Assembly (NCBI GenBank): GCA_025993875.1 | Contig: JAMQHH010000009.1 | Coordinates: forward strand, 1-53,939 | Source: Candidatus Dojkabacteria bacterium | GTDB lineage: Bacteria > Patescibacteriota > Dojkabacteria > J137 | Reading direction: 5' to 3' | Length of the DNA stretch: 53,939 bases | Part shown: positions 1 through 53,939 of the stretch, piece after piece | How the letters are laid out: the number at the start of each line of letters is the position of its first letter | How positions within the stretch are numbered: position 1 is the first letter of the stretch | Notes under the pieces: model-generated | Database searches by the model: none | Seen by the model: the letters and a program-made list of their open reading frames with translations, nothing else | Told to the model about the DNA's origin: nothing | Program-made: the position numbers and the translations under genes

Positions 1-1841
1 TTAATAATTGTAAGTGTTCTAAGCCCTAAAAAATCAAACTTCATAAAATCGAGCTTATCGATATATGTGCCGTCCATTTGGGTAATAATTTTTTCGGGAT
101 CTTTAGAATCTCTTTGTAGAGCCATATAATTGGTTATAGGCTCCGGTGTTATCAGGTAGCCTGCGGCGTGAGTCGAGATATGTCTTTTCATCCCGTCAAT
201 TTTTCTTACTACCTCTCCAAGTTTTTGTAATTCCGGCGAAGAATTAAGAAGTGTTTTAAATTCCTCCGAAGTTTCGAGCATTTTATCGATTGTAAAAGGT
301 TTTCCAAACAAAACAGTAACCATTTTTGATAATCGGTCTGCTGTTTTTAAATCTATGCCCATTACCCTTGCAACATCTCTAATAGCTGCTTTCGTTTTAA
401 GCTGTCCAAATGTACAAATTGCAGCAACTGAATCTTCCCCATATTTTTCTTTTGCATATTTTACAATTTCGTCCCTTCGATCGTCTTGGATATCCATATC
501 AATATCAGGAGGGGACGGTCTTTCGAGATTTAAAAATCTTTCGAAATAAAGTTCCCATTTAATAGGCTCGGCATTGGTAATATCGAGAGCATAAGATACA
601 ACAGAACCCGCTGCAGAACCCCTGGCTCCAACTAGAATACCGTTTCGTCTTCCGTATTGCATTAGGTCTCCTACCACCAAAAAGTAATCGTTGTAGCCTT
701 TTTTATCGATCACCATCAGTTCAAATTCAATTCTATCTACCAACTCTTTATCAAAAATTTTGGGAAGAATTGTAAAATCTGCCTTCTGTATTTTTTTTAT
801 TACAGAATCAATAGAGTATTGCGAAGTATTAACTTTGTACTTATCCAAAGCACCTATGTATGTCAACTTTTTTAGTTCTTCCTTAGCAGAACTTTCTTTG
901 GGGGTATTCCAAAAATGAGGCTGAACCCTTTCGCCTTTTAGAGAAAAATGTTCAATCTGTTCCGAAATTTTTAGAGTATTTTCAAGTGCCTCAGGAACGT
1001 CCGAAAATTTTGCTTTTATCTCATCTGGGGTAAGAATATACGTGCCTTCGTACCCTTTACGGATACCATCCTGATTTAAAAGTGTTCCATCTTTAATGCA
1101 AAATAGAATAGATTGGATATCTTTATCCTCTTTCTTAAGATAATGAGCATCTGTTGTTGCTACCAGTGGTAAATTAAATCTTTCGGCGTATTCTCTTAAT
1201 TTTATATTTACTTTAGCTTGAGCAAGTTGATTATCAATCGATTCCATATCTTCCTCTAGCTCCAGATTTAGGGAATCGTTATTCTGCTTAACATTATCAC
1301 TTCCATCAAACCCGTGTCTTTGCAGTTCCAGGTAAAAATTACCCGGGAATGCAGAACTTAAAAAATTAAGCCAGGAGATTGCTTTATCTTCCTCATTTTT
1401 TAAAATATGCCTCGACAAAGGTCCTGCAAGGCAGGCAGAGGTGCAAATAATTCCTTCGGAATATTTCGATAAAGTTTCTTTATCTATTCGGGGTTTATAA
1501 TACATTCCCTCGAGCTGTCCAATGCTAACCATCCTAACAAGATTTTTGTATCCGGTAAGGTTTTTAGCAAGAAGTAAAAGATGATAGTACTTTATTCCTT
1601 CAACAACTGAACGCAATGTTCTTTCTTTGGGTGCTAAATATACTTCGCACCCAATTATGGGATCTATTCCAAAGTCTTTTGATAATTTCCAAAATTCCGC
1701 TACCCCATACATTACTCCATGGTCGGTAATAGCAACAGAAGACATTCCAAGCTCTTTTACCCTTTCAAAAAGCTTTGGTATTCTATTTACTCCATCCAGC
1801 AAGGAATATTCGGTATGTACGTGTAAGTGTGTAAAACTCAT
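1..1841 (-). CDS. dnaE: DNA polymerase III alpha subunit, N-terminal part (runs off window edge; absent from ORF track)
   Basis: Manual translation from ATG at 1841 gives MSFTHLHVHTEYSLLDG (PHP domain), ATTDAHY, GARGSAAGSVVSYALDIT, FERFLNLERPSPPDIDMD and KFDFLGLRTL, all DnaE signatures. Confidence 0.96.
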   Translation of the reverse strand, partial: MSFTHLHVHTEYSLLDGVNRIPKLFERVKELGMSSVAITDHGVMYGVAEFWKLSKDFGIDPIIGCEVYLAPKERTLRSVVEGIKYYHLLLLAKNLTGYKNLVRMVSIGQLEGMYYKPRIDKETLSKYSEGIICTSACLAGPLSRHILKNEEDKAISWLNFLSSAFPGNFYLELQRHGFDGSDNVKQNNDSLNLELEEDMESIDNQLAQAKVNIKLREYAERFNLPLVATTDAHYLKKEDKDIQSILFCIKDGTLLNQDGIRKGYEGTYILTPDEIKAKFSDVPEALENTLKISEQIEHFSLKGERVQPHFWNTPKESSAKEELKKLTYIGALDKYKVNTSQYSIDSVIKKIQKADFTILPKIFDKELVDRIEFELMVIDKKGYNDYFLVVGDLMQYGRRNGILVGARGSAAGSVVSYALDITNAEPIKWELYFERFLNLERPSPPDIDMDIQDDRRDEIVKYAKEKYGEDSVAAICTFGQLKTKAAIRDVARVMGIDLKTADRLSKMVTVLFGKPFTIDKMLETSEEFKTLLNSSPELQKLGEVVRKIDGMKRHISTHAAGYLITPEPITNYMALQRDSKDPEKIITQMDGTYIDKLDFMKFDFLGLRTLTII

Positions 1842-1899
1842 TAACAAATTTTAGCAGAGAGAAGTAATTGAGAGCAAAATTTTTTGCTAAAAACTTTTC

Positions 1900-2634
1900 C
1901 TATTTATCACAAAGAATTGTTCTAACTGTTTCGCAAATGTTTTTTAAGCCCGTAAGAATTACATCGTATTTCATCCTGTTTGGACCAACAACTGCAATAT
2001 ACCCTTCAAAATTGCCGTTAATTCTAATCTCCGAAAAAACCACTGAATACTCGTTAAAATTGTCCATGCCGGCTTCTTCGCCAATTATAATGTTTAAATC
2101 GTTATCTGGAAGACCTTTATTTAAAAGTTCAGACATACTTTTATAGTCCTCTAAAATTCTTAAAATCTTTTGTAAAGACTCCGAATCTTTAAATTCGGGG
2201 ATATTTACCATTTCCGAAAGTCCAGAGTAATAAATATTATCTCTTAAAACAGCTATTGTGGCATTTCCGGCAATTTTACTTAAAAGATTTATCGCCTGCC
2301 TTATTAACATAGGCTTATCTTCCTTTAATTTATATAATACCGACTTAATGTTATTGTCGGGCATTATTGTAGTTTCATCATTATGTATTTTTTTTAAAAT
2401 ATCTTCTACAAAATATCTCCATCCTTTTGTTGTTGGAATTCTTCCTCCACTATTATGTTTTTGGTATAGATATCCCCCATACACCAAATCGGCCATTTCG
2501 TTTCGAATTGTAGCAGGGCTGATATCGAAATGGTATTTTGATTGAAGGCTAATAGAGCCTACAGCCTCGGCAGTCCCAATAAACTCCGAAATTATTAATA
2601 GTAGCAGTTTTTTTTGTCGATCAGTAATCTCCAT
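1900..2634 (-). CDS. hrcA: Heat-inducible transcription repressor HrcA
   Basis: N-terminal wHTH with SPATIRNEMADL, HNSGGRIPTTKGWRYFV, and C-terminal IAVVGPNRMKY. Confidence 0.92.
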   Translation of the reverse strand: MEITDRQKKLLLLIISEFIGTAEAVGSISLQSKYHFDISPATIRNEMADLVYGGYLYQKHNSGGRIPTTKGWRYFVEDILKKIHNDETTIMPDNNIKSVLYKLKEDKPMLIRQAINLLSKIAGNATIAVLRDNIYYSGLSEMVNIPEFKDSESLQKILRILEDYKSMSELLNKGLPDNDLNIIIGEEAGMDNFNEYSVVFSEIRINGNFEGYIAVVGPNRMKYDVILTGLKNICETVRTILCDK

Positions 2635-3042
2635 AAAATTTTCCCTTTTACGAATTTTACCAAAAAATATGCAAAACAGGTGAGTTTATATAACTTGAAT
2701 AACTCTTGTTAAGCTGAACAAAATTATTAATATTTTAACAATCCACGGTATGGATATAATCCAGAGGAAATAAATGCAGTTATCTTACGAAGTTGTTATA
2801 CTCTACAGGGAAACCCCAGGGGATCCGGCTTGATGAAAGAAGTCAAGAACGCACTTCCCAATGCGGTGTTGTTAGGCTCACAGAAAACAATGCCCAATTC
2901 TAGCGGTGATTATTCCGTTTTTCCGTTACCCGCAATTCCATATGGTTTAGGGTCGTTGGATGAGTTTACCAGATATATTATGAGGCCAGAAAGTTGAACT
3001 GAAAGAAAATGTTAGATCAAAACATTAACAAATATATAGACT

Positions 3043-3093
3043 TTAAACAACAATATTTAAAATTTTCCCCTTAACGTAAATTATCTTTTTTAT
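3043..3093 (-). repeat. Displaced copy of the leuS 3' end (direct repeat of 5529..5579); att-like
   Basis: 47/51 nt identical to 5529..5579. It encodes the same IKKIIYVKGKILNIVV* and all 4 differences are synonymous. Confidence 0.9.
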
Positions 3094-4169
3094 TTTTTTG
3101 TCTTAAATACATCAGCTAAAAGATAACTTGCGGTAGGAATACCATCTTGCAGTCTGTCATTTACAACAAGAATAAAAAATTTGCTTGGTATTCTAGAAAA
3201 CTCATTAACCAAAGCAATTTGACGCTCACCTATTGTACTCATAAGCTGTTCAAACGATAACTCTCTGTTGGCCAGTATTTCATCCCTGGATATTGCTCTA
3301 AGTGCCATATGCATTATAATTGGATGTGGTGGTAAAACGCAGATTACCTTCCCCAAAAAGTTTCTATCTTTTGCTTCCCGACTTTGAATAATTCTTGTAA
3401 CTATTTGAGGGTCTTCAATTACAACTGATATCGGCGATTGGGCTGCCCGATTCACCTCTGTATTTAATATCGTATACCACCCCCTGCCCGGGTTATATGT
3501 TAAATATAGCGCATGTTCTTCTACTCCCTCTACACTTTCAAAAAAAATTGTAATGCCTCTTACTCCACTCTTATCTTTTATTTTTTCTAAAAGTTCTTTC
3601 GAAAACCTATCTCCAACATTTATATTACTAATTCCCAAATTGTTAAGTGTTAATACATGTTCATCAGAAATTTTAGCACTGGTTAATAAATTTTCAATAT
3701 ATTCTTGATCTTTAAAATGATACGATTCTCCTGGGGTATCATCTGCCCGCACGGCTCTCGTTGTGGTACAAACAGCTTTATCTATATGTGTTCCCTCCAG
3801 TAAAGTTATAAGTCCTTTTAGTACTGTGTCCTTTCCAGCGCCACCAGGCCCAGCTACCGAAATCATAACCTTCCCAGAATTCATACTTTCAAGCTCTCTC
3901 TTTGTTTGTTCTAGAGTGGAAGAAGACAAACTATGCATTACGTCTACAACCCCCATACTTTCATTAATTCCCAGTTGAGCTGCAAGCTTATGAATAATAT
4001 CTTCAATTTGAGTTTGCAAACTCAAAATTTTGTTAATCTGAATAGGCTCTCGCATTAACAAAGCATTAAGTGCCTGTGGATATCTTTCTTGTAAATCATT
4101 AACAATCTCCTCCCCAAATGTACTTTGAAGAAGCTCCATATTTTTAGTATTGGGTAATTCAGTACTCAT
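3090..4169 (-). CDS. Divergent guanylate-kinase-like P-loop kinase with N-terminal extension
   Basis: GPGGAGKDT Walker A. TTTRAVRADDTPGESYHF resembles Gmk TTRxPRxGExxGxxYxF, and VLPP...ALRAISR is lid-like. Start placed at ATG 4169 (MSTELP); the ORF track extends to 4211. Confidence 0.65.
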   Translation of the reverse strand: MSTELPNTKNMELLQSTFGEEIVNDLQERYPQALNALLMREPIQINKILSLQTQIEDIIHKLAAQLGINESMGVVDVMHSLSSSTLEQTKRELESMNSGKVMISVAGPGGAGKDTVLKGLITLLEGTHIDKAVCTTTRAVRADDTPGESYHFKDQEYIENLLTSAKISDEHVLTLNNLGISNINVGDRFSKELLEKIKDKSGVRGITIFFESVEGVEEHALYLTYNPGRGWYTILNTEVNRAAQSPISVVIEDPQIVTRIIQSREAKDRNFLGKVICVLPPHPIIMHMALRAISRDEILANRELSFEQLMSTIGERQIALVNEFSRIPSKFFILVVNDRLQDGIPTASYLLADVFKTKK

Positions 4170-4235
4170 AAAAAAATCTTTCTTAAAAATTATTTTCAAA
4201 TTATATTGCATATTTACTATATAGTAAATTGCAGT

Positions 4236-5243
4236 TTATTGTTCTAATATTACAGGCATCATCACTTTTGCTTGTTCCCTTCTTTCTTCAATGGAGGTAT
4301 GAATCGAAGGTGCCTGAGGATCTCTTGCTGTAATTATGCCTGCTGCATCTAGCCCACCGCCATAAGAAACAAGGATAGGCGATATTGTAATTATTAGTTT
4401 ATTATCTCTTACTGTTATATATGTAACATACGAAGGTTGAGGCCTTGGATCATTAATGTTTTCTAGAAAACTTTTTACAATTTCATGGTATGCTTTATGA
4501 TGAGCTCTTAATATACTGTTAACTTCTGGTGCCAACGACTCAAAACCATCTTCAGAATTAAAAGTTACTGATACGTTGTACCCTGTGGGATAATTACTTA
4601 AATTTGGCTCAAAATTGCGCTGGCATTTTGAGTTTATTTTTTTCACAAAATCAAAAGATATATTTTTCCATAATTCTCTCTCAGTTTCTAACTCATCTTG
4701 AGAAAGTTGTTCAGATCTTGCCGGCTGCAAACTTGTACTCGAGAATGCCCCAACTTGAGCGTGAATGAATTTTATAGATCTTGGAACTCTAACCTGCCCA
4801 CTTACCTCTCTACATGTATTTTCAATAATAAAACAAGTATCATTACCAAATTCTTCTGAATTTGTATAAAAAAAATCCATAATCTTTAAGCAACATCTCC
4901 AGTACTCCTCAGAAATATAATCTGGCGCTTCGTGAACAATAGCAGCCAAAGAATCATTCGGATTGCTGTATGCATCAGGATTATCTAATGCAACCATAAA
5001 GTTATAATCTGAATAAGGGGCATCCGATACCATTACGTGTAAAACAAAGTTACCTTCAAGATCTTTAGAGTAAATAGATGCTCTGCGTAAAAACTGTGTA
5101 ATATTTTCTGGCAAATTCCATGCTCTAACAATTTCTTCAATGGAAAGCTTATGTCTTGTTTGCCCTCCTCCATTCACCGCATACCCGTTTTGAATTCTTG
5201 AGTATAAAATCCCAAGTTTTCCAAAAATTGTGTTTTCTGACAT
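4236..5243 (-). CDS. Hypothetical protein, possible GalT/Ap4A-phosphorylase (HIT superfamily)-like nucleotidyltransferase
   Basis: PYSDYNFMV, and SIKFIHAQ at 4755..4778 (HxQ like GalT HxHxQ). C-terminal PSYVTY...GGGLDAAG is reminiscent of the Ap4A phosphorylase second domain. The ORF is clear but the family call is tentative. Confidence 0.4.
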   Translation of the reverse strand: MSENTIFGKLGILYSRIQNGYAVNGGGQTRHKLSIEEIVRAWNLPENITQFLRRASIYSKDLEGNFVLHVMVSDAPYSDYNFMVALDNPDAYSNPNDSLAAIVHEAPDYISEEYWRCCLKIMDFFYTNSEEFGNDTCFIIENTCREVSGQVRVPRSIKFIHAQVGAFSSTSLQPARSEQLSQDELETERELWKNISFDFVKKINSKCQRNFEPNLSNYPTGYNVSVTFNSEDGFESLAPEVNSILRAHHKAYHEIVKSFLENINDPRPQPSYVTYITVRDNKLIITISPILVSYGGGLDAAGIITARDPQAPSIHTSIEERREQAKVMMPVILEQ

Positions 5244-5320
5244 AAATTTTAAATAAAAGTTACCCCAGATTTAATGCTAATCTTTCTGCTTAGTTACTAA
5301 TAACTGGCAGCAGTTACTGT

Positions 5321-5349
5321 ATTGTACTATAAAGTCTTTTGAAAAGCAA
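5321..5349 (-). promoter_or_regulatory. Sigma70-type promoter for the islet genes
   Basis: Minus strand reads TTGCTT-17 nt-TACAAT, followed by a TAACTG-N4-CAGTTA palindrome at 5301..5316. Confidence 0.5.
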
Positions 5350-5528
5350 TTTCATGGTTTTTACTGTGATTTTTGAGTATCAAAAGGAAAAAGAAGAAGT
5401 TTGCAACATTTTAACAAAATAGTAGAAAACTTTATGTAAACATACATATACCTCAATACTTTTCACATCTGATATGGCTGATAGGAAAGGAAGTACACTG
5501 AGCTATTTTTTAAAATCTTATTTCCTCC

Positions 5529-5579
5529 TTAAACAACAATATTTAAAATTTTCCCTTTTACGTATATTATCTTCTTTAT
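5529..5579 (-). repeat. leuS terminal 51 bp, second copy of the direct repeat
   Basis: Matches 3043..3093; the last 27 nt of the gene, including the stop, are identical. Confidence 0.9.
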
Positions 5580-8500
5580 CCCACCATCTAAATACTTTGC
5601 AATGTTTTTTTCCTCTTTGGCCATGGCCATAACTTCCCACTCCAGTGCCTCGGTTGAAACTTCGATAGTTCCCCTAACTTTCCCATTTATCTGAACAGCA
5701 ATTTTTACTGTCTCATCTTTTAAAAGCTCTTCCCTGGCTTCTGGCCAGCTTGATTGGTGAATGGAATAACTGTTGCCTAAAATGCTCCAAAGCTCTTCAG
5801 TAATAAATGGAGCAAAGGGGGCTAAAAGTTTAAGTAATATTTCAAATAGATCTTTTTTAACAAATTCAAATTCACCCAAATAGTTAACAGTTTCCATAAA
5901 TTTAGCAACTGAGGTGTTAAAAGAGAGGTTTTCTATATCACTACTTACTTTTTTAATAAGTTTATGTAAAGCAACCTCTTGCTTTTTTGCTACTTCGAGG
6001 TTTATCATTTCTGTTTTTACCCTGTCCTTTAGCTCCCAGACTTTCTTTAAAAATCTAAAGACACCGTTTTCTGCCCTATTGTTCCAAGGTTTTGCTTCTT
6101 CAAATGGTCCCATAAACATTTCGTACATTCTAAGGGTATCGGCACCAAACGTGTTTACTTCGTCCGTTGGATTTATAACATTTCCCCATCTTTTGCTCAT
6201 TTTTCTGCCGTCCGGCCCTAAAATTAAACCCATATGTCTCATCTTTGTAAAAGGCTCATCGAAATTAATATAGCCCTGGTCGAAAAAAAATTTGGTAAAA
6301 AATCTAGAATACAAAAGATGTAAAACTGTGTGCTCGGTTCCAATAATATACAAGTCCGAAGGAAGCCAAAGATTAGCCTGTGTATTTTGAGCCTCCAAAA
6401 AATTTATCAGCTGGGTGTTTTCTCTTCTTTTATAATGGTTAATCAAACTGTTTAAAGGCGCTATATATGCAATACTGCTATTAAATGGAACTAAAACTCT
6501 TTGTTCCCATATCTTTTTATCCCATTCTACCTCTATAAGTTCAACCTCTAAATCTCCTTTCTTAAATGCTAGAATCTGCCCTCTTTGGTCGTTTTTTAAT
6601 GTTACATATAAATTTTCGCTTTCAGATTCAAAGTTACAGCCAATAGTTTCTAAAATCTTTTTTGCAGTGTCGATAGAATCTTTTGAAATAAAAAAATCAA
6701 TATCTCCAAGCTCTTTGTGCGGAGATCTGTTTAACAAAGAAACGGCTACCGACCCGAAAACAGCATAATCAACTTTTTGTTCGGCAAATTTGCCTACGAG
6801 TGTTTCCAGCACTTGGTAAAGTGATTTGTTACTTTCGGAATTTGTAACTGAAGGCAAAAATTTTGGCAAAGAAAAGATTTCCGATTCGTTTTTATTTTCA
6901 ATGTATCTTAAAAAATACCAGCTGGAATCTACAAAAGTATCCATTGTGTCCGATTCAAAATACCATCCCTTACCGTATTTGGATTCGGCAATTTCTTTAA
7001 AACTTTTACTTGCTTTTATTGGAGATTCCCCGGTAGGCTTAAAATCTACATCTTCGGGCAGTAAAAGCGGCAGGTCCTCTTCTTTTACGGGATGAATGTT
7101 TCCTTCCGGATCGTAAACAATTGGTATCGGAGCTCCCCAATACCTTTGGCGAGAAACAAGCCAGTCCCGTAATTTATATAAAATAGTCTTTTCTCCTAAT
7201 TCGTTTTTTAAAAGCCAATCCTGCATTTCGCTTGTTGCAGTATCAGAACTTTTTTGCGAATAATCAATTTCTGCTTTTGAAAAGATAAATTCCAAAAGTT
7301 CATTCTCGCTCTTTGTTAAGTTAATGTCATTTACCGGTTCTTTTGTCGTTGAATTACTAAATTTATAGATTTCTGCAGAACTTACATACTCAAAAACATT
7401 TTCCCACTTTATATTTAAAGAGTTGAATTCTATAAATAATTCATCTTTTTCTTTGAGATCATAGCCAACAATAAAAAGTGAATTATCAGTTTTTAAAAAA
7501 TCTACACCCTGCCAATAGCCAAACCTGTTATAGCTTATTTTATATTTATCTTGTAACCTTTCTAAATCCGAATCGGCTATAAGCGGCTCTTTAATAACGA
7601 TTACCGATTTAACATAATCAAATCTAAATGGTTTTTTAAATGAATTTACTAAAACTCCTTTGCCTGTAAAGAGATTTTCGGGGAAATTTTCAATTTTAGT
7701 TTTTGTATCAAGCCCTAAATTTTTTGTCAATCTAACGCCTCGCAAAAGTATTTCCTGCCAGTGTTTTGTGCCTTCGGCATTGTAAGATTCTATAATTTCT
7801 TTCGGCGAAAGCCATACAAGTTCAAACCCGACTTCGTGCTCCTCCAAACTCAGCTCTTTTTTTTGTGCTGAATTTAAAACAACAAGCATTCCCTGTGTTT
7901 TTGCAAACCTGTTTATTTTTTTACCAGAATGATAATAGTGTGCATAAACAACCTCACCAAGTTTGTGAATAGATTCGTAGTCCCAAAGCCCTGTTTCTTC
8001 CATTAGCTCTCTTTTTGCAGTTTGGTAATAATCCTCGTTATCGCTTATACCACCAGAAACAAGCCCTACAAATCCGTTTTTATGTTTAATAAATCCATAC
8101 TCTCCATTTTGTTTATTAAACAAAACTAAAGATACACCATCAACAAACTGCTCGTTAGGTTTTGGTTCTCCAAACTCTTTTGCAATAACGGGAAATACAG
8201 GAAGGTTATATTTTACGGCAAATTCGTTGTCCCTTTCATCGTGGGCAGGAACTGCCATAATCGCACCGGTACCATAGGTATTTAAAACATAATCTGCAAC
8301 AAAAATTGGAAGCCTATCCTGGTTAAAAGGGTTAATAGCTTTAACCCCCATTAGCTCTACTCCTGTTTTTTCCTTTTGCATTTGGCGCTCGAGGTCTGTT
8401 TTATTTTTGGCAGCTTTTACGTATTCTCTAACCTCAGAGATATTTCGAATAACATCTTTATACTTCTCTATAACTTGATTTTCCGGCGATACAACTAAAA

Positions 8501-9284
8501 AGGTGCACCCGAAAATTGTGTCTAATCTGGTTGTAAAAATTTCAATTTCTCCGGGTAAAGTCGAAGTGAATTCACCTTCAACCTTAAATTTTACCTTTGT
8601 ACCCTCACTTTTACCTATCCAGTTTCTTTGTTGCTGTTTTGTTCCTTCGGGCCAATCTACTCTTTCGAGATCTTTATCCAGTCTATCGGCAAAATCTGTT
8701 ATCTTAAAAAACCACTGAGACATCTCTTTTTGTTCGACAAGGGTATCGCACCTTTCGCATTTGCCATCTATTACCTGTTCGTTTGCCAAAACAGTTTGGT
8801 CTTTTGGACACCAGTTTACTGGTGCAAGTTTTTTATATGCTAATCCTTTTTTGTAAAGCTGCAAAAATATCCATTGAGTCCATTTGTAATAATCGGCTCT
8901 ATGTGTTCCTACCTCTTTATCCCAGTCAACACCTATCCCAACTTTATTTATCTGCTCAATAAAATTAGCCACAGACTCCTCGGTTTTTATATGTGGATGA
9001 ACCCCTGTTTTTATGGCAAAGTTTTCGGCCGGTAATCCAAAGCCATCCCAGCCCATCGGCATAATTGTTGTAAAACCATTCATTCTGTAATATCTTGCAA
9101 CAATATCGTTCGCAACCATTCCCTCTACATGCCCAACATGCAATCCATCTCCCGAAGGATAAGGAAAAGAGTACAGAGAATAAAACTTCTTGGTATTGCT
9201 ATCAATTAAACCCGCTGAATAGATTTTATCTTTTAACCACTTTTCTCTCCATTTTGTTTCGAAGTCACTTGGTTTGTATTCCAT
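5529..9284 (-). CDS. leuS: Leucine--tRNA ligase with three inserted domains (Nudix, unknown, nucleotidyltransferase)
   Basis: FPYPSGDGLHVGH (HIGH), GWDGFGLPAEN, editing motifs TTRLDT and GTGAIMAVPAHD, LRDWLVSRQRYWG, TMDTFVDSSWY and KMSKR. At 1251 aa it is far longer than a typical bacterial LeuRS. Confidence 0.97.
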   Translation of the reverse strand: MEYKPSDFETKWREKWLKDKIYSAGLIDSNTKKFYSLYSFPYPSGDGLHVGHVEGMVANDIVARYYRMNGFTTIMPMGWDGFGLPAENFAIKTGVHPHIKTEESVANFIEQINKVGIGVDWDKEVGTHRADYYKWTQWIFLQLYKKGLAYKKLAPVNWCPKDQTVLANEQVIDGKCERCDTLVEQKEMSQWFFKITDFADRLDKDLERVDWPEGTKQQQRNWIGKSEGTKVKFKVEGEFTSTLPGEIEIFTTRLDTIFGCTFLVVSPENQVIEKYKDVIRNISEVREYVKAAKNKTDLERQMQKEKTGVELMGVKAINPFNQDRLPIFVADYVLNTYGTGAIMAVPAHDERDNEFAVKYNLPVFPVIAKEFGEPKPNEQFVDGVSLVLFNKQNGEYGFIKHKNGFVGLVSGGISDNEDYYQTAKRELMEETGLWDYESIHKLGEVVYAHYYHSGKKINRFAKTQGMLVVLNSAQKKELSLEEHEVGFELVWLSPKEIIESYNAEGTKHWQEILLRGVRLTKNLGLDTKTKIENFPENLFTGKGVLVNSFKKPFRFDYVKSVIVIKEPLIADSDLERLQDKYKISYNRFGYWQGVDFLKTDNSLFIVGYDLKEKDELFIEFNSLNIKWENVFEYVSSAEIYKFSNSTTKEPVNDINLTKSENELLEFIFSKAEIDYSQKSSDTATSEMQDWLLKNELGEKTILYKLRDWLVSRQRYWGAPIPIVYDPEGNIHPVKEEDLPLLLPEDVDFKPTGESPIKASKSFKEIAESKYGKGWYFESDTMDTFVDSSWYFLRYIENKNESEIFSLPKFLPSVTNSESNKSLYQVLETLVGKFAEQKVDYAVFGSVAVSLLNRSPHKELGDIDFFISKDSIDTAKKILETIGCNFESESENLYVTLKNDQRGQILAFKKGDLEVELIEVEWDKKIWEQRVLVPFNSSIAYIAPLNSLINHYKRRENTQLINFLEAQNTQANLWLPSDLYIIGTEHTVLHLLYSRFFTKFFFDQGYINFDEPFTKMRHMGLILGPDGRKMSKRWGNVINPTDEVNTFGADTLRMYEMFMGPFEEAKPWNNRAENGVFRFLKKVWELKDRVKTEMINLEVAKKQEVALHKLIKKVSSDIENLSFNTSVAKFMETVNYLGEFEFVKKDLFEILLKLLAPFAPFITEELWSILGNSYSIHQSSWPEAREELLKDETVKIAVQINGKVRGTIEVSTEALEWEVMAMAKEEKNIAKYLDGGIKKIIYVKGKILNIVV

Positions 9285-9300
9285 TTTTCAAAGATAAGAA

Positions 9301-9504
9301 TTAACGAATTTTAAAATCTTTACAAAGATTAAGTGGGTCGGCATTTAAACTTCCAGTTCTTATTATAAGTTGATAGCAATATTCATTTTTAAACCAATCC
9401 TGGTTTCTAATTCCAAAAAAGATTAAAGTTAATGAACAGCAACACAAAAGGCAACAAAAAGGTATAATGCTTAGCATAAATCCTAAAAGAGTAATTGTTT
9501 TCAT
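9301..9504 (-). CDS. Small Cys-rich single-pass membrane protein (hypothetical)
   Basis: ATG start, hydrophobic N-terminal half with CCLLCCC, and ends 16 nt upstream of leuS in the same orientation. Confidence 0.45.
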   Translation of the reverse strand: MKTITLLGFMLSIIPFCCLLCCCSLTLIFFGIRNQDWFKNEYCYQLIIRTGSLNADPLNLCKDFKIR

Positions 9505-9565
9505 AATAGATAGTTGGTTAAATAATTACAATTATATTATCTAAAGGCAAATTAGAAAAGAGTAT

Positions 9566-10987
9566 ATGAAAAAAGCTAAAATCTGGGTGTTAGCGCTATC
9601 TGGACACGGTCCTTCGTGTTTGGACAGTTTAATTATGGATCATAACATTATGACCTTTTTAATGGTTGATGATTTTGGCGGTGATACGAAAACGCAGATT
9701 CACTTTATCGAAACAATGTTTAAAATCTCTCAAGAACCGAACGGTGTTGAAGAGATACAAAGAATCTCAGATAGTTGGAAAAAACTTTACCCAAAAACAT
9801 ATAAAAAAATTGAAAGTATAAGGCCTCCCGGCGATTTAAAATCTAACCAGATTAGATTTGCCCAATATTTAAATAAAGGTGAAAAGGGAAAAGAAATTTC
9901 TGAACTTCTTTTTTTTAGAAGCAATAATTTTTTAGAAGTAAAAAATGCAACTTTAAAGCTTTTAACTATTTTAAACGTTAGCAACAACCTAAAAAAAAGA
10001 GCTGACCAATTTTTAGAGATCTACCAAAAATATCTGGAGGAGTTTACAAATAATAGCATTTTAGACACCAAAACTTCGGTTGGGAATCTTTTTAACAATT
10101 TTTTAATGTGCGAATACTTTGGAGAGGATAAAAAGTTTTTTAACGAAATTAAGCGCCTAAAACTTTTACCTAAACATGTTAGGTTTGAATTTATCTCCAA
10201 AACCAGAGCAATCCTTGTTGCATCCGACTCTCAAACTACCTTAATAGGAGAAGATGTTATCGATAAAAACAATAATCCTATAACACCGCATTCTTATACT
10301 TTAGTTGATAAATCACCTCCATTTAACAAAAAAGTGGAGATTAAACTGGATGTTTTAGAAGAGTATTTTAAAAAGGCCGAATTTATTATTATTCCACCCG
10401 GTTCTATTGCTAACCAGCTGCCTTTAATAAATGCTATTGCTCCAAAGATAATCAGTTGGGGAAAACCGGTTTTTTGGATAATAAATTCGTTTATTCATAA
10501 TGGAGAGGCCGAGGTAATTGAACTTGTTAGATATTTTTATACAAAGCAAAATGGGTTAGGTGTAGGAATTAAACCGATTATCCTCTCTCCCAAGCTCTCT
10601 CCATACGAATTTTTGGGAGAATCAATAAAACAGGGTAAAATCTCGTTCGAGATAGCAATTCATTTTATAAATGAATATATTCTGCAGTCCAAAAAGCCTG
10701 TAATGGTAACTAAACTTTTAATGGAAGAGCTTGAAAAATTTCCTTTGGCTTCTAAACGAACATTTTCTATAATTGATTTTATTTTACAAAAGCCCGGCGA
10801 AGGAGGCATAAGGTACAGCCAGGAACAACTAAAAAGGATTTTTGAACTTATTACCGATATAGTAAGAAAAGAAAAAGATACTAACAAAACCGTAGAATTT
10901 TTAAGAAAAATTTTTGGCGATAATATGTATCTAAACCAAAGCTATTTAGAAGAAAGTTCGAAGGAACAACTTCCTCCAATAATTTAA
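9566..10987 (+). CDS. Divergent CofD/YvcK (GlmR, UPF0052)-like protein
   Basis: LSGHG, VDDFGGDT, RPPGDLK and IIIPPGSI correspond in order to the family motifs GGGTG, DDGGSS, PPGDxR and GPGS. Confidence 0.55.
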   Translation: MKKAKIWVLALSGHGPSCLDSLIMDHNIMTFLMVDDFGGDTKTQIHFIETMFKISQEPNGVEEIQRISDSWKKLYPKTYKKIESIRPPGDLKSNQIRFAQYLNKGEKGKEISELLFFRSNNFLEVKNATLKLLTILNVSNNLKKRADQFLEIYQKYLEEFTNNSILDTKTSVGNLFNNFLMCEYFGEDKKFFNEIKRLKLLPKHVRFEFISKTRAILVASDSQTTLIGEDVIDKNNNPITPHSYTLVDKSPPFNKKVEIKLDVLEEYFKKAEFIIIPPGSIANQLPLINAIAPKIISWGKPVFWIINSFIHNGEAEVIELVRYFYTKQNGLGVGIKPIILSPKLSPYEFLGESIKQGKISFEIAIHFINEYILQSKKPVMVTKLLMEELEKFPLASKRTFSIIDFILQKPGEGGIRYSQEQLKRIFELITDIVRKEKDTNKTVEFLRKIFGDNMYLNQSYLEESSKEQLPPII

Positions 10988-10997
10988 TAAAAAAAAA

Positions 10998-11090
10998 GAG
11001 AAAAGTAGTTTTTGGTTCGCGTACACGTCTGGGGCTTAACCAAACGACTTAGTCCGGAAATATTTTTCAATACTTCCTACTACTTTTCTC
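10998..11090 (-). ncRNA. Candidate structured RNA (multi-stem element)
   Basis: 12 bp perfect closing stem, a 7 bp inner stem, and a 9 bp stem with a G-U pair and GAAA tetraloop on the minus strand. Confidence 0.3.
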
Positions 11091-11339
11091 CTTAACAAGA
11101 TAATAACAGGAGCTAAATTTTAGGTCAATGAAATCCTGAGTGTATATTACTATTGTAGAAATAGAATAAAAATATATTGAATATATTTATTTACGTTAAA
11201 ATAAAGAGAAGTGCATTAAGTTTTGGTTCGCTTTCGCTTTGATAACTATTTTTCTCATCGATTGAATTTCTTAAGTATTTTTAAATTAATCTTGAACTTA
11301 TCGGAGAGCTATTATTTACACAAAACCTTGTAACTAGGC

Positions 11340-12839
11340 TTACACGTTTTCTTTTTCCAGATACTGCTTCGCCAGCCTTAGCAGATCTATTTTTTTATTA
11401 AAAGCTGGTTCTTCGACAACTTTATCCAGTAAAAATTTCAAAGTATCTCCAATTGCTTTACCTGCTTGCAGATTAAAGTTTTGCATTAGATCGGTTCCGG
11501 TTATATCGAGATCTGTAACTTTTAAAGCCATATCTTTTGCTCTTACTGCTGAGATTCTCTTAGATAAAATATCCAGTTCCTTTGGGTTAAATTCGCTTTT
11601 AGGATTCGAAGCTGCATCGGCAATTCTAAGTTTCATTAATTTTTCGATTGCTTCTTCTCCTCCCACATTAATAATTAGTCTTCTTATTGCTGCATCGCTC
11701 CAGCCATGAATATTTTTTTCGCGATTATTTTCAATTTCATCTTTCCATTCTTTTAAGAGAGATTCCGAAACATTTCTTTTTCCCTCTTTTTCCTCACGCC
11801 AGTTAACCGATGGATAATAAAACATATGCCATCTTACAAGGCGGGATGTTTCTTCTATTTCAGCGTTAGAAAATTTTAACCGCTTAAGAATCAACTTAGT
11901 CATTTCGGCACCCATTAAATCGTGGCCGTAAAAGTGAACACCCTTTTCATCTTTTAAATAGCATCTTGGCTTTGCTATATCGTGAAATAAGGCAGCCAGT
12001 TTTACCACATCTTCTGCCTCATCTACTGTTTTAACAGTGTGTGTAAAAACATCGTCTACATGGTATTGAGGCTGCATCATTGAAACTCCTTCTAAAAGTT
12101 CAGGTATAAAAAGTTCTAATATCCCTGCTTCTGCCAATAGTTTTAATCCAACCGAAGGTTTTGGCGAATTGTATAAAAGTTTTTCCAGCTCTTCTCTAAA
12201 ACGCTCTATTGAAACCTGTTTTGTTACATGTAAAGTTTGCTTTATTGATTCAAAAGTAGTTTGCTCAATTTCAAACTGCAGTTGCGAAGCTAATCTACAC
12301 GCTCTAACACCTCTCAGTCCATCTTCAGAAAATCTATCAAAAGGATTTCCTACTGCTTTTATTAACTTTTTTTCAAGATCGGATTTACCGTCAAACGGGT
12401 CTACAACATCGTTATTTGGGTCCAGGTCATCTAGCTTTAATAAATCAATTGCAATTGCGTTTATTGTAAAGTCCCTCCTTGCCAAATCATCTTCAATTTT
12501 TTTTGCATATGTTACTTTGGCCGGCCATCTACCATTAATATAATCTTCTTCAGATCTAAAAGTTGTAACCTCTATATCGAATTTTTCGTCAAATTCATCT
12601 GCGCATACTACTGTTATTGTTCCAAATTTTGCACCCGTTGGAATCGATTTAGGAAAAATTTTAATAATCTCTTCGGGATAGGCGTTTGTTGCGATATCGT
12701 AATCCTTAGGTGTTTTTCCTAAAAGCAAGTCTCTAACCGAACCTCCTACCAGATATGCCAGAAAACCATTTTGTTGAAGCGTTTTGGCAGTATCTATAAC
12801 GTATTTGGGGATTAAATTTTTAAAAACAGGAATCTTCAT
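11340..12839 (-). CDS. cca: Class II tRNA nucleotidyltransferase (CCA-adding enzyme) with HD domain
   Basis: YLVGGSVRDLLLG..DYDIAT, DLARRDFTINA, EDGLR, LFHDIAKP, and an intact flexible loop RSEEDY..RWP. Start placed at ATG 12839. Confidence 0.88.
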   Translation of the reverse strand: MKIPVFKNLIPKYVIDTAKTLQQNGFLAYLVGGSVRDLLLGKTPKDYDIATNAYPEEIIKIFPKSIPTGAKFGTITVVCADEFDEKFDIEVTTFRSEEDYINGRWPAKVTYAKKIEDDLARRDFTINAIAIDLLKLDDLDPNNDVVDPFDGKSDLEKKLIKAVGNPFDRFSEDGLRGVRACRLASQLQFEIEQTTFESIKQTLHVTKQVSIERFREELEKLLYNSPKPSVGLKLLAEAGILELFIPELLEGVSMMQPQYHVDDVFTHTVKTVDEAEDVVKLAALFHDIAKPRCYLKDEKGVHFYGHDLMGAEMTKLILKRLKFSNAEIEETSRLVRWHMFYYPSVNWREEKEGKRNVSESLLKEWKDEIENNREKNIHGWSDAAIRRLIINVGGEEAIEKLMKLRIADAASNPKSEFNPKELDILSKRISAVRAKDMALKVTDLDITGTDLMQNFNLQAGKAIGDTLKFLLDKVVEEPAFNKKIDLLRLAKQYLEKENV

Positions 12840-12941
12840 AATAAAAAATAATGATAATACAAAATTATACAGCATACTAAAGAGGAGAACTACTGGTTTG
12901 AGTGCAAACGAAGTTGCTTTAATTTATTCTGTCTTGTTGTG

Positions 12942-13003
12942 ACCACTACAAAAAGATGGCGCCTTGATGGAACTCGCCGTGCCTGCCGGCAGGAACCACT
13001 ACA
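12942..13003. repeat. REP-like GC-rich palindrome cluster, left
   Basis: ACCACTACA twice (12942, 12995), palindrome CCTGCCGGCAGG (12982..12993), and GCCTTGATGGAACTC (12961..12975). Confidence 0.65.
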
Positions 13004-13009
13004 TTTTTT

Positions 13010-14767
13010 CTAAAACGAATAGCACCGCCAGCTTTGTGCCGGTGTCCCGCCGGATCCGCTTTGAATAGCAAAAGCATTACTTTTATTATAGGTTTGACTA
13101 CAAATATCATCGTAATCCTCAATACTCAGTTCGTAATGGCCGGGGTTATCACAGTACCAGTGATCAGAGTTACTTGTTGTTCTACCATATCCTTTTTGTG
13201 TGCAAAAGCCTTCCACCTGAAAATTACCATTACTCATAACAGCACCGTTAGAAAGTCCCGTTCCGTTTTGTAATAAATTTGCGCCCGGTGGAACGGAATC
13301 TCTATCTTCAACCGGTGGAGTTGGCTTTATAATTACAGTTGGTGTAGGGTTAACTGATCTGGCTGTAAAGTTTTTTACAAATCTGTCAAAATCCACAATA
13401 TCGGGTTTGGACTTATTGTTTTCGGCCATTGCTCCAAAACTATTACAACTTTTACTGCTCCATTCAGCAGGACAGCTTGATGTATAAGCCTGTGCAAAAT
13501 ACGAAAAATCTATTATATCTATTTTATTATTTCCATCGGTATCCATCGGACCACAAGGACCGCATCTTCCTCCGCCACCTCCTCCTGTTGTGCAAACCTT
13601 GGCAATAAAGTCTACTGTATTTATATTATCGTTCGAAGAATTAGTTACATATTTTCCTTGTTGATTACTGCAAGTGTTTACAGTATATCCTGTTCCTTCC
13701 GGCATTGTATTTGGTACACAGATGCCTGTTTGTTTTACTCCATTAGCTTCCACAAGACAAGAACTCTCCTTAAATGCACAGCTATAACCGCTAACACACA
13801 ATCCTAAATTTTCGTTACAAGCCTGTCCGCAAGTATTTGTTGCAGGAGCTACATTGGCTGTTTGGCACCTGCATCCTGCACCGCTCGTTAAAGTACATGT
13901 ACACCCTCCTTGATTGGAATTTACCTCTTTATTAAAACATTGCGCATCGGTAGTAGACGGATCGCTATTACATGTTGTTGGTGTTGTACTTCCTCCTCCT
14001 CCTCCGGTATTGCCCCCTCCTCCTGTGTTTCCTCCTCCTGAATTATCTCCCCCGCCGGTATTTCCACCTCCACCCGTATCGGAATCGCTTCCTCCTGTTA
14101 AACAGTTCCATCCCAGCCCAAGGGTACATGCATTAACATAGCCTCCAACAGTGTCTGGCCTATTATTTTTGTCCAGGTTAGGATGTTTTATAGTAACATC
14201 ATCTGCGTCAACATTTACATAAACCCATACTGAGTTCTTATCATCAGTGCCAATCGAACATTTATCAATTGATGAGTAAGTTATTTTTTTCCCGGATTTA
14301 ATAACTCCAATAATATTACTTGAGTCTTTTGCAGTAGTAGTTGAACGGATATTTATTTCTGTTGGAGCATCCGTTGAGCCTGATTCAAGCTTTTTGTCGC
14401 AAATTGTTTTCTTACATTGTACATCAGCCTTACAAAAATATGTACATGACAAGTCGTTTGTAGCGGGGGGGCATGATGTTGCATTAAAGCTTACATATGG
14501 TTTCTCGAATGCTTTACATTTAACCTGTCCACTGTTTGAACAAACAGCTGCCTTTATGGTTTTGTTAAGGCCACAATCTGCACCAGGGTCGTTATACGCA
14601 AGTTCACATTTAACAAGTTTGGGGTCGGCGCTACTATCTTCCGGAGCAATTGAGTTATTAGTTACAAAAAACGAAATTAGCCCAAGCAGAAAAAGAAGGG
14701 TTAACGCAACCAAAAGCTTTAATGCATTTGAGGAAATAAAAAAGATTTTTGGCCTTTTAATCTTCAT
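13010..14767 (-). CDS. Membrane-anchored Cys-rich surface protein with SH3-like segment, Gly-rich linker and dockerin/EF-hand-like module
   Basis: N-terminal TM followed by APEDSSA. INIRS..GVIKSG..WVYV is SH3b-like, there are GGGN(T/S) repeats, and DTDGNNKIDIIDF plus a second PDIVDF form a dockerin-like pair. Ends in a Cys/Trp domain. Confidence 0.7.
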   Translation of the reverse strand: MKIKRPKIFFISSNALKLLVALTLLFLLGLISFFVTNNSIAPEDSSADPKLVKCELAYNDPGADCGLNKTIKAAVCSNSGQVKCKAFEKPYVSFNATSCPPATNDLSCTYFCKADVQCKKTICDKKLESGSTDAPTEINIRSTTTAKDSSNIIGVIKSGKKITYSSIDKCSIGTDDKNSVWVYVNVDADDVTIKHPNLDKNNRPDTVGGYVNACTLGLGWNCLTGGSDSDTGGGGNTGGGDNSGGGNTGGGGNTGGGGGSTTPTTCNSDPSTTDAQCFNKEVNSNQGGCTCTLTSGAGCRCQTANVAPATNTCGQACNENLGLCVSGYSCAFKESSCLVEANGVKQTGICVPNTMPEGTGYTVNTCSNQQGKYVTNSSNDNINTVDFIAKVCTTGGGGGGRCGPCGPMDTDGNNKIDIIDFSYFAQAYTSSCPAEWSSKSCNSFGAMAENNKSKPDIVDFDRFVKNFTARSVNPTPTVIIKPTPPVEDRDSVPPGANLLQNGTGLSNGAVMSNGNFQVEGFCTQKGYGRTTSNSDHWYCDNPGHYELSIEDYDDICSQTYNKSNAFAIQSGSGGTPAQSWRCYSF

Positions 14768-14862
14768 AATAATTTACAATATTGGTAATAATATATCACG
14801 ATGTATTGCTGTTGAAAATAGAAAATGTGTAAAATGATAGGTAATTCAAAGCATGTCGGTCA

Positions 14863-15002
14863 TGTAGTGGTTCGAGAGCCTCACCACTACAATTCGAGAG
14901 CCCTCATTTATCCCGCCTTGGCGGGACCACTACAAAATGTGTTGTCCTGAGGGAACCAAAAATGTAGCCTTGAGGGAACTCCCTGTCTGCCGACAGGCAG
15001 GG
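14863..15002. repeat. REP-like GC-rich palindrome cluster, right
   Basis: Hairpin TGTAGTGGT-N11-ACCACTACA (14863..14891), TCCCGCCTTGGCGGGA (14911..14926), GCCTTGAGGGAACTC (14967..14981) and CCTGTCTGCCGACAGG (14982..14997). Confidence 0.7.
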
Positions 15003-15080
15003 AAAGGCGGCTTGACTTAAAAGTGTTCAGCAGCTATTTATTACTAGAACTGATTTGCAATCGGCTCTCTAAATACATAT

Positions 15081-15602
15081 TTAATCCTCTCTCTCCAGTT
15101 CCTCTGCAGTATATAGTTCCGATGGGTCGGGCACATATTTTAAAAACAAAATGCCGTCCAGATGGTCAACCTCGTGTTGAACAACATGCGAAAAATACCC
15201 TTTCGCTTCTAATACTTTTTCCTTTCCATCTTTATCAAAAAACTTTACTGTTATCTCACTTGCTCTTGCCACCTCTGCAAAAAGCCCTCCGTTGGAAACA
15301 CTTAAGCAGCCTTCCCAAAAAGTTGAAATCTCTGAACTTTTTTTTGTAATTACAGGGTTAATCATAACTTCCCAGATTATTTTTTTACTTTTATTCTCTT
15401 CTTCTAAATCCATTCTACGGCACAATGCAATTCTTTTATTATACCCTATTTGCGGCGCCGAAAGTCCACCGCTATGGTCCTTTACGGTTTCGACCGTTTC
15501 GAGTAATTCTTTAATAATTTTTTGTGTTTCTTTAGAATTGATATCAGCCAAAACCGATGGTGTTGTAAGGATTTTATTTCCAAATTGAAGTATTTTTTTC
15601 AT
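15081..15602 (-). CDS. def: Peptide deformylase
   Basis: GGLSAPQIG, EGCLS and QHEVDHLDG. Start placed at ATG 15602. Confidence 0.95.
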   Translation of the reverse strand: MKKILQFGNKILTTPSVLADINSKETQKIIKELLETVETVKDHSGGLSAPQIGYNKRIALCRRMDLEEENKSKKIIWEVMINPVITKKSSEISTFWEGCLSVSNGGLFAEVARASEITVKFFDKDGKEKVLEAKGYFSHVVQHEVDHLDGILFLKYVPDPSELYTAEELERED

Positions 15603-15608
15603 TCCCAA

Positions 15609-15617
15609 ATTATACCA
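15609..15617 (-). promoter_or_regulatory. Extended -10 promoter of def (likely leaderless mRNA)
   Basis: TGGTATAAT on the minus strand, with 6 nt between it and the ATG. Confidence 0.5.
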
Positions 15618-15738
15618 TAATTTAACCCTTCTCCTTCGTTATAAAAAATACCCAAATGGGTCTTTTTTTTATCAAAAGAATCAAAGTACCGTTAAAATAT
15701 AGTGCTATAATTAATATATCTATAGCACCAAAACATTA

Positions 15739-16248
15739 ATGAGAGACAAAATCGGTATTTTTTTTATAATTGCGGGAATAATTCTTATTGTTTTCTCCTT
15801 TTTAAGGTTCGATCCTTATTTCGGTAACACTTTAACACCCTCAGTAAGCTTTCCTGTATCGGTTCCCGTTATCAATGTAGTCACACCTGTTCCTACAGGG
15901 AGAATTACCCCCGAAGCTGTCTCCACGCAAAGAGAAGAGCCTGAAGAATTTACTGGTGTTTTACTTTACGGATTAAGCCAAAGTGGCTACCTAAAATCAC
16001 AAGAAAACCAAAAAACTATTTTAGAAACCGGTAAATGGAAAGCAACCGACTATTCTGTAAACGATCTAACTGGGAAAGAATACACTGTTCAACTTGGAGA
16101 TACATTATGGGAAATTTCGGAGGGATTTTACGGAACAGGAACAAAATGGGGCGAGATACTTAGTGCTAATTTAGGAAAAATAGGGTTTTTGCCAAATGGT
16201 GAACAAGCATTAATTTACCCGGGGCAAATATTAACATTAAACAAATAA
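15739..16248 (+). CDS. Membrane-anchored LysM-domain protein
   Basis: N-terminal TM; C-terminal YTVQLGDTLWEISEGFYG...LIYPGQILTL. Extended -10 TGCTATAAT at 15703..15711. Confidence 0.85.
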   Translation: MRDKIGIFFIIAGIILIVFSFLRFDPYFGNTLTPSVSFPVSVPVINVVTPVPTGRITPEAVSTQREEPEEFTGVLLYGLSQSGYLKSQENQKTILETGKWKATDYSVNDLTGKEYTVQLGDTLWEISEGFYGTGTKWGEILSANLGKIGFLPNGEQALIYPGQILTLNK

Positions 16249-17697
16249 TTATTCTTTATCCTTAAACTTTTTATTCCACCTTTTTTCACTTTTATTAAGA
16301 AGTTTTTCGGCACGCCTTTGTGATCTTTCTTTCGGAAGTTCTTTTATTTTTATTTTATAAAAACTAACCGAATTTACGACCTCGCCAAATGCCTTAACAA
16401 TGTTCCCTGCAAATAGCTGATATCGATATTCTACAATTCCTGCAATTATAAGTAAAAAGCCCAGTAAAACTATCCCGCTCTTTTCGTCGTCAAATAACCC
16501 TGTTTCGGGTAGCCCGCTTGGTGTTGGAGTTGATGCCGGCAAACACTGTTCAGAAGAGGTATTGCTTTGCAACCTACACCTTCCGTTAAAACAGATATGG
16601 CCCGATCCTGTACATAGTTTTGTAACTCCATCGCAAACTTCATTGCATCCCACGCTTGCTGAACATGATCCGCCCACGGCTGCAGCACACCCATTAGCTG
16701 TTGAGCTTGTTCCTGCCGGGCATGCCGTTCCCGTTACCACCAAAGGTTCGCAAGTATCTCCATCCGATTGTAAGTCGCTACATCTGTAGCATGTTATTAC
16801 ATTTGTGCAGGATCCTCCTGCAGCATTTGCACAACCATTTGAGCTTTCACTTGTGCCGGCAGGGCATGTAGAAGAATTCACTGTAAAGGCCTCGCATAAA
16901 TCGCTATCGTTTGTTGCCGTTGTACATCTGTAACATGTTTTTTGAACGGCGCATGCTCCGTTCGAACCTGTTTGTCCGCAAGATGATGAAGAGGAAACAT
17001 AACCTGCAGGGCAGCTTGTTCCGCTAAATGTTTCTGGTGTTGTACAGGTTGCACCATCTGTTAGGATATCAGTACATTTATGGCACGAAACAGTTTCTTC
17101 GACTACCGGGCAATCTCCGGAATACTGCGCACTGCCACCTGACCCAGTGTATCCCTGTCCACTGATAGTGTCTACTTGAACACATCTTCCGCATCCACTT
17201 CCTAAATTTCTTGGATCGTACGTCCCATTCCCCAAACTAATAGTGGTTTTATTGGCAGTTGTTGGTATACACTGCGAATCTGTGGTGCCAGCTGATACGT
17301 GTTTATAAAACAGTTCAAAAGAAACTGCAGAATCGCAGTTTGAAATAGTAAATGATCCTGTGTTAGATGCAAATTGCACTGAACAGCCTGTTACAGTAGG
17401 AGGAGGTGCTATTGCATTTAAAGGCTGGACATAACATTCTTTAATTGATCCACACGCAGTGCTATCTCTAACCTGCCATGTTCCACTACAGCCCCCAGCT
17501 AAAGCTCCTACAGGGCAAGTCCCTGGATTTGATGCATTTCCTGGATTAGCACAAAAAGATCCGCATGCATTTGCACTGGAGTCTTCGGGTGCTTGATCCT
17601 GAGTTATTCTTATCCCAATTACAACCGCAACCGCACCAAGTACTAGGGTTAGTACTGCAACAAAGACTAAAAAAATCCTGCGAGATCTACTTTTCAT
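16249..17697 (-). CDS. Cys-rich surface protein with three ~45 aa repeats and an LPXTG-like C-terminal sorting signal
   Basis: N-terminal TM plus APEDSSA, three CxxC...C...CPAG...C...C repeats (16663..17085), then LPETG (16498..16512), a hydrophobic segment and a basic tail. Confidence 0.75.
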   Translation of the reverse strand: MKSRSRRIFLVFVAVLTLVLGAVAVVIGIRITQDQAPEDSSANACGSFCANPGNASNPGTCPVGALAGGCSGTWQVRDSTACGSIKECYVQPLNAIAPPPTVTGCSVQFASNTGSFTISNCDSAVSFELFYKHVSAGTTDSQCIPTTANKTTISLGNGTYDPRNLGSGCGRCVQVDTISGQGYTGSGGSAQYSGDCPVVEETVSCHKCTDILTDGATCTTPETFSGTSCPAGYVSSSSSCGQTGSNGACAVQKTCYRCTTATNDSDLCEAFTVNSSTCPAGTSESSNGCANAAGGSCTNVITCYRCSDLQSDGDTCEPLVVTGTACPAGTSSTANGCAAAVGGSCSASVGCNEVCDGVTKLCTGSGHICFNGRCRLQSNTSSEQCLPASTPTPSGLPETGLFDDEKSGIVLLGFLLIIAGIVEYRYQLFAGNIVKAFGEVVNSVSFYKIKIKELPKERSQRRAEKLLNKSEKRWNKKFKDKE

Positions 17698-17833
17698 GAT
17701 TATTTTGTGATTTTGTTTACTTTTTAGTATAAATGAATAAAATAAGATGTCAAATGCAATGCTTTAGAATACCTAAAGTACTCCTTAAGTAATTATTTGA
17801 TAAAAACGGAATATTTTTTTTACAAATTTTCAC

Positions 17834-17863
17834 TTGACACACAAAATTTAGCAGCGATATACT
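17834..17863 (+). promoter_or_regulatory. dnaK sigma70 promoter
   Basis: TTGACA (17834..17839), 18 nt spacer, TATACT (17858..17863). Confidence 0.7.
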
Positions 17864-17874
17864 TAGAGTGCTAA
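17848..17874 (+). promoter_or_regulatory. CIRCE element (HrcA operator)
   Basis: TTAGCAGCG-N9-GAGTGCTAA versus consensus TTAGCACTC-N9-GAGTGCTAA. It overlaps the -10 box, and hrcA is in the window. Confidence 0.85.
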
Positions 17875-17898
17875 ATATTAAATTTTAAAACTATTTTT

Positions 17899-19806
17899 AT
17901 GGCAAAAGTTGTAGGTATAGATTTAGGAACTACTAATTCTGTTGTTGCATTTGTGCAAGCAGGAAAGCCCGAAGTAATAACTTCTAAAGAGGGGTCGAGA
18001 CTTATCCCCTCTGTTGTTGCTGTCGATAACACATCAGAAATTGTCGGAATAACTGCAAAAAATCAGATGGTAACAAATCCCGAGCAGACATTTTACTCAA
18101 TTAAAAGGCTTATCGGCAGACGGTTTGACGATGTCGAAGTGCAAAAAGATGTTGATCTTTTACCGTTTAAAATTAGAAAAAGTGCAAAAGATGGAGTAGA
18201 AATTCAGTTTGGTAACGACTGGGTAGCACCCGAAGTTATTTCGGCAAAAGTTTTAGCAAAAATTAAATCGGACGCCGAAGCATACCTCGGGGACACAATA
18301 AAACAGGCGGTAATTACCGTTCCGGCTTATTTTGACGATTCTCAAAGGCAAGCAACTAAAAACGCAGGGCAAATAGCCGGACTGGAAGTTTTAAGAATAA
18401 TTAACGAGCCGACTGCTGCTGCAATCGCTTACGGACTGGACAAAAAAAACGATCAGACAATTGCGGTCTACGACCTCGGCGGAGGTACATTCGATATTTC
18501 GATTTTAGAGATAGGCGACGGTGTATACGAGGTTAAGTCCACTGCTGGAGATACTCATTTAGGAGGAGACGATTTTGACCAGGTTTTAATCGATTACTTT
18601 ATCTCTGAGTTTAAAAAAGAACAGGGAATTGATTTAAAAGAAGATGCAGCTGCTTTACAAAGATTAAAAGAAGCAGCCGAAAAAGCTAAAATTACTCTTT
18701 CTTCGAGCGAAACGGCTGATGTAAATTTGCCATATATAACGGCAGATGCAAGAGGTCCAAAACATTTTCGAAAACAACTTACAAAATCCGAATACGAAAA
18801 AATGGTAATGAGTTTAGTCGACAGAACCTTTGATTCTGTTGCCAAAGCGATAAAAGATGCAGGGGTAGATAAATCTAAAATTGATGAGATTATAATGGTA
18901 GGCGGAATGACTCGGATGCCGCTTGTACAAAAGAAAGTAGAAGAGTTTTTCGGGAAAAAAGGTAACCAGTCGGTAAACCCCGACGAAGTTGTAGCGGTAG
19001 GAGCAGCTGTTCAGGGAGCTGTTTTATCGGGAGATAGTTCTGTGCAGGATATAACTTTACTGGATGTAACTCCGCTTTCTTTAGGAATAGAGGTTAATAT
19101 GGGAGAGATGCATGTTTTAATTCCCAGAAATACAACCATTCCAAACGAAAAAACCGAAGATATGTTTACAACAGCAGTAGATAACCAACCTGCCATCGAT
19201 ATAAAAGTTTTACAAGGTGAAAGACCTTTAGCTAAAGATAACAAAATCTTAGGAACATTTAGACTGGATGGACTCCCCCCCGCACCAAGAGGCACTCCAA
19301 GATTTTCGATAACATTTAAATTGGATGCAAACGGAATTTTAAGCGTAAAAGCAAAAGACCTGGGAACTCAAAAAGAGCAATCTATTACAATAACAGCTTC
19401 TACTCACATGGATAAATCCGAGATAGAGAAATTTGTAAAAGAAGCAGAGATGAATGCAGAAAAAGATAAAAAAGAAGCAGAATCTTTAAAAGTTAGAAAC
19501 GAGGCAGATACACTTACATATCAAATTGAAAAGTTTTTAAAGGATGATGGCGATAAAGTAAGTGCCGAGCATAAAACTTCGCTTGAAGAAAAATCCAAGG
19601 AGTTAAAAGAGCTTTTGGCAAAGTCGGAAATCGATGTTGAAGGTGTAAAAGCCAAAACAGAGGAACTATTAAAAGTATTCCAGGAAGCTGGTGCAAAAAT
19701 TTACGAAAATGCTGCAAAACAAGCACCACAAACGGAAAATTCCGATAATACAAATAAACAAAATGATGAAGAGGAAAAACCTGTAGAGGGAGAAGTTGTA
19801 GGATAG
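17899..19806 (+). CDS. dnaK: Chaperone DnaK (Hsp70)
   Basis: GIDLGTTNS, TVPAYFDDSQRQAT, VYDLGGGTFD and DVTPLSLG. Confidence 0.99.
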   Translation: MAKVVGIDLGTTNSVVAFVQAGKPEVITSKEGSRLIPSVVAVDNTSEIVGITAKNQMVTNPEQTFYSIKRLIGRRFDDVEVQKDVDLLPFKIRKSAKDGVEIQFGNDWVAPEVISAKVLAKIKSDAEAYLGDTIKQAVITVPAYFDDSQRQATKNAGQIAGLEVLRIINEPTAAAIAYGLDKKNDQTIAVYDLGGGTFDISILEIGDGVYEVKSTAGDTHLGGDDFDQVLIDYFISEFKKEQGIDLKEDAAALQRLKEAAEKAKITLSSSETADVNLPYITADARGPKHFRKQLTKSEYEKMVMSLVDRTFDSVAKAIKDAGVDKSKIDEIIMVGGMTRMPLVQKKVEEFFGKKGNQSVNPDEVVAVGAAVQGAVLSGDSSVQDITLLDVTPLSLGIEVNMGEMHVLIPRNTTIPNEKTEDMFTTAVDNQPAIDIKVLQGERPLAKDNKILGTFRLDGLPPAPRGTPRFSITFKLDANGILSVKAKDLGTQKEQSITITASTHMDKSEIEKFVKEAEMNAEKDKKEAESLKVRNEADTLTYQIEKFLKDDGDKVSAEHKTSLEEKSKELKELLAKSEIDVEGVKAKTEELLKVFQEAGAKIYENAAKQAPQTENSDNTNKQNDEEEKPVEGEVVG

Positions 19807-20477
19807 GGTTTTGGAGGAAAAGAAAGTAAGCAGGAAGTCTTTGGAAATACAAGTACCAGTAAAACTGGTTGCACCAGTAGTTAGTAGTTTGAAAACAATA
19901 TCCACTGGGTATATCCTACAGCAAAGACATTTGGTTATTTGCAAAAATCCTAATGTAATCTCGAAAAAGGGGAAGTTCAAGCTACTTAAGAAATTGCTAG
20001 CCGGTTTTATTGAAAAAATACTAGAAAACATCAAGCCTAAGATTTTAATTTACATGGCACTATCCGAAAACTCCTTTTTTAGCGCATCCAATAGGTGTGT
20101 ATTATCTAAAAGAGCTCTTATATTCAAGCGCAATCATTTCCTGTCTGTACCTGTATCTATTGTTATGAGTTTCTAAAGTTTTACGTATTCCTTACAAAAT
20201 GCTGCATATAATAAGTTGAATCTCACATCTATTTCAATATGAATTTTAGCCTTGCTTATTAGTGCAGGCATTGCATAAAGGATCTGGTTCAAGGTTGGCA
20301 TCAATCCATAATTCATCAAAAACTCTTTTTAACACTCTCATCCAGGCGCTATAAAGATTATGAAAATATAATTGCTGATTTTATAGCTATGTAACTATAG
20401 GAAGCACCTTCCTTATTTAGATATTTTAATTTTCCACCCAAGGATGAATTGTTTTTATGTTGCCGTTAATCAGATCT

Positions 20478-20550
20478 AGCCAACAATGGGAATCGAACCC
20501 ATAACCTACGGTTTACGATACCGTTGCTCTACCAATTGAGCTATGTTGGC
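20478..20550 (-). tRNA. tRNA-Thr(CGU), no encoded CCA
   Basis: GCCAACA/TGTTGGC acceptor stem, D-arm AGCTCAATTGGTAGAGC, anticodon stem ACGGT/ACCGT with loop ATCGTAA, T-loop GGTTCGATTCC. Confidence 0.95.
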
Positions 20551-20678
20551 AAAGTGCCCTATAAAATTATACACCAAAAAATTCTTATTTACTGCAAAGC
20601 ATTTTAAAATGTTTTCTTGATAATTTAAAAAATTAATGTATTATTTACGTAACAATTACAATTTTTAAAATTTTTAAT

Positions 20679-21725
20679 ATGTATCAACCCGAAATAATAT
20701 ATACCGATAAGCTTGTAAATAATTTAATTAAGCTCGAAAATCTTAGAACATCACTTGCTATGGCAGATTTATCGTATAACGTAAAGCATAAAATTGGCCA
20801 GCGGATAAAGGCACAAGATCTTTTTCATTTTTCCCACACAATTGGAGTAGATCTAACACTAAAAGAAGCAGAGAGAATTTCGATGGGAAGTAATCCCGAG
20901 GAGGTTAAAGACGAAAGAAACTACATAATCAAAAACTTTAGAAATGTTTTGGAATTTAATCGATCAAATATTGCCGATACCTACGGAGAATTTGATTCGA
21001 CAATTCTTCTACATCTTAACAAACTGGCTATTGCCAGCTGGAGGGAAAGCTGGGAATCAAGATATAGAAGAGCAGGTGACACAATAAAAGACCAGTTTGA
21101 TAACTGGAAGTCACTTAGAGATCAAACTGTTGCCGAAGTAAAAGTAGAATCCGAAATCTTCAATCTTGTTGAATGGTACAAATCAGTTACCCCCACCGTA
21201 CCTGCTGTTGTAAGAATAGCTCTAGCAATTTACAGGCTTGTTGAACTTTCACCTTTTGCTGTAGGAAATAAATTTTCTATAATGGCAATTGGAGACTATC
21301 TTTTTATAAAGAATGGACTTTCTGCTAAAGCTTACAGCTCCTTTGTAAAGATTATCGATCAGGAGAATGGAACTTTAATCAATGCTTTTGAGTTTTCCGT
21401 CAAAGAAAATTCGGTAACTTACTGGCTCGAATTCTTTAGCGGATGTATAATTAAAGATCTTTTGAACGCTAAAGAAAAGATTAATGAGTACATTGCAGAA
21501 GACGAAAAGTCACAAAAACAGCCATTTTTGGACTTAAATAAAAGGCAGTTAAAAGTTCTTAGATACTTACAAAGTGTACCAACAATAAAAAGAGAAGATT
21601 ATTGCCATATGATGGAATGTTCTACCATGACGGCATTTAGAGACTTAAACGATCTGGTTAGAAAAAAATTGTTAAAAGTAGATGGAATAGGCAGGGGAAC
21701 AAAATACCGGCTAACCAGTGCTTAA
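20679..21725 (+). CDS. Fic-like protein with degenerate active site and C-terminal wHTH
   Basis: Overall Fic architecture. SPFAVGNKFS stands in place of HPFxDGNGR, and LNKRQLKVL..TAFRDLNDLV..G.GRGTKY is a DeoR-type HTH. Confidence 0.7.
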   Translation: MYQPEIIYTDKLVNNLIKLENLRTSLAMADLSYNVKHKIGQRIKAQDLFHFSHTIGVDLTLKEAERISMGSNPEEVKDERNYIIKNFRNVLEFNRSNIADTYGEFDSTILLHLNKLAIASWRESWESRYRRAGDTIKDQFDNWKSLRDQTVAEVKVESEIFNLVEWYKSVTPTVPAVVRIALAIYRLVELSPFAVGNKFSIMAIGDYLFIKNGLSAKAYSSFVKIIDQENGTLINAFEFSVKENSVTYWLEFFSGCIIKDLLNAKEKINEYIAEDEKSQKQPFLDLNKRQLKVLRYLQSVPTIKREDYCHMMECSTMTAFRDLNDLVRKKLLKVDGIGRGTKYRLTSA

Positions 21726-21748
21726 TTAATATTTTTAGTTTAAACACA

Positions 21749-23041
21749 ATGAATAAACACGGGAATTTATTAACCAAAATTGCGATAGTGGCATTTCTTT
21801 TACTTGGCTACCTGGCTTTACCGCAGTTTTCAGTTAAAATTGGAGAAAGTACAATCGATGTTACCGGATTAAATTTAAAATTGCTGTTTAAAGATTCAAA
21901 CCTGGGGGACTTTAGAAGGGGGGAAGGAATTTTCTCTACAGTTATAAAAACAGTAAAGGTAAATGTTGATTTAACCGGCGATACTAATTCTCAGTTTGAA
22001 TCATTTTTAAAAAGTGTAAAGGAAAGAATTGATTATTCGGGACTTTATCAAATAGGGGTTGAAGGAAAAATTGTTGGGGACGAATACTTTGTTTTACTAA
22101 AATTCCCCGAATACTATTCGGAGGTCGAGTATATCTCTAATCTTCTTTTGGCTCCGGGCAATATCTCTTTTAGCCCAGATCCGAGAACCGAAGAAAACTC
22201 TACCGAGACAGAACCAAAGGAGCCAGTAAGTTTAAAAGATTACGATATTGAAGGTAGTATCAATTCCGACTACCTGGATCAACTTAATGGTGTTCCAATT
22301 GGTAATCATTTAGTTTTTAAGTTTAAAGATTCGGCACTGGAAGAATTTAACAAAGTGATGTTAAACAACAGCGGTTTAATAATAATGAATATCGACTCTT
22401 TGCCCTCATATTCAATTATAAGACACGATTCACAATCCGAGTACGTTCGTGCTATTCCGAACAATTTTTTTTCTGATAATAATCAAAAAATTATTTACCT
22501 TAACATTACCAAAACATATTTTTTAAGCAAAACCCCTTTAACATTATCCATCCAACCGGTAGAGGGAACACAAACGATCGCACCGGTTTACGGTAGAGAT
22601 GGAGCAACATTTATTGCAGTATCTTTTATTATAACTGCTGCATTATTAGCCATTGTCATTTTAGTAAAACGTAACTTAGCTTATGCGATATCATTTACAT
22701 TAATGGCCGGTACATACATTTTTTTAAATGTTGTTATATTAAAACTCTTTGGAGCAACATTATCGATTTATACTGTTACGGGATTTATTGCTATCTATCT
22801 TCTGGGAGTATTTAATGCGGTTGAGTTGCTGGAAAAAACTGACCTGACCACTAAAGAGAAGCTGTGGCAATTTAGAAGCATTGGCTTATTTATTTTGGTT
22901 TTAGCAGCAGCTTTGTTCCAGCTTACCAACATTAGCTGGGCTTACGATATATTATCAGTTCTTTTGGTTGGAGGCTTTTCTCTTTTAGTAGTTAATTCGC
23001 TAAATTTTAAAGCACTAGTTAAAATATATTTAAATAAGTAA
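21749..23041 (+). CDS. secD: Divergent SecD-like membrane protein
   Basis: One N-terminal TM, a large extracytoplasmic domain (KERIDYSGL..IGVEG..LLKFP..LLAPGNISF), and 5 C-terminal TMs; paired with a SecF-like gene. Confidence 0.55.
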   Translation: MNKHGNLLTKIAIVAFLLLGYLALPQFSVKIGESTIDVTGLNLKLLFKDSNLGDFRRGEGIFSTVIKTVKVNVDLTGDTNSQFESFLKSVKERIDYSGLYQIGVEGKIVGDEYFVLLKFPEYYSEVEYISNLLLAPGNISFSPDPRTEENSTETEPKEPVSLKDYDIEGSINSDYLDQLNGVPIGNHLVFKFKDSALEEFNKVMLNNSGLIIMNIDSLPSYSIIRHDSQSEYVRAIPNNFFSDNNQKIIYLNITKTYFLSKTPLTLSIQPVEGTQTIAPVYGRDGATFIAVSFIITAALLAIVILVKRNLAYAISFTLMAGTYIFLNVVILKLFGATLSIYTVTGFIAIYLLGVFNAVELLEKTDLTTKEKLWQFRSIGLFILVLAAALFQLTNISWAYDILSVLLVGGFSLLVVNSLNFKALVKIYLNK

Positions 23042-23045
23042 GAAT

Positions 23046-24047
23046 ATGAAATTAAAAAAAATACATTTTACGGATTTACTTTTTGCGGGCATAGTATTGG
23101 TCGGGATAATATCTCTTTCTTCAACATTTTTTTCAACACAATCTTTGCTACGTTACAGCGATTTAAAGGATGCTATTACACTAACGCTATCGGCCGAAAC
23201 AGAAAATGCACAATCCCTTTTAGATAAGCTATCAACGCTCCCCAATGTGTCCAAAATAAACCGTGACGATAAAACAGTGTATTTTCAAAACACATTAGAC
23301 ATTAATTATGTGTTCGAAAACGAAGAACTAAAAGAGTTAAGCAGCCAGGCAGTAATTGGAAAAATTATTACAGTAAATTCAGATACCTTGGTTAATACAA
23401 TATTTCTAGTTCTGGTGATAACTGCCACATTTATTACATTTGTATTTTTTTATGTAATAAGACTCTCATCCTTATTTACCTGGGGACTAACATACAGTAT
23501 TTTTAGGATTTACTTTGCCTCTCTTTTTTACATTATTATACTAAGCGGATCACTACTTTCCATTTTATCTAATATCTATAGCATAAAAATTATCGAAATA
23601 ATTTTATTTTTAGTGCCTGTTATTTTCTTTAATCTTATTTTTTTACATTCAGTTAACCGCCTAAAGTTTTCGGTCGAAGTAAGCAAAGAGCTTATTTTAG
23701 GGCAAATTACTAAAACTTATTTTAAAAGTTTTTCCAGAATTTACAAAATTTTTGTTCCTGTAATTGTAGTAATAGCCTTTGCTCTTGGAGTTAATTTTGT
23801 AATCACAGCAGGCATTTTTTTAGGAAGTTTATATTTTGCACTAAAATCTCCCGAACTGGTTTTACAAAGTTTTGCTTTACTAAAAAATTCAGTCGATTAT
23901 GTTAAAACAATTAGTGAAAAAAGAGGAAAAAGTAATATGCCTGTAAAAACTTCGACTGCAAAAATTTTAGTAAACAAAAACCAGCCTAAAAAGAAAAAGT
24001 CTAAAGCTAAAAAAACTTCTAAGAGGAAGAAACAGGTAAAAAGATAA
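23046..24047 (+). CDS. secF: Divergent SecF-like membrane protein
   Basis: TM1, a small soluble domain, ~5 TMs including FSRI (SecF SRT-like), and a basic tail; directly after the secD-like gene. Confidence 0.5.
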   Translation: MKLKKIHFTDLLFAGIVLVGIISLSSTFFSTQSLLRYSDLKDAITLTLSAETENAQSLLDKLSTLPNVSKINRDDKTVYFQNTLDINYVFENEELKELSSQAVIGKIITVNSDTLVNTIFLVLVITATFITFVFFYVIRLSSLFTWGLTYSIFRIYFASLFYIIILSGSLLSILSNIYSIKIIEIILFLVPVIFFNLIFLHSVNRLKFSVEVSKELILGQITKTYFKSFSRIYKIFVPVIVVIAFALGVNFVITAGIFLGSLYFALKSPELVLQSFALLKNSVDYVKTISEKRGKSNMPVKTSTAKILVNKNQPKKKKSKAKKTSKRKKQVKR

Positions 24048-24121
24048 GGTTTGTTTTTAGGTTACTAACAATTTCAGCTTCTCTTTGAAATTTTAAAAAT
24101 TTTTGATATTATTCTGCATAT

Positions 24122-24586
24122 TTGTTACCCGAATTTACCAACATGGGACGATATGGTGAGGATCCAGCTTCTAGGCCAGATGGTCACTTACATAGTGTAA
24201 ACGACCAAATACTTGGAATATGGCGTAATGAGAGAACATATTTATTTTCTCAAAATGATTTATCTGATCCAAAAAAAAGTGCAGTTCGGGTGTATACCTC
24301 TGGAGTAAATACACCCCAATTTATTGTTTTAAAAAGCGATCTTGAGCCAGAGGTTAAAGAAAGTGATCGAAAATTTTATCCCGCATTTATTTATGTTACA
24401 GAACTTTCTCCTTCCCAACAGGAAATTTTTCACGATAATACTATAGGTTTTTATTTTATATTTGAGAATAAAAAATATATAGTTAATTTTGACAAAATGG
24501 TAATTACCCCTCCGAAAAAAAGCAAAAAAAAATTACCAACGTATATTCCCGAAATGCCGCCGTTAACTTTCCAACTGGAACACTAA
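24122..24586 (+). CDS. Hypothetical protein
   Basis: 154 codon ORF filling the gap with protein-like composition. Start uncertain (TTG 24122 or ATG 24143). Confidence 0.5.
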   Translation: MLPEFTNMGRYGEDPASRPDGHLHSVNDQILGIWRNERTYLFSQNDLSDPKKSAVRVYTSGVNTPQFIVLKSDLEPEVKESDRKFYPAFIYVTELSPSQQEIFHDNTIGFYFIFENKKYIVNFDKMVITPPKKSKKKLPTYIPEMPPLTFQLEH

Positions 24587-24635
24587 GTTTTAAGTCTTTT
24601 ATTTTCGAAATACATCTTTAATTTACAATTTTTCC

Positions 24636-24696
24636 TTGACATCTCTAATACTTCTCTTTAATATATTTTTAGTGGAGATAAGTGGAAAAAAGTGGC
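24636..24696 (+). promoter_or_regulatory. mraZ/dcw promoter with three MraZ-box direct repeats
   Basis: TTGACA (24636)-17-TAATAT (24659). AGTGG recurs at 24671, 24681 and 24691 with a 10 bp period, as for known MraZ operators. Confidence 0.75.
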
Positions 24697-24776
24697 AAAT
24701 AATGTTAAATTCTTTGCAGGAATTTGGCTTTTAAATATTTTTACCTGGAAAAGCCTCTTTTCCTTCTTTCTACACT

Positions 24777-25211
24777 ATGTTTATAGGAGAGTATCCAACA
24801 CAGATTGGCGAAAAAAATCGAATCTCTTTGCCAAAAAAGCTTAGGGATAAGATGGAGGGCGGATTAATTATTGCCCGAGGTTACGAAAATTGCCTTTTAA
24901 TGCTGGATAACAAATCCTGGGAAAATCTTGTATCGGAAATAAATAAAAGGCCTTTACTCTCTTTAAATGTTCGGGATACCAAAAGATATATTTTGGGAGG
25001 AGCAACCGAGCTTGAACTAGACAATCAAGGTAGGTTTGTTCTGCCCGAGCCTTTAAAGGGCTTTGCGGGACTTAATAAAACAGTTATTTTTTTAGGTGTT
25101 GGGGAGTGGATAGAAATATGGGATTTTGAAAAATGGGAATCAAAACTTAAAAAACTTAGTTTGGAAGTTACAGATATTGCCGATAGATTAAGTAACAAAG
25201 GTGAACTTTAA
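24777..25211 (+). CDS. mraZ: Transcriptional regulator MraZ
   Basis: MFIGEY..KNRISLPKKLR, ELDNQGRFVLP and GVGEWIEIWD. Confidence 0.95.
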   Translation: MFIGEYPTQIGEKNRISLPKKLRDKMEGGLIIARGYENCLLMLDNKSWENLVSEINKRPLLSLNVRDTKRYILGGATELELDNQGRFVLPEPLKGFAGLNKTVIFLGVGEWIEIWDFEKWESKLKKLSLEVTDIADRLSNKGEL

Positions 25212-25216
25212 AAAAT

Positions 25217-26134
25217 ATGCATACACCAGTCTTACTAAAAGAAATTATAGCATTGTTAAAGATCCGTGATGGAGATGTTATCTGCGATCTTACACTTGGA
25301 GGCGGAGGGCATTCAAAGGAGATACTTAACAGTCTAAAAAAAGGTTACTTAATTGTTTTTGATCAGGACAAAAGAGCTATCGATGAATTTGAGGATTGGC
25401 TGGAAAAAAACAAGTTTAGCAAAAAATCTAAGGGAGAGTTTGCAAAAGGTGGAGTTAAAGTAAAAACTATCTGTGATAACTTTGAAAACATAGATATTTA
25501 TGTTAAAAAAGCGGGCGCAAACAAGATTCTGGCAGATTTAGGATGGTCATCAGACCAGTTGGAAAGAATAGAAGGATTATCGTATTTGATTTCTAATTCT
25601 AAACTAGATCTAAGACTTGGATCTAACCTTGGTGTTAAGGGATCCGACCTTTTGAACATTTGGGATCAAAAAACCTTGGAAAGAATGTTTGGTGAGTATG
25701 CAGATTTTAATTTTTTTGAATCAAAAGCTTTAGCGAAAGCAGTAATCGAGAAGAGAAAAGCAAAGATGTTTGAAACAACTGACGATTACAAAAGTATTAT
25801 AAGCAAAGTTTTTGGAAATAAAATCAATAACAGTATATTTTCTAGAGCTTTTCAGGCTTTAAGAATTGCTGTAAACAATGAATTTAATATTTTAATAAAT
25901 CTTATGAAAAAATCCACAGAAGTCCTTGCAAAAGATGGGATATTTTTAGTTTTAACCTTCCATTCGGGAGAAGAGAAAAAAGTTAAAGCATTTATTGATT
26001 CGCAGGTAAAAAAAGGAAAGGTAGATTATATTTTAGGCAAGAACAAAGATAAATTTATAAGGCCATCGCTTTCGGAGGTAAAGCAAAATATAAGAGCAAG
26101 AAGCTCAAAGCTTTATGGATTTGTAAAGAAGTAA
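25217..26134 (+). CDS. rsmH: 16S rRNA m4C1402 methyltransferase RsmH
   Basis: MHTPVLLKE, DLTLGGGGHS, DLGWSSDQL, FQALRIAVNNE, FHSGE and RARSSKL. Confidence 0.95.
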   Translation: MHTPVLLKEIIALLKIRDGDVICDLTLGGGGHSKEILNSLKKGYLIVFDQDKRAIDEFEDWLEKNKFSKKSKGEFAKGGVKVKTICDNFENIDIYVKKAGANKILADLGWSSDQLERIEGLSYLISNSKLDLRLGSNLGVKGSDLLNIWDQKTLERMFGEYADFNFFESKALAKAVIEKRKAKMFETTDDYKSIISKVFGNKINNSIFSRAFQALRIAVNNEFNILINLMKKSTEVLAKDGIFLVLTFHSGEEKKVKAFIDSQVKKGKVDYILGKNKDKFIRPSLSEVKQNIRARSSKLYGFVKK

Positions 26135-26159
26135 AACACTAGCATTTAATTATAAGCAA

Positions 26160-26474
26160 ATGAAAGAACCCAAAAGAAAAATTAACCTAAAAAATTTAAA
26201 TTCTAAACTGCTCGTTTTTAATGCAGTTGTATTAGCTGCTTTTTTTGCAGTACAAATGATAATAACTGTTACAATGGGTACAAAAACACAAGAAATATCA
26301 GTATTGCGTGAGCAAAAAAATGATTACAGACTTAAAAACGAAATTCTTATTTCGGAAATTGAAAAGGCTCGTTCGTCCCTAAATCAAAAGGAAATCAGTG
26401 AAAAGTATGGTCTCGAAACAAAAACTTTATATTACCTCGAAGAAATTAATCCCGAGGCAGTAGCACAGGATTAA
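26160..26474 (+). CDS. ftsL: FtsL-like cell division protein
   Basis: Single TM plus coiled coil, in the canonical position between rsmH and ftsI. Confidence 0.55.
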   Translation: MKEPKRKINLKNLNSKLLVFNAVVLAAFFAVQMIITVTMGTKTQEISVLREQKNDYRLKNEILISEIEKARSSLNQKEISEKYGLETKTLYYLEEINPEAVAQD

Positions 26475-26505
26475 AAATAAACGGTAACTACAAAGAAGTA
26501 TTAAT

Positions 26506-28260
26506 ATGAATAAAAGCTTAAGAATTTTGTACACAATAGCTTTCTCCTTTGCAGTTATACTGCTTTTTTTTTGCATTAGATGGCAGGGAGTGGAAGCATC
26601 CAAATTTAGCTTAATCGCTAAGGGAAGAATTTTTAGCTCGACAATCGACTCCATTAGAGGAGCAATATATTCTTCGGACGGCTCTGTTTTAGCTTACTCC
26701 GAACCTAGATTTGATATGTTTGTTTGGATGGACGATCTGGTTTTTTTAGAAAACTCCGGAGTTCAAACCAGGGAGGAATTTTTAGGTAAAATTGCTCCAA
26801 TAATTGGATTATCTACTTCAGAACTTTCTAAAAAAATTTCTAGTAATTTTGCTCAAAATATCAGGTGGATTCCTATTGCCCAAAATCTTACTCACGAGCA
26901 ATGGGAAAAACTAACCAATCTAAAAACCGATAAAAATAGCATCGATCTTAGAGGAATCAGTTTTCAATACACCTCAACAAGAATTTATCCCGAAAAAAGA
27001 CTAGGATCACACGTAATCGGTCTTACAAATAAAGAAGACGACAAGTTTATTGGAGTTTCGGGGTTGGAACTTTATTGGTCGGATATATTAAATCCCATAA
27101 AGGGTCTTGCTATTCAGGAGAAAGATGCAAGAGGGGGTGCAATTACCGCTGCGCTGCTACCTACAATTGAACCTAAATCGGGGAGTTCAGTTTATACCTC
27201 AATTAACAAAGCTGTTCAGAAAGTTATAGAAGACCAGCTAAAAAAAGGAGTTGAAAAATTTGGAGCAAAATCGGGGACAACTGTTGTAATGGATCCTAAA
27301 ACCGGCGAAATTATTGCCTTAGCAAATTATCCTGACTACGATCCCAATAATAGAAACGAAAAAGACAGCACAGTATTCGGAAATATTGCAGTTACTGCGC
27401 CATACGAAACCGGATCGACAGGAAAAGCGCTAACAGTTTCGGCAGCTGTGGAACTAGGTGTTGTGACACCCGATACAATAATGCCGTCTCATAATGGGTG
27501 CGAAAAAATCCATAACGATTTAGAACCGCTTTGCACATGGGACAAAATGCCGCAGCCGGAAATGACTGTTAGAGATTGTTTTGCAAAATCCGACAATATC
27601 TGTTTTTATAGAATTTCAGAGAAGATGCAAAAACAAGACTTTTATAGATACCTTGATAACTTTGGGGTTGGTAAACCTTCAGGGATAGACCTTAAAGAAG
27701 AGTCTATAGGTATTCTAAGAGAACCAAACGAGTGGACTCTTGGCGATGTTGCAGCATTTTCTTATGGTCATGGATACCAGTTAAATGCTATACAGTCAAT
27801 TGATGCTTATTCTGCACTAGCCAATAAGGGAGTACGCATGAAACCTTACATCGTAACTAAAATTGTTGAATCCGACCAGGAGGAAAAAATATTCTCGCCG
27901 CAACCCGTTGTAAGGGTTATAGAGGAAAAAACCGCCGAAATAGTAAATGAAATGATGAGATATAATTATGCCTTAAGTATAAGATCGTGGGAATGGTACT
28001 ACAGTCATCTAAGAGAATACGACATCGGAACAAAAACCGGAACAGCTTTAATTGTAGGGCCAGACGGCAGCTACACAAACGAAATTAACTCTACACAAAT
28101 AGGCTATGATCTTTCGGATAAAAGAACCTTTGTTATGTTTATCAGACTCGAAAGACCTAGTGGATCGGATATAGAAAGGCTTTCCTCAAATAATGTTCGA
28201 ATTGTATGGCTTGAAACTTTTAACGCTATCAAAGATTTAATTGGTGTGCCTAGAAGATAA
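26506..28260 (+). CDS. ftsI: Class B penicillin-binding protein (FtsI/PBP2 type)
   Basis: RGAIYSSDG dimerisation domain, MDPKTGEIIALANYP, and catalytic motifs STGK, SDN and KTG. Confidence 0.9.
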   Translation: MNKSLRILYTIAFSFAVILLFFCIRWQGVEASKFSLIAKGRIFSSTIDSIRGAIYSSDGSVLAYSEPRFDMFVWMDDLVFLENSGVQTREEFLGKIAPIIGLSTSELSKKISSNFAQNIRWIPIAQNLTHEQWEKLTNLKTDKNSIDLRGISFQYTSTRIYPEKRLGSHVIGLTNKEDDKFIGVSGLELYWSDILNPIKGLAIQEKDARGGAITAALLPTIEPKSGSSVYTSINKAVQKVIEDQLKKGVEKFGAKSGTTVVMDPKTGEIIALANYPDYDPNNRNEKDSTVFGNIAVTAPYETGSTGKALTVSAAVELGVVTPDTIMPSHNGCEKIHNDLEPLCTWDKMPQPEMTVRDCFAKSDNICFYRISEKMQKQDFYRYLDNFGVGKPSGIDLKEESIGILREPNEWTLGDVAAFSYGHGYQLNAIQSIDAYSALANKGVRMKPYIVTKIVESDQEEKIFSPQPVVRVIEEKTAEIVNEMMRYNYALSIRSWEWYYSHLREYDIGTKTGTALIVGPDGSYTNEINSTQIGYDLSDKRTFVMFIRLERPSGSDIERLSSNNVRIVWLETFNAIKDLIGVPRR

Positions 28261-28346
28261 ACAATTGATATTGCTCCCTATTTAAAAAGTTTTTCAAAGA
28301 ATTAATGCTATAATAGTACTAAGATAACTTTAGTTGTATTTATTAT

Positions 28347-29171
28347 ATGAAATTATCGCCAGTTTTTAAAACAATAATGCTTTTTGGAGTTTTAACAGCC
28401 CTATTTGTAAGTTTAGGTTATATTCTTAATGGCATAAGTGGAGCAGTATTCTTTTTAGGGTTTTCTTTAATATCAAGTTTTTTTGGTTACTGGTTTAGTG
28501 ACAGATTGGCATTAATGATGAGCGGCGCCAGGCCTTTAATCGAGGAAGAAGTTCCTGAATTTTTTAGAGACGTGAAAGCTTTAGCCGAAAAAATGGGGTT
28601 ACCTATGCCCCGACTTTACACTACCGACGATTTACAAGCTAACGCATTTGCAACAGGAAGAAACCCATCCAACAGCGTTGTATGTGTTACACAAGGTTTA
28701 CTAAGACTTTTAAGTGCAGAAGAGGTGCAGGCAGTTGTCGCACATGAGCTTGCACATATAAAAAATAGAGATGTTTTAATTGCGACAATTGCAGCAGTAA
28801 TTGCTGGAGCTGTTTCTTCTTTGGCGCAAATTGGAATATTTTTTGGAGGAAGAGATGAAAACAGAAATCCCGTAGCAGAAATACTTATGGTAATATTTGC
28901 TCCCATTGCAGCACTTTTAATTCAACTGGCTATTTCCCGATCAAGAGAATTTGTTGCAGATTCGGTTGCAGCGCAGTATTTAGGTTCGGGGAAAGTATTG
29001 GCAAATGCTCTCACAAAGATTTCCGAAACAAGCAGACAATATCCTTCACCAAACGTTAATCCCGCATTATCATCACTTTACATCTCTAATCCGTTTAGAA
29101 ATGGAGGGATACTCACTTTATTGTCTACACATCCACCTGTAGAGGAACGGATAAAGAGGCTTATTGGATAG
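28347..29171 (+). CDS. htpX: Zinc metalloprotease HtpX (M48)
   Basis: NAFATGRNP, HELAH, ISRSREFVAD and STHPPVEERI. Extended -10 TGCTATAAT at 28306..28314. Confidence 0.95.
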   Translation: MKLSPVFKTIMLFGVLTALFVSLGYILNGISGAVFFLGFSLISSFFGYWFSDRLALMMSGARPLIEEEVPEFFRDVKALAEKMGLPMPRLYTTDDLQANAFATGRNPSNSVVCVTQGLLRLLSAEEVQAVVAHELAHIKNRDVLIATIAAVIAGAVSSLAQIGIFFGGRDENRNPVAEILMVIFAPIAALLIQLAISRSREFVADSVAAQYLGSGKVLANALTKISETSRQYPSPNVNPALSSLYISNPFRNGGILTLLSTHPPVEERIKRLIG

Positions 29172-29482
29172 TAAAATAGATAAAATTGACTTCGACTCTT
29201 TAGTAAGATCGGAATGTCTCGTGACTTAATTATTATTGTGGTAAGACCGACTTTCTCTGACTGTAGCCTGCATGGCAGTAGAGACAGTGCAGACAGTGAG
29301 TTCGCACAAAGCTACATTTTTTCACCTAGTTGTTCAGCCAACTTCGCGATGCGGGTTAAAATCGAGCGCCATTCGAGTGCCTCAGGGATACACTATTATA
29401 GATAAATGTAGTGGCGAGATCGAACAAAGGTGATTCTAGTATCCTTGTCGCTAAACGCTGCATTTAATTACTGTGATCAATC

Positions 29483-30043
29483 TTACTTTCCTTGTAAAGC
29501 TAAGAGATAGTCTCTTAAATTTTCCAAAGCAATTTTACGCATAGAGATTTTGTCTTTTTCTAGAGAATCCATCTCTGCAAATGTTTTAGAAAACCCATCC
29601 GGAATAAATATTGGATCCCACCCAAAACCGTTTTGCCCGCTTTCTTTTATAGAAATCGTTCCGGTTATTGTACCAATAAAGGTAGAGATCTTTCCAGTAG
29701 AATCAACATAGCTAATTGCTGTAATGGCTTTGGCTACTCTGCTAGAATACCCATCTAAAAGTTTTAGTAAGCCGGCATTACCAATTGATTTACAGAAATC
29801 ATTAATATATGTTCCCGGAAGACCGTTTAAAGCTGAAAATTCCAATGCAGAGTCTTCAACAAAAAGTGGTTTTTGAATTTTTGCAAAATACTGGCTGGCT
29901 TTATTTTCGACGACACTTTTTATATTGAGGGATTGAATTTCTAAAACTTCGGGTAGCTCTAATCCCTCAATTTGCATTTTTAAAATTCTTTTGGCCTCTT
30001 CAACTTTATTTTTATTAGTTGTGGCGAAGATAACGCGACTCAT
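29483..30043 (-). CDS. rdgB: Non-canonical purine NTP pyrophosphatase (RdgB/HAM1)
   Basis: FATTNKNK, EDSAL..LNGLPG, GFGWDPIF and KISMR. Start placed at ATG 30043. Confidence 0.93.
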   Translation of the reverse strand: MSRVIFATTNKNKVEEAKRILKMQIEGLELPEVLEIQSLNIKSVVENKASQYFAKIQKPLFVEDSALEFSALNGLPGTYINDFCKSIGNAGLLKLLDGYSSRVAKAITAISYVDSTGKISTFIGTITGTISIKESGQNGFGWDPIFIPDGFSKTFAEMDSLEKDKISMRKIALENLRDYLLALQGK

Positions 30044-30258
30044 AGTTTTAAGTGTAAAAGTATAATTAAAAGTAATTATATAGCCTGCAACTGTCAAATT
30101 CCAGCTGATGGTTTAAATTTTTTGTTTCAAAAAGATCATTAATAAAGAAACGATCATCTAAATTTCAAAGGCCTTCAGTTTATTACTCTATAAAAACAAC
30201 AACTTTACAGTTTAAAGAAGTTTTTTTATCTTTGTTTTATACTTTATTTTTAGCTTAC

Positions 30259-30286
30259 TTGCATACTGCTACAATAATGCTATTAT
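30259..30286 (+). promoter_or_regulatory. Promoter of the IMPDH/GMPR-like gene
   Basis: TTGCAT-16-TATTAT with an extended TG. Confidence 0.45.
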
Positions 30287-30333
30287 AGTTCTATACTCAT
30301 CTTTAAAACATCCATAATCTTTTATCACTTTAT

Positions 30334-31851
30334 ATGAAAAACAAAAAAACAAATTTAGAGTTTTTAGCTAAGGATTTTGAAGAGTTACGTGACAATGTTT
30401 CAGGCCAGGCAAAAATTAAAACAGCTTTAAAGGAGCTTGAGGATAATGATCCCGAATATCTTGGGAAATGGTACAAGCTTAGTAAAGATTACAAACATGT
30501 TTATCCTAGCCAGGGATTGTTAACAACCCCCTTTGATTTCTTAGAGTACAAGTCGAAGCAACTTTTACCTTCCGAGAAACTTTTTCAAACTTTAAGATTA
30601 AGAAGATTTTTTCTTGAACTTTTTAACCATCCTTATCGCATACATTATTTAAGTGCGGTCGAAAATTCAAAGTTTGTTGCTCCCCCTAAAATAGATTCCA
30701 AGCTAATAGATAACACTCAAAGAAAAGGGCTTTCCCTTTCGATAGGGGATATTGGCGCAACAGTAATCGGGTCAAACAATGAAAGAATTCGTAGAACAGA
30801 AAGATATGCTCAGGGACCGTTTGTAAAGCTCGGCAAACACGCCAGAACAATTTTTGTTGGGTCCGAACAGCCAGATGTATGGAACTCAGCTCCAGCACTT
30901 TCGACCATGGCAGCCTCTCACTGCATTGCCTGCGCTCCAAGAAACGGTATTATGACACAGATAAAAAGACAATGCGATCTTGTAAAAGAAAGTCTTACCT
31001 GGCTTAACGATTTAGCAAACGAAGTGCTAGAGCATAGAGAGGATAAAAAAGAAGTTTTAAAAATTTGGCGAAATAATATTTTTGGGGCAGTAGAGGCAGA
31101 TCCCGAAAAAGCTCTTGCCAGGGGTGAAGCTCTTATAAAGGCTGGTGTAAAAGGATTAAGGGTCTATTCTCCGGAACCGGGAACAGGTACTGTTAAAACA
31201 GTACAAAGACTTAAAAAAGAATTTGGCAACGATATTGAAATTTTTGCGGGGCAGGTAGTAGATACCTTCCAGGCAAGAGAACTTGAGGACGCAGGGGCAG
31301 ATGCTTTGTATGTTGGCATTGGCGGAGGGGGAAGGTGTATTACAGGAGTTAGGAGCGGAAGCGCAATAGACTGGCCTGATCTTTTATGGAATTTGAGAGG
31401 CACAATCTCTATTCCGGTTATTGTGCAGGGAGGTGCAAGTGAACACATTGCAATAACCCTACTGCTTGGCGCAACAGGAATAGGTGTTAGCAGAGTTGTT
31501 TCGGGTGGGACAATAGAATCTCCCGGTGGTGCACACTACTGCATAGATAGTTCCAACACTTTATTTAAGCCATATGGAGGAGAGGCTTCGGCAAGAACAA
31601 AGTATTTAGAGAAAAAACTTTTACCTTTCGATATTCCTTCGTTTGTAGAAGGCGAAACAACAAAAGCAAAAATGAGCTACGTAAAATATACTGAACCTAC
31701 TCTTACATACAATTTACATACTCTAATAGAAGATTCGATACTAGCTTTAGTATTTAGAGGTGCAAAATCGGTTTCAGAGTTACATAGCATTAACCCATCA
31801 CCTTTAAGGCGAATTACTAATATTGGCGCTTTTCAGCAGGATGTACATTAA
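30334..31851 (+). CDS. Divergent IMP dehydrogenase/GMP reductase family protein
   Basis: SAPALSTM, AGQVVD..ARELEDAGADALYVGIGGGGRCIT (catalytic-Cys loop), IVQGG, YGGEAS and VEGET. It has a long N-terminal extension and no CBS pair. Confidence 0.75.
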   Translation: MKNKKTNLEFLAKDFEELRDNVSGQAKIKTALKELEDNDPEYLGKWYKLSKDYKHVYPSQGLLTTPFDFLEYKSKQLLPSEKLFQTLRLRRFFLELFNHPYRIHYLSAVENSKFVAPPKIDSKLIDNTQRKGLSLSIGDIGATVIGSNNERIRRTERYAQGPFVKLGKHARTIFVGSEQPDVWNSAPALSTMAASHCIACAPRNGIMTQIKRQCDLVKESLTWLNDLANEVLEHREDKKEVLKIWRNNIFGAVEADPEKALARGEALIKAGVKGLRVYSPEPGTGTVKTVQRLKKEFGNDIEIFAGQVVDTFQARELEDAGADALYVGIGGGGRCITGVRSGSAIDWPDLLWNLRGTISIPVIVQGGASEHIAITLLLGATGIGVSRVVSGGTIESPGGAHYCIDSSNTLFKPYGGEASARTKYLEKKLLPFDIPSFVEGETTKAKMSYVKYTEPTLTYNLHTLIEDSILALVFRGAKSVSELHSINPSPLRRITNIGAFQQDVH

Positions 31852-32377
31852 ACTTTTTTAATGCAAAAACACCTAGAAAAACTATCGGAATAAATATTAT
31901 TGTGCCGGTAAGCTGCGGTCTTAAAAAGGGTAAAGCATTTATGTAGCTTTGAACAAGACCTTCGAATGTTTTTGCATACATATCTGTGGTTAAAACTACC
32001 CCAAAATTTGTCCATAGATAAAAAAATAGAGTGCTTAAAATTCCAACAAATTGAAGAGTTAAAATTTTAGAACTTGTCTTACTTCCTAAAGAAACTTTTT
32101 GGGCAATCATACCAAACATTGGTGTAACTAAAAAAGCACTCCAAGTATATAGAAATATCATCGTATTACCTATTAAAATATCAGTTATAGAGATAATCAA
32201 AAAAGGAACAATCCAGGAAAATCTTTTGTTAGTAAAAAAGTACCCGGCTGCAATCGAAATTGCGGTTACAATTTCTACGTTTTCTCCAAAATGAAACAAA
32301 GTTCTGGATAATATTCCGACAGTTAAAAACGCTACAATCAATTTAGTTTCAAATTTGTTTAATTTTAAATTAGTCAT
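31817..32377 (-). CDS. ECF-type S-component-like membrane protein (DUF6580/BtuM-like), probable cobalamin transporter
   Basis: About 5-6 TMs with LSRTLFHF, FYLWTNFGV and YINALPFLR; lies downstream of a B12 riboswitch. Confidence 0.7.
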   Translation of the reverse strand: MTNLKLNKFETKLIVAFLTVGILSRTLFHFGENVEIVTAISIAAGYFFTNKRFSWIVPFLIISITDILIGNTMIFLYTWSAFLVTPMFGMIAQKVSLGSKTSSKILTLQFVGILSTLFFYLWTNFGVVLTTDMYAKTFEGLVQSYINALPFLRPQLTGTIIFIPIVFLGVFALKKFNVHPAEKRQY

Positions 32378-32392
32378 GTATTGTTTTATTTA

Positions 32393-32815
32393 TTAATTTA
32401 AATTAATTTGCGTAAGAATAAATTTAATAGTATCTCCAGGATTTACCGTTTGCTCTGATATTCCAAGCTGAGCCATTTCGGAATTTATATACAATGCCCA
32501 AAACTCAGTATCTTTTGCCTCAACACCGTTGATTGTTGTTATTAATTTGCCAAAGCTGTATTCCTTTGTCTCGAACGAAAATGTATTGTTCTCCTCTGCA
32601 AGTTTTGTAATAACATCTAAAACATTTTGAGTCGAACTTTGAAAAATACTAAAATTTAAATTTGTGTCTAAGGATTCTACAACGATTGTCGATTTTAACT
32701 GAGTAACTTCGGCAATAGGTTTATTGTTTAAATTCTGCGACACAATTAATATTCCCCCAACCGGAAGTATTAAAATAGCAGTTAAGATTACTAATAATTT
32801 TAATGGATTTTTCAT
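32393..32815 (-). CDS. Membrane-anchored DUF4430 (transcobalamin C-terminal-like) protein
   Basis: FGKLITTINGV..FWALYIN..QLGISEQTVNPGDTIKF. Confidence 0.8.
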   Translation of the reverse strand: MKNPLKLLVILTAILILPVGGILIVSQNLNNKPIAEVTQLKSTIVVESLDTNLNFSIFQSSTQNVLDVITKLAEENNTFSFETKEYSFGKLITTINGVEAKDTEFWALYINSEMAQLGISEQTVNPGDTIKFILTQINLN

Positions 32816-32835
32816 TAAAAAAATTTGTAAAAATT

Positions 32836-32855
32836 AAAAAACCTCCGAGAGGAGG
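32836..32855 (-). terminator. Intrinsic terminator (riboswitch expression platform)
   Basis: CCTCC-TCTC-GGAGG followed by TTTTTT on the minus strand, between the aptamer and the first gene. Confidence 0.8.
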
Positions 32856-32886
32856 CAAAAGATCCTGCTCGGGTATGTTATTTTCA

Positions 32887-32956
32887 AACCAGGATCGGAC
32901 TTTACCGTTGCGGCACAGTACGGGAATTGCATTAAGCTCACCCGACTTCACTGGTT
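32887..32956 (-). ncRNA. Cobalamin riboswitch (short, class II-like)
   Basis: AACCAG..GAAGTCGGGTG..AATTCCCGTACTGTGCCGCAACGGTAAAGTCCGATCCTGGTT carries the B12-box-like core with P1 AACCAG/CTGGTT. Downstream genes fit B12 uptake. Confidence 0.85.
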
Positions 32957-33000
32957 AAAACACTTTACAACTTATTCTATCTTTTAACAAGAAAAAATTC

Positions 33001-33786
33001 TTACTCCATTCCCCAGCTTATGGATAAGCTTACACTTATCTCTAATTCACCTGTTGCCAGAGCCGTAGAGGATTCTGCAGTTCCGGCTGCTTTATCGAGG
33101 GCATAATTTAACATTGGGGTTGAGTTATAATAACTATCGTACGAATTATCTGTAATTGCTATTGGGGTAAGCAATTTGACCCCGCTCAAACTTGCCAGTT
33201 CTACAGCCTTTTGTTTTGCTTTAGAAAATGCCAAATCTCTAGCCTCGGTAAAATAATTTGATTTATCTTCTATATCAAAAGTAATTCCTGAGAATTGTAT
33301 TTTTTCTATTTCGGCAAGTTGGTCTATAATTGTGGTTACTTTTGTAGCCTTTGCATCAATACCTTTTACCTTTACCTCAAGACCGGAGGATGCAGTTTGA
33401 CCAATTACCTTTCTTTCTGAGCTGCTCCAATCGTATTCTGTATAGATTGAAAGCTGAGTTGTAGTGATATCCGAAGCATCAATACCTGCTAAGGTAAGCA
33501 TATCGAGTGCCGAATTAATTTTTGTATTAACATTTTCTAATGCTTCTTTACTTGTTGCTGCAGTTTCTGAAAATGAAAAGGTAATAACTGCCATATCGGG
33601 CGTTGCATAAACTTTTCCATCTCCATTTGCCGAGATGCTATTTAAAACTCGACCTGTAGAATCGGTTGTTCCAAGATTTCTAATCGAAAAACCAGTGTTA
33701 GAAATTACAAACGCACCCGCCAATAGCCCTATTGCAATAATAACAGCAATAACAACAAGATGAATATTTTCGTTGATTTTTTTCAT
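33001..33786 (-). CDS. SIMPL (DUF541) domain protein
   Basis: N-terminal TM; GDGKVYATPDMA, EARDLAFSKAKQKAVELASLSGVKL and GELEISVSL. Confidence 0.85.
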   Translation of the reverse strand: MKKINENIHLVVIAVIIAIGLLAGAFVISNTGFSIRNLGTTDSTGRVLNSISANGDGKVYATPDMAVITFSFSETAATSKEALENVNTKINSALDMLTLAGIDASDITTTQLSIYTEYDWSSSERKVIGQTASSGLEVKVKGIDAKATKVTTIIDQLAEIEKIQFSGITFDIEDKSNYFTEARDLAFSKAKQKAVELASLSGVKLLTPIAITDNSYDSYYNSTPMLNYALDKAAGTAESSTALATGELEISVSLSISWGME

Positions 33787-33904
33787 AAATATAATATAAC
33801 AGCTAAAAATTAAACTCCCTATCTATAAAGTATAAAGATATAAATACTAACTTGCAAGAGCTTTGAGCAAAATTAAATCTTAAATGATGTTGGGTGAAAT
33901 AATC

Positions 33905-34543
33905 TTAAAAAATTCCCAGAACAATTTTGTCGATCTCATCGATTGCAAGTGAGCCGTTTTCGGCCATTATTTTTATAGGAAAATGTGCAACATCTAAAAA
34001 GAAGTTTCCAAGGCACAAAGTATTATTATCGCATACCGATCCCACTACATAACTCCAAACTGCAGATCCATGTTCTTTGTAACGAATAATACCTCTTTCT
34101 AAAACTTTGTATTCAAATTGCTCGGATGAAATTCCTAAAACCTCCCTTTTGGGATATAACAGATTGGCAGAAATAGTAAGCTTTGCATCTTTTTTTATTA
34201 GGGTAAACTGATACCCATTTTCCCTGTTTGTCGGATAATCGTTTATGCCATCGGCTAAAATTTTTGTTTCGATAGTAGGCTCCCAGCCTAAAGGTATTGG
34301 TAACTCCAGTCCGAGCCCGAAATCCTTAAGAGTGGTTATAATTTCGTTGTTACTAAATGGCCTATTTTTCTTTTTTTCGGTCAAAAGCATTAGATTTGTT
34401 TCGTTGTATTTATCTCTAAGTGAAGTGAGAGATATTGACAGGTAGTTGTTTTGAGCAATAAGGTCTAAAGATTTATAAATAAGCACAAAAGAAGAAACGA
34501 CCGAAAACGCCAAAACTCCTACAATAATAGCTCTTTTTTTCAT
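33905..34543 (-). CDS. Hypothetical membrane-anchored protein
   Basis: N-terminal TM, short coiled coil, then a soluble domain. Confidence 0.65.
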   Translation of the reverse strand: MKKRAIIVGVLAFSVVSSFVLIYKSLDLIAQNNYLSISLTSLRDKYNETNLMLLTEKKKNRPFSNNEIITTLKDFGLGLELPIPLGWEPTIETKILADGINDYPTNRENGYQFTLIKKDAKLTISANLLYPKREVLGISSEQFEYKVLERGIIRYKEHGSAVWSYVVGSVCDNNTLCLGNFFLDVAHFPIKIMAENGSLAIDEIDKIVLGIF

Positions 34544-34549
34544 AATGTT

Positions 34550-35170
34550 TTATTCTAATGTATAGCTTCCTACTGTTACTAGTCCAAACCTGTCTAAAGG
34601 CCAAAACCTAAGAATAACTTTTCCTTTTATCCAAGATCTATCAATAAAACCTATCTCCTCATAACGTGAATCGTTACTAACTGGCCTGTTATCCCCTGCT
34701 ACAAAATAAAACCCCGGTGGTACAGTTTTTCCCTCTCCCCCGTCTTCTAAAAAGCTACCTCCCCCTGTACTCATTGTAGAGGGAATGTAATCTTCCTGTA
34801 ACTCTTTTCCATCTATAAAAAATTTGCCGTTTCTAATCGAAATTCTTTCGCCCGGGATAGCTATAATTCTTTTTATAAACTCTTTGTACCCGGGTTTTTG
34901 TAAAATAACAACATCTCCCCTGGCATATTCAAGTCCTAAAGATTTTCCAAAGGATGTATTCCCAACCCATGCCGAAAAGCGGTTTGTAAGTACAAGCTCA
35001 CCGTTTAAAAAATTATTGTTCATCGAGGGACCATCTACCTGATTTGGAGTAATCACAAAAAGATACAATAAAATTGCGATTGAAAATATTATTACAATAG
35101 TCTGCAAAACGTTTATCCACCTATTTGCTTTAGGTTTTGGCTGCTCCTCCAAAAATGGGTTATTTTCCAT
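34550..35170 (-). CDS. lepB: Signal peptidase I
   Basis: VDGPSM (Ser), FIKRIIAIPGE (Lys) and GDNRPVSNDSR. Confidence 0.93.
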   Translation of the reverse strand: MENNPFLEEQPKPKANRWINVLQTIVIIFSIAILLYLFVITPNQVDGPSMNNNFLNGELVLTNRFSAWVGNTSFGKSLGLEYARGDVVILQKPGYKEFIKRIIAIPGERISIRNGKFFIDGKELQEDYIPSTMSTGGGSFLEDGGEGKTVPPGFYFVAGDNRPVSNDSRYEEIGFIDRSWIKGKVILRFWPLDRFGLVTVGSYTLE

Positions 35171-35384
35171 TAAAAAGTTTTTAATTTAATTTCTACAAAC
35201 TTAGTAAAGTTTATTCCAGAAAAAAAAGTATTGCAAGAAAACAAAAAAACTTTGTAAAAAAATGTTTGGAAATAGCTTATTACAGTTACACCGCATACCT
35301 AGCACCCTGCAGGTAATATAAGGCAACAAAACCCAAACAGCAGTTTACTTTGAGTGGCGCCCTGGTGCTAGAGTTTTGGGATTT

Positions 35385-35894
35385 TTACTTTATTGAGGTA
35401 AGCTCTACATCAAAAATCAAATCGGAATTTGCAGGTATCGCATCAGAAGGGGAGTAATCGGCGTATGCTTTTTGGGCCGGAATCTTTAGCCTTCTTATTT
35501 CTCCAAGCTTCATTCCCACTACACCCTCGCTCCAACCCGTTATTACTCCTGAGCCTACGGTAAATTGAAACCCGCTATCGCCCCTACTAAATGATTGGTC
35601 AAATATAACACCGGTCGAAGCTAGCCACCCGACATAATTAACCGTAATAAGATCACCTATTTTTACCTCTCGAGTAGAATTCTCTAGTGGTGTCTCTATT
35701 GTTTCGGTCACCAAAGATGAAAGAGGCGAGGTTAAAGTTTCGAGACCGGTTTTAGATTTATTTTTTAATCTACTTTCCATAGTTTTTTCTGATATATCTG
35801 TTCTTTGATTTATTATAACCTTTGGGCTAAAAACAAACAACACAGCAAGTCCGGTTAAAGCCAAAAGCGAAGCCACAAATACCTTGTTTTTCAT
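35385..35894 (-). CDS. FKBP-type peptidyl-prolyl isomerase with N-terminal anchor
   Basis: VNYVGWL..FDQS, VITGWSEGVVGMKLGEIRRL and IPANSDLIFDVEL. Start placed at ATG 35894, since the longer ORF overlaps grpE head-to-head. Confidence 0.9.
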   Translation of the reverse strand: MKNKVFVASLLALTGLAVLFVFSPKVIINQRTDISEKTMESRLKNKSKTGLETLTSPLSSLVTETIETPLENSTREVKIGDLITVNYVGWLASTGVIFDQSFSRGDSGFQFTVGSGVITGWSEGVVGMKLGEIRRLKIPAQKAYADYSPSDAIPANSDLIFDVELTSIK

Positions 35895-35984
35895 CTTTTT
35901 GTATTTAATAGTTAACTTTAGAAGTATAGCAAAAAAGTGTATTTTGTATGATAAAATTATCAGTTTAAAATTATTGTTTCGATT

Positions 35985-36881
35985 ATGAAAAAAAAGAATG
36001 TTCTTTGGCAAAAAATTGACAGCTTGTTAAATGAAGTAAATAAAGTTGCAAATGGCAGTTTATCTGCCAATAATTTAACAGTTGCATCAATTGCTGTTAC
36101 AGCAAAAACAGATGAGGAAATTTCAGAGTATTTGGCCGAATTACCTGAAGGAAAAGCAACCATAAACCAAACGGAAAATGGATATAAAATTGAGCTATCC
36201 GAGGCGTACTCTTTTGAAAATTTCCAAGTCTATTCAATTATGTTGGTTAACTCAAAAACAAACAGTTCCGGCAAAGATGGAGTCTCCTTTAAAAGTAAAT
36301 CCTTAGAAAGCATAAAAGCAAAAGCTTCCGAAAATGATTATAAAATAATTGATGGTGTAAATAAGATTATTATTGAAAATGAGAGTTTAACTATCGAGAT
36401 AGACAACGACACAAAAGAAGATGAAAAAACTGAAAGCTCTGTTGAAATTTTAAAAGCATTAGAAGAAGAGAAACTTAAAAGAATTGAGCTCTTATCAGAT
36501 TTTCAAAACTATCAAAAAAGGGTAGAGTTAGAAAAATCTACCTGGGGGGCAATTTCGAACATAGGAATTGTAAAAGAGATTCTGGAAATTCACGACGATA
36601 TTGGACTTGCTCTATCCGATGAAAGTTTAAACATAGAAAACGCAAGGAGTTCATTAAAATCTGCTCAGGAAAAACTTATATCTGCAGTAGAAAGAGTAGG
36701 AATAGAAAAGATTTCGGTAGCTTTGGGAGACGACTTCGACAAAGAAACCATGGAAGCTGTCTCTACAATTGATTCCGGCAGTGAGCAAAAAAACAAAGTG
36801 ATCGCCGTAATAAGTTCTGCATATAAATATAAAAACAAAGATGGAATTTTATCTGCTGCAAAGGTTATAGTAGGAAAATAG
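35985..36881 (+). CDS. grpE: Nucleotide exchange factor GrpE with ~140 aa N-terminal extension
   Basis: SDFQNYQKRV, FDKETMEAV and SAAKVIV in the C-terminal half. Confidence 0.8.
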   Translation: MKKKNVLWQKIDSLLNEVNKVANGSLSANNLTVASIAVTAKTDEEISEYLAELPEGKATINQTENGYKIELSEAYSFENFQVYSIMLVNSKTNSSGKDGVSFKSKSLESIKAKASENDYKIIDGVNKIIIENESLTIEIDNDTKEDEKTESSVEILKALEEEKLKRIELLSDFQNYQKRVELEKSTWGAISNIGIVKEILEIHDDIGLALSDESLNIENARSSLKSAQEKLISAVERVGIEKISVALGDDFDKETMEAVSTIDSGSEQKNKVIAVISSAYKYKNKDGILSAAKVIVGK

Positions 36882-36886
36882 TTCGA

Positions 36887-38938
36887 TTAATACTCTAAAA
36901 ACCATTCGTGGATATTTTTAAAACGATCCTCAATAGAATTAACACTATCCAAATTTACATTTTTTAACTTTGAGTTGTGATAGTAAATAAATCTCGGGTT
37001 ATATAAAAAAACCACCGGAGAATCATCTGCTAGTAATTCCTGAATCTTAAAATAATCTGCTTTTCGCTCTTCAATGCCACTTTTAGGATCGTAGCTTCGA
37101 GCTGTCTCTAAAAGCTTATCTACCCTTGGTACCCTTACAACACTACTCTCCCCCTCTAATTTATTTTCCCTTACCTTTACCGTCTCATCCGACCCAATAT
37201 ATCCCGCAATATTTAACTTTGGATAATCTGTTTGCGAGCTGTGAAAAAGTTCAAATCTGTCTGGGTCTATAAAGGTATTCATACCAAATATCAGGGCATC
37301 AAAGGCTCTTGGAGCCAAAACCTGCGAAGTAAGCTCTTCCAAACTCCATCCTTTTGGCGTATTGCTTGCATTTGAAAGATAATCCTGTTGCTCCTGTCTG
37401 TTTATAATCACCCTTATTCCAACTTTCAACAGATCCTGCTCAATTATGGTTGCGATATTATCTCTATCGTAACTTTCTAAAAAGTATAGCGAAAACTCCA
37501 TTGGTAAATTATCGCTGTTTGTTCTAATTGTTGCTCCGTTTTTTATTGTCCAGCCTGCTGCATCCAGAAGTTCCGACGCCTTTTGTAAGTTATAAGTTTT
37601 CCAATTTGCATTCGGATTAAAATATATAGAATTACTGCTAATTGGGCCATAAGCCTCTTCGGCAGCCCCCATTAACGCGCTTTGAATTATCTCCTCCCTA
37701 TTTATAGCCATAGAAATTGCCTGTCGAACATTTTTATCCAGTAAAAATTCCGGAGCAATACTGTTTCCGCTAGGGTCAAGTCGAAGATTAAAATATACTC
37801 CCCAATACTGATTATATAAAACAGGACTTAGCTGTGTCACTATGTATTGATAGTTAGATACATCGCTTCTATCTTCGGAAGTAGATGCAGATAAGCTGTG
37901 AATTTCCCCGCTTTTTAGCCCTGCAATAGCCTCTTTAAATGTTATATAGTATTTGAATTTTATATACTCGATATTTGGAATTTCGGCCTGCATATAGTAA
38001 TCATTGTTTCGCGCCAATGTAACAGAAGCATCGTCAGCTGCAAATAGCTTATATTTACCCGTACCTATTGGAGATCTTAAAATTTCGTGAAAAACGATAT
38101 CGTAATTTCCCGGATCCAGATTAGCGGTTAGATGCTCTGGAACAATCTTTACACTTATTAACTCCAAAAAATTAGATAGAATTGGATTGTCTTCGGTTTT
38201 AGAGCATCGCTGATCATTACTTGCTCCTTTTGTACAAATTCTAAAGGAATAATCGTCAATCTTTTCCCATTTAAGTTGTTTTAATGCAACTGTATAAGAG
38301 TTATCGCTTTTGCGTAAATTAGAAACAATATCAAACGTTCTTATAACATCATCCACAGTAAATTTCTGCCCGTCCTGCCAAAATACATCGGCACGCAGAT
38401 TAAATTGGTAATCTGCTCCAGGCCTTATAGACAAAATCTCTTCTGCAAGAATTGGGGTAATACTTTCATTTGTGCCTGTACCTTTATCTTTAGGTTCCAA
38501 ATCCAGCCTGAATAATGGTTCGTAAATTAAATCTACCAGATCTTTTTCTAGCTGCACAGTAACAGGTGCAAATGGATCGACCTTGTTAATTCTTTGAGGC
38601 CTGCCATAGCTATCGGCCCCCATAACAACGCCTTCGGTAAGTTCTGAACCGGCTGCAGACACAACCCTATTATATGTTCCCGAAAAAAATATTATTAAGA
38701 AGATACTTAGTAATACTATTGCCAAAATAAAATGCGAAAACGGGACTAAAACTGAGTATGTTCTAAAAAAAGAATCTCTATACTTGTTATTCTCTAAAAT
38801 AATATCGGGATATCTCCAAATTAGATCACGCAAAATGTAAAAAAATTTTTCGAGATACAAAACCGGCTTTACAATTGCTTCTATTACTGCCGGAAAAAAC
38901 TTTCGTTGTGGTTTACTGTTAAAAATATTTTTAGACAT
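36887..38938 (-). CDS. Family 5 ABC substrate-binding protein (OppA/DppA-like), membrane anchored
   Basis: LIYEPLF, LRADVFWQDGQKFTVDDV, PIGTGKYKL, VRQAISMAINREEI and ASELLDAAGW. No permease or ATPase is adjacent. Confidence 0.85.
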   Translation of the reverse strand: MSKNIFNSKPQRKFFPAVIEAIVKPVLYLEKFFYILRDLIWRYPDIILENNKYRDSFFRTYSVLVPFSHFILAIVLLSIFLIIFFSGTYNRVVSAAGSELTEGVVMGADSYGRPQRINKVDPFAPVTVQLEKDLVDLIYEPLFRLDLEPKDKGTGTNESITPILAEEILSIRPGADYQFNLRADVFWQDGQKFTVDDVIRTFDIVSNLRKSDNSYTVALKQLKWEKIDDYSFRICTKGASNDQRCSKTEDNPILSNFLELISVKIVPEHLTANLDPGNYDIVFHEILRSPIGTGKYKLFAADDASVTLARNNDYYMQAEIPNIEYIKFKYYITFKEAIAGLKSGEIHSLSASTSEDRSDVSNYQYIVTQLSPVLYNQYWGVYFNLRLDPSGNSIAPEFLLDKNVRQAISMAINREEIIQSALMGAAEEAYGPISSNSIYFNPNANWKTYNLQKASELLDAAGWTIKNGATIRTNSDNLPMEFSLYFLESYDRDNIATIIEQDLLKVGIRVIINRQEQQDYLSNASNTPKGWSLEELTSQVLAPRAFDALIFGMNTFIDPDRFELFHSSQTDYPKLNIAGYIGSDETVKVRENKLEGESSVVRVPRVDKLLETARSYDPKSGIEERKADYFKIQELLADDSPVVFLYNPRFIYYHNSKLKNVNLDSVNSIEDRFKNIHEWFLEY

Positions 38939-38944
38939 CTACTC

Positions 38945-39175
38945 CTAGGATAAAATTGCTATAGCAATCGAAATAACGCCAAAAACTATTCCAAGTACTA
39001 TTGTAGAATTATATAAAAAAGCCTCAATTCCTCTTCGAGATCGATAATACTCTCCACCACCCGAACCTCCAAATATTGTTCCAAGTCCACCTCCTCTATT
39101 TTGCAGTAAGATAGAGGCAATTAGTAAAACGCTAACAATTACCAGTAAATATTTTAAAATAACTGTAAGTTCCAT
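38945..39175 (-). CDS. secG: Preprotein translocase subunit SecG
   Basis: ILLQNRGGGLGTIFGGSGG..RRGIE with two TMs. Start placed at ATG 39175. Confidence 0.9.
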   Translation of the reverse strand: MELTVILKYLLVIVSVLLIASILLQNRGGGLGTIFGGSGGGEYYRSRRGIEAFLYNSTIVLGIVFGVISIAIAILS

Positions 39176-39230
39176 AAAAAAACTCAACTATACTAATAAT
39201 ATCAATTCAATTATACCATAACAGTAAATC

Positions 39231-39632
39231 TTACCTTCTACTCTGACTTAGAATTTCCATACCTGTAGAGATAACACCGGAGAACATAGATAGCACAACA
39301 AGGGCTATCGTTCTATCTGCAATAACTACCTGTGCAATCCAAAAATCTACAGTTCTACCTGCTGTTACTTCAAATAGCCCTAATATATATATTCCGGAAA
39401 AAAAGAATAAAAATGATAGTAAAAGATTAACCAAAAAAATAGAGCCATTATTTACTGGTAACTTGAAAAACTTCAAAATATTTGGGATAAGCATAACTAA
39501 AATACCGTATATTAATCCAGCCCCAATTAATGTTTGCACAGAGGTATCCTTTAAGATACTTTCAATACCAAAGACACTAACAACAAAAACAAATACTAAT
39601 AGATTACGAAAAGCAATATATATGTTTCTCAT
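39231..39632 (-). CDS. 4-TM membrane protein (phage holin family 4/DUF360-like)
   Basis: Four TMs with the pattern IPNILKFFKLPVN..FLVN. Confidence 0.55.
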   Translation of the reverse strand: MRNIYIAFRNLLVFVFVVSVFGIESILKDTSVQTLIGAGLIYGILVMLIPNILKFFKLPVNNGSIFLVNLLLSFLFFFSGIYILGLFEVTAGRTVDFWIAQVVIADRTIALVVLSMFSGVISTGMEILSQSRR

Positions 39633-39637
39633 ACCCT

Positions 39638-40387
39638 TTATAAATCTGTAATAGTTACTGTCCCCGATCTTATTATTAAGTTGCTCGATGGTCTATAAAC
39701 TATTATTAATGTTTTCCCATCTACTAAAGAGAACGTGGCCAGAATATCGTTTGCCTGTAAATCTTCGTAGAAAACGGGGTCACTCTTTTTAACAAGCTCC
39801 GCATCGTTTACAACCTGTGCCTGCGGGGTTTCGGCATAAGTAGCTTCGATTAGCCCTGCATCCTTAACTTTTTGAACTATTGTACTTAGAAGCTGCTCGG
39901 AACTTGCCTGAATAATATTATTTGGAGTATCACCATCGTAAATTACCTTTTCCAATTTTGTAGAATATACAACAAGTTTGTTTGTATATAATAGTATGTA
40001 ATCGCCATCTGATGCATCTTTGTATATTTCGGCCGTTACAGCATTAGATTTTCTAAGCTCCTCGGCAGTCGGAATATTGTTATCGCCTATAACACTCATT
40101 TGAGGAATTTCAGTTGGTGGAATATTTGCCTGTCTGGCAACTTCGTTTAAAATCTGTACACTTCTAAGTTGCGTTAAAAGGTTAACAGGATTTACAAATA
40201 GATATAAAATTACAACCTGTAAAACCACAATAAGAAAAAGCGAGAGTTTAACATTCGGCACATACTTATATATTTTTGCTAAAAATCCTTCACTTGTAGA
40301 ACGTTTAGGGTTTGTTCTAATAATTTCCTGATTCTTGGCGATTTCACTAAAAGAAATACCGCCTCTTTGTGATCTATCCGCTTCCAT
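39638..40387 (-). CDS. Membrane-anchored hypothetical protein with tandemly duplicated domain
   Basis: One TM, then two copies of E.PQ..V..D....K.....Y.D....D......VY. Confidence 0.7.
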   Translation of the reverse strand: MEADRSQRGGISFSEIAKNQEIIRTNPKRSTSEGFLAKIYKYVPNVKLSLFLIVVLQVVILYLFVNPVNLLTQLRSVQILNEVARQANIPPTEIPQMSVIGDNNIPTAEELRKSNAVTAEIYKDASDGDYILLYTNKLVVYSTKLEKVIYDGDTPNNIIQASSEQLLSTIVQKVKDAGLIEATYAETPQAQVVNDAELVKKSDPVFYEDLQANDILATFSLVDGKTLIIVYRPSSNLIIRSGTVTITDL

Positions 40388-40448
40388 AAAATATTGTTAA
40401 AAATTTAGTATAGTCCAATACTACTTGTTTTACTTAAAGATTTCAAGT

Positions 40449-40862
40449 TTAAAATGCAATGCTGTCTCCAGCGCTAACATTTGTATTTATTTCCACATTT
40501 AAGCTTTTTAAAATATCCATCTGAGCACTATACGGGGAAAGCTCCTCTTCCGTAGATTTTTCATTATTTTCAAAAAAGCTTTTGTATGTGGTAATACTCT
40601 TAGCAAGATTTTGATTTTCGGGTGTTTCGATCATTGACCGTCGGGATATAACAGTTGCCAGATATATATTAGGTTCCTGTAAAATTGCTATTTTAAGTTT
40701 ACCTTTAGGGATAATAATACTCGAAAGTAAAGAGTTTTGCAGTTCGGGGATTTTTATTTCCGAGTAAACTGTAACTTCTGAACCTAGATTTAAGAGTTCA
40801 GTGGTTTTAATTACTGCAAACTTACTGTTTAGCACAAGAATTACCTCTCCGACTTTTCGCAT
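40449..40862 (-). CDS. Hypothetical protein (beta-rich N-terminus)
   Basis: 137 aa ORF; upstream TGTTATAAT extended -10 at 40910..40918 (minus). Confidence 0.6.
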   Translation of the reverse strand: MRKVGEVILVLNSKFAVIKTTELLNLGSEVTVYSEIKIPELQNSLLSSIIIPKGKLKIAILQEPNIYLATVISRRSMIETPENQNLAKSITTYKSFFENNEKSTEEELSPYSAQMDILKSLNVEINTNVSAGDSIAF

Positions 40863-41030
40863 ATATTATCCAGTAATATTTAATTTTAAATGAGTCTTAC
40901 TCTTAAGTGATTATAACAATAGGTTACTAATTTTGAATAATTTTTGTAGAAAAATAGTGATATTTTGTGTAAAATTACTGGCATTGGTAATAAAAATGAT
41001 TAACGGGTCTTGATGCCAAAAGTTTTTGCA

Positions 41031-41055
41031 CAAAACAGCATGTTATGCTGTTTTG
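41031..41055. terminator. Bidirectional terminator-like hairpin
   Basis: CAAAACAGCA-TGTTA-TGCTGTTTTG. Confidence 0.4.
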
Positions 41056-41200
41056 AAATATACAAAGCACAGTAACAATTTATAAGTGAGACTGATAAAA
41101 AAGCTATTTAGAATAAGTAACTTTACCTACATAGCTTGCAACAAAAGAAGTTAAGATGCTTTGTAAAATGTGTTTGGGCTTCAAAGTGATCCGTATTTGC

Positions 41201-41226
41201 AAAACAAGCCCTACTAGGCTTGTTTT
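41201..41226. other. Perfect 10 bp hairpin abutting the tRNA-Asp 5' end
   Basis: AAAACAAGCC-CTACTA-GGCTTGTTTT. Confidence 0.6.
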
Positions 41227-41300
41227 GGGGTGGTAGCTCAACTGGTTAGAGCATTCGCCTGTCACGCGAAAGGTTGAGGGTTCGAGCCCCTTCCATCCCG
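41227..41300 (+). tRNA. tRNA-Asp(GUC), no encoded CCA
   Basis: GGGGTGG/CCATCCC acceptor stem, anticodon stem TTCGC/GCGAA with loop CTGTCAC, T-loop GGTTCGAGCC. Confidence 0.95.
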
Positions 41301-41373
41301 AGAAATGCCTGGTAGGTCACTTAGTAAAAAACCAGTAGCAATTGTTAAACTTAATTCTCCTTAACTCTTAATT

Positions 41374-41757
41374 TTATCCTTCCAATATGTCTACTATTCC
41401 AAGGGATTCTAAAAAATCTGTTACAACTGCACTTATATCCTCCTCTGTAAATTCTGTAAATTTCGATATTTCTTTAAAAATAGCTCTACTGGTAATTGCT
41501 CGAACTAAGCATGTAATAGCATTCGGAAAATTTACAAATGGAGCAGCATCTGTAAATTGGGCACTGATATTATTAAGCCACTGGATGTCTACGTTTGATT
41601 GATCCAAATGATTAACTGCTTGCATGGCAATTATTGCTTTAACCAGTAAAGATAAAGACACCAGTATTTGCTCTCGGTTAACTAAAAAAAATAATTGTAA
41701 CAATAAAAGGTTGAAGTCTGCATTATTTGGATCTTCCAAATTATTATCTTTAGGCAT
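41374..41757 (-). CDS. Hypothetical protein
   Basis: 127 aa helical-looking ORF starting 2 nt after the upstream gene's stop. Confidence 0.55.
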   Translation of the reverse strand: MPKDNNLEDPNNADFNLLLLQLFFLVNREQILVSLSLLVKAIIAMQAVNHLDQSNVDIQWLNNISAQFTDAAPFVNFPNAITCLVRAITSRAIFKEISKFTEFTEEDISAVVTDFLESLGIVDILEG

Positions 41758-41759
41758 TA

Positions 41760-42860
41760 TTATGAAGTTGGCTGAGATACACTTTGATCTAATCCTAATG
41801 TTGACAAAAGTTCAGCTCTCTTTCTCTCCAATTCAGGATTGTTCTGTATTTCCCACTTGGAAATCTGATCTAACACTAATTGTTGACGCTCAGCATTACC
41901 ATCAATTGCTTGTTTAATTCCGTTTATCAGATCTTGGTATTGGCTATTCTCTTTACCCTTTCCACTTATTATGATGTTCCACAAATTTTGCGTGTTGTTT
42001 TTTAGTCTTTCTACTAACACAACACTACTTGTATTTTCAGCTGTTTGATTTTTAACAAGCTGCGGGAGTGAAGTCAGGCCAAAATAAAATTGTTTTAAAA
42101 ATTTAAGATTAATCTTAGCATTCGAAAAAAGTTTTATTAACTGTTCTTCTCCAAGGTTAATTTTTTTTTCTTCGTCGTCGCGATATTGGCTTGGTATTTC
42201 TTCTTTTAGCCAATTTACAAGGTCTGTTCTGGCAAAGTACTGGTTTTCACTTTCATCAAAATAAAGATAACCCGCTTTTCTCCAAAAATCTAATACTGCT
42301 TGTGAAAGAGAGTTGTTCTCAAAAGTTATTGGAGTTATATAGTCAGAATCTACTTTACTAGCAATATGTTCCTCATAGCCTATTCCGCTTTGTTCAATTC
42401 CTGGAATCAAATTTAAGAGATTTATAAACTCTTGTTGACCCAACGAAACCAATTCCTGGTCTGGAATATTTTTATTTTGTCTTACATTATTTTCTAAAAA
42501 AGAAATTAGTGCCTGATAAAAGGTTATTGGTAAAGATTTTTCGTTAGTAATAATTTGTGAAATACCACTAAAACCTGTCGTAAAAAAATCCCGCACTAAG
42601 TTAAATGCTAATTGTTTTTGGGGCAGGTCTAAACCTAACCTTAAAGAACCTCCCGAAAAATACTTCGGAAAAATTTTTGAAAAGAAATCTCCAGCGTAAG
42701 CGTTAAATTTATTCCTAAGATTGTTAGAAGTTAGCAATTTTTGTGTTTTTTCCGGCAAAAGTCCGGCAAAGTCCCAATGGTAATCATTTATGTTTTCTAA
42801 AGAGAACTTTCGCTCTGACGTGCTTTGCTCCAAGCTTGCAAGTTTTTCTGTAATTGACAT
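41760..42860 (-). CDS. Hypothetical protein
   Basis: 366 aa ORF tightly coupled to ftsX; no motif recognised. Confidence 0.7.
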   Translation of the reverse strand: MSITEKLASLEQSTSERKFSLENINDYHWDFAGLLPEKTQKLLTSNNLRNKFNAYAGDFFSKIFPKYFSGGSLRLGLDLPQKQLAFNLVRDFFTTGFSGISQIITNEKSLPITFYQALISFLENNVRQNKNIPDQELVSLGQQEFINLLNLIPGIEQSGIGYEEHIASKVDSDYITPITFENNSLSQAVLDFWRKAGYLYFDESENQYFARTDLVNWLKEEIPSQYRDDEEKKINLGEEQLIKLFSNAKINLKFLKQFYFGLTSLPQLVKNQTAENTSSVVLVERLKNNTQNLWNIIISGKGKENSQYQDLINGIKQAIDGNAERQQLVLDQISKWEIQNNPELERKRAELLSTLGLDQSVSQPTS

Positions 42861-42865
42861 ATTTT

Positions 42866-43888
42866 TTATCTAATATATCTTCTAATTGAAATAAAACTGC
42901 TTACTGCTCCAATTAAAAACCCTGTTAACAGTAATCCTGCTAAAACAGCAACCCACCCTAATGGTTCAATTTTAGGCCATGGCAGCTGGCTAAATGTTTC
43001 AAAAACAAACCTCGCAATAGTCGAACCTTTATCTAAAACAAAAACAGCAACCAAAACCGATCCAATCATTAAACTGGAAATTAGTGACCCCATTAGGCCG
43101 TAAAATGCACCCTCTAAAATATATGGTGCTCTTATAAATAAAAGACTCCCTCCAACCAGCTGCATAACACCTATCTCCTCCATCTGGTTATACAGCCTAA
43201 ATTCCACAGTCATAAAGGTAAAAAAGAAAATTACAATAAATAACAATGTAATTATTACAATGCCCGCAAGGCGAATTACTCCGAAAATCTCTCTTTGTTC
43301 CTCCAACCTTGAATCATCCGATTTTAAAATTATCGGAGCCCTGCCTTCTACCTCGGAATACTTATACCTTTTAACCATAGAAGAATCGGGGTACGATTGC
43401 GGAACTGATTCGTCGGTTTGAATAATCTCCAGGGATTTTAATTCTAAATCGATATCTTTTTGCAACAATGTTTTTACCGTTTCAAATTTATCCAAAGAAA
43501 CAAGCTCTATATCCAAGCTCGAATTTAACTTAGGCTCCCTAAATGTTTTTAGTGCCTCGTACATTTCGGGATTTACCCGGGCTGTATGGTCGCTATATTT
43601 TTGGTAGGCTTCTTCCTCCGATAAAAAGGTTATTTTTTTTATTTCGGGCACATTTTTCCATTTTTCCCATAGTCTGGTTATTAATTCCGAATCCATTCCT
43701 GTATTAAAAAATACAATTACATTATTTTTGGACTCTATAAATTGAATATTTAAATTAGCAAAATACGCAAGTCCTCCAAAAATGAGTGCCACCAAAAAAG
43801 CAAGTGTCATAACGCTAACCGACGCCCATGCTGTCCAACCGCTTCTTGATATTTGCTTTGCTGTATTGGTTAAAATTCTACCTATCAT
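42866..43888 (-). CDS. ftsX: Cell division permease FtsX
   Basis: RSGWTAWASV, EEIGVMQLVGGS..FIRAPYILEG and IRRYIR. Confidence 0.92.
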   Translation of the reverse strand: MIGRILTNTAKQISRSGWTAWASVSVMTLAFLVALIFGGLAYFANLNIQFIESKNNVIVFFNTGMDSELITRLWEKWKNVPEIKKITFLSEEEAYQKYSDHTARVNPEMYEALKTFREPKLNSSLDIELVSLDKFETVKTLLQKDIDLELKSLEIIQTDESVPQSYPDSSMVKRYKYSEVEGRAPIILKSDDSRLEEQREIFGVIRLAGIVIITLLFIVIFFFTFMTVEFRLYNQMEEIGVMQLVGGSLLFIRAPYILEGAFYGLMGSLISSLMIGSVLVAVFVLDKGSTIARFVFETFSQLPWPKIEPLGWVAVLAGLLLTGFLIGAVSSFISIRRYIR

Positions 43889-43908
43889 TTATTTATGTAA
43901 TGTAAAAA

Positions 43909-45144
43909 TTAATCGGTAAGTTTTTTTATCTCCTCGGCTATTTGCATAATTTCTTCGGGAGTAAATGCCATACTCTCCGAAAGTCCTACTATCCCCTTTT
44001 CTATTATAGCTTGAGTATCGGTAAAACCCATCTTCTTAAGCTTTTTTTTAAGATCTCTAGATAAGTCTAATTTGGAAATCTCTGTTACAGGGAAAGATTT
44101 TTCGTCAAAATCTTTTACCTTTATTTCGGCAGCTTTTTTTCTCTTTTTTACAGGCTTATCTAATACAACATTTTCAACATCAGCAGCTGCTTTTGTATCT
44201 TCTTCGAGATATTCGTGTAGTTTTTTTAGCCTAAAATTGTTTGGCGCCAGTTCCTCTGCTAAAACATTTTTTATATCTTCTCTTTTTACCTCTTTTTTCT
44301 TTCTAAAAAACCCAAAAAAATTTATTTTTGGTCTTTTCACTTCGGGGTTTTTATTTGATTCGGAATGGCTTTCGAGTGTAAGTTTAAATTTTCGCTTTTC
44401 TTTTTTTTCACTAAATTCTGAATCTTTTGATGTTTCATCTTGCATTCGATTTTCAAAATTTGAGTTTAATTCGTACTGTCCTTTATTATCGTCTCTAATA
44501 ACTTTTCCTTTTTCCATCTGAACCACTCTTTTATTTACTGCATTTACTATATCGGTTCCATGTGTAGACATAATTACGGTTGTCCCCCAGTTATTTACTT
44601 TTGTAAGAATTTGAACAATATCCCAGGAACTGGCCGGGTCTAGGTTACCAGTTGGTTCATCGGCTATTAAGATTTTGGGGTTGTTTGCAATAGCTCTGGC
44701 AATTGCCACCCTTTGTTGCTCTCCTCCCGAAAGCTGTTTGGGAAAAGCGCTCATTCGATCGGAAAGGCCTACAATATCTAAGACATAAGGAACTGTTTCC
44801 TTTATCTCTTTATTATTTTTTCCTGCAGCCTCCATTGCAAACGCTACATTTTCGAAAGCAGTTTTATCCATAACAAGTTTAAAATCCTGAAAAATTACCC
44901 CGACCTCACGTCTTAACTTATACACCTTCCTGCGGTTTATTTGGGTAATATCGGTATCCTTAAAAAAAACTTTGCCGGATGTCGGAGTTTCGTCTCGAAT
45001 TAGCATTTTAATTAATGTTGTTTTCCCACTACCAGAAGGGCCAATTAAAAAAAGGAACTCACCCTCGTTAACTCCAAAGGTTACATCCGAAACTGCATGG
45101 ATATTTCCATCGTAGGTTTTAGTTACTCTATTAAATTCTATCAA
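43909..45144 (-). CDS. ftsE: Cell division ATPase FtsE with long C-terminal extension
   Basis: [23 protein letters not shown] and [10 protein letters not shown], plus ~185 extra residues. TTG start. Confidence 0.93.
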
Positions 45145-45214
45145 CTACTTTTTTTTTAAATATATTGCAAATCATAGTATACATGTTTTTGGTACTGTTG
45201 CAAAACTCAGTTTC

Positions 45215-46945
45215 TCAAATTCTAAATCCCAAAGCTTTTCTAAAGAAGTAAAAAATTTTTTTGGAATTTTTTCTTATAGTAAAAACCATGTAGATTATTG
45301 TAAGGAAAGCAACCCATAAAGTTAAAAAAATAAAGTTTCTATTTACTGGCCAGGTTATATTTTGACTTAAATAAATTTCTGAATTTAAACTATTTTCGGG
45401 CTTAATTTTAAGTTCCAAGTTTTGAGTATTACTAAAGGGATTTAAAGTATCCCTTAAAATTTCGATTGGTATTTTGTTTTCTATAAACGGTATTGCGACA
45501 ATTTTACTTTCAGGAAATCTCTCTTCTAAAACGTTACTTATTTTTATATTACTTTCGAAAGAGTTTATTGCTAGCGGTTTAAAAACCGATGGTATTACCA
45601 CTTTCGCCACAGCATAATTGTCTAAAATTTCTTTTATCTCTAGACTGGAAGCAATTTCGTTATTTTGAAAGTTAGTGCTAAAAAAACTTTTCTCTTCCAG
45701 ATTTATTGTGGCATAAGGCTGAGTTGTTAGATTATTTAAAGTATCGATCGAAATTAATTCCGATTCGGGGTCCCAAATTCCTAAAATAACTCTATCTAGT
45801 GCATTGTTATTAAAAAATGAGTATCCCGAAACAACTTCCAGATAAGGATCGAATAAAATTTTTTTGTTATCTTCTATAACCGAACACCAAATATGAAGCG
45901 TTTTGGAATTTTTTTCCTTTAGCTCATCGAATATCAGATAACCGTATTCTATAACAAATGCAACATTTTTTTCTTTTGCTATAGCCCCAAGTGCCTTACA
46001 ATAAGAGAATGCTGGATAAATGTTTTTGTTTACCTGTAACTTTTTTAAATACTCATTAATTTCTATGCTCGACTGGCTACTATACTCTTTATGTCTTTCA
46101 AAATCCTGCTCATTTTTCAAATCTTCTACAAAGTTCGAATAGTTGGGGTAATTTGACGGTAAGATTGAATTTCCTGGTTTAATTACAGTTTCAAAAGAGA
46201 ATTCGGAATTTCCGGAAGTAATGCCTCCCCAAAGATTATTATATTTATCTTCCAGGCCATACTCTACTCCCTTTATAGATTTATAAACTGTATCAAAATT
46301 TAATTTTAATGAGGGAAGATTAAAAAACCTTAAGTTGGAATCCGCCACTACTTGTGCAAAAAAAGCCAGATTTACAAGGGGTGGATTTCCCCATGCAATA
46401 AAAAATCCGCCTTTCGAACTAAACTTTATTTGATTATTCTCGGTAACAGGATTGGATGCGGTAATATAATAATAATCTTTTAAGCTGCTTGGAAAATTAA
46501 TTGTGTAAGAAATCGATTCGGATTGTATAGCTTTATTTACCCGTAAAAAATACATTCCGCTTACATAACTTACAAGCTCTTTTGCAATAAACTTTATATT
46601 AAGACTAGCGGATTTTAACGGTGGAATTGCTTTAGATTCAAATTTTATTAAAACATTATTCTGAACCAAAGAAACATTTACAGGATTGTTATCTAGAAAA
46701 GCTTCTATACCTGTAACTTTTGTTAGCGGCATAGCCATCTGATACGATTCTATAACTTTGTTCTCGTAGTTATTTTTAAGTTCAATAACATACTGAGCAC
46801 TCCCCGAAAAATCGCTATTGATATCAATTTCAAATTTTTGGGGAATCTCCTCCGCCGAGATATTTTTAGGCGAAAGGAAATAAAGTAAAATTCCTAGTAT
46901 AATAACTGGGCATAGCACTGTTTTATTTAATACTTTTGTAATCAC
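45215..46945 (-). CDS. Membrane-anchored transglutaminase-like protein
   Basis: Signal/TM at the N-terminus, LHIWCSV....LFDP (TGase His/Asp region), and a C-terminal TM with basic tail. Start uncertain: GTG 46945 chosen to avoid overlapping rsmA. Confidence 0.5.
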   Translation of the reverse strand: MITKVLNKTVLCPVIILGILLYFLSPKNISAEEIPQKFEIDINSDFSGSAQYVIELKNNYENKVIESYQMAMPLTKVTGIEAFLDNNPVNVSLVQNNVLIKFESKAIPPLKSASLNIKFIAKELVSYVSGMYFLRVNKAIQSESISYTINFPSSLKDYYYITASNPVTENNQIKFSSKGGFFIAWGNPPLVNLAFFAQVVADSNLRFFNLPSLKLNFDTVYKSIKGVEYGLEDKYNNLWGGITSGNSEFSFETVIKPGNSILPSNYPNYSNFVEDLKNEQDFERHKEYSSQSSIEINEYLKKLQVNKNIYPAFSYCKALGAIAKEKNVAFVIEYGYLIFDELKEKNSKTLHIWCSVIEDNKKILFDPYLEVVSGYSFFNNNALDRVILGIWDPESELISIDTLNNLTTQPYATINLEEKSFFSTNFQNNEIASSLEIKEILDNYAVAKVVIPSVFKPLAINSFESNIKISNVLEERFPESKIVAIPFIENKIPIEILRDTLNPFSNTQNLELKIKPENSLNSEIYLSQNITWPVNRNFIFLTLWVAFLTIIYMVFTIRKNSKKIFYFFRKALGFRI

Positions 46946-46963
46946 AGCTAAATTATTACACAA

Positions 46964-47770
46964 ATGAATCATAATTTTAAAAAAAAATTCGGACAAAATT
47001 TTTTAACCTCATCCAGATTTCCCAAACTGATAGTTTCTGCCCTTAATATTTTGCAAGATGAACTGATACTAGAGGTTGGACCCGGAGACGGCAGTCTTAC
47101 CAAAGAGCTTGTTAAAACCAATGCAGTTGTTAAATCGATAGAAATTGATTACGATCTTATTGTAAGGCTAATTAAGCAGTTCGAAGATTTTTCCAACTTT
47201 ACATTAATAAACGAGGATTTTTTAAATACAGATTTAAAAGCAGTTTGTGAAGGAAATTTTACAAAGGTAAAAGTTACAGGATCCCTGCCTTACAATATTT
47301 CCAAGCAGATAATAGATAAAACGCTAAAAGCAAACACTTTGGAATTGAATAATAGCAAAATAAAAATTGAAAGTGCTGTTTTTATTGTTCAGGAGGAAGT
47401 GGCTAAGTTATATGCTGCCAAAGCGCCTAAAGCGACTTTTTTAAGCGCATATTCTTCGATCTTTGCTACTGTAAAAAAACTAGAATCTATTCCGGCAAGC
47501 CAGTTTTTTCCAAAGCCAAAAGTTAATGGCGGAATTGTTCAATTTAGCTTTAACAAGAATGTACCAAAAGAATGGGAAAGATCGACGCAATTTCTTAAAC
47601 AGCTTTTTATTCAGCCTCGAAAAACGCTTTATAACAACATAAGAAACATAAAAAATTTTGACAAAGACGTAATTTTTGAACATGCAAAAAAGCATGAAAT
47701 TTCTCTAAGCTTAAGAGCAAGCGAGGTTACTCCCGAAAAGCTACTATCCCTTTTGCCGGAAGTAAATTAA
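46964..47770 (+). CDS. rsmA: 16S rRNA dimethyladenosine transferase RsmA/KsgA
   Basis: KKFGQNFL, LEVGPGDG, GSLPYNIS and FFPKPKV. Confidence 0.95.
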   Translation: MNHNFKKKFGQNFLTSSRFPKLIVSALNILQDELILEVGPGDGSLTKELVKTNAVVKSIEIDYDLIVRLIKQFEDFSNFTLINEDFLNTDLKAVCEGNFTKVKVTGSLPYNISKQIIDKTLKANTLELNNSKIKIESAVFIVQEEVAKLYAAKAPKATFLSAYSSIFATVKKLESIPASQFFPKPKVNGGIVQFSFNKNVPKEWERSTQFLKQLFIQPRKTLYNNIRNIKNFDKDVIFEHAKKHEISLSLRASEVTPEKLLSLLPEVN

Positions 47771-47892
47771 TATTATTACTGTTAGGACTACACTTAAGCG
47801 AAAAATGGTTCAAAACTCGGGTTGATCGCTTTAAAAGTTCTTTTCAGCTTTCATTAAACCAACAAAAATTATAAATGTATCTCAAAAAAAAG

Positions 47893-48531
47893 TTACCCGA
47901 ATAAAAATCCAAATGCTTTCTTTAAAACAATTATTGGGTAAAAAAATATCTCCTGCTTTAAAGTTTTTAAAATATGATGAGTTCTAGCCTTTTCTACCGT
48001 ATCTAGCAACAAGACATGTGTTGCAATATAAAAAACTTTATCTACAAAAATCTCCTTGTTATAACTAATGTACAAAACCAAAACATTAATTATCAGTGCG
48101 CAAATATTTGCTGCAAAAAGTAACCACCAGGAATTTAGCGCAATCGCTAGAAAAAATGCAATATTTTGAAATATAAAGATTCCACCCAGAAAGTTATCCG
48201 GTTTTCTAAAAAATCTTTCGGGAATCCTTACCTGCTCTAGGGTATATAAAAATAAAGCCAGGCTAAAAAGGTCACTTTTGTAAAGACTAGAGGACTTTAA
48301 AATAACTGTATTATTTTTTAGGACAACAGGTGTCGAAATTTTATTATTAATTTTATACTTTATACCGTTAATTTCTCTTAAATAAAGTTCTAAAATTTTT
48401 TCTACCGTAATAAGGCTACCCGCAGTAGGATGTTTTTTTACATAAAGTCTTTCAATTTTTAACTGTGCTGCTAAAGCAAGAGTTAGTTGACCAAGAAAAA
48501 ATATTGTATAAATTAAAAAAAGAATCTCCAT
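47893..48531 (-). CDS. YugP-like (putative neutral zinc metallopeptidase) membrane protein lacking HEXXH
   Basis: AAQLKIERLY..T.E.IL..., VILKSS.LY and the TM layout resemble the family. ALFLYTLE sits where AAHExGH is expected. Confidence 0.45.
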   Translation of the reverse strand: MEILFLIYTIFFLGQLTLALAAQLKIERLYVKKHPTAGSLITVEKILELYLREINGIKYKINNKISTPVVLKNNTVILKSSSLYKSDLFSLALFLYTLEQVRIPERFFRKPDNFLGGIFIFQNIAFFLAIALNSWWLLFAANICALIINVLVLYISYNKEIFVDKVFYIATHVLLLDTVEKARTHHILKTLKQEIFFYPIIVLKKAFGFLFG

Positions 48532-48861
48532 AAAAATATATTAGATTCTTTTTTTAAGATTAACAACATTCGTTAAATGTAAATTTTTTCCTTTGTAGAC
48601 CAAAATGGCACAGCGCAATGTCTTAAACCCCGTGTTATCACCTAAAAGAGGTTTTAAGTGTCTCAGAATACGCTTAGCAGGAGAGAATTTTAGAGCGAAG
48701 GTAATCAGCACAAATAGTGGTGATTAATTTTACTGAGATAAAAAAACTGGTTTTTTCTAAATACTCATTACTAATTACTTTACTTATTTAATTCCAAAAG
48801 CGGTGCCACTACATAAAGGTCATCTCTTTACTAAAAGAAAAGTGTAATCTTAAGTGAACTC

Positions 48862-49296
48862 CTATTCGAGCATTGATTGCGAAACAAGTTTATCGAGTGC
48901 GGGAATGTCGAAGCCTTCCACATTGTATGTTCGACCATTCGATTCTAAAATGACTGTTGGAACACTTTTAACATCAAAGTTTCCGGTAAGAGAATTTCCA
49001 GCTTCTAATGAAATTTCGAAGATATTTACTTTTTCGTTTTGAAAAGCTGCATCAACAAGTTTGTTTCTTATTGTGCCACATGGGCCACACCATGCCGAAG
49101 AAAAGAAAAGAATTTTTTTTGTGTCACTACTCATATCGTCGTTTTCGGTTACAAAAAGATAATTTTCTGGATATTCAGTTTCGTTAGAACTTACACTGAT
49201 TTTTAAATATCGGGATGAGAGTCCAAAAACTAGTGCCGTTAATAATGATATAAAAATAATAAGGGTAAGCCTTTTGGATTTGTTTTTTTTCTTCAT
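48862..49296 (-). CDS. Membrane-anchored thioredoxin-like protein
   Basis: WCGPC and FDVKSVPT (cis-Pro), with an N-terminal TM. Confidence 0.88.
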   Translation of the reverse strand: MKKKNKSKRLTLIIFISLLTALVFGLSSRYLKISVSSNETEYPENYLFVTENDDMSSDTKKILFFSSAWCGPCGTIRNKLVDAAFQNEKVNIFEISLEAGNSLTGNFDVKSVPTVILESNGRTYNVEGFDIPALDKLVSQSMLE

Positions 49297-49359
49297 AAAA
49301 TTTCTTTTGTTTAATATTTAATAAAGGTGCGATAACCAACTTCAACATTTATTACCTTA

Positions 49360-50136
49360 CTAGACGGAATTAGGTAGTTGGATAATTTGATTTACCGCAT
49401 TTCTTATATCTAAAGGCAACCCAGTAATCTCTGTTTCTAAAATGGTACTCATCTCTTTAATAATCGAAACCCCCGAAATTATCTGGTTATTTTGGGCTAA
49501 TTCATTTAAAATCTTGTCTTTAGTATTAGGCATAATTTCTCCCGTAACCTCTGCTGTAACTTTTAATAGCTCACTGAGACGATCTTTACTAATCAAGCCT
49601 CGCTGATAAAGAACACGATAAACCATATCTAGCTCGTTTGCAAGAGTTAGATGTGAGTTATCTATTATTAAATCGTAGTTTTTGTGTAGTTCTTTCAGGC
49701 TAAACCAATCGTAACCATAAAGAACCTGATATTTGGTTTTTAGGTTAAGATCTCTTTCCTTAAGTAAATCTGAATCTTTATCCCTTTGATCAAAAACAAG
49801 TCTTTTTGCTCTAACCTCGTAAGGCGCAGTTAAAAAGACTGCGGTAAAACTTGAAGGATCCAATTCCTCCTTTTTTATTATGTCCGTTTCAATTACAAGA
49901 TTTGACTGAGATTTTAACTTATAACCAATGTATTTATCGTAGAGAGGAGAAAAATAATCTTCCAGATAATCGTCAGCTTGTATTCTACCCGCGCCGGTAT
50001 CGGCAAAATTCATAGCCCTTCCCAGCTCTCTAAAAACGCTGCTTGCCCTAAGCAAATTATATTTCAATATTTTTGCCAAAAAAAAGCCTAGAATAGAAGC
50101 TCCAGCTCCGGGCCAGCTCGAAACAATAATATTCAT
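49360..50136 (-). CDS. Cytidylate kinase-like protein (archaeal-type Cmk family)
   Basis: IIVSSWPGAGAS, FRELG, VFLTAPYEVRAKRL..RD and YDLIIDNS. Confidence 0.65.
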   Translation of the reverse strand: MNIIVSSWPGAGASILGFFLAKILKYNLLRASSVFRELGRAMNFADTGAGRIQADDYLEDYFSPLYDKYIGYKLKSQSNLVIETDIIKKEELDPSSFTAVFLTAPYEVRAKRLVFDQRDKDSDLLKERDLNLKTKYQVLYGYDWFSLKELHKNYDLIIDNSHLTLANELDMVYRVLYQRGLISKDRLSELLKVTAEVTGEIMPNTKDKILNELAQNNQIISGVSIIKEMSTILETEITGLPLDIRNAVNQIIQLPNSV

Positions 50137-50203
50137 CAGATTCTTGACTTTAAAATATTAAAATGTAAAGATATTATTTAGATAATTCTTTAAAGAAATC
50201 CAA

Positions 50204-50800
50204 GTGAAAAAATTTTTAAAAAGCTTTGTGCTGTTTCTTTTTATAGTTTTCTTCTTGCCAAAAAGTTCCGTGCACGCAATAAGTATAACACCTTCCAGCG
50301 GTAACATACAGCCCGGGTATAATCTAAACATAAACGTTGTAGCATCGGGTGTTCCAAGTGACTCCTCTACCATGCAACTAAATTTATCGGCAATTGGAAG
50401 CTGCACCATTACAAGTTATGCACCTCCAAGTGGTGGAACCTGGGGTTTATCTATACCGTTATGTGCCGGTGGAGCTTCTTTTACTGCGAGTTCGGTATGT
50501 ATAGCTTTATCTAAAACATCGCCTAATCTTATTTTAAATGGTGAGTCTCTTGGAACAATGGTTGTTAATTGCTCTACGGCAGGGTCGTTAGTTGTATCTT
50601 CTACTTCAGGATCGGGTTATGTATCGGGAGGGACATTACAAGAACGCGTAGGTACATTGGGTACTTTTTCTGTATCGGGCAGTATTCCCAATACCGCATT
50701 ATCCTTTACTGATGTTTTCTCTTTACTTGGAATATTCTCACTAATATTTGGAATATTTTTGTTTATAACTGTTAAAAGAGAAAGAAATAATAAATTTTAA
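50204..50800 (+). CDS. Secreted cohesin-like protein with IPNTA sorting-like signal
   Basis: Signal peptide, beta-sandwich starting ISITPSSGNI..NINVV, then IPNTA (50684..50698), a TM and the KRERNNKF tail. Confidence 0.6.
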   Translation: MKKFLKSFVLFLFIVFFLPKSSVHAISITPSSGNIQPGYNLNINVVASGVPSDSSTMQLNLSAIGSCTITSYAPPSGGTWGLSIPLCAGGASFTASSVCIALSKTSPNLILNGESLGTMVVNCSTAGSLVVSSTSGSGYVSGGTLQERVGTLGTFSVSGSIPNTALSFTDVFSLLGIFSLIFGIFLFITVKRERNNKF

Positions 50801-50809
50801 AAATATACA

Positions 50810-51367
50810 ATGAAAAAAATTTTTTTAGTAACGGTAATGCTTGTAGTAATTTTTGTTGTCGGTGGTGCTGTACTAGCTTTAATTTTAAACAGCTTAAATG
50901 CACCTACAAATACAACAGATTCTACAACAAATACAAGTAACAACGATTCTACAACACCAACAACCACTGTTACAGAAAAAAGAAGAGCCGAAGTCGCACT
51001 ACAAGAAAATCTATCGGGCGATTACGATCTAGTTATCTATAACGACAACCTAGAGGTTCTTGATTTTCAATTGCTTTTTTATACTAACAATCAGTTTGAG
51101 CAGTTTATTGTTAATCCTGTTTTTGATGTAACTTTGTTAAACGAAATTAACACCGATGGCAGTGTAAGTATTGCCTTTGGAAAGCTTGCAAACAGAGAAA
51201 AACTTAATCTTCTAAAAACCGAAGATAACGGGTTTATTTTAGGCTCCTTTAAATTAAAAGCCGAAGCAAGCGGGGAGGTTACCCTTGGCGGAGGTGATGA
51301 GGAAAATATAATTAATGATGCAGAGGGAAGCAGGTTAGTGAAACCTTTTGTTGCAACTGTACCTTGA
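50810..51367 (+). CDS. Membrane-anchored protein with Thr-rich linker and cohesin-like beta domain
   Basis: N-terminal TM, T/N-rich linker, and DFQLLF..VSIAFG..LGSFKLKA. Confidence 0.55.
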   Translation: MKKIFLVTVMLVVIFVVGGAVLALILNSLNAPTNTTDSTTNTSNNDSTTPTTTVTEKRRAEVALQENLSGDYDLVIYNDNLEVLDFQLLFYTNNQFEQFIVNPVFDVTLLNEINTDGSVSIAFGKLANREKLNLLKTEDNGFILGSFKLKAEASGEVTLGGGDEENIINDAEGSRLVKPFVATVP

Positions 51368-51423
51368 AATTTTTGGATAAAAAGATTATTATTCTATAAC
51401 ATTTAATTTTTTTTAAAGAACAT

Positions 51424-51987
51424 ATGGAAGAAAAAGAAGGTCAGATGGAACAAAAGCCAGTACCAAATACTGCTACCGCTTCGTCTACATCAGTAAATCT
51501 AAAGGATTACTTTACAAAAGATGCTATTAGAGCAGGAGTCGTTTCAGGATTGATTTTAGCAGTTTTGGGATTTGTAGGAAGTATATTAGGAGATACTCTA
51601 GGTATGATTATTTCGTTAGTAGTTGGAGTTTTAACAGTTGTTTTAGGCATGAGTGTTGCATATGCCAAAGAATTAAAGCAGGATAAACTTGCAGATGCAC
51701 TAAAAGTTGCAGTTCCGGCAGGTTTAATAGCAGGAGCTGTTGCAGGGTTAGCAAGCGGAATTGCATCAATTCTTTATCTGTCGAATGCATACCGAAGCAT
51801 TTATGCTTTTTATCAGCCACCTTACTTTCAAAATTTCTTTAATGCATTTATTGTAAATGGTGTATTAGTAACTGGAGCTGTTTTTATTGCAGGTGTTTTG
51901 GCAGGAATTTTCTTACCAAAGACCTCACTACCAAAAGAGATTGGTGAACTTTTTTCAAAGATTGGAAAACTGTTAAGCGGAAAATAA
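51424..51987 (+). CDS. Gly/Ala-rich 4-TM membrane protein
   Basis: Four hydrophobic segments with GxxxG patterns. Confidence 0.7.
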   Translation: MEEKEGQMEQKPVPNTATASSTSVNLKDYFTKDAIRAGVVSGLILAVLGFVGSILGDTLGMIISLVVGVLTVVLGMSVAYAKELKQDKLADALKVAVPAGLIAGAVAGLASGIASILYLSNAYRSIYAFYQPPYFQNFFNAFIVNGVLVTGAVFIAGVLAGIFLPKTSLPKEIGELFSKIGKLLSGK

Positions 51988-52005
51988 GTAACTGACATTA
52001 AAAAT

Positions 52006-52041
52006 AAAAGCCCCGGATTTTTTAAATCAGGGGCTTTTTTT
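52006..52041 (+). terminator. Intrinsic terminator
   Basis: AAAAGCCCC-G-GATTT-TTT-AAATC-A-GGGGC-TTTTTTT. Confidence 0.75.
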
Positions 52042-53319
52042 ATGCAAAAAATAATTTATATTCTATCTGCTATTTTCTTTATATTGGTATTCAATCTAAA
52101 AATTTCTACAGCAGTAAATGCAGATTCGCAGTCTCTTTTTATTTCGGAATTTATGCCCGACCCGTCAGGATCCGATTCTGCATATGAATGGATAGAATTG
52201 TACAATGCAGGTAGAGCCTCGGTAAACACAGCCGGATATAAGATTAACAATATATCTATTCCGGAATTTCTTTTAGAGCCGCAGCAATTTTTAATTCTGG
52301 CAAGAGATACAGCATCTTTAACAAGCCTTTACCCGCAAATTTTTGTAGTTGAACTTTCCTTTTCGCTTGCTAATTCGGGTGGAGAAATTTTATTAACCAG
52401 CGAAAACTTTACCGATAAAATTACTTACCCAAAAGCTTTCGAAAATAAAAGTTTTGAAAGGCTAGGAGAACTATGCCATGGAGTAAGTATAAATACTAAC
52501 GGGAATACAATAGGTCAAATCAACTCTAACTATTTAGATTCCTGCTGGAGTAACCCCGAATCTTACCCTGTATCCGAGCCGGTAAGCTATCCAATATATT
52601 CTCCTCCAGTTTCGGAGCCTATCAGTTATTTTCCGGAAATATTTGAAGAAAAAGAAGTTTTTTATCTTTTAATATCTGAGGTATATCCATCTCCAATTTC
52701 GCAAAATGGGGAGAAGGAATGGGTCGAGATCTATAATCCATACAATAAAGAGATAGATTTTTCGGGATACTATATTGGAGATAAAAGTTATAAAGAACAA
52801 AAATCTAAAAGCAGATATATATTTACTGAAGCATTAATAGAGGAAAACTCTTATTTTATAATAGAATCTCCCCCATTTTCTTTGAATAATTCGGGCGATG
52901 AGCTATATTTATATTCACCCAATGGAACAGTTATTGATACTGTTTTTTATAATTCAATTACCAACGGGAGTTCGGCAATCAGAGACGAGAATATTTTATA
53001 TAATGGCGAAAAAATTGAACTAATAAAATCGAGTGCTCCTACAAAGGGTTTTATTAATAGTATGATCGCTATAACCAGTAATGAGAAGAAAACCGAGACT
53101 AAAACAGAGGCAAAAACTGATGAAAAACAAACAGCCGGTGCCACTTTGGGATATAAAATAAACTATCCAGTTGTAAAGCCAATGGTGTATTGGGAAAATT
53201 TTGTTTTATACAGGCATAAAATTAATCTTGGAGCATTGGTGCTATTAGTTGTTACAATAATTTATTCTATAATTTTATTGTTAAAAAGATACAAAAAGAC
53301 AGATGAAAAATACTTTTAA
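52042..53319 (+). CDS. Double lamin-tail-domain (LTD) surface protein with C-terminal TM
   Basis: ISEFMPDP..EWIELYN and ISEVYPSP..EWVEIYN, each with L.NSG.E..L, and a Pro-rich YPVSEPVSY linker. Confidence 0.82.
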   Translation: MQKIIYILSAIFFILVFNLKISTAVNADSQSLFISEFMPDPSGSDSAYEWIELYNAGRASVNTAGYKINNISIPEFLLEPQQFLILARDTASLTSLYPQIFVVELSFSLANSGGEILLTSENFTDKITYPKAFENKSFERLGELCHGVSINTNGNTIGQINSNYLDSCWSNPESYPVSEPVSYPIYSPPVSEPISYFPEIFEEKEVFYLLISEVYPSPISQNGEKEWVEIYNPYNKEIDFSGYYIGDKSYKEQKSKSRYIFTEALIEENSYFIIESPPFSLNNSGDELYLYSPNGTVIDTVFYNSITNGSSAIRDENILYNGEKIELIKSSAPTKGFINSMIAITSNEKKTETKTEAKTDEKQTAGATLGYKINYPVVKPMVYWENFVLYRHKINLGALVLLVVTIIYSIILLLKRYKKTDEKYF

Positions 53320-53794
53320 TTTAACAATTAGTGGGCAGGATTATATTGTAAGATACGAGGAAACAAAGTTTATCTCGGCCAGAATAGTGCAGGAGGGAAA
53401 TTCGATAATGGTTTTTAGGTCTGAATTGAGTGAGAACTCACATAGGGAAATTCTAGTTGAATGGCTAAAAGAATATAGCTATAAGGTAATTTTAGAAAGA
53501 GCCAAATTTTTTTCGAGGGAATATTCTTTTAGTTTTAAAAGTGTAACAATAAGGGATCAAATATCTCGATGGGGAAGTTGTTCCAGCAGTGGAAAATTAA
53601 ATTTTAACTGGAGGCTTATTTTAGCCCACCCTAAAGCGCTCGATTATGTTGTGGTACACGAACTGGCCCATACTGAGGAACTTAACCATTCAATAAACTT
53701 TTGGGCAATTGTAGAGGCAATTATGCCCGAATATAAGGTATGGGAAAAATGGCTAAGGTATTCGGGAAGAACGTTGTTTAAAGTGCTCAGCTAG
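53303..53794 (+). CDS. YgjP/DUF45-like zinc metalloprotease
   Basis: RWGSCSSSGKLNFNWRL and YVVVHELAH..NHSINFW. Confidence 0.88.
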   Translation: MKNTFNLTISGQDYIVRYEETKFISARIVQEGNSIMVFRSELSENSHREILVEWLKEYSYKVILERAKFFSREYSFSFKSVTIRDQISRWGSCSSSGKLNFNWRLILAHPKALDYVVVHELAHTEELNHSINFWAIVEAIMPEYKVWEKWLRYSGRTLFKVLS

Positions 53795-53939
53795 TTTGGG
53801 ATTATTTTGTTTGCAAAGGTATATTCTTCTGATGCTCTTGCAGGGAGTGTCAAGTATTTTGTGTAAATAGATATATTGTATTCATTTTTTTGTTTGTTTT
53901 TTCAAAATTAAAATATTCTTTTTTGTCAGCTTACACTAA

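Follow-up and report, generated by a model that had tools for sequence, protein, structure and literature searches.

A conserved gene pair in a Dojkabacteria genome encodes a predicted GalT-branch HIT protein and a divergent kinase of the guanylate kinase family

Introduction

In the Leloir galK-galT operon a kinase gene and a gene for a GalT-type nucleotidyl transferase are located side by side, an arrangement also seen in the gene pair A-B described here. The likeness goes no further than functional analogy: GalK is a GHMP sugar kinase and not an NMP kinase with the guanylate kinase (Gmk) fold, B carries no sugar-kinase signature, and the order galK-galT is reversed with respect to A-B.

Taken separately, the product of A is best compared with enzymes of the GalT branch of the HIT superfamily: class I GalT (E. 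coli GalT, PDB 1GUP), the ADP-glucose phosphorylase At5g18200 of Arabidopsis (PDB 1ZWJ, 1Z84, 2H39), yeast Apa2 (PDB 4I5T) from the Apa1/2 ATP adenylyltransferase group and the uncharacterised GalT-like HIT protein BCE0241 (DUF4931, PDB 4QVU). The alpha-phosphate serine, the nucleophilic histidine and the glutamine of Apa2 are S156, H161 and Q163; the main-chain carbonyl of the first histidine stabilises the nucleophile (bioRxiv 10.64898/2026.09.13.751320).

The product of B is best compared with Gmk (E. coli b3648; TIGR03263; PF00625). Patescibacteria, which account for a large part of bacterial diversity, depend on scavenged nucleotides, and metabolic reconstructions repeatedly report that guanylate kinase is missing; thus, Microgenomatia are described as organisms that 'lack guanylate kinase' (PMC9166423), and the cultivated Patescibacterium OT8 is without Gmk (bioRxiv 10.64898/2026.06.21.733656).

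Gene content of the locus

We analysed a stretch of 53,939 nucleotides from Candidatus Dojkabacteria bacterium (contig JAMQHH010000009.1), referred to below as the window. Genes A (4236..5243, minus strand, 335 aa) and B (3090..4169, minus strand, 359 aa) are co-oriented real genes, both with conserved homologues; their products are small, soluble and convenient for assay. The longest open reading frame of B covers 3090-4211; all its relatives begin at the residue matching Met15 (ATG at 4167-4169), and with this start the protein has 359 aa and the A-B spacer (4170..4235, minus strand) has 66 nt. An earlier note, made from the sequence alone, had listed two co-oriented reading frames 66 nt apart; both were found, and the gap is right with B read from Met15. 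In all seven paired loci that we compared the gap is 20-66 nt long. The neighbouring genes (leuS, hrcA, dnaE, cca and dnaK) are housekeeping genes.

Predicted structure and active site of A

The AF2 model of A (pLDDT 94.4, pTM 0.93) was compared with the PDB by Foldseek, and the best 10 matches were all HIT enzymes of the GalT branch (prob 0.69-1.00, best E-value 3.4e-5). The proteins named in these matches were ADP-glucose phosphorylase, DUF4931, Apa2 and GalT, with low TM-scores (0.3-0.45); an initial, shallower model had matched the same families. The model and the matches together outline two tandem HIT-like alpha+beta half-domains in a single chain, as expected from the HIT/GalT fold that the earlier note had proposed for the 335-aa protein. 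The best structural matches were to At5g18200 (E-values from 3.4e-5 to 7.6e-4), with Apa2 at 6e-4 (prob 0.97) and E. coli GalT at 2.4e-2. BCE0241, which is shorter than A (217 aa in the structure), ranked first or second across the two models.

At the level of sequence the family stands apart. Searches of A and 70 relatives against Pfam and NCBIfam, and of A against the PDB by phmmer and hmmsearch, gave no match, and no member of the family matched a HIT- or GalT-type Pfam model at E-values up to 0.1. The hhalign comparison of A with E. coli GalT was not significant (prob 0.9%), and nothing significant was seen in a viral structure library. An exhaustive profile search collected ∼105 clusters of A-like proteins at 50% identity. 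On its predicted structure, we assign A to the GalT branch of the HIT superfamily as the representative of a new family. Invisible to sequence models, this family would form a fourth group beside GalT, Ap4A phosphorylase and APS:phosphate adenylyltransferase.

The predicted active-site block (4755..4823, minus strand) reads E141-N142 ... R152-x-P-R155-S156-x4-H161-A-Q163. Among 70 aligned sequences the family motif is [ST]-x4-H-x-[QH], with His161 invariant (70/70), Ser (47) or Thr (23) at position 156, and Gln (40) or His (26) at position 163; E141, N142 and R155 are kept in 67-68 of the 70. Position 159 is never His (0/70), being taken by Leu, Val, Phe and other residues, so that HxHxQ with both histidines (H-x-H-x-Q-phi-phi) is not found in the family. 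According to the earlier note, HxQ stands in place of HxHxQ and both the nucleophilic His and the Gln are retained; this description holds, and A has IHAQV at this place. The second His, the Gln at +2 and the Ser at −5 of the GalT branch are all present, their equivalence being predicted from spacing: S-x4-H-x-Q has the same spacing in A as in Apa2 (S156/H161/Q163) and E. coli GalT (S161/H166/Q168). As the role of the first His is played by its main chain, losing the side chain need not end catalysis.

The residue at +2 alternates between Q, as in the GalT branch, and H, as in the Hint/Fhit branch.

The comparison with individual enzymes shows both likeness and distance. A shares with Apa2 a single chain of ∼320-335 aa and even identical residue numbers (S156, H161 and Q163); unlike Apa2, it has a hydrophobic residue in place of H159, no detectable sequence similarity and a TM-score of ∼0.3. 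A, At5g18200 and GalT have in common the tandem HIT half-domains, a phi-phi-phi-E-N strand with S-x4-H-x-Q after it, and a His that falls in the middle of the chain. A differs from the latter two in the absence of the Zn-ligand His of HxHxQ, in a stretch from the EN strand to the His that is six residues longer, in having no match to Pfam GalT families and in the non-significant alignment with E. coli GalT.

A fusion of A and B was considered and rejected. Among the A-like proteins, the long P0022 and P0105 have no P-loop and no Pfam match, and the 522-aa protein encoded after one of the distant A-like genes shows no relation to B.

The kinase encoded by B

The P-loop GPGGAGKDT (3825..3851, minus strand) is invariant in 24 family members, and so are T150, T151, R152, R155, G161, Y164 and F166 of the NMP-phosphate motif TTR-x2-R ... 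G-x2-Y-x-F (3714..3764, minus strand), which aligns to TTRxPRxGExxGxxYxF of Gmk. Both GPGGAGKDT and TTRAVRADDTPGESYHF are present in B and unchanged across the family, in agreement with the earlier observation that the kinase keeps these two elements. In the LID region (3222..3299, minus strand) R305, R309 and R330 are invariant; the pattern R-x3-R plus a third Arg is shared by the B family and Gmk alike. The blocks flanking the LID, VLPP and VVND, align to ILPPS and IVND of Gmk in a relaxed hhalign run. B resembles Gmk in the P-loop, TTR..R..Y.F, the LPP strand, the LID arginines and the C-terminal VND. The hhalign E-value of B against the Gmk profile is 1.6e-20. B is a complete kinase of the guanylate kinase fold.

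Three guanine-specific contacts of Gmk are the Ser before TTR, the Glu on the hairpin and YGT. These contacts are lost or changed in the B family. The Ser four residues ahead of the Arg is replaced by Cys, Asn or Val. At the place of YYG(T) the family has an invariant RGWY motif (3474..3485, minus strand), and WYTI of B is aligned to YYGT by profile-profile alignment, which bears out the previously suggested replacement of YGT by WYT; a clade of solo B-like proteins has WYG. Where Gmk has the hairpin bearing the guanine-binding Glu, the NMP-binding domain of B has instead an insert of ∼60 aa (3492..3689, minus strand), with no Gmk counterpart in the profile alignment. An insert had been predicted earlier with a length of ∼40 aa: it exists, and it is longer. 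One member of the family, P0134 (274 aa), has no insert. Given these altered contacts, GMP may not be the substrate of B.

B also differs from Gmk in its N-terminal extension (3876..4169, minus strand), ∼98 aa long with no Gmk counterpart, close to the ∼100 aa estimated before. The extension evolves fast: its identity is 36-39% in all pairs, including a close relative in which HrcA is 95% identical. For B as a whole the identity is 56% versus 85-95% for the housekeeping neighbours.

Current annotation models recognise little of this protein. PF00625 matches residues 119-177 only (31 bits, cut-off 25.2), the scores against the equivalog models TIGR03263 (42.5 versus 160.45 bits) and NF011325 (28 versus 263) are below cut-off, and one member of the family is labelled 'hypothetical protein' by NCBI. 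This remodelled family with the Gmk fold is an obvious candidate for filling the guanylate kinase gap reported in reconstructions. We saw no other match to Gmk profiles in the 54-kb window, and only B-family proteins in 316 kb of related loci.

Conservation of the pair

In the window and in loci L001-8, L009, L010/11, L015, L016, L017 and L025, A lies next to B in the same orientation. This adjacency was observed in six different contexts, with identities down to 28% for A and 27% for B; the co-occurrence that the earlier note had asked of a neighbourhood survey was thus found. The pairwise identities of A and of B are correlated (r = 0.94). Relatives with 57-76% identical A hold the pair at the same site, and the pair is kept in genomes smaller than 1 Mb. 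A search for related loci in genome contigs found no relative when A was the query and one locus when B was; in metagenome contigs one locus was found.

Many A-like and some B-like genes have no neighbouring partner. Distant solo A-like genes adjoin genes of NDP-sugar metabolism (NTP_transferase, glycosyltransferases, Polysacc_synt_2 with DegT), and solo B-like kinases adjoin ribosomal protein genes in other Patescibacteria.

Direct repeats and strain variation

The final 16 codons and the stop codon of leuS (copy i, 5529..5579, minus strand) are repeated as a 51-nt copy ii (3043..3093, minus strand; 47/51 identical) that begins within the stop codon of B; all four differences between the two copies are synonymous. 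A third copy, 26 nt of the leuS tail (copy iii, 2634..2659, minus strand), lies immediately upstream of the ATG of hrcA. A mark of integrative elements is a direct repeat of the 3′-end of the target gene, and the leuS-tail copies show this property. Copy ii is also present in the close strain L025 and does not occur downstream of B in L001 and L005; copy iii is present also in L001. No integrase, recombinase or other mobility ORF is located between leuS and hrcA. Neither an empty site nor a joint skipping A-B was seen in seven DNA runs and four metatranscriptome-labelled runs, and the region is unchanged in 20 sludge and wastewater DNA runs. The simple view that A-B was inserted recently, as an islet with the leuS-tail repeat for its boundary, was rejected: in L001 and L005 the two genes occupy the same site, and the 51-nt copy downstream of them is missing.

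In comparison with the nearly identical strain L025, B has eight nucleotide differences, all nonsynonymous (8/8), that change six residues; four of the six changes fall in the extension or the insert, with M25K, S30N and N60E in the extension. Six changed codons are below the size needed for a selection test, and such an outcome has a chance of ∼0.2 under neutrality. A is 100% identical to its counterpart in L025, with flanks at 95.8%. The combination of identical A, more diverged flanks and the 8/0 pattern in B suggests a recent sweep or transfer.

Possible function of the pair

The interpretation that we favour, with somewhat less than even confidence, is that A and B form a two-enzyme unit for salvage of nucleotides or nucleotide sugars in a bacterium unable to make nucleotides. 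The results above show the fold of both proteins, the motif of A, the catalytic residues of B and the conservation of the pair. We infer the catalytic activities, the substrates, the order of steps and their coupling as follows. A would be an active nucleotidyl transferase or phosphorylase of the GalT branch. His161 would attack the alpha-phosphate of NMP-P-X (an NDP-sugar, a dinucleoside polyphosphate or a similar compound) to form a covalent NMP-His intermediate, with Ser156 and Gln163 gripping the phosphates; the NMP would then pass to phosphate, to a phosphorylated acceptor or to water. B would be an active kinase of the Gmk family converting a nucleoside monophosphate and ATP to a diphosphate, and would probably substitute for the canonical guanylate kinase reported missing in such lineages. 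With these activities the two enzymes would catalyse neighbouring steps (NMP, NDP, NDP-X) in one nucleotide pool.

A bolder version of salvage, decidedly unlikely in our estimate, makes the pair a Patescibacteria-specific shortcut replacing textbook enzymes that are missing. Here B would be the long-sought GMP kinase, or a broad NMP kinase, for lineages in whose annotation Gmk is absent, its fast-evolving N-terminal domain docking A, and A would run phosphorolysis in reverse, making NDP-sugar and Pi from NDP and sugar-1-phosphate; alternatively, A would harvest NDP or NMP from NDP-sugars or NpnN of the host. If true, scavenged NMPs would be turned into envelope precursors or feed the GDP pool at the expense of one ATP and with no NTP-dependent pyrophosphorylase.

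The same genes could instead belong to a conflict module (defence, toxin-antidote or host manipulation) that makes, modifies or depletes a nucleotide, much as the earlier note had proposed, and that would travel as mobile cargo integrating at the 3′-end of leuS. Fast evolution of B, the all-nonsynonymous differences from L025 and the flanking leuS repeats do fit an accessory or conflict module better than salvage. The 51-nt and 26-nt copies bracket the interval, other lineages carry the pair in contexts unrelated to this one, and in the N-terminal domain of B even the closest species shares no more than 36-39% identity. Eight nonsynonymous and no synonymous differences in B stand next to an identical A and 95.8% identical flanks, and the presence of an adjoining gene of unknown function varies between strains. 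Nevertheless, we consider this reading unlikely. Searches with PADLOC and PHROGs gave nothing for A and solely non-specific P-loop matches for B (E-values 0.006-0.06), with no match to a defence family; the interval has no mobility gene; the seven DNA and four metatranscriptome-labelled runs showed no presence/absence polymorphism of A-B; where A is 57-76% identical, relatives have the pair at the same site but lack the downstream repeat; and six codon changes do not suffice for a test of selection. Stable retention, also in very small genomes (<1 Mb), and the housekeeping neighbours argue against the accessory role as well.

Another possibility, similarly improbable, is that the genes act independently. 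B would be the lineage's own guanylate kinase, a housekeeping enzyme that has diverged, and A would serve envelope or stress metabolism as an enzyme of the NDP-sugar or Ap4A type; adjacency would reflect co-expression only. The solo B-like kinases beside ribosomal protein genes, the solo A-like genes beside NDP-sugar and glycosyltransferase genes and the reported absence of canonical Gmk (PMC9166423; bioRxiv 10.64898/2026.06.21.733656) all agree with such independence. It is difficult to reconcile with adjacency, order and orientation that persist in at least five rearranged contexts, even where identity is as low as 27-28%, and with the congruent divergence of A and B; genomes that conserve operons so little would not usually keep genes of unrelated function together in this way. 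Highly improbable, in our view, is a catalytically dead A serving as a HIT-fold regulator or scaffold of the kinase B, or the opposite arrangement. It is true that the first His of HxHxQ is missing in 70/70 sequences and that no sequence-level tie connects A to active families; however, the predicted nucleophilic His is invariant, and Ser/Thr, Gln/His, Glu-Asn and several arginines are conserved at 93-100% in a family with ∼20% overall identity, the pattern of a maintained active site. Moreover, the first His works through its main chain or as a Zn ligand and not in catalysis (bioRxiv 10.64898/2026.09.13.751320).

Upstream and spacer sequences

The leuS-A intergenic region (5244..5528, minus strand, 285 nt) contains a putative promoter (5321-5349) and a palindrome (5301-5316), both pointed out in the earlier note. 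An Rfam search of 1800-5700 gave no significant match. In metatranscriptome-labelled contigs the depth was flat and equal over the pair, its neighbours and intergenic DNA; these runs hold contigs of 90-180 kb, and DNA carry-over is possible. The palindrome, TAACTG-GCAG-CAGTTA, is present as described, with its arms not conserved in a relative with 76% identity. The sequence TTGCTT-17-TACAAT (−35 at 5344-5349, −10 at 5321-5326, minus strand), which had been taken for the pair's own promoter, is likewise there; it scores 8/12, under the threshold of a sigma-70 scan, in a region with 11 promoter-like sites versus 11.9 in shuffled sequences and thus no excess, and in the 76% relative only the −10 element is conserved. 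The A-B spacer (4170-4235) has a promoter-like sequence too, TTTACT-17-TATAAT, which as a consensus match reaches 10/12.

Locus and gene calls

According to ORF calls in the window, A (GalT/HIT-like protein, 335 aa; 4236-5243) and B (Gmk-like kinase; 3090-4169) are co-oriented minus-strand genes, flanked by leuS (5529-9284, minus strand) on the side of A and by hrcA (1900-2634, minus strand) on the side of B. The longest ORF for B spans 3090-4211; since all relatives begin at the residue matching Met15, we characterized B as a gene for 359 aa separated from A by 66 nt. The earlier note was right in reporting two co-oriented genes, and its gap of 66 nt is borne out with this start. The sequence of the window (G+C content 35%) was recovered unchanged in ∼20 activated-sludge and wastewater metagenome runs.

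Next to leuS we saw a gene for a conserved 473-aa protein (9566-10987, plus strand), 79% and 64% identical in two related species, with no Pfam or PADLOC match. LeuRS itself has 1251 aa; precomputed Pfam matches of relatives place NUDIX and NTP_transf_5 domains between its synthetase modules.

Adjacency, order and orientation of A and B are kept in the window and in L001-L008, loci of two related species with the same leuS-hrcA site. The pair was likewise found in the close strain L025, in four further neighbourhoods (L009, L010/11, L015 and L017) and on a short contig, L016, whose end cuts the B-like gene. Downstream partner genes were confirmed as B-like by hhalign (E-values 1.7e-51 and 7e-29). 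Identity across pairs goes down to 28% (A) and 27% (B).

Gene A: fold and predicted active site

Searches with A against Pfam, NCBIfam and PDB sequences produced no matches, and a word-index search returned just two relatives; exhaustive profile search widened the family to ∼105 clusters (50% identity), with lengths of 330-390 aa in almost every case. None of 70 aligned members matched any relevant Pfam family, nor did the 70-member profile match PDB sequences. In an AlphaFold2 model from the 70-sequence alignment (pLDDT 94.4, pTM 0.93), the HIT/GalT fold proposed earlier is upheld: all ten best PDB matches in Foldseek were GalT-branch HIT enzymes, namely Arabidopsis ADP-glucose phosphorylase At5g18200 (E-value 3.4e-5), DUF4931, a uridylyltransferase, yeast Apa2 and E. 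coli GalT. DUF4931 and Apa2 had already matched an earlier shallow model (pLDDT 72). As TM-scores are low (0.3-0.45), A is only distantly related to these enzymes. Two distant family members, P0022 (534 aa) and P0105 (514 aa), carry ∼190-aa C-terminal extensions in which neither a family match nor a P-loop was found.

Motifs were counted in the 70 sequences, with overall identity of only ∼20%. All of them have His161; Gln (40 sequences) or His (26) occupies position 163, and Ser (47) or Thr (23) position 156; E141, N142 and R155 are conserved at 96-97% and R152 at 93%. No sequence has His at position 159, the first His of the GalT-branch HxHxQ motif. A preprint of 2026 on class II GalT names S156/H159/H161/Q163 of Apa2 and S161/H164/H166/Q168 of E. 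coli GalT as the alpha-phosphate Ser, two His and Gln; it reports that the first His stabilises the nucleophile through its main-chain carbonyl, and that the side chain of this His is a Zn ligand in class I enzymes. The S-x4-H-x-Q spacing of A is that of Apa2 and E. coli GalT, and, like GalT ('VFENKG'), A has an 'EN' strand. Judging by spacing and conservation, His161 is probably equivalent to the catalytic His of Apa2/GalT.

Gene B: a remodelled guanylate-kinase-like protein

B passed the PF00625 domain cut-off only over residues 119-177 and scored 42 bits against the Gmk (guanylate kinase) equivalog model (cut-off 160). A wide margin in score divides its family (∼25 clusters at 90% identity; ≥126 bits) from canonical Gmks (≤57 bits). 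A 24-sequence B profile aligned with a 14-sequence Gmk profile with E-value 1.6e-20, pairing the P-loop and TTR..R..Y.F as well as RGWY with (Y)YG(T), IED with DID and VLPP with ILPPS; a relaxed alignment reaches the C-terminal VVND block. R305, R309 and R330 of B are invariant, as are R-x3-R and a further R of the Gmk LID.

A hairpin in the NMP-binding domain of Gmk bears the guanine-binding Glu; in its place B has a ∼60-aa insert, absent from the family member P0134. B also differs in a ∼98-aa N-terminal extension, and the Ser preceding TTR is replaced in its family by Cys, Asn or Val. In sum, B looks like an active phosphotransferase with a rebuilt acceptor site. Homologues of B occur in a Patescibacteria group bacterium (29% identical) and in Candidatus Abawacabacteria.

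Divergence and possible insertions at the leuS-hrcA site

Compared with L001, A is 75% and B 56% identical, while HrcA, DnaE and LeuRS are 95%, 94% and 85% identical; for the B N-terminal domain, identity is 36-39% whichever pair is compared. Compared with L025, A is identical and all eight differences in B are nonsynonymous; the A-B block (2743-5267) is 99.4% identical and the hrcA-dnaE flank (1-2742) only 95.8%. Contigs of seven DNA and four metatranscriptome-labelled runs had no variants within A-B, with SNP clusters on both sides (2827-2886 and 5922-6032). Taken together, high block identity and the lack of variants between SNP clusters suggest a recent sweep or transfer of the block.

The 3′-end of leuS (5529-5579, 51 nt) is directly repeated immediately after B (3043-3093, 51 nt, 47 of 51 identical, starting inside the B stop codon) and just ahead of the hrcA ATG (2634-2659, 26 nt); the four differences between the 51-nt copies are all synonymous in leuS. 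The copy after B is confined to the lineage of the window and L025; it is absent from L001 and L005, and accompanies a 303-aa gene, intact in L025 (2271-3182, minus strand), so it may belong to the insertion of that gene. In the window the gene is largely deleted: the 455-nt B-hrcA spacer holds its C-terminal 84 codons (2743-2997, plus strand), and the window has a 724-bp deletion (junction 2742/2743). Its protein had no match in Pfam, PADLOC or PDB. The 26-nt copy is common to the window and L001 and points to an insertion hot spot of long standing that takes in the entire leuS-hrcA interval. We saw no recombinase near the repeats; the copies look like repeated insertion at the leuS 3′ site.

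Possible function

Each of the two proteins belongs to a known superfamily, and we do not consider the pair a new type of system. Its most likely function, at slightly under even chances, is nucleotide or nucleotide-sugar salvage, in which A would act via a nucleotidyl-His161 intermediate and B would produce the NDP; B could possibly be the Gmk of the lineage. Evidence for a core role comes from housekeeping neighbours, from tiny genomes (judged from 640-720 kb contigs) and from Gmk-profile matches, which in the window and 316 kb of related DNA were B-family proteins only; two papers describe Microgenomatia and a cultivated Patescibacterium as lacking canonical Gmk. Defence models had no matches to A-B, and the seven DNA and four metatranscriptome-labelled runs showed no allele with an empty site. 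An accessory or conflict role draws on the divergence of A and B from L001, the variable N-terminal domain of B, the nonsynonymous differences from L025 and the leuS-tail repeats; we regard a conflict module as unlikely. The enzymatic part of the earlier interpretation is supported, and a pair with one non-catalytic partner seems very improbable.

It is also unlikely that A and B function independently: their pairwise identities are correlated (r=0.94). Outside the paired clade the genes do occur apart, solo A-like genes adjoining NTP_transferase, glycosyltransferases or a 522-aa gene of no assigned function, and solo B-like genes (∼320-330 aa) standing e.g. beside rplJ-rplL. At L018, a solo A-like gene is followed by the 522-aa gene, a YgjP-like gene and a 232-aa AAA_17/CoaE-like P-loop kinase (9447-10145), a candidate for a further kinase partner of the A family. 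In one Patescibacteria MAG, a Fic-domain protein comes after a B-like kinase that stands alone (L024, 4543-5373), and another lies close to a solo A-like gene (L019, 8845-9909); their presence may be due to chance.

Follow-up and report, generated by a model that had tools for sequence, protein, structure and literature searches.

A Pol-beta-type nucleotidyltransferase domain nested in the catalytic fold of a leucyl-tRNA synthetase from Dojkabacteria

The catalytic Rossmann fold of a leucyl-tRNA synthetase (LeuRS) from Dojkabacteria (Patescibacteria) contains a nested nucleotidyltransferase (NTase) domain which, as modeled, is a complete minimal Pol-beta-type enzyme of the LnuA/ANT(2'')-Ia/TM1012 class. 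The gene, leuS, occupies positions 5529–9284 on the minus strand of the window (the whole stretch of 53,939 nucleotides analyzed here) and encodes a protein of 1251 aa. The NTase domain, at a position that we designate site D, covers aa 805–969 (165 aa; 6378–6872, minus strand), as delimited by a PF14907 match, an AlphaFold (AF2) model, Foldseek and alignment; a first-pass annotation had located an extra segment of ~160 aa at 6385–6870, within a few bases of these limits. Patescibacteria exchange several enzyme cassettes inside leuS, and this domain is among them. In the literature searched, no description of an NTase nested in an aminoacyl-tRNA synthetase (aaRS) was found.

The host enzyme has the features of a bacterial-type LeuRS. 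Its HIGH motif reads HVGH in the translation (aa 49–52) and its KMSKS motif reads KMSKR (aa 1028–1032), the CP1 domain follows the ZN1 region with both editing motifs, TTRLDT and AHDERD, and the anticodon-binding and C-terminal domains are present. The product matches PF13603 (E = 4e-52) and PF08264 (E = 3e-23), and its core is 60–70% identical to canonical Dojkabacteria LeuRS. This leuS is the only LeuRS gene of the 0.93-Mb source genome; the bacterium comes from wastewater, and a HIT-like gene neighbors leuS. Two further inserts are found in the protein. A NUDIX domain follows the CP1 editing core at site B (aa 382–499; 7788–8141, minus strand; PF00293, E = 8.9e-10), with a Nudix box, GGISDNEDYYQTAKRELMEETGL, that matches the motif perfectly. 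The third insert, at site B' (aa 550–673; 7266–7637, minus strand; pLDDT 84.6), is restricted to the window LeuRS and its two closest relatives; it belongs to no family that we could find and gave no significant fold match in Foldseek (best E = 0.015, TM <0.4).

In the alignment, the NTase insert stands for about five residues (DSEKV) of a canonical 806-aa relative (P0015/G001). Upstream it adjoins a 15-residue segment comprising Rossmann strand 4 and the next helix (aa 780–794; 6903–6947, minus strand), which runs on to EIF at the insert boundary; downstream it is bounded by NLWLPSDLYIIGTEH and adjoins PSDLYIIGTEH, which holds strand 5 and the GxEH motif (aa 975–985; 6330–6362, minus strand). 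The insert begins with SLPKF and ends with NTQ, followed by ANLW, the LeuRS core keeps one reading frame before and after it, and the GC content of the insert is close to that of the surrounding DNA. Contigs of 20–45 kb from three independent studies are identical over positions 5900–7500 and show no joints, and the stretch with the insert was found in 20 runs, which belong to at least 11 studies. Furthermore, metatranscriptome contigs cover both insert junctions unspliced, showing that insert and core are transcribed together. Orthologues that are 85% and 67% identical and share the architecture come from other samples, and the same insert is present in a closed chromosome of 1.14 Mb. Altogether, ten LeuRS clusters have an NTase at site D, one of them consisting of several assemblies of a single 1400-aa form. 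A chimeric assembly, for which the first-pass annotation had proposed a check, is ruled out by the identical, joint-free contigs of the independent studies. Removal of the insert as an intron or intein is likewise ruled out by the unspliced RNA contigs and by its NTase, rather than HINT, fold, and intein ends (an N-terminal Cys/Ser; His-Asn followed by Cys/Ser/Thr) are absent from it. A transposon-like insertion was also rejected, no terminal direct or inverted repeats being found beyond AT-rich chance matches. Given these observations, the core in one frame and the ten clusters, there is practically no chance that the insert is an artefact, whether a chimera, a frameshift fusion or a self-removing intein or intron.

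The assignment of the insert to the Pol-beta superfamily is supported by sequence and by model. PF14907 (NTP_transf_5) is the only family whose curated gathering cut-off (31.2 bits) the insert passes, with 38.2 bits (E = 1.5e-9) for the insert alone and 33.2 bits for the whole protein; the match spans only model positions 48–142 of 249, and the members of the family are uncharacterized, so that membership is silent on the substrate. In the AF2 model (pLDDT 88.6, pTM 0.86), the insert is predicted to form an alpha-beta-alpha-beta-alpha-beta core, and the marks of the superfamily, namely the hG[GS] turn, the [DE]h[DE]h pair and a third carboxylate on the following strand, are all found. The top 15 Foldseek matches of the model are all small NTases (TM 0.48–0.67, 14 of them at ≥0.60), and at least 20 NTase structures reach a Foldseek probability of 1.00, the closest being MenT1, LnuA, TM1012 and ANT(2'')-Ia. 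The Pol-beta NTase fold with an hG[GS]...DxD signature, as proposed in the first-pass annotation, is thus borne out by the family match, the AF2 model and Foldseek. Free-standing proteins of 150–200 aa align end to end with the insert (P0124: E = 4e-11, profile positions 6–155 of 160), which argues for the capture of an entire gene. Neither word-based searches using only the insert as query nor a scan of JGI metagenomes returned anything past the closest orthologue; the wider homologues were recovered by an exhaustive HMMER search.

Among characterized enzymes, those of the LnuA and ANT(2'') types are the nearest relatives by profile. Lnu(A)/LinA (4fo1, 4wh5; relatives Lnu(C/D/P/AN2)) resembles the insert in size (161 versus 165 aa), in its minimal NTase fold and in the G-G/S turn, and its RDIDID corresponds to the GDIDFF metal site of the insert. 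The LnuA chains 4wh5 and 4fo1 are the best match (E = 1e-5) of a PDB search with a profile of four orthologous inserts, and are matched by Foldseek at E = 2e-6, although the alignment is limited to ~70 residues of the N-terminal core. Lnu proteins are free-standing resistance proteins, whereas the insert is nested in an essential synthetase. We know of no link between the insert and lincosamides. ANT(2'')-Ia (4wqk, 5cfu, 4xje; PF10706) gives the highest TM to the insert (0.65–0.67 over 165 columns) and is likewise acidic; by comparison, the identity is 10–12%, and ANT(2'') occurs as a free-standing protein encoded on plasmids or integrons. TM1012 (2fcl, 2ewr, 4hx0) and the small NTases of PF14907/DUF2204 share the fold and size of the insert (TM 0.62–0.67).

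By curated cut-offs, membership in the Lnu family was rejected, and the picture for the ANT(2'')-Ia family is mixed. For PF10706 the window insert scores 16.3 bits, under the cut-off of 21; all four orthologous inserts match PF14907, and three of the four match PF10706 when matches up to E = 1 are counted, the best at E = 1.2e-8. The NCBIfam Lnu models (NF000061, NF000141, NF000153, NF000017 and NF000236), with curated cut-offs of 300–340 bits, have no match to the window insert and reach at most 25 bits with the orthologue in G005. The first-pass annotation had described the domain as resembling LnuA/ANT(2'')-type enzymes, and since the insert lies under the curated cut-offs of both families, 'resembling' is the right word. 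Membership in MenT/AbiEii (DUF1814) was rejected as well, with no PF08843 or PADLOC match, 8an4 at E = 1.6 in the profile search and no adjacent partner gene.

The putative active site can be traced through the ten site-D inserts compared. The sequence FGSVAV (aa 843–848; 6741–6758, minus strand) forms the hG[GS] turn at the junction of strand 1 and helix 2 of the model. The predicted metal-binding [DE]x[DE] pair, D861-I-D863, lies on strand 2 within GDIDFF (aa 860–865; pair at 6696–6704, minus strand) and aligns with RDIDID of LnuA. A candidate third catalytic carboxylate is provided by E913-V-E915 (6540–6548, minus strand) in LEVELIE, both glutamates being placed on the same face of a beta-strand (residues 108–115 of the insert model). 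All three motifs quoted in the first-pass annotation, FGSVAV, GDIDFF and VELIE (aa 914–918), are located within the insert. Among the ten site-D inserts compared, whose mutual identity is only 23–35%, D/E-x-D is present in every one, as is at least one acidic residue at the positions of E913/E915. The G-S dipeptide (G844-S845) is kept in nine, the remaining one (G008/P0040) having G-P. On the strength of these motifs, the insert is probably active as an NMP transferase.

Our survey of related proteins reveals that LeuRS genes of this group take up enzyme domains repeatedly. LeuRS frames exceeding 900 aa occur in 13 of 41 related genomes, and among 124 LeuRS homologues, 61 contain one or more inserts of ≥35 aa, at five recurrent sites. 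The cassettes include NUDIX, GNAT, serine hydrolase, Ham1, HAD and NTase domains as well as domains without a known family; at least seven enzyme families are mixed at the five sites, with a maximum of five in one LeuRS of 1795 aa. Cassettes come and go between nearly identical LeuRS cores, and the core tree requires at least six gains or losses of the NTase. The suggestion that leuS is a hotspot of domain accretion therefore stands. An NTase of the same type occurs at LeuRS site A (L068) and site B (P0245, L070, L071), and also inside the endonuclease domain of UvrC (L072, L073). A single origin of the site-D NTases is compatible with the data (AU p = 0.33), and the free tree splits them without strong support. 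In insert-less relatives, no free-standing NTase was found adjoining leuS; two genomes (G018 and G022) encode an NTase homologue far from leuS, beside a glycosyltransferase. The first-pass annotation had further noted that one LeuRS carries both a nucleotide-adding and a nucleotide-removing domain. Both are indeed present (NUDIX E = 9e-10); the functional pairing that this implied is not supported, as the co-occurrence of NTase and NUDIX in six of seven top matches reduces to p ~0.6 in independent contrasts (6 pairs).

Modules nested in the Rossmann fold of LeuRS have precedents in the CP1 editing domain, ZN1/ZN2 and the leucine-specific domain (E. coli A571–M617). Cassette site C coincides with the region after RQRYWGxPIP. 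Site D is ~45 residues upstream of the position of the leucine-specific domain, at which the window LeuRS has only GPDG, comparable to the GKDG found in Mycoplasma mobile (PMC3643597). Whereas those earlier modules contribute to aminoacylation or editing, the present cassettes are enzymes in their own right and belong to other families.

At somewhat better than even chances, we favor the reading that the insert is a captured, active NTase with a small-molecule acceptor, for which LeuRS serves as the carrier. A minimal NTase of the free-standing type (~160 aa) would have been captured in-frame in the loop between the helix that follows Rossmann strand 4 (..SSWYFLRY) and strand 5 (DLYIIG). From Rossmann-fold topology, this helix-to-strand connection would lie at the sheet edge across from the LeuRS active site, which would make it a permissive surface loop compatible with normal LeuRS function. 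The synthetase would still work normally, with its HIGH, KMSKS and CP1 motifs kept in the sole copy. The nested domain would be a Mg2+-dependent enzyme that takes the NMP moiety of an NTP and attaches it to a hydroxyl group. The acceptor would most likely be diffusible and nucleoside-, sugar- or antibiotic-like, as in the nearest sequence relatives, rather than a ligand bound in the catalytic pocket of LeuRS, and LeuRS would mainly be an always-expressed carrier. Counted against this explanation are the acceptor, which is a guess; the top structural match, MenT1, which extends tRNA 3' ends while the host binds tRNA; the G-P of G008/P0040; a constraint weaker than that on the core; and the dispensability of the domain in the family.

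The acceptor could instead be the tRNA itself, with the NTase acting in cis to add to or repair the acceptor end of LeuRS-held tRNA-Leu and so tune or block leucylation. MenT enzymes add nucleotides at tRNA acceptor ends (PMC10435456, PMC7450476), and MenT1 (Rv0078A; 8an5 and 8an4) is the top Foldseek match of the insert (E = 1e-6, TM 0.61–0.64), its substrate, the tRNA 3' end, being that of the host enzyme (PMC10435456). In the phylum sample, six of the eight embedded copies are in LeuRS; this bias toward LeuRS may point to a functional connection, for which a pure carrier model does not account. However, the insert has no significant sequence or profile similarity to MenT1, has no antitoxin partner, and reaches equal or higher TM with ANT(2'') and TM1012. 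It is acidic, as are all embedded copies (11 of 11, pI 4.8–6.2), and the topology of the Rossmann fold would put site D at the far side of its sheet. Placement of the same NTase at three LeuRS sites and in UvrC, a non-tRNA-binding protein, indicates that the domain needs no fixed geometry with respect to the active site of LeuRS. In addition, a canonical class II CCA-adding enzyme with an HD domain is encoded at 11340–12875, ~2 kb from leuS, and the insert is thus unneeded as a substitute for it. The acidity of the embedded copies and this nearby enzyme also support a carrier with a trans-acting passenger. A diffusible small-molecule acceptor is slightly favored over the tRNA 3' end, and action on tRNA in cis appears unlikely.

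The domain might also be catalytically silent, with a structural or regulatory role in dimerization, nucleotide sensing or docking. Its dN/dS of 0.12–0.23, compared with 0.03–0.11 for the LeuRS core, indicates from the coding sequences that it is under purifying selection, with a constraint clearly weaker than that on the core, and such relaxation (0.23 versus 0.03–0.09) would suit a silent domain. So would the G-P of one orthologue and the site-B copy in P0245, which seems to be without the third carboxylate. In the family survey, the LeuRS insert is absent from 24 of 27 genomes and any homologue from 19 of 27, and the role of the insert is thus dispensable. Against this, retention of D/E-x-D and of the strand acidic residue in all ten site-D inserts, despite their divergence, is typical of retained catalysis, and we regard a silent domain as rather unlikely.

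A broader reading, which we hold to be improbable, takes essential housekeeping proteins of Patescibacteria (chiefly LeuRS, with ValRS and UvrC) as racks for catalytically live cassettes that strains swap by recombination, those in LeuRS being wired to the synthetase as on-target defense or quality control. The NTase, GNAT, serine hydrolase, NUDIX, Ham1 and the neighboring HIT-like gene would then deal with aminoacyl-adenylate mimics, stray dinucleoside polyphosphates and damaged tRNA ends where these act. In a narrower form, drawn by analogy, the NTase, GNAT, serine hydrolase and NUDIX cassettes together with the HIT-like neighbor would inactivate non-hydrolysable aminoacyl-adenylate mimics, the NTase nucleotidylating the ribose hydroxyl of the inhibitor. 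This repertoire parallels the immunity chemistries of microcin C-type systems, which comprise acetylation by the GNAT MccE2, the serine peptidase MccF and the HIT hydrolase MccH, and the agrocin 84 warhead TM84 is a natural Leu-AMP mimic targeting LeuRS (PMC8323819). LnuA and ANT(2''), moreover, inactivate antibiotics by O-nucleotidylation. However, the basis of such a guard would be wholly analogy: the serine hydrolase is PF06821 and not of the S66 family of MccF, the HAD, Ham1, His-phosphatase and PD-(D/E)XK cassettes fall outside the scheme, and the NTase is also nested in UvrC. To our knowledge, no aminoacyl-adenylate-mimic inhibitor has been described from these habitats, and we consider a guard of this kind highly doubtful.

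Genes of this type are annotated as 'leucine--tRNA ligase', 'alpha/beta hydrolase' or 'hypothetical protein'. Resistance-gene screens would miss a nested fold of the antibiotic-modifying type, and over-calling it would be equally unwarranted. Domain accretion in aaRSs is seen as a eukaryotic hallmark, the domains gained by eukaryotes being mostly appendages without catalytic activity. In the present case, whole, apparently working enzymes are nested in both the catalytic fold and the editing fold of the sole LeuRS of a bacterium whose genome measures 0.93 Mb. This raises the questions of how an essential Rossmann fold tolerates inserts of 150–200 aa, how in-frame cassettes are exchanged, and whether the passengers act on ligands of the synthetase (tRNA ends, aminoacyl-adenylates or Ap4A) or ride on a constitutive gene.

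The leuS gene (window 5529–9284, minus strand) is a single open reading frame of 1251 residues, in which Pfam recognizes the class I synthetase core, the anticodon-binding domain, the CP1 editing domain (E 4e-52), a NUDIX domain (aa 382–499, E 9e-10) and, at aa 814–916, PF14907, an 'uncharacterised nucleotidyltransferase' (33.2 bits, cut-off 31.2). It encodes the only LeuRS of the 0.93 Mb, 96%-complete genome, and its signature motifs are intact (HIGH as HVGH, KMSKS as KMSKR, and TTRLDT and AHDERD in CP1). The leucine-specific domain is absent, and a GPDG tetrapeptide immediately precedes KMSKR (window 6192–6240, minus strand; about aa 1016–1032), similar to the GKDG linker that is functional in the LeuRS of Mycoplasma mobile (PMC3643597). 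Two genes and 2 kb from leuS, window 11340–12875 (minus strand) encodes a 511-aa class II CCA-adding enzyme of canonical type, recognized by its GGSVRDLLLG...DYD motif and HD domain and placed likewise on the orthologous contig L057.

Compared with canonical LeuRS, the nucleotidyltransferase (NTase) insert comprises 165 residues (aa 805–969, window 6378–6872, minus strand) and replaces about five residues of an 806-aa LeuRS of the same family. The motifs quoted in the first-pass annotation, which had read a Pol-beta-type NTase within the catalytic fold, are all present where it placed them: DYAVFGSVAV (aa 839–848), ELGDIDFFIS (858–867), VELIE (914–918) and PSDLYIIGTEH (975–985), with the upstream flank at aa 780–794. 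The insert is flanked by the helix after Rossmann strand 4 and by strand 5 (DLYIIG-TEH), at a site about 45 residues ahead of the distinct position of the leucine-specific domain. Because parallel Rossmann sheets bind their substrates at the C-terminal strand edge and have their helix-to-strand connections at the other, we infer that the NTase sits on a face of the catalytic domain that does not look onto the leucyl-adenylate pocket.

The insert is no artefact of assembly or annotation, and the chimera considered in the first-pass annotation is excluded. Contigs of 20–45 kb from three studies are identical to the window over 5900–7500, with no joints or indels, and 1.4 kb across both junctions is present in 20 public runs from at least 11 activated sludge or wastewater studies. 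Runs labelled as metatranscriptomes likewise yield unspliced contigs across both junctions, with DNA carry-over possible. Orthologues of 85% identity and equal length (P0002) and of 67% identity (P0006) come from other samples with a matching gene neighbourhood, a 1400-aa form with the same insert occurs in several independent assemblies, and one insert-bearing relative is represented by a 1.14 Mb record of one chromosome (OY969472.1). The insert ends show neither intein termini nor flanking repeats.

The NTase fold is borne out by both sequence and structure prediction. Alone, the insert scores 38.2 bits against PF14907, which all four orthologous inserts match (best E 1e-11). In an AlphaFold2 model from a four-sequence alignment (pLDDT 88.6, pTM 0.86), the G-S turn links strand 1 to helix 2, strand 2 bears D861-x-D863, and E913/E915 fall on a strand further along. 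The model's best Foldseek matches in the PDB are without exception small nucleotidyltransferases, namely MenT1 (E 1e-6, TM 0.61–0.64), LnuA, TM1012 and ANT(2'')-Ia (TM 0.65–0.67). The resemblance to LnuA and ANT(2'') seen on first reading likewise holds: the four-insert profile retrieves the LnuA chains 4wh5/4fo1 from the PDB (E 1e-5), aligning FGS with the G-G-W turn and GDID with RDID, and three of the four inserts match PF10706, the ANT(2'') family (best E 1e-8). Thresholds of curated resistance and defence models are not reached: Lnu models score at most 25 bits (cut-offs at least 300), the window insert falls under the PF10706 cut-off, and PADLOC and PF08843 (AbiEii/MenT) give no match. 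Searched exhaustively with HMMER, 1.84 billion representatives yielded 144 relatives. The best are free-standing proteins of 150–200 aa that align with the insert end to end, such as P0124 (..LPAIMTDEN.. to ..FVNFLQQFKQE, against LPSVTNSESN.. to ..LINFLEAQNTQ in the window), so the insert represents a whole small gene taken up in frame.

Signs of retained catalysis are found across the LeuRS inserts of this type. All ten LeuRS clusters with a passenger at exactly this site (site D) carry an NTase, with 23–35% identity between distant ones; all ten retain D/E-x-D together with an acidic position on the next strand, and nine retain the G-S turn (G-P in the other). The insert has a dN/dS of 0.23 relative to P0002 and 0.12 relative to P0006, compared with 0.03–0.11 for the LeuRS core, 0.13–0.18 for the NUDIX insert and 0.25–0.44 for a third insert; the NTase is therefore under purifying selection, less strict than that on the synthetase. 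The third insert, in the LVNS...MQDWL loop after CP1 (aa 550–673, window 7266–7637, minus strand), is common to only the two closest orthologues (29–68% identity); it is confidently predicted to fold into a beta-alpha-beta-rich domain (pLDDT 84.6), which belongs to no Pfam family and matches no PDB structure significantly (best E 0.015, TM <0.4).

The window LeuRS thus contains an autonomously folding NTase with conserved catalytic residues, which is under selection and co-transcribed with a motif-complete synthetase. The domain would use an NTP to place an NMP on a hydroxyl acceptor. We favour a diffusible small molecule as acceptor, with LeuRS serving mainly as a constitutively expressed carrier, because its closest relatives in sequence act on small molecules, all embedded copies are acidic (pI 4.8–6.2) and the genome encodes a canonical CCA-adding enzyme 2 kb from leuS. 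Furthermore, the same NTase type occurs at LeuRS site A (L068) and site B (P0245, L070, L071), and in 770–780-aa patescibacterial UvrC proteins (L072, 1654–3963, minus strand; L073, 910–3249, plus strand), where it splits the RNase H-like endonuclease domain (FGGLGAA...HQDFDLL); no fixed geometry to the LeuRS pocket is therefore required, which also favours a carrier role. The main rival reads the domain as a tRNA 3'-end transferase acting in cis, as the MenT1 fold match and the preference for LeuRS as host would suggest (6 of 8 embedded copies among 401 genomes sampled from the phylum). By analogy only, the cassettes might protect the synthetase on target from mimics of aminoacyl-adenylates: their chemistries recall those of the enzymes that give immunity to microcin C, namely the GNAT MccE2, the serine peptidase MccF and the HIT enzyme MccH, and the agrocin 84 warhead acts on LeuRS (PMC8323819). 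The first-pass annotation had also paired nucleotide-adding with nucleotide-removing domains; NTase and NUDIX do coexist in this synthetase, but independent contrasts give the pairing no support.

LeuRS frames span 796–1253 aa in 41 related genomes (>900 aa in 13), and 61 of 124 homologues, a sample biased towards relatives of the query, carry at least one insert of at least 35 aa. Five recurrent sites take the inserts, in keeping with the domain-accretion hotspot proposed in the first-pass annotation: site A where CP1 begins, sites B and B' following CP1, site C downstream of RQRYWGxPIP, and site D. Passengers include NUDIX, GNAT, PF06821 serine hydrolase, Ham1, HAD, PD-(D/E)XK, NTase and unknown folds. 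The most heavily loaded synthetase surveyed, the 1795-aa LeuRS of L067 (1477–6861, plus strand), carries HAD (aa 249–403), Ham1 (452–556), NUDIX (817–870), a second ITPase-like segment after RQRYWG and a site-D NTase (1336–1456).

On the core tree, at least six gains or losses are needed for the NTase, ten for site A, eighteen for site B and seven for site C. Cassette content varies between cores less than 0.1 substitutions per site apart, and near-identical cores differ by whole cassettes, which implies that cassettes were gained or lost in frame very recently, probably via recombination between strains. Whole-cassette differences (GNAT, NUDIX, an unknown site-B domain) separate the close LeuRS cores P0064 and P0071; P0068, P0074 and P0117; and P0025, P0014 and P0027. 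An AU test does not reject a common origin for the site-D copies (p 0.33). Six Dojkabacteria NTase copies form a supported clade while their host cores are not sisters, pointing to loss and/or recombinational spread; among 27 family genomes, three embed the NTase in LeuRS, five have a homologue that is free-standing and encoded elsewhere, and the other 19 lack both.

Cassette nesting extends beyond LeuRS. Outside the window, this genome also encodes a ValRS (1072 aa counted from its first Met; contig C12, about 12080–15300, plus strand) with a histidine-phosphatase domain (PF00300, E 3.5e-32, aa 613–766) nested right before the DENVFDTWFSSGQWPY strand, and with a further stretch of about 130 aa without family assignment in its CP1 region; IleRS (991 aa) is plain. 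Public annotations read 'leucine--tRNA ligase', 'alpha/beta fold hydrolase' or 'hypothetical protein', and full-text literature searches found no description of an NTase or exchangeable enzyme cassettes nested in bacterial aminoacyl-tRNA synthetases. Domain accretion and nested modules are already known in these synthetases; of note here, the passengers are whole enzymes and their turnover is fast.

Follow-up and report, generated by a model that had tools for sequence, protein, structure and literature searches.

The window, a 53,939-nucleotide stretch of DNA from a Candidatus Dojkabacteria bacterium, contains two minus-strand genes, ORF A and ORF B, which encode Cys-rich proteins with the peptide APEDSSA close behind an N-terminal hydrophobic helix. 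The features of the two genes, and the processing enzymes discussed below, are as follows.

13010..14767, minus strand: ORF A, 585 aa, a secreted orphan with 34 Cys in a 538-aa mature part and a Gly/Asn-rich linker
13385..13408, minus strand: dockerin-like KPDIVDFD of ORF A, read from the sequence
13505..13543, minus strand: dockerin-like DTDGNNKIDIIDF of ORF A, read from the sequence
14627..14767, minus strand: leader of ORF A (aa 1–47), MKIKRPK, then an apolar stretch, then TNNSIAPEDSSA
14627..14647, minus strand: APEDSSA copy 1, aa 41–47 (A41–A47) of ORF A, positions −7 to −1 of a predicted signal peptidase I site
Between 14627 and 14626, minus strand: predicted cleavage of ORF A, after Ala47
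16249..17697, minus strand: ORF B, 482 aa, a Cys-rich surface protein with 36 Cys in a 440-aa mature part
16252..16512, minus strand: C-terminal sorting signal of ORF B, with LPETG at 16498..16512, a helix at 16432..16476 and a long basic tail
17572..17697, minus strand: leader of ORF B (aa 1–42), MKSRSRR, then 22 apolar residues, then RITQDQAPEDSSA
17572..17592, minus strand: APEDSSA copy 2, aa 36–42 (A36–A42) of ORF B
Between 17572 and 17571, minus strand: predicted cleavage of ORF B, after Ala42
34550..35170, minus strand: signal peptidase I (LepB-type, S26; TIGR02227, 141 bits; PF10502, E 4.5e-37)
C7:18674-19183, strand not given: second copy of signal peptidase I (TIGR02227)
C7:10810-11235, strand not given: sortase (PF04203, 77.6 bits), one in the genome

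Sequence searches with ORF A gave no Pfam, NCBIfam or PDB match, and its dockerin-like repeats fall below the Pfam threshold. Its only homologue is one orthologue, 80 % identical, in which APEDSSADPKLVKCEL is kept. ORF B had no Pfam or PDB match in sequence searches; in addition to its sortase-type C-terminal anchor it carries three C-[YH]-[RK]-C-[TS] repeats, which also occur in its homologues, one of them named Candidatus Dojkabacteria. Its predicted junction reads ITQDQAPEDSSA-NACGS, with Ala/Asn at the cut. The mature part would thus begin with NACGSF in ORF B, with DPKLVK in ORF A and with IVGGK in the leader-bearing protease of this genome. The peptide ITQDQAPEDSSANACGS is a candidate LepB substrate. 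Neighbouring genes encode Def, a LysM protein, DnaK and the CCA-adding enzyme.

The plus strand at the two motif positions translates as GATIFRS and CTGVFGC, and APEDSSA is therefore encoded on the minus strand. There it was confirmed in both proteins behind the N-terminal helix, about 10–13 residues from the hydrophobic stretch. The two copies share 13 of 21 bases and differ in six of seven codons, the first Ser being encoded by AGT in one and TCC in the other. By chance, 0.0006 occurrences of APEDSSA would be expected in the proteome, and the chance of any exact 7-mer common to ORF A and ORF B is about 0.001. BLASTP between the proteins aligned the leaders only (27 bits, E 0.001), the mature parts giving nothing beyond Cys-rich noise. 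The original observation of a peptide conserved over differing codons, on mature regions with no obvious likeness apart from Cys, thus held. On comparison of the sequences, the codon differences and the retention of the motif on unrelated cargo across families of the class indicate that selection is on the peptide.

DSSA occurs 14 times in all ORFs of at least 80 aa in this 0.93-Mb genome, and six of these occurrences lie 7–12 residues past an N-terminal helix. When a matrix trained on other genomes only, with this one left out, was used to rank 310,000 positions, the top five were five of these six sites; ORF B was the best in the genome (score 35.3) and ORF A the third best (23.5). Their E values against the leader profile were 4e-15 and 3e-7, respectively. 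The motif is thus not confined to two recent paralogues. Searched for by exact words, the leader of ORF B on its own returned only two near-orthologues, so that the exact wording APEDSSA is narrow and the breadth of the family is visible only with a degenerate profile. The profile search was positive in 76 of 201 genomes of the class Dojkabacteria, a group of ultra-small bacteria, with 1–8 proteins per genome, and in 52 of the 106 genera, whereas none of a sample of about 280 genomes from other Patescibacteria classes had the motif. Globally, 125 protein clusters among 1.84 billion were matched, always N-terminally, with the leader at residues 5–56 in all 125. The supposed invariant motif of two proteins is real, but that description was too narrow, as the motif closes a leader some 42 residues long that is found on many proteins. 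About half of the genera in this class have the leader, and none of the other classes sampled has it with the motif, which bears out the suggestion of a lineage-specific processing or targeting signal. In literature searches, no account of the Dojkabacteria leader came up.

The consensus comprises a basic start, about 22 apolar residues and then [IL]-Q-Q-[DN]-Q-A-P-[DE]-D-[ST]-S-A. Most of 119 leaders have R or K at −37/−36, often as R-K. The apolar run has a median of 22 residues (range 19–25), longer than the h-region of a usual signal peptide, and is followed by a polar spacer about 12 residues long. The positions around the predicted cut were characterized in two sets, 66 leaders of relatives and 122 that the global search returned. 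Among the global leaders, position −1 is Ala in 120 of 122 and position −3 is S (73), T (29), A (12), G (4) or V (2); position −2 is free, with S, A, E, N, Q, D, G, L, R and K all seen. Position +1 is A, S, G or D and never Pro, which occurs instead at −6. Information content is 4.2 bits at −1 but down to about 1 bit at +1 and beyond; both sets were gathered with leader-built profiles, which inflates apparent conservation, most of all in the helix, and positional conservation inside the helix was left out of the evidence for this reason.

Many sequences were at first anchored by regular expression on Q-D-Q-A/P as the cut site. This was dropped in favour of an iterated matrix with a check anchored on P-x-D, which by itself gave Ala at −1 in 34 of 37 sequences. 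Pro at +1 blocks signal peptidase cleavage, which excludes Q-A/P and leaves S-S-A as the only compatible site. A positive n-region and an apolar h-region, here longer than typical, together with small uncharged residues at −3 and −1, any residue at −2 and a residue other than Pro at +1, are what signal peptidase I substrates display. In seven S1 (trypsin-family) proteases the motif directly precedes [ILV]-[FVY]-G-G, and in the copy of this genome Ile47 is the residue that lines up with residue 1 of mature elastase (1bru). In S1 proteases the N-terminus at residue 16 has to be free, and [ILV]-x-G-G is their obligatory mature N-terminus. The LTD protein served as a control: the signal peptides of its homologues in the same genomes are short and have only [VAIL]-x-A in common, while the mature N-termini are conserved, the reverse of the pattern in the leader. 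APEDSSA is therefore likely to form residues −7 to −1, at the end of a cleavable, sequence-conserved Sec-type signal peptide of the class Dojkabacteria (Patescibacteria/CPR). The idea of signal peptidase I cleavage after the final SA agrees with the pattern at −3 to −1, with the loss of conservation from +1 and with the S1 N-terminus, and this enzyme would cut after the Ala.

The length of the apolar run, which can span a membrane, and a site unusually far from the helix would also suit an uncleaved signal anchor in which APEDSSA is a juxtamembrane stalk motif. This is very unlikely for the family: the residue-16 N-terminus starts right after the motif in the seven S1 cases, over half of the carriers end in a sortase signal or a helix and would be tethered at both ends, and a free −2 between fixed −3 and −1 is the pattern of a protease pocket rather than of a stalk. 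Some individual carriers could nonetheless stay uncleaved, since the apolar stretch has the length of a membrane helix and about 12 residues separate it from the site, more than in a typical c-region.

Signal peptidase I genes (TIGR02227) were found in each of 41 relatives (41/41), at 1–5 per genome, and two in this genome scored above the cut-off. The copy at 34550..35170 is a candidate processing enzyme, 17 kb away and not linked to ORF A or ORF B. A dedicated peptidase reading the motif, be it a second signal peptidase paralogue, a leader-bearing S1 protease or another enzyme, would fit the presence of at least two S26 genes in most genomes, a lower-scoring paralogue 8–9 kb from leader-gene clusters in two genera, and the use of S/T at −3 in the leader versus V/A/I/L in ordinary signal peptides. 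We regard it as slightly less probable still than the stalk motif, since neither ORF A nor ORF B has a peptidase gene next to it and four genomes with a single S26 gene (G004, G026, G027 and the single-contig G037) keep the leader. Because such single-copy genomes have the leader, co-distribution of a second signal peptidase, for which a search had been proposed earlier, was rejected; no dedicated second peptidase is needed for the leader.

Other signal classes were compared. Tat signal peptides combine an S/T-R-R-x-F-L-K motif with the TatC translocase. The S-R-R-I-F-L of ORF B resembles this by chance, the family consensus being R-K, and TatC is absent from this 96 % complete genome, where the only match had 15 bits and contained stops. 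The Tat route was rejected accordingly, and the dedicated export route suggested earlier lost its support with it. A lipobox, L-[ASTVI]-[GAS]-C ending in the +1 Cys, is lacking, as −3 is S/T rather than L/V/I and Cys is rare at +1. The type IV pilin-like G|F-T-L-[IL]-E, which stands before the helix, is absent from the leaders; genuine pilin-like leaders of this genome, for example GFTLIE and GFTLLE on C18, are unlike the APEDSSA leader. The O-glycosylation sequon of Bacteroidota, D-[ST]-[AILMTV], would have to lie where the protein is exposed and kept after processing. Ser-Ser behind acidic residues, and N-S-S in a few variants, might recall a site of glycosylation or other modification, as had also been proposed, but this is barely credible: both window proteins have D-S-S, which lies outside that sequon, the motif falls within the predicted removed leader, and Asn is rare in it. 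An NCBIfam scan of six carriers (E ≤ 0.01) gave only a weak dockerin_GC match and no YSIRK-G/S, KxYKxGKxW or SipW-cognate signal.

The leader shares with Sec type I signal peptides a basic n-region, an apolar h-region, a helix-breaking Pro (at −6), the −3/−1 rule with −2 free and Pro avoided at +1, and a genome that encodes a LepB-type peptidase. It differs in its length of about 42 residues, its helix of about 22 and its spacer of about 12, and in having at least 11 positions conserved across unrelated cargo and across families of the class, whereas ordinary Sec signal peptides in the same genomes have only −3/−1 in common. The YSIRK-G/S signal of Gram-positive cocci (TIGR01168) is comparable as a conserved motif in a cleaved, otherwise normal signal peptide that only some surface proteins use, often sortase substrates, alongside ordinary signal peptides. 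Its motif lies at the n/h boundary, however, while that of Dojkabacteria lies at the leader end (c-region), and the leader has neither a YSIRK sequence nor an NCBIfam match. SipW-cognate (TIGR04088) and KxYKxGKxW (TIGR03715) signal peptides are likewise lineage-restricted with their own signature, but they are tied to SipW or the accessory Sec system and the leader matches neither model; SipW is moreover a dedicated peptidase, whereas Dojkabacteria have an ordinary LepB and the leader also occurs in one-LepB genomes. Another class has a different conserved leader, A-x-R-L-Y-x-L-R-Q-x-x-V-x-P-N-x-P-x-S-x-P-x-A-A, which is similarly built of a full-length helix, a polar spacer and a small-x-Ala end and sits on surface, dockerin or sortase proteins. 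The spacers are unlike in sequence and each leader appears lineage-specific, that of Dojkabacteria being the most widespread among such conserved leaders measured. The Dojkabacteria leader is thus most likely a lineage-specific form of ordinary signal peptide and not a new export system.

The leader is found on diverse cargo, namely proteases, sortase substrates and proteins with dockerin, cohesin or DUF11. When the mature parts were clustered by single linkage, 131 of 185 fell together via common repeats, linkers and anchors; cargo families were therefore not countable and Pfam content was used instead. Leader variants follow cargo families, with QQNL.xDDSSA on proteases and QQNNAA.DANA on the SGFG family. 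This, and the frequent occurrence of carriers as tandem neighbours (G036:C1 120–124 kb, G027:C55, G012:C10, and ORF A with ORF B), would be expected if one ancestral leader had spread by tandem duplication and domain shuffling and was conserved by descent only, with no extra function. We consider this improbable, as synonymous divergence has left the peptide unchanged, the leader is conserved across families of the class next to mature N-termini that cannot be aligned, and ordinary signal peptides at the same phylogenetic depth have drifted except at −3/−1.

Ordinary [VA]-x-A signal peptides are present beside the leader in the same genomes and are not conserved; they work there, and the peptidase therefore does not need Q-A-P-D-D. 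Plain cleavage leaves the conservation of Q-A-P-D-D without explanation. Conservation well past the needs of cleavage, the small number of leader proteins per genome (1–8) beside many ordinary signal peptides, and a sortase-type [LI]-P-x-T-[GA] end in 71 of 122 carriers, with dockerin, cohesin or DUF11 in others, raise a tentative alternative in which the leader is cleaved by signal peptidase I and also acts as an address tag within the Sec pathway, like YSIRK-G/S. The helix face and Q-x-Q-A-P-D-D would then route a defined set of surface-display cargo to a given place or time of secretion, such as the septum or a host-contact site. Evidence against it is that no partner protein was found, that sortase-type substrates with ordinary signal peptides exist in this genome (e.g. 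window 50204..50800), and that the tracking of cargo families by variants fits plain vertical descent. Also against it, sortase is present in 201 of 201 class genomes versus 76 for the leader; being universal in the class, it makes co-distribution with the leader uninformative. A speculative extension, to which we give similarly little credence, is a CPR counterpart of YSIRK-G/S in which the helix face (L..L-T..L.G) and spacer are read by a membrane factor, for host-contact delivery or for release delayed until folding and disulfides are complete.

Under the favoured interpretation of a cleavable Sec-type leader, the protein would be inserted N-in through Sec, probably by the SRP route because the helix is long. 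An ordinary type I signal peptidase would cut after the invariant Ala, with Ser/Thr at −3 and Ala at −1, and the freed passenger would then be fixed to the wall by sortase, docked by dockerin/cohesin or held by a C-terminal helix. Positions −12 to −4 (Q..Q-A-P-D/E-D) may, as a guess, hold the site in reach of the peptidase past a membrane helix of full length, or adjust when the passenger is released.

Signal peptides are usually regarded as exchangeable in sequence. Here, in about half of the genera of one CPR class, unrelated cargo has retained an entire leader, and above all the 12 residues at its end. The 35-position profile picks out orphan, mostly Cys-rich surface proteins of uncultured organisms with almost no false positives, and also yields likely mature N-termini for expression and structural work. 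The leader points to an extra constraint on secretion in single-membrane bacteria with long signal helices and a reduced secretion apparatus. If that constraint is peptidase presentation only, the result is a useful annotation rule and no more. If the leader were an address tag, a small regulon of surface-display proteins (sortase substrates, dockerin/cohesin proteins and S1 proteases) would be sent to a defined site, and the leader profile would directly list the host-interaction surface proteins of these episymbionts.

The APEDSSA motif was located in two window proteins, both encoded on the minus strand:

13010..14767, minus strand: ORF A, 585 aa, APEDSSA at 14627..14647 (A41-A47)
16249..17697, minus strand: ORF B, 482 aa, APEDSSA at 17572..17592 (A36-A42)

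Each N-terminus opens with basic residues and then a hydrophobic helix, reading MKIKRPK...LLVALTLLFLLGLISFFV-TNNSI-APEDSSA in ORF A and MKSRSRR-IFLVFVAVLTLVLGAVAVVIGI-RITQDQ-APEDSSA in ORF B. The two motif copies share 13 of 21 bases and differ in six of seven codons, with 0.0006 occurrences expected by chance in this proteome, and BLASTP alignment of the two proteins was limited to their leaders. Translation of the plus strand at the motif coordinates gave GATIFRS and CTGVFGC. The original prediction was therefore accurate as to motif, helix, codon differences and leader-only similarity but not strand, which is minus rather than plus. Two dockerin-like repeats occur in ORF A, in which Pfam and PDB sequence searches recognised no domain. 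ORF B carries C-[YH]-[RK]-C-[TS] repeats as well as LPETG with a helix and an extended basic tail (16252..16431, minus strand); such unusually long basic tails, of 40-60 residues, after sortase-type signals were also seen in many relatives, with F-E-K-K or F-E-x-K-[VF] recurring near the end. One ORF B homologue bears the NCBI name Candidatus Dojkabacteria. The surrounding genes are housekeeping, the locus comprising CCA-adding enzyme, ORF A, peptide deformylase, a LysM protein that is anchored in the membrane and lacks the motif, ORF B and DnaK.

Across all ORFs of 80 aa or more in the genome (40 contigs, 0.93 Mb, 34% G+C), DSSA occurs 14 times; in six cases it lies at residues 38-46, 7-12 residues past an N-terminal helix. 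The other carriers of the leader, the N-terminal export segment ending in this type of motif, were:

ORF B paralogue, QAPDDSSA and LPATG
280-aa repeat protein, VTDSSA
247-aa dockerin protein, SPADSSA
342-aa trypsin-family protease with dockerin, SKDSSA-IVGG

A matrix of 12 positions, trained exclusively with leaders of other genomes, was run over 310,000 positions of this genome; five post-helix DSSA sites took ranks 1-5, and the scores next in rank fell on random internal sites. Four of the six dockerin-like proteins of this genome carry the leader. A 185-aa protein (50810..51367, plus strand) has a helix, then LNSLNAPTNTTDSTT, which resembles a decayed leader spacer without the final Ala, then a Thr/Asn-rich region.

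A first leader profile built from eight sequences matched in 40 of 41 related genomes, and translation of 70 loci gave 66 leaders ending in the same motif. Carriers are thus not limited to ORF A and ORF B: this genome has six in all, the refined 35-position profile A2 matched 76 of 201 class genomes (52 of 106 genera, 1-8 proteins per genome), and 125 proteins passed E<=0.001 among 1.84 billion cluster representatives, every match falling within residues 5-56 of a protein whose length was between 72 and 1072 aa. By family, profile A2 was strong in about a dozen, missing from four and weak in the one with the smallest genomes. Among 301 genomes sampled evenly across the phylum, motif-bearing matches were restricted to the Dojkabacteria class, those in other classes being helix-only or without the final Ala. 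The exact wording APEDSSA is rare, and full-text literature searches returned no description of this leader. A different conserved leader was seen in another class of the phylum (loci L078, G098:C1:32902-32985, and L085, G071:C1:166279-166350), comprising a helix and A-[IV]-R-L-Y-x-L-R-Q-x-x-V-x-P-N-V-P-x-S-x-P-[KQ]-A-A ahead of Pro/Thr-rich proteins; each CPR class may own a distinct extended signal-peptide spacer.

With the final Ala as anchor, the leaders gave the consensus [IL]-[RQ]-[LI]-Q-Q-[DNS]-Q-A-P-[DE]-D-[ST]-S-A/[AS], where the slash marks the predicted cut, with a median leader of 42 residues and a median apolar run of 22. In the global set of 122 carriers, position -1 was Ala in 120, position -3 was S (73), T (29), A (12), G (4) or V (2), position -2 accepted nine or more different residues (E, Q, D, L, R and K among them), position -6 was Pro in 112 and position -4 Asp in 99. 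Information was 4.2 bits at -1 and no more than about 1 bit from +2 onwards. Anchoring on Ala biases the register toward Ala at -1, and the count was redone with the register set from P-x-D alone, giving Ala in 34 of 37. Because all leader sets were collected with leader profiles, apparent conservation of the helix is not independent evidence. Small residues at -3 and -1 around a free -2 are the pattern to be expected if these side chains lodge in the S3 and S1 pockets of signal peptidase I. The sole other small-x-Ala candidate, Q-x-Q-A/P, was ruled out, as the enzyme cannot cut where Pro stands at +1.

Seven S1 proteases from six genomes bear the leader, and in all seven the motif is directly followed by [ILV]-[FVY]-G-G (IVGG, LFGG four times, IFGG, LYGG). 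In the protease of this genome (Pfam Trypsin, E 2.6e-19), V48 aligned to the second residue of mature porcine elastase (1bru), making I47 residue 1, position 16 in chymotrypsin numbering. In the trypsin-type fold, the active site forms only once residue 16 is free as the N-terminus, and the predicted cut right after D-S-S-A would therefore yield active enzyme directly. These proteases (G000:C17:14768-14902, minus strand, and orthologues L015, L017, L029, L059, L061 and L065) carry Gly in place of Asp at the position counted as 189 and end in a dockerin or a C-terminal helix.

The -3/-1 pattern and the protease starts support the first reading of the original prediction, a signal peptidase I cut after the final SA. 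Judged from sequence, APEDSSA is quite probably the c-region of a Sec signal peptide, predicted to be cut after its last Ala by the housekeeping signal peptidase I. The window encodes one such enzyme:

34550..35170: LepB-type signal peptidase I, 17 kb from the two ORFs

A dedicated peptidase co-distributed with the leader had also been envisaged. LepB genes number 1-5 per related genome, and the leader persists where there is just one (G004, G026, G027 and the single-contig G037), which speaks against this alternative. In two genera a distance of 8-9 kb separates the lower-scoring of the signal peptidase I paralogues from a cluster of leader-bearing genes (G018:C2:345241-345747, G022:C11:9156-9650, G006:C5:9529-10026, G019:C2:80680-81195, G011:C2:16134-16646), possibly through conserved synteny only. 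Export by the Tat route was rejected: ORF B does read S-R-R-I-F-L, yet leaders of the family typically have R-K, and no TatC was found in this genome. Co-distribution with sortase was uninformative, sortase being present in 201 of 201 class genomes versus the leader in 76. Sortase-type substrates with ordinary signal peptides occur in this genome, such as a 198-aa protein (50204..50800, plus strand) that has PKSSVHA/ISIT and ends in IPNTA, a helix and KRERNNKF; sortase substrates of this genome can thus do without the long leader. No NCBIfam model of known signal-peptide classes matched.

Ordinary signal peptides were represented by a secreted window protein with homologues in most genomes of its family:

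52042..53319, plus strand: lamin-tail-domain protein, two lamin-tail domains (PF00932, E 1e-29)

Its homologues in 14 related genomes have signal peptides of 20-30 residues, with predicted cut sites (AVNA/D, KVRA/E, IIKA/Q, KVQA/Q, AAYA/Q, KLYA/Q, TVNA/D, KLNA/Q, KVKA/T, KAEA/S) that have only [VAIL]-x-A in common. Their mature N-terminus, in contrast, is strongly conserved (I-S/N-E-F-x-P-D-P-x-G-x-D-S-G-K-E-W), a free signal peptide before a conserved mature start being the reverse of the leader. Q-A-P-D-D is therefore not needed by the peptidases of these genomes, two signal-peptide classes exist side by side, and conservation from -12 to -4 in the leader is a real extra constraint.

Among the 122 global carriers, 85 have a mature part with more than 4% Cys, and the C-terminus of 71 is formed by [LI]-P-x-T-[GA] plus a helix. 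Pfam matches were DUF4215 (8), DUF11 (7), DUF7927 (5), cohesin (2) and trypsin (1), with none in the remainder. About 30 carriers form an SGFG-type family of about 230 residues (L016, L018, L023, L025, L044, L047, L056, L063 and about 20 library proteins, e.g. P0018, P0019, P0023). This family has the mature start [AS]-G-F-G-x-x-A-[TV], contains about 2% Cys and matches nothing in Pfam, and its genes often adjoin that of a large Cys-rich carrier. Given this varied cargo, the leader marks surface-displayed proteins of several unrelated kinds.

Leader sub-variants track the type of cargo and carrier genes often sit in tandem, so descent explains part of the leader similarity. That selection maintains the motif is argued by the synonymous divergence and by the contrast with ordinary signal peptides. 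The cause of the extra conservation could be the way the site is presented past a full-length helix, the timing of release or, by analogy, a YSIRK-like targeting role. The leader is an ordinary signal peptide in a variant form whose sequence is conserved and specific to this lineage, and it can serve as a key for annotating CPR surface proteins.
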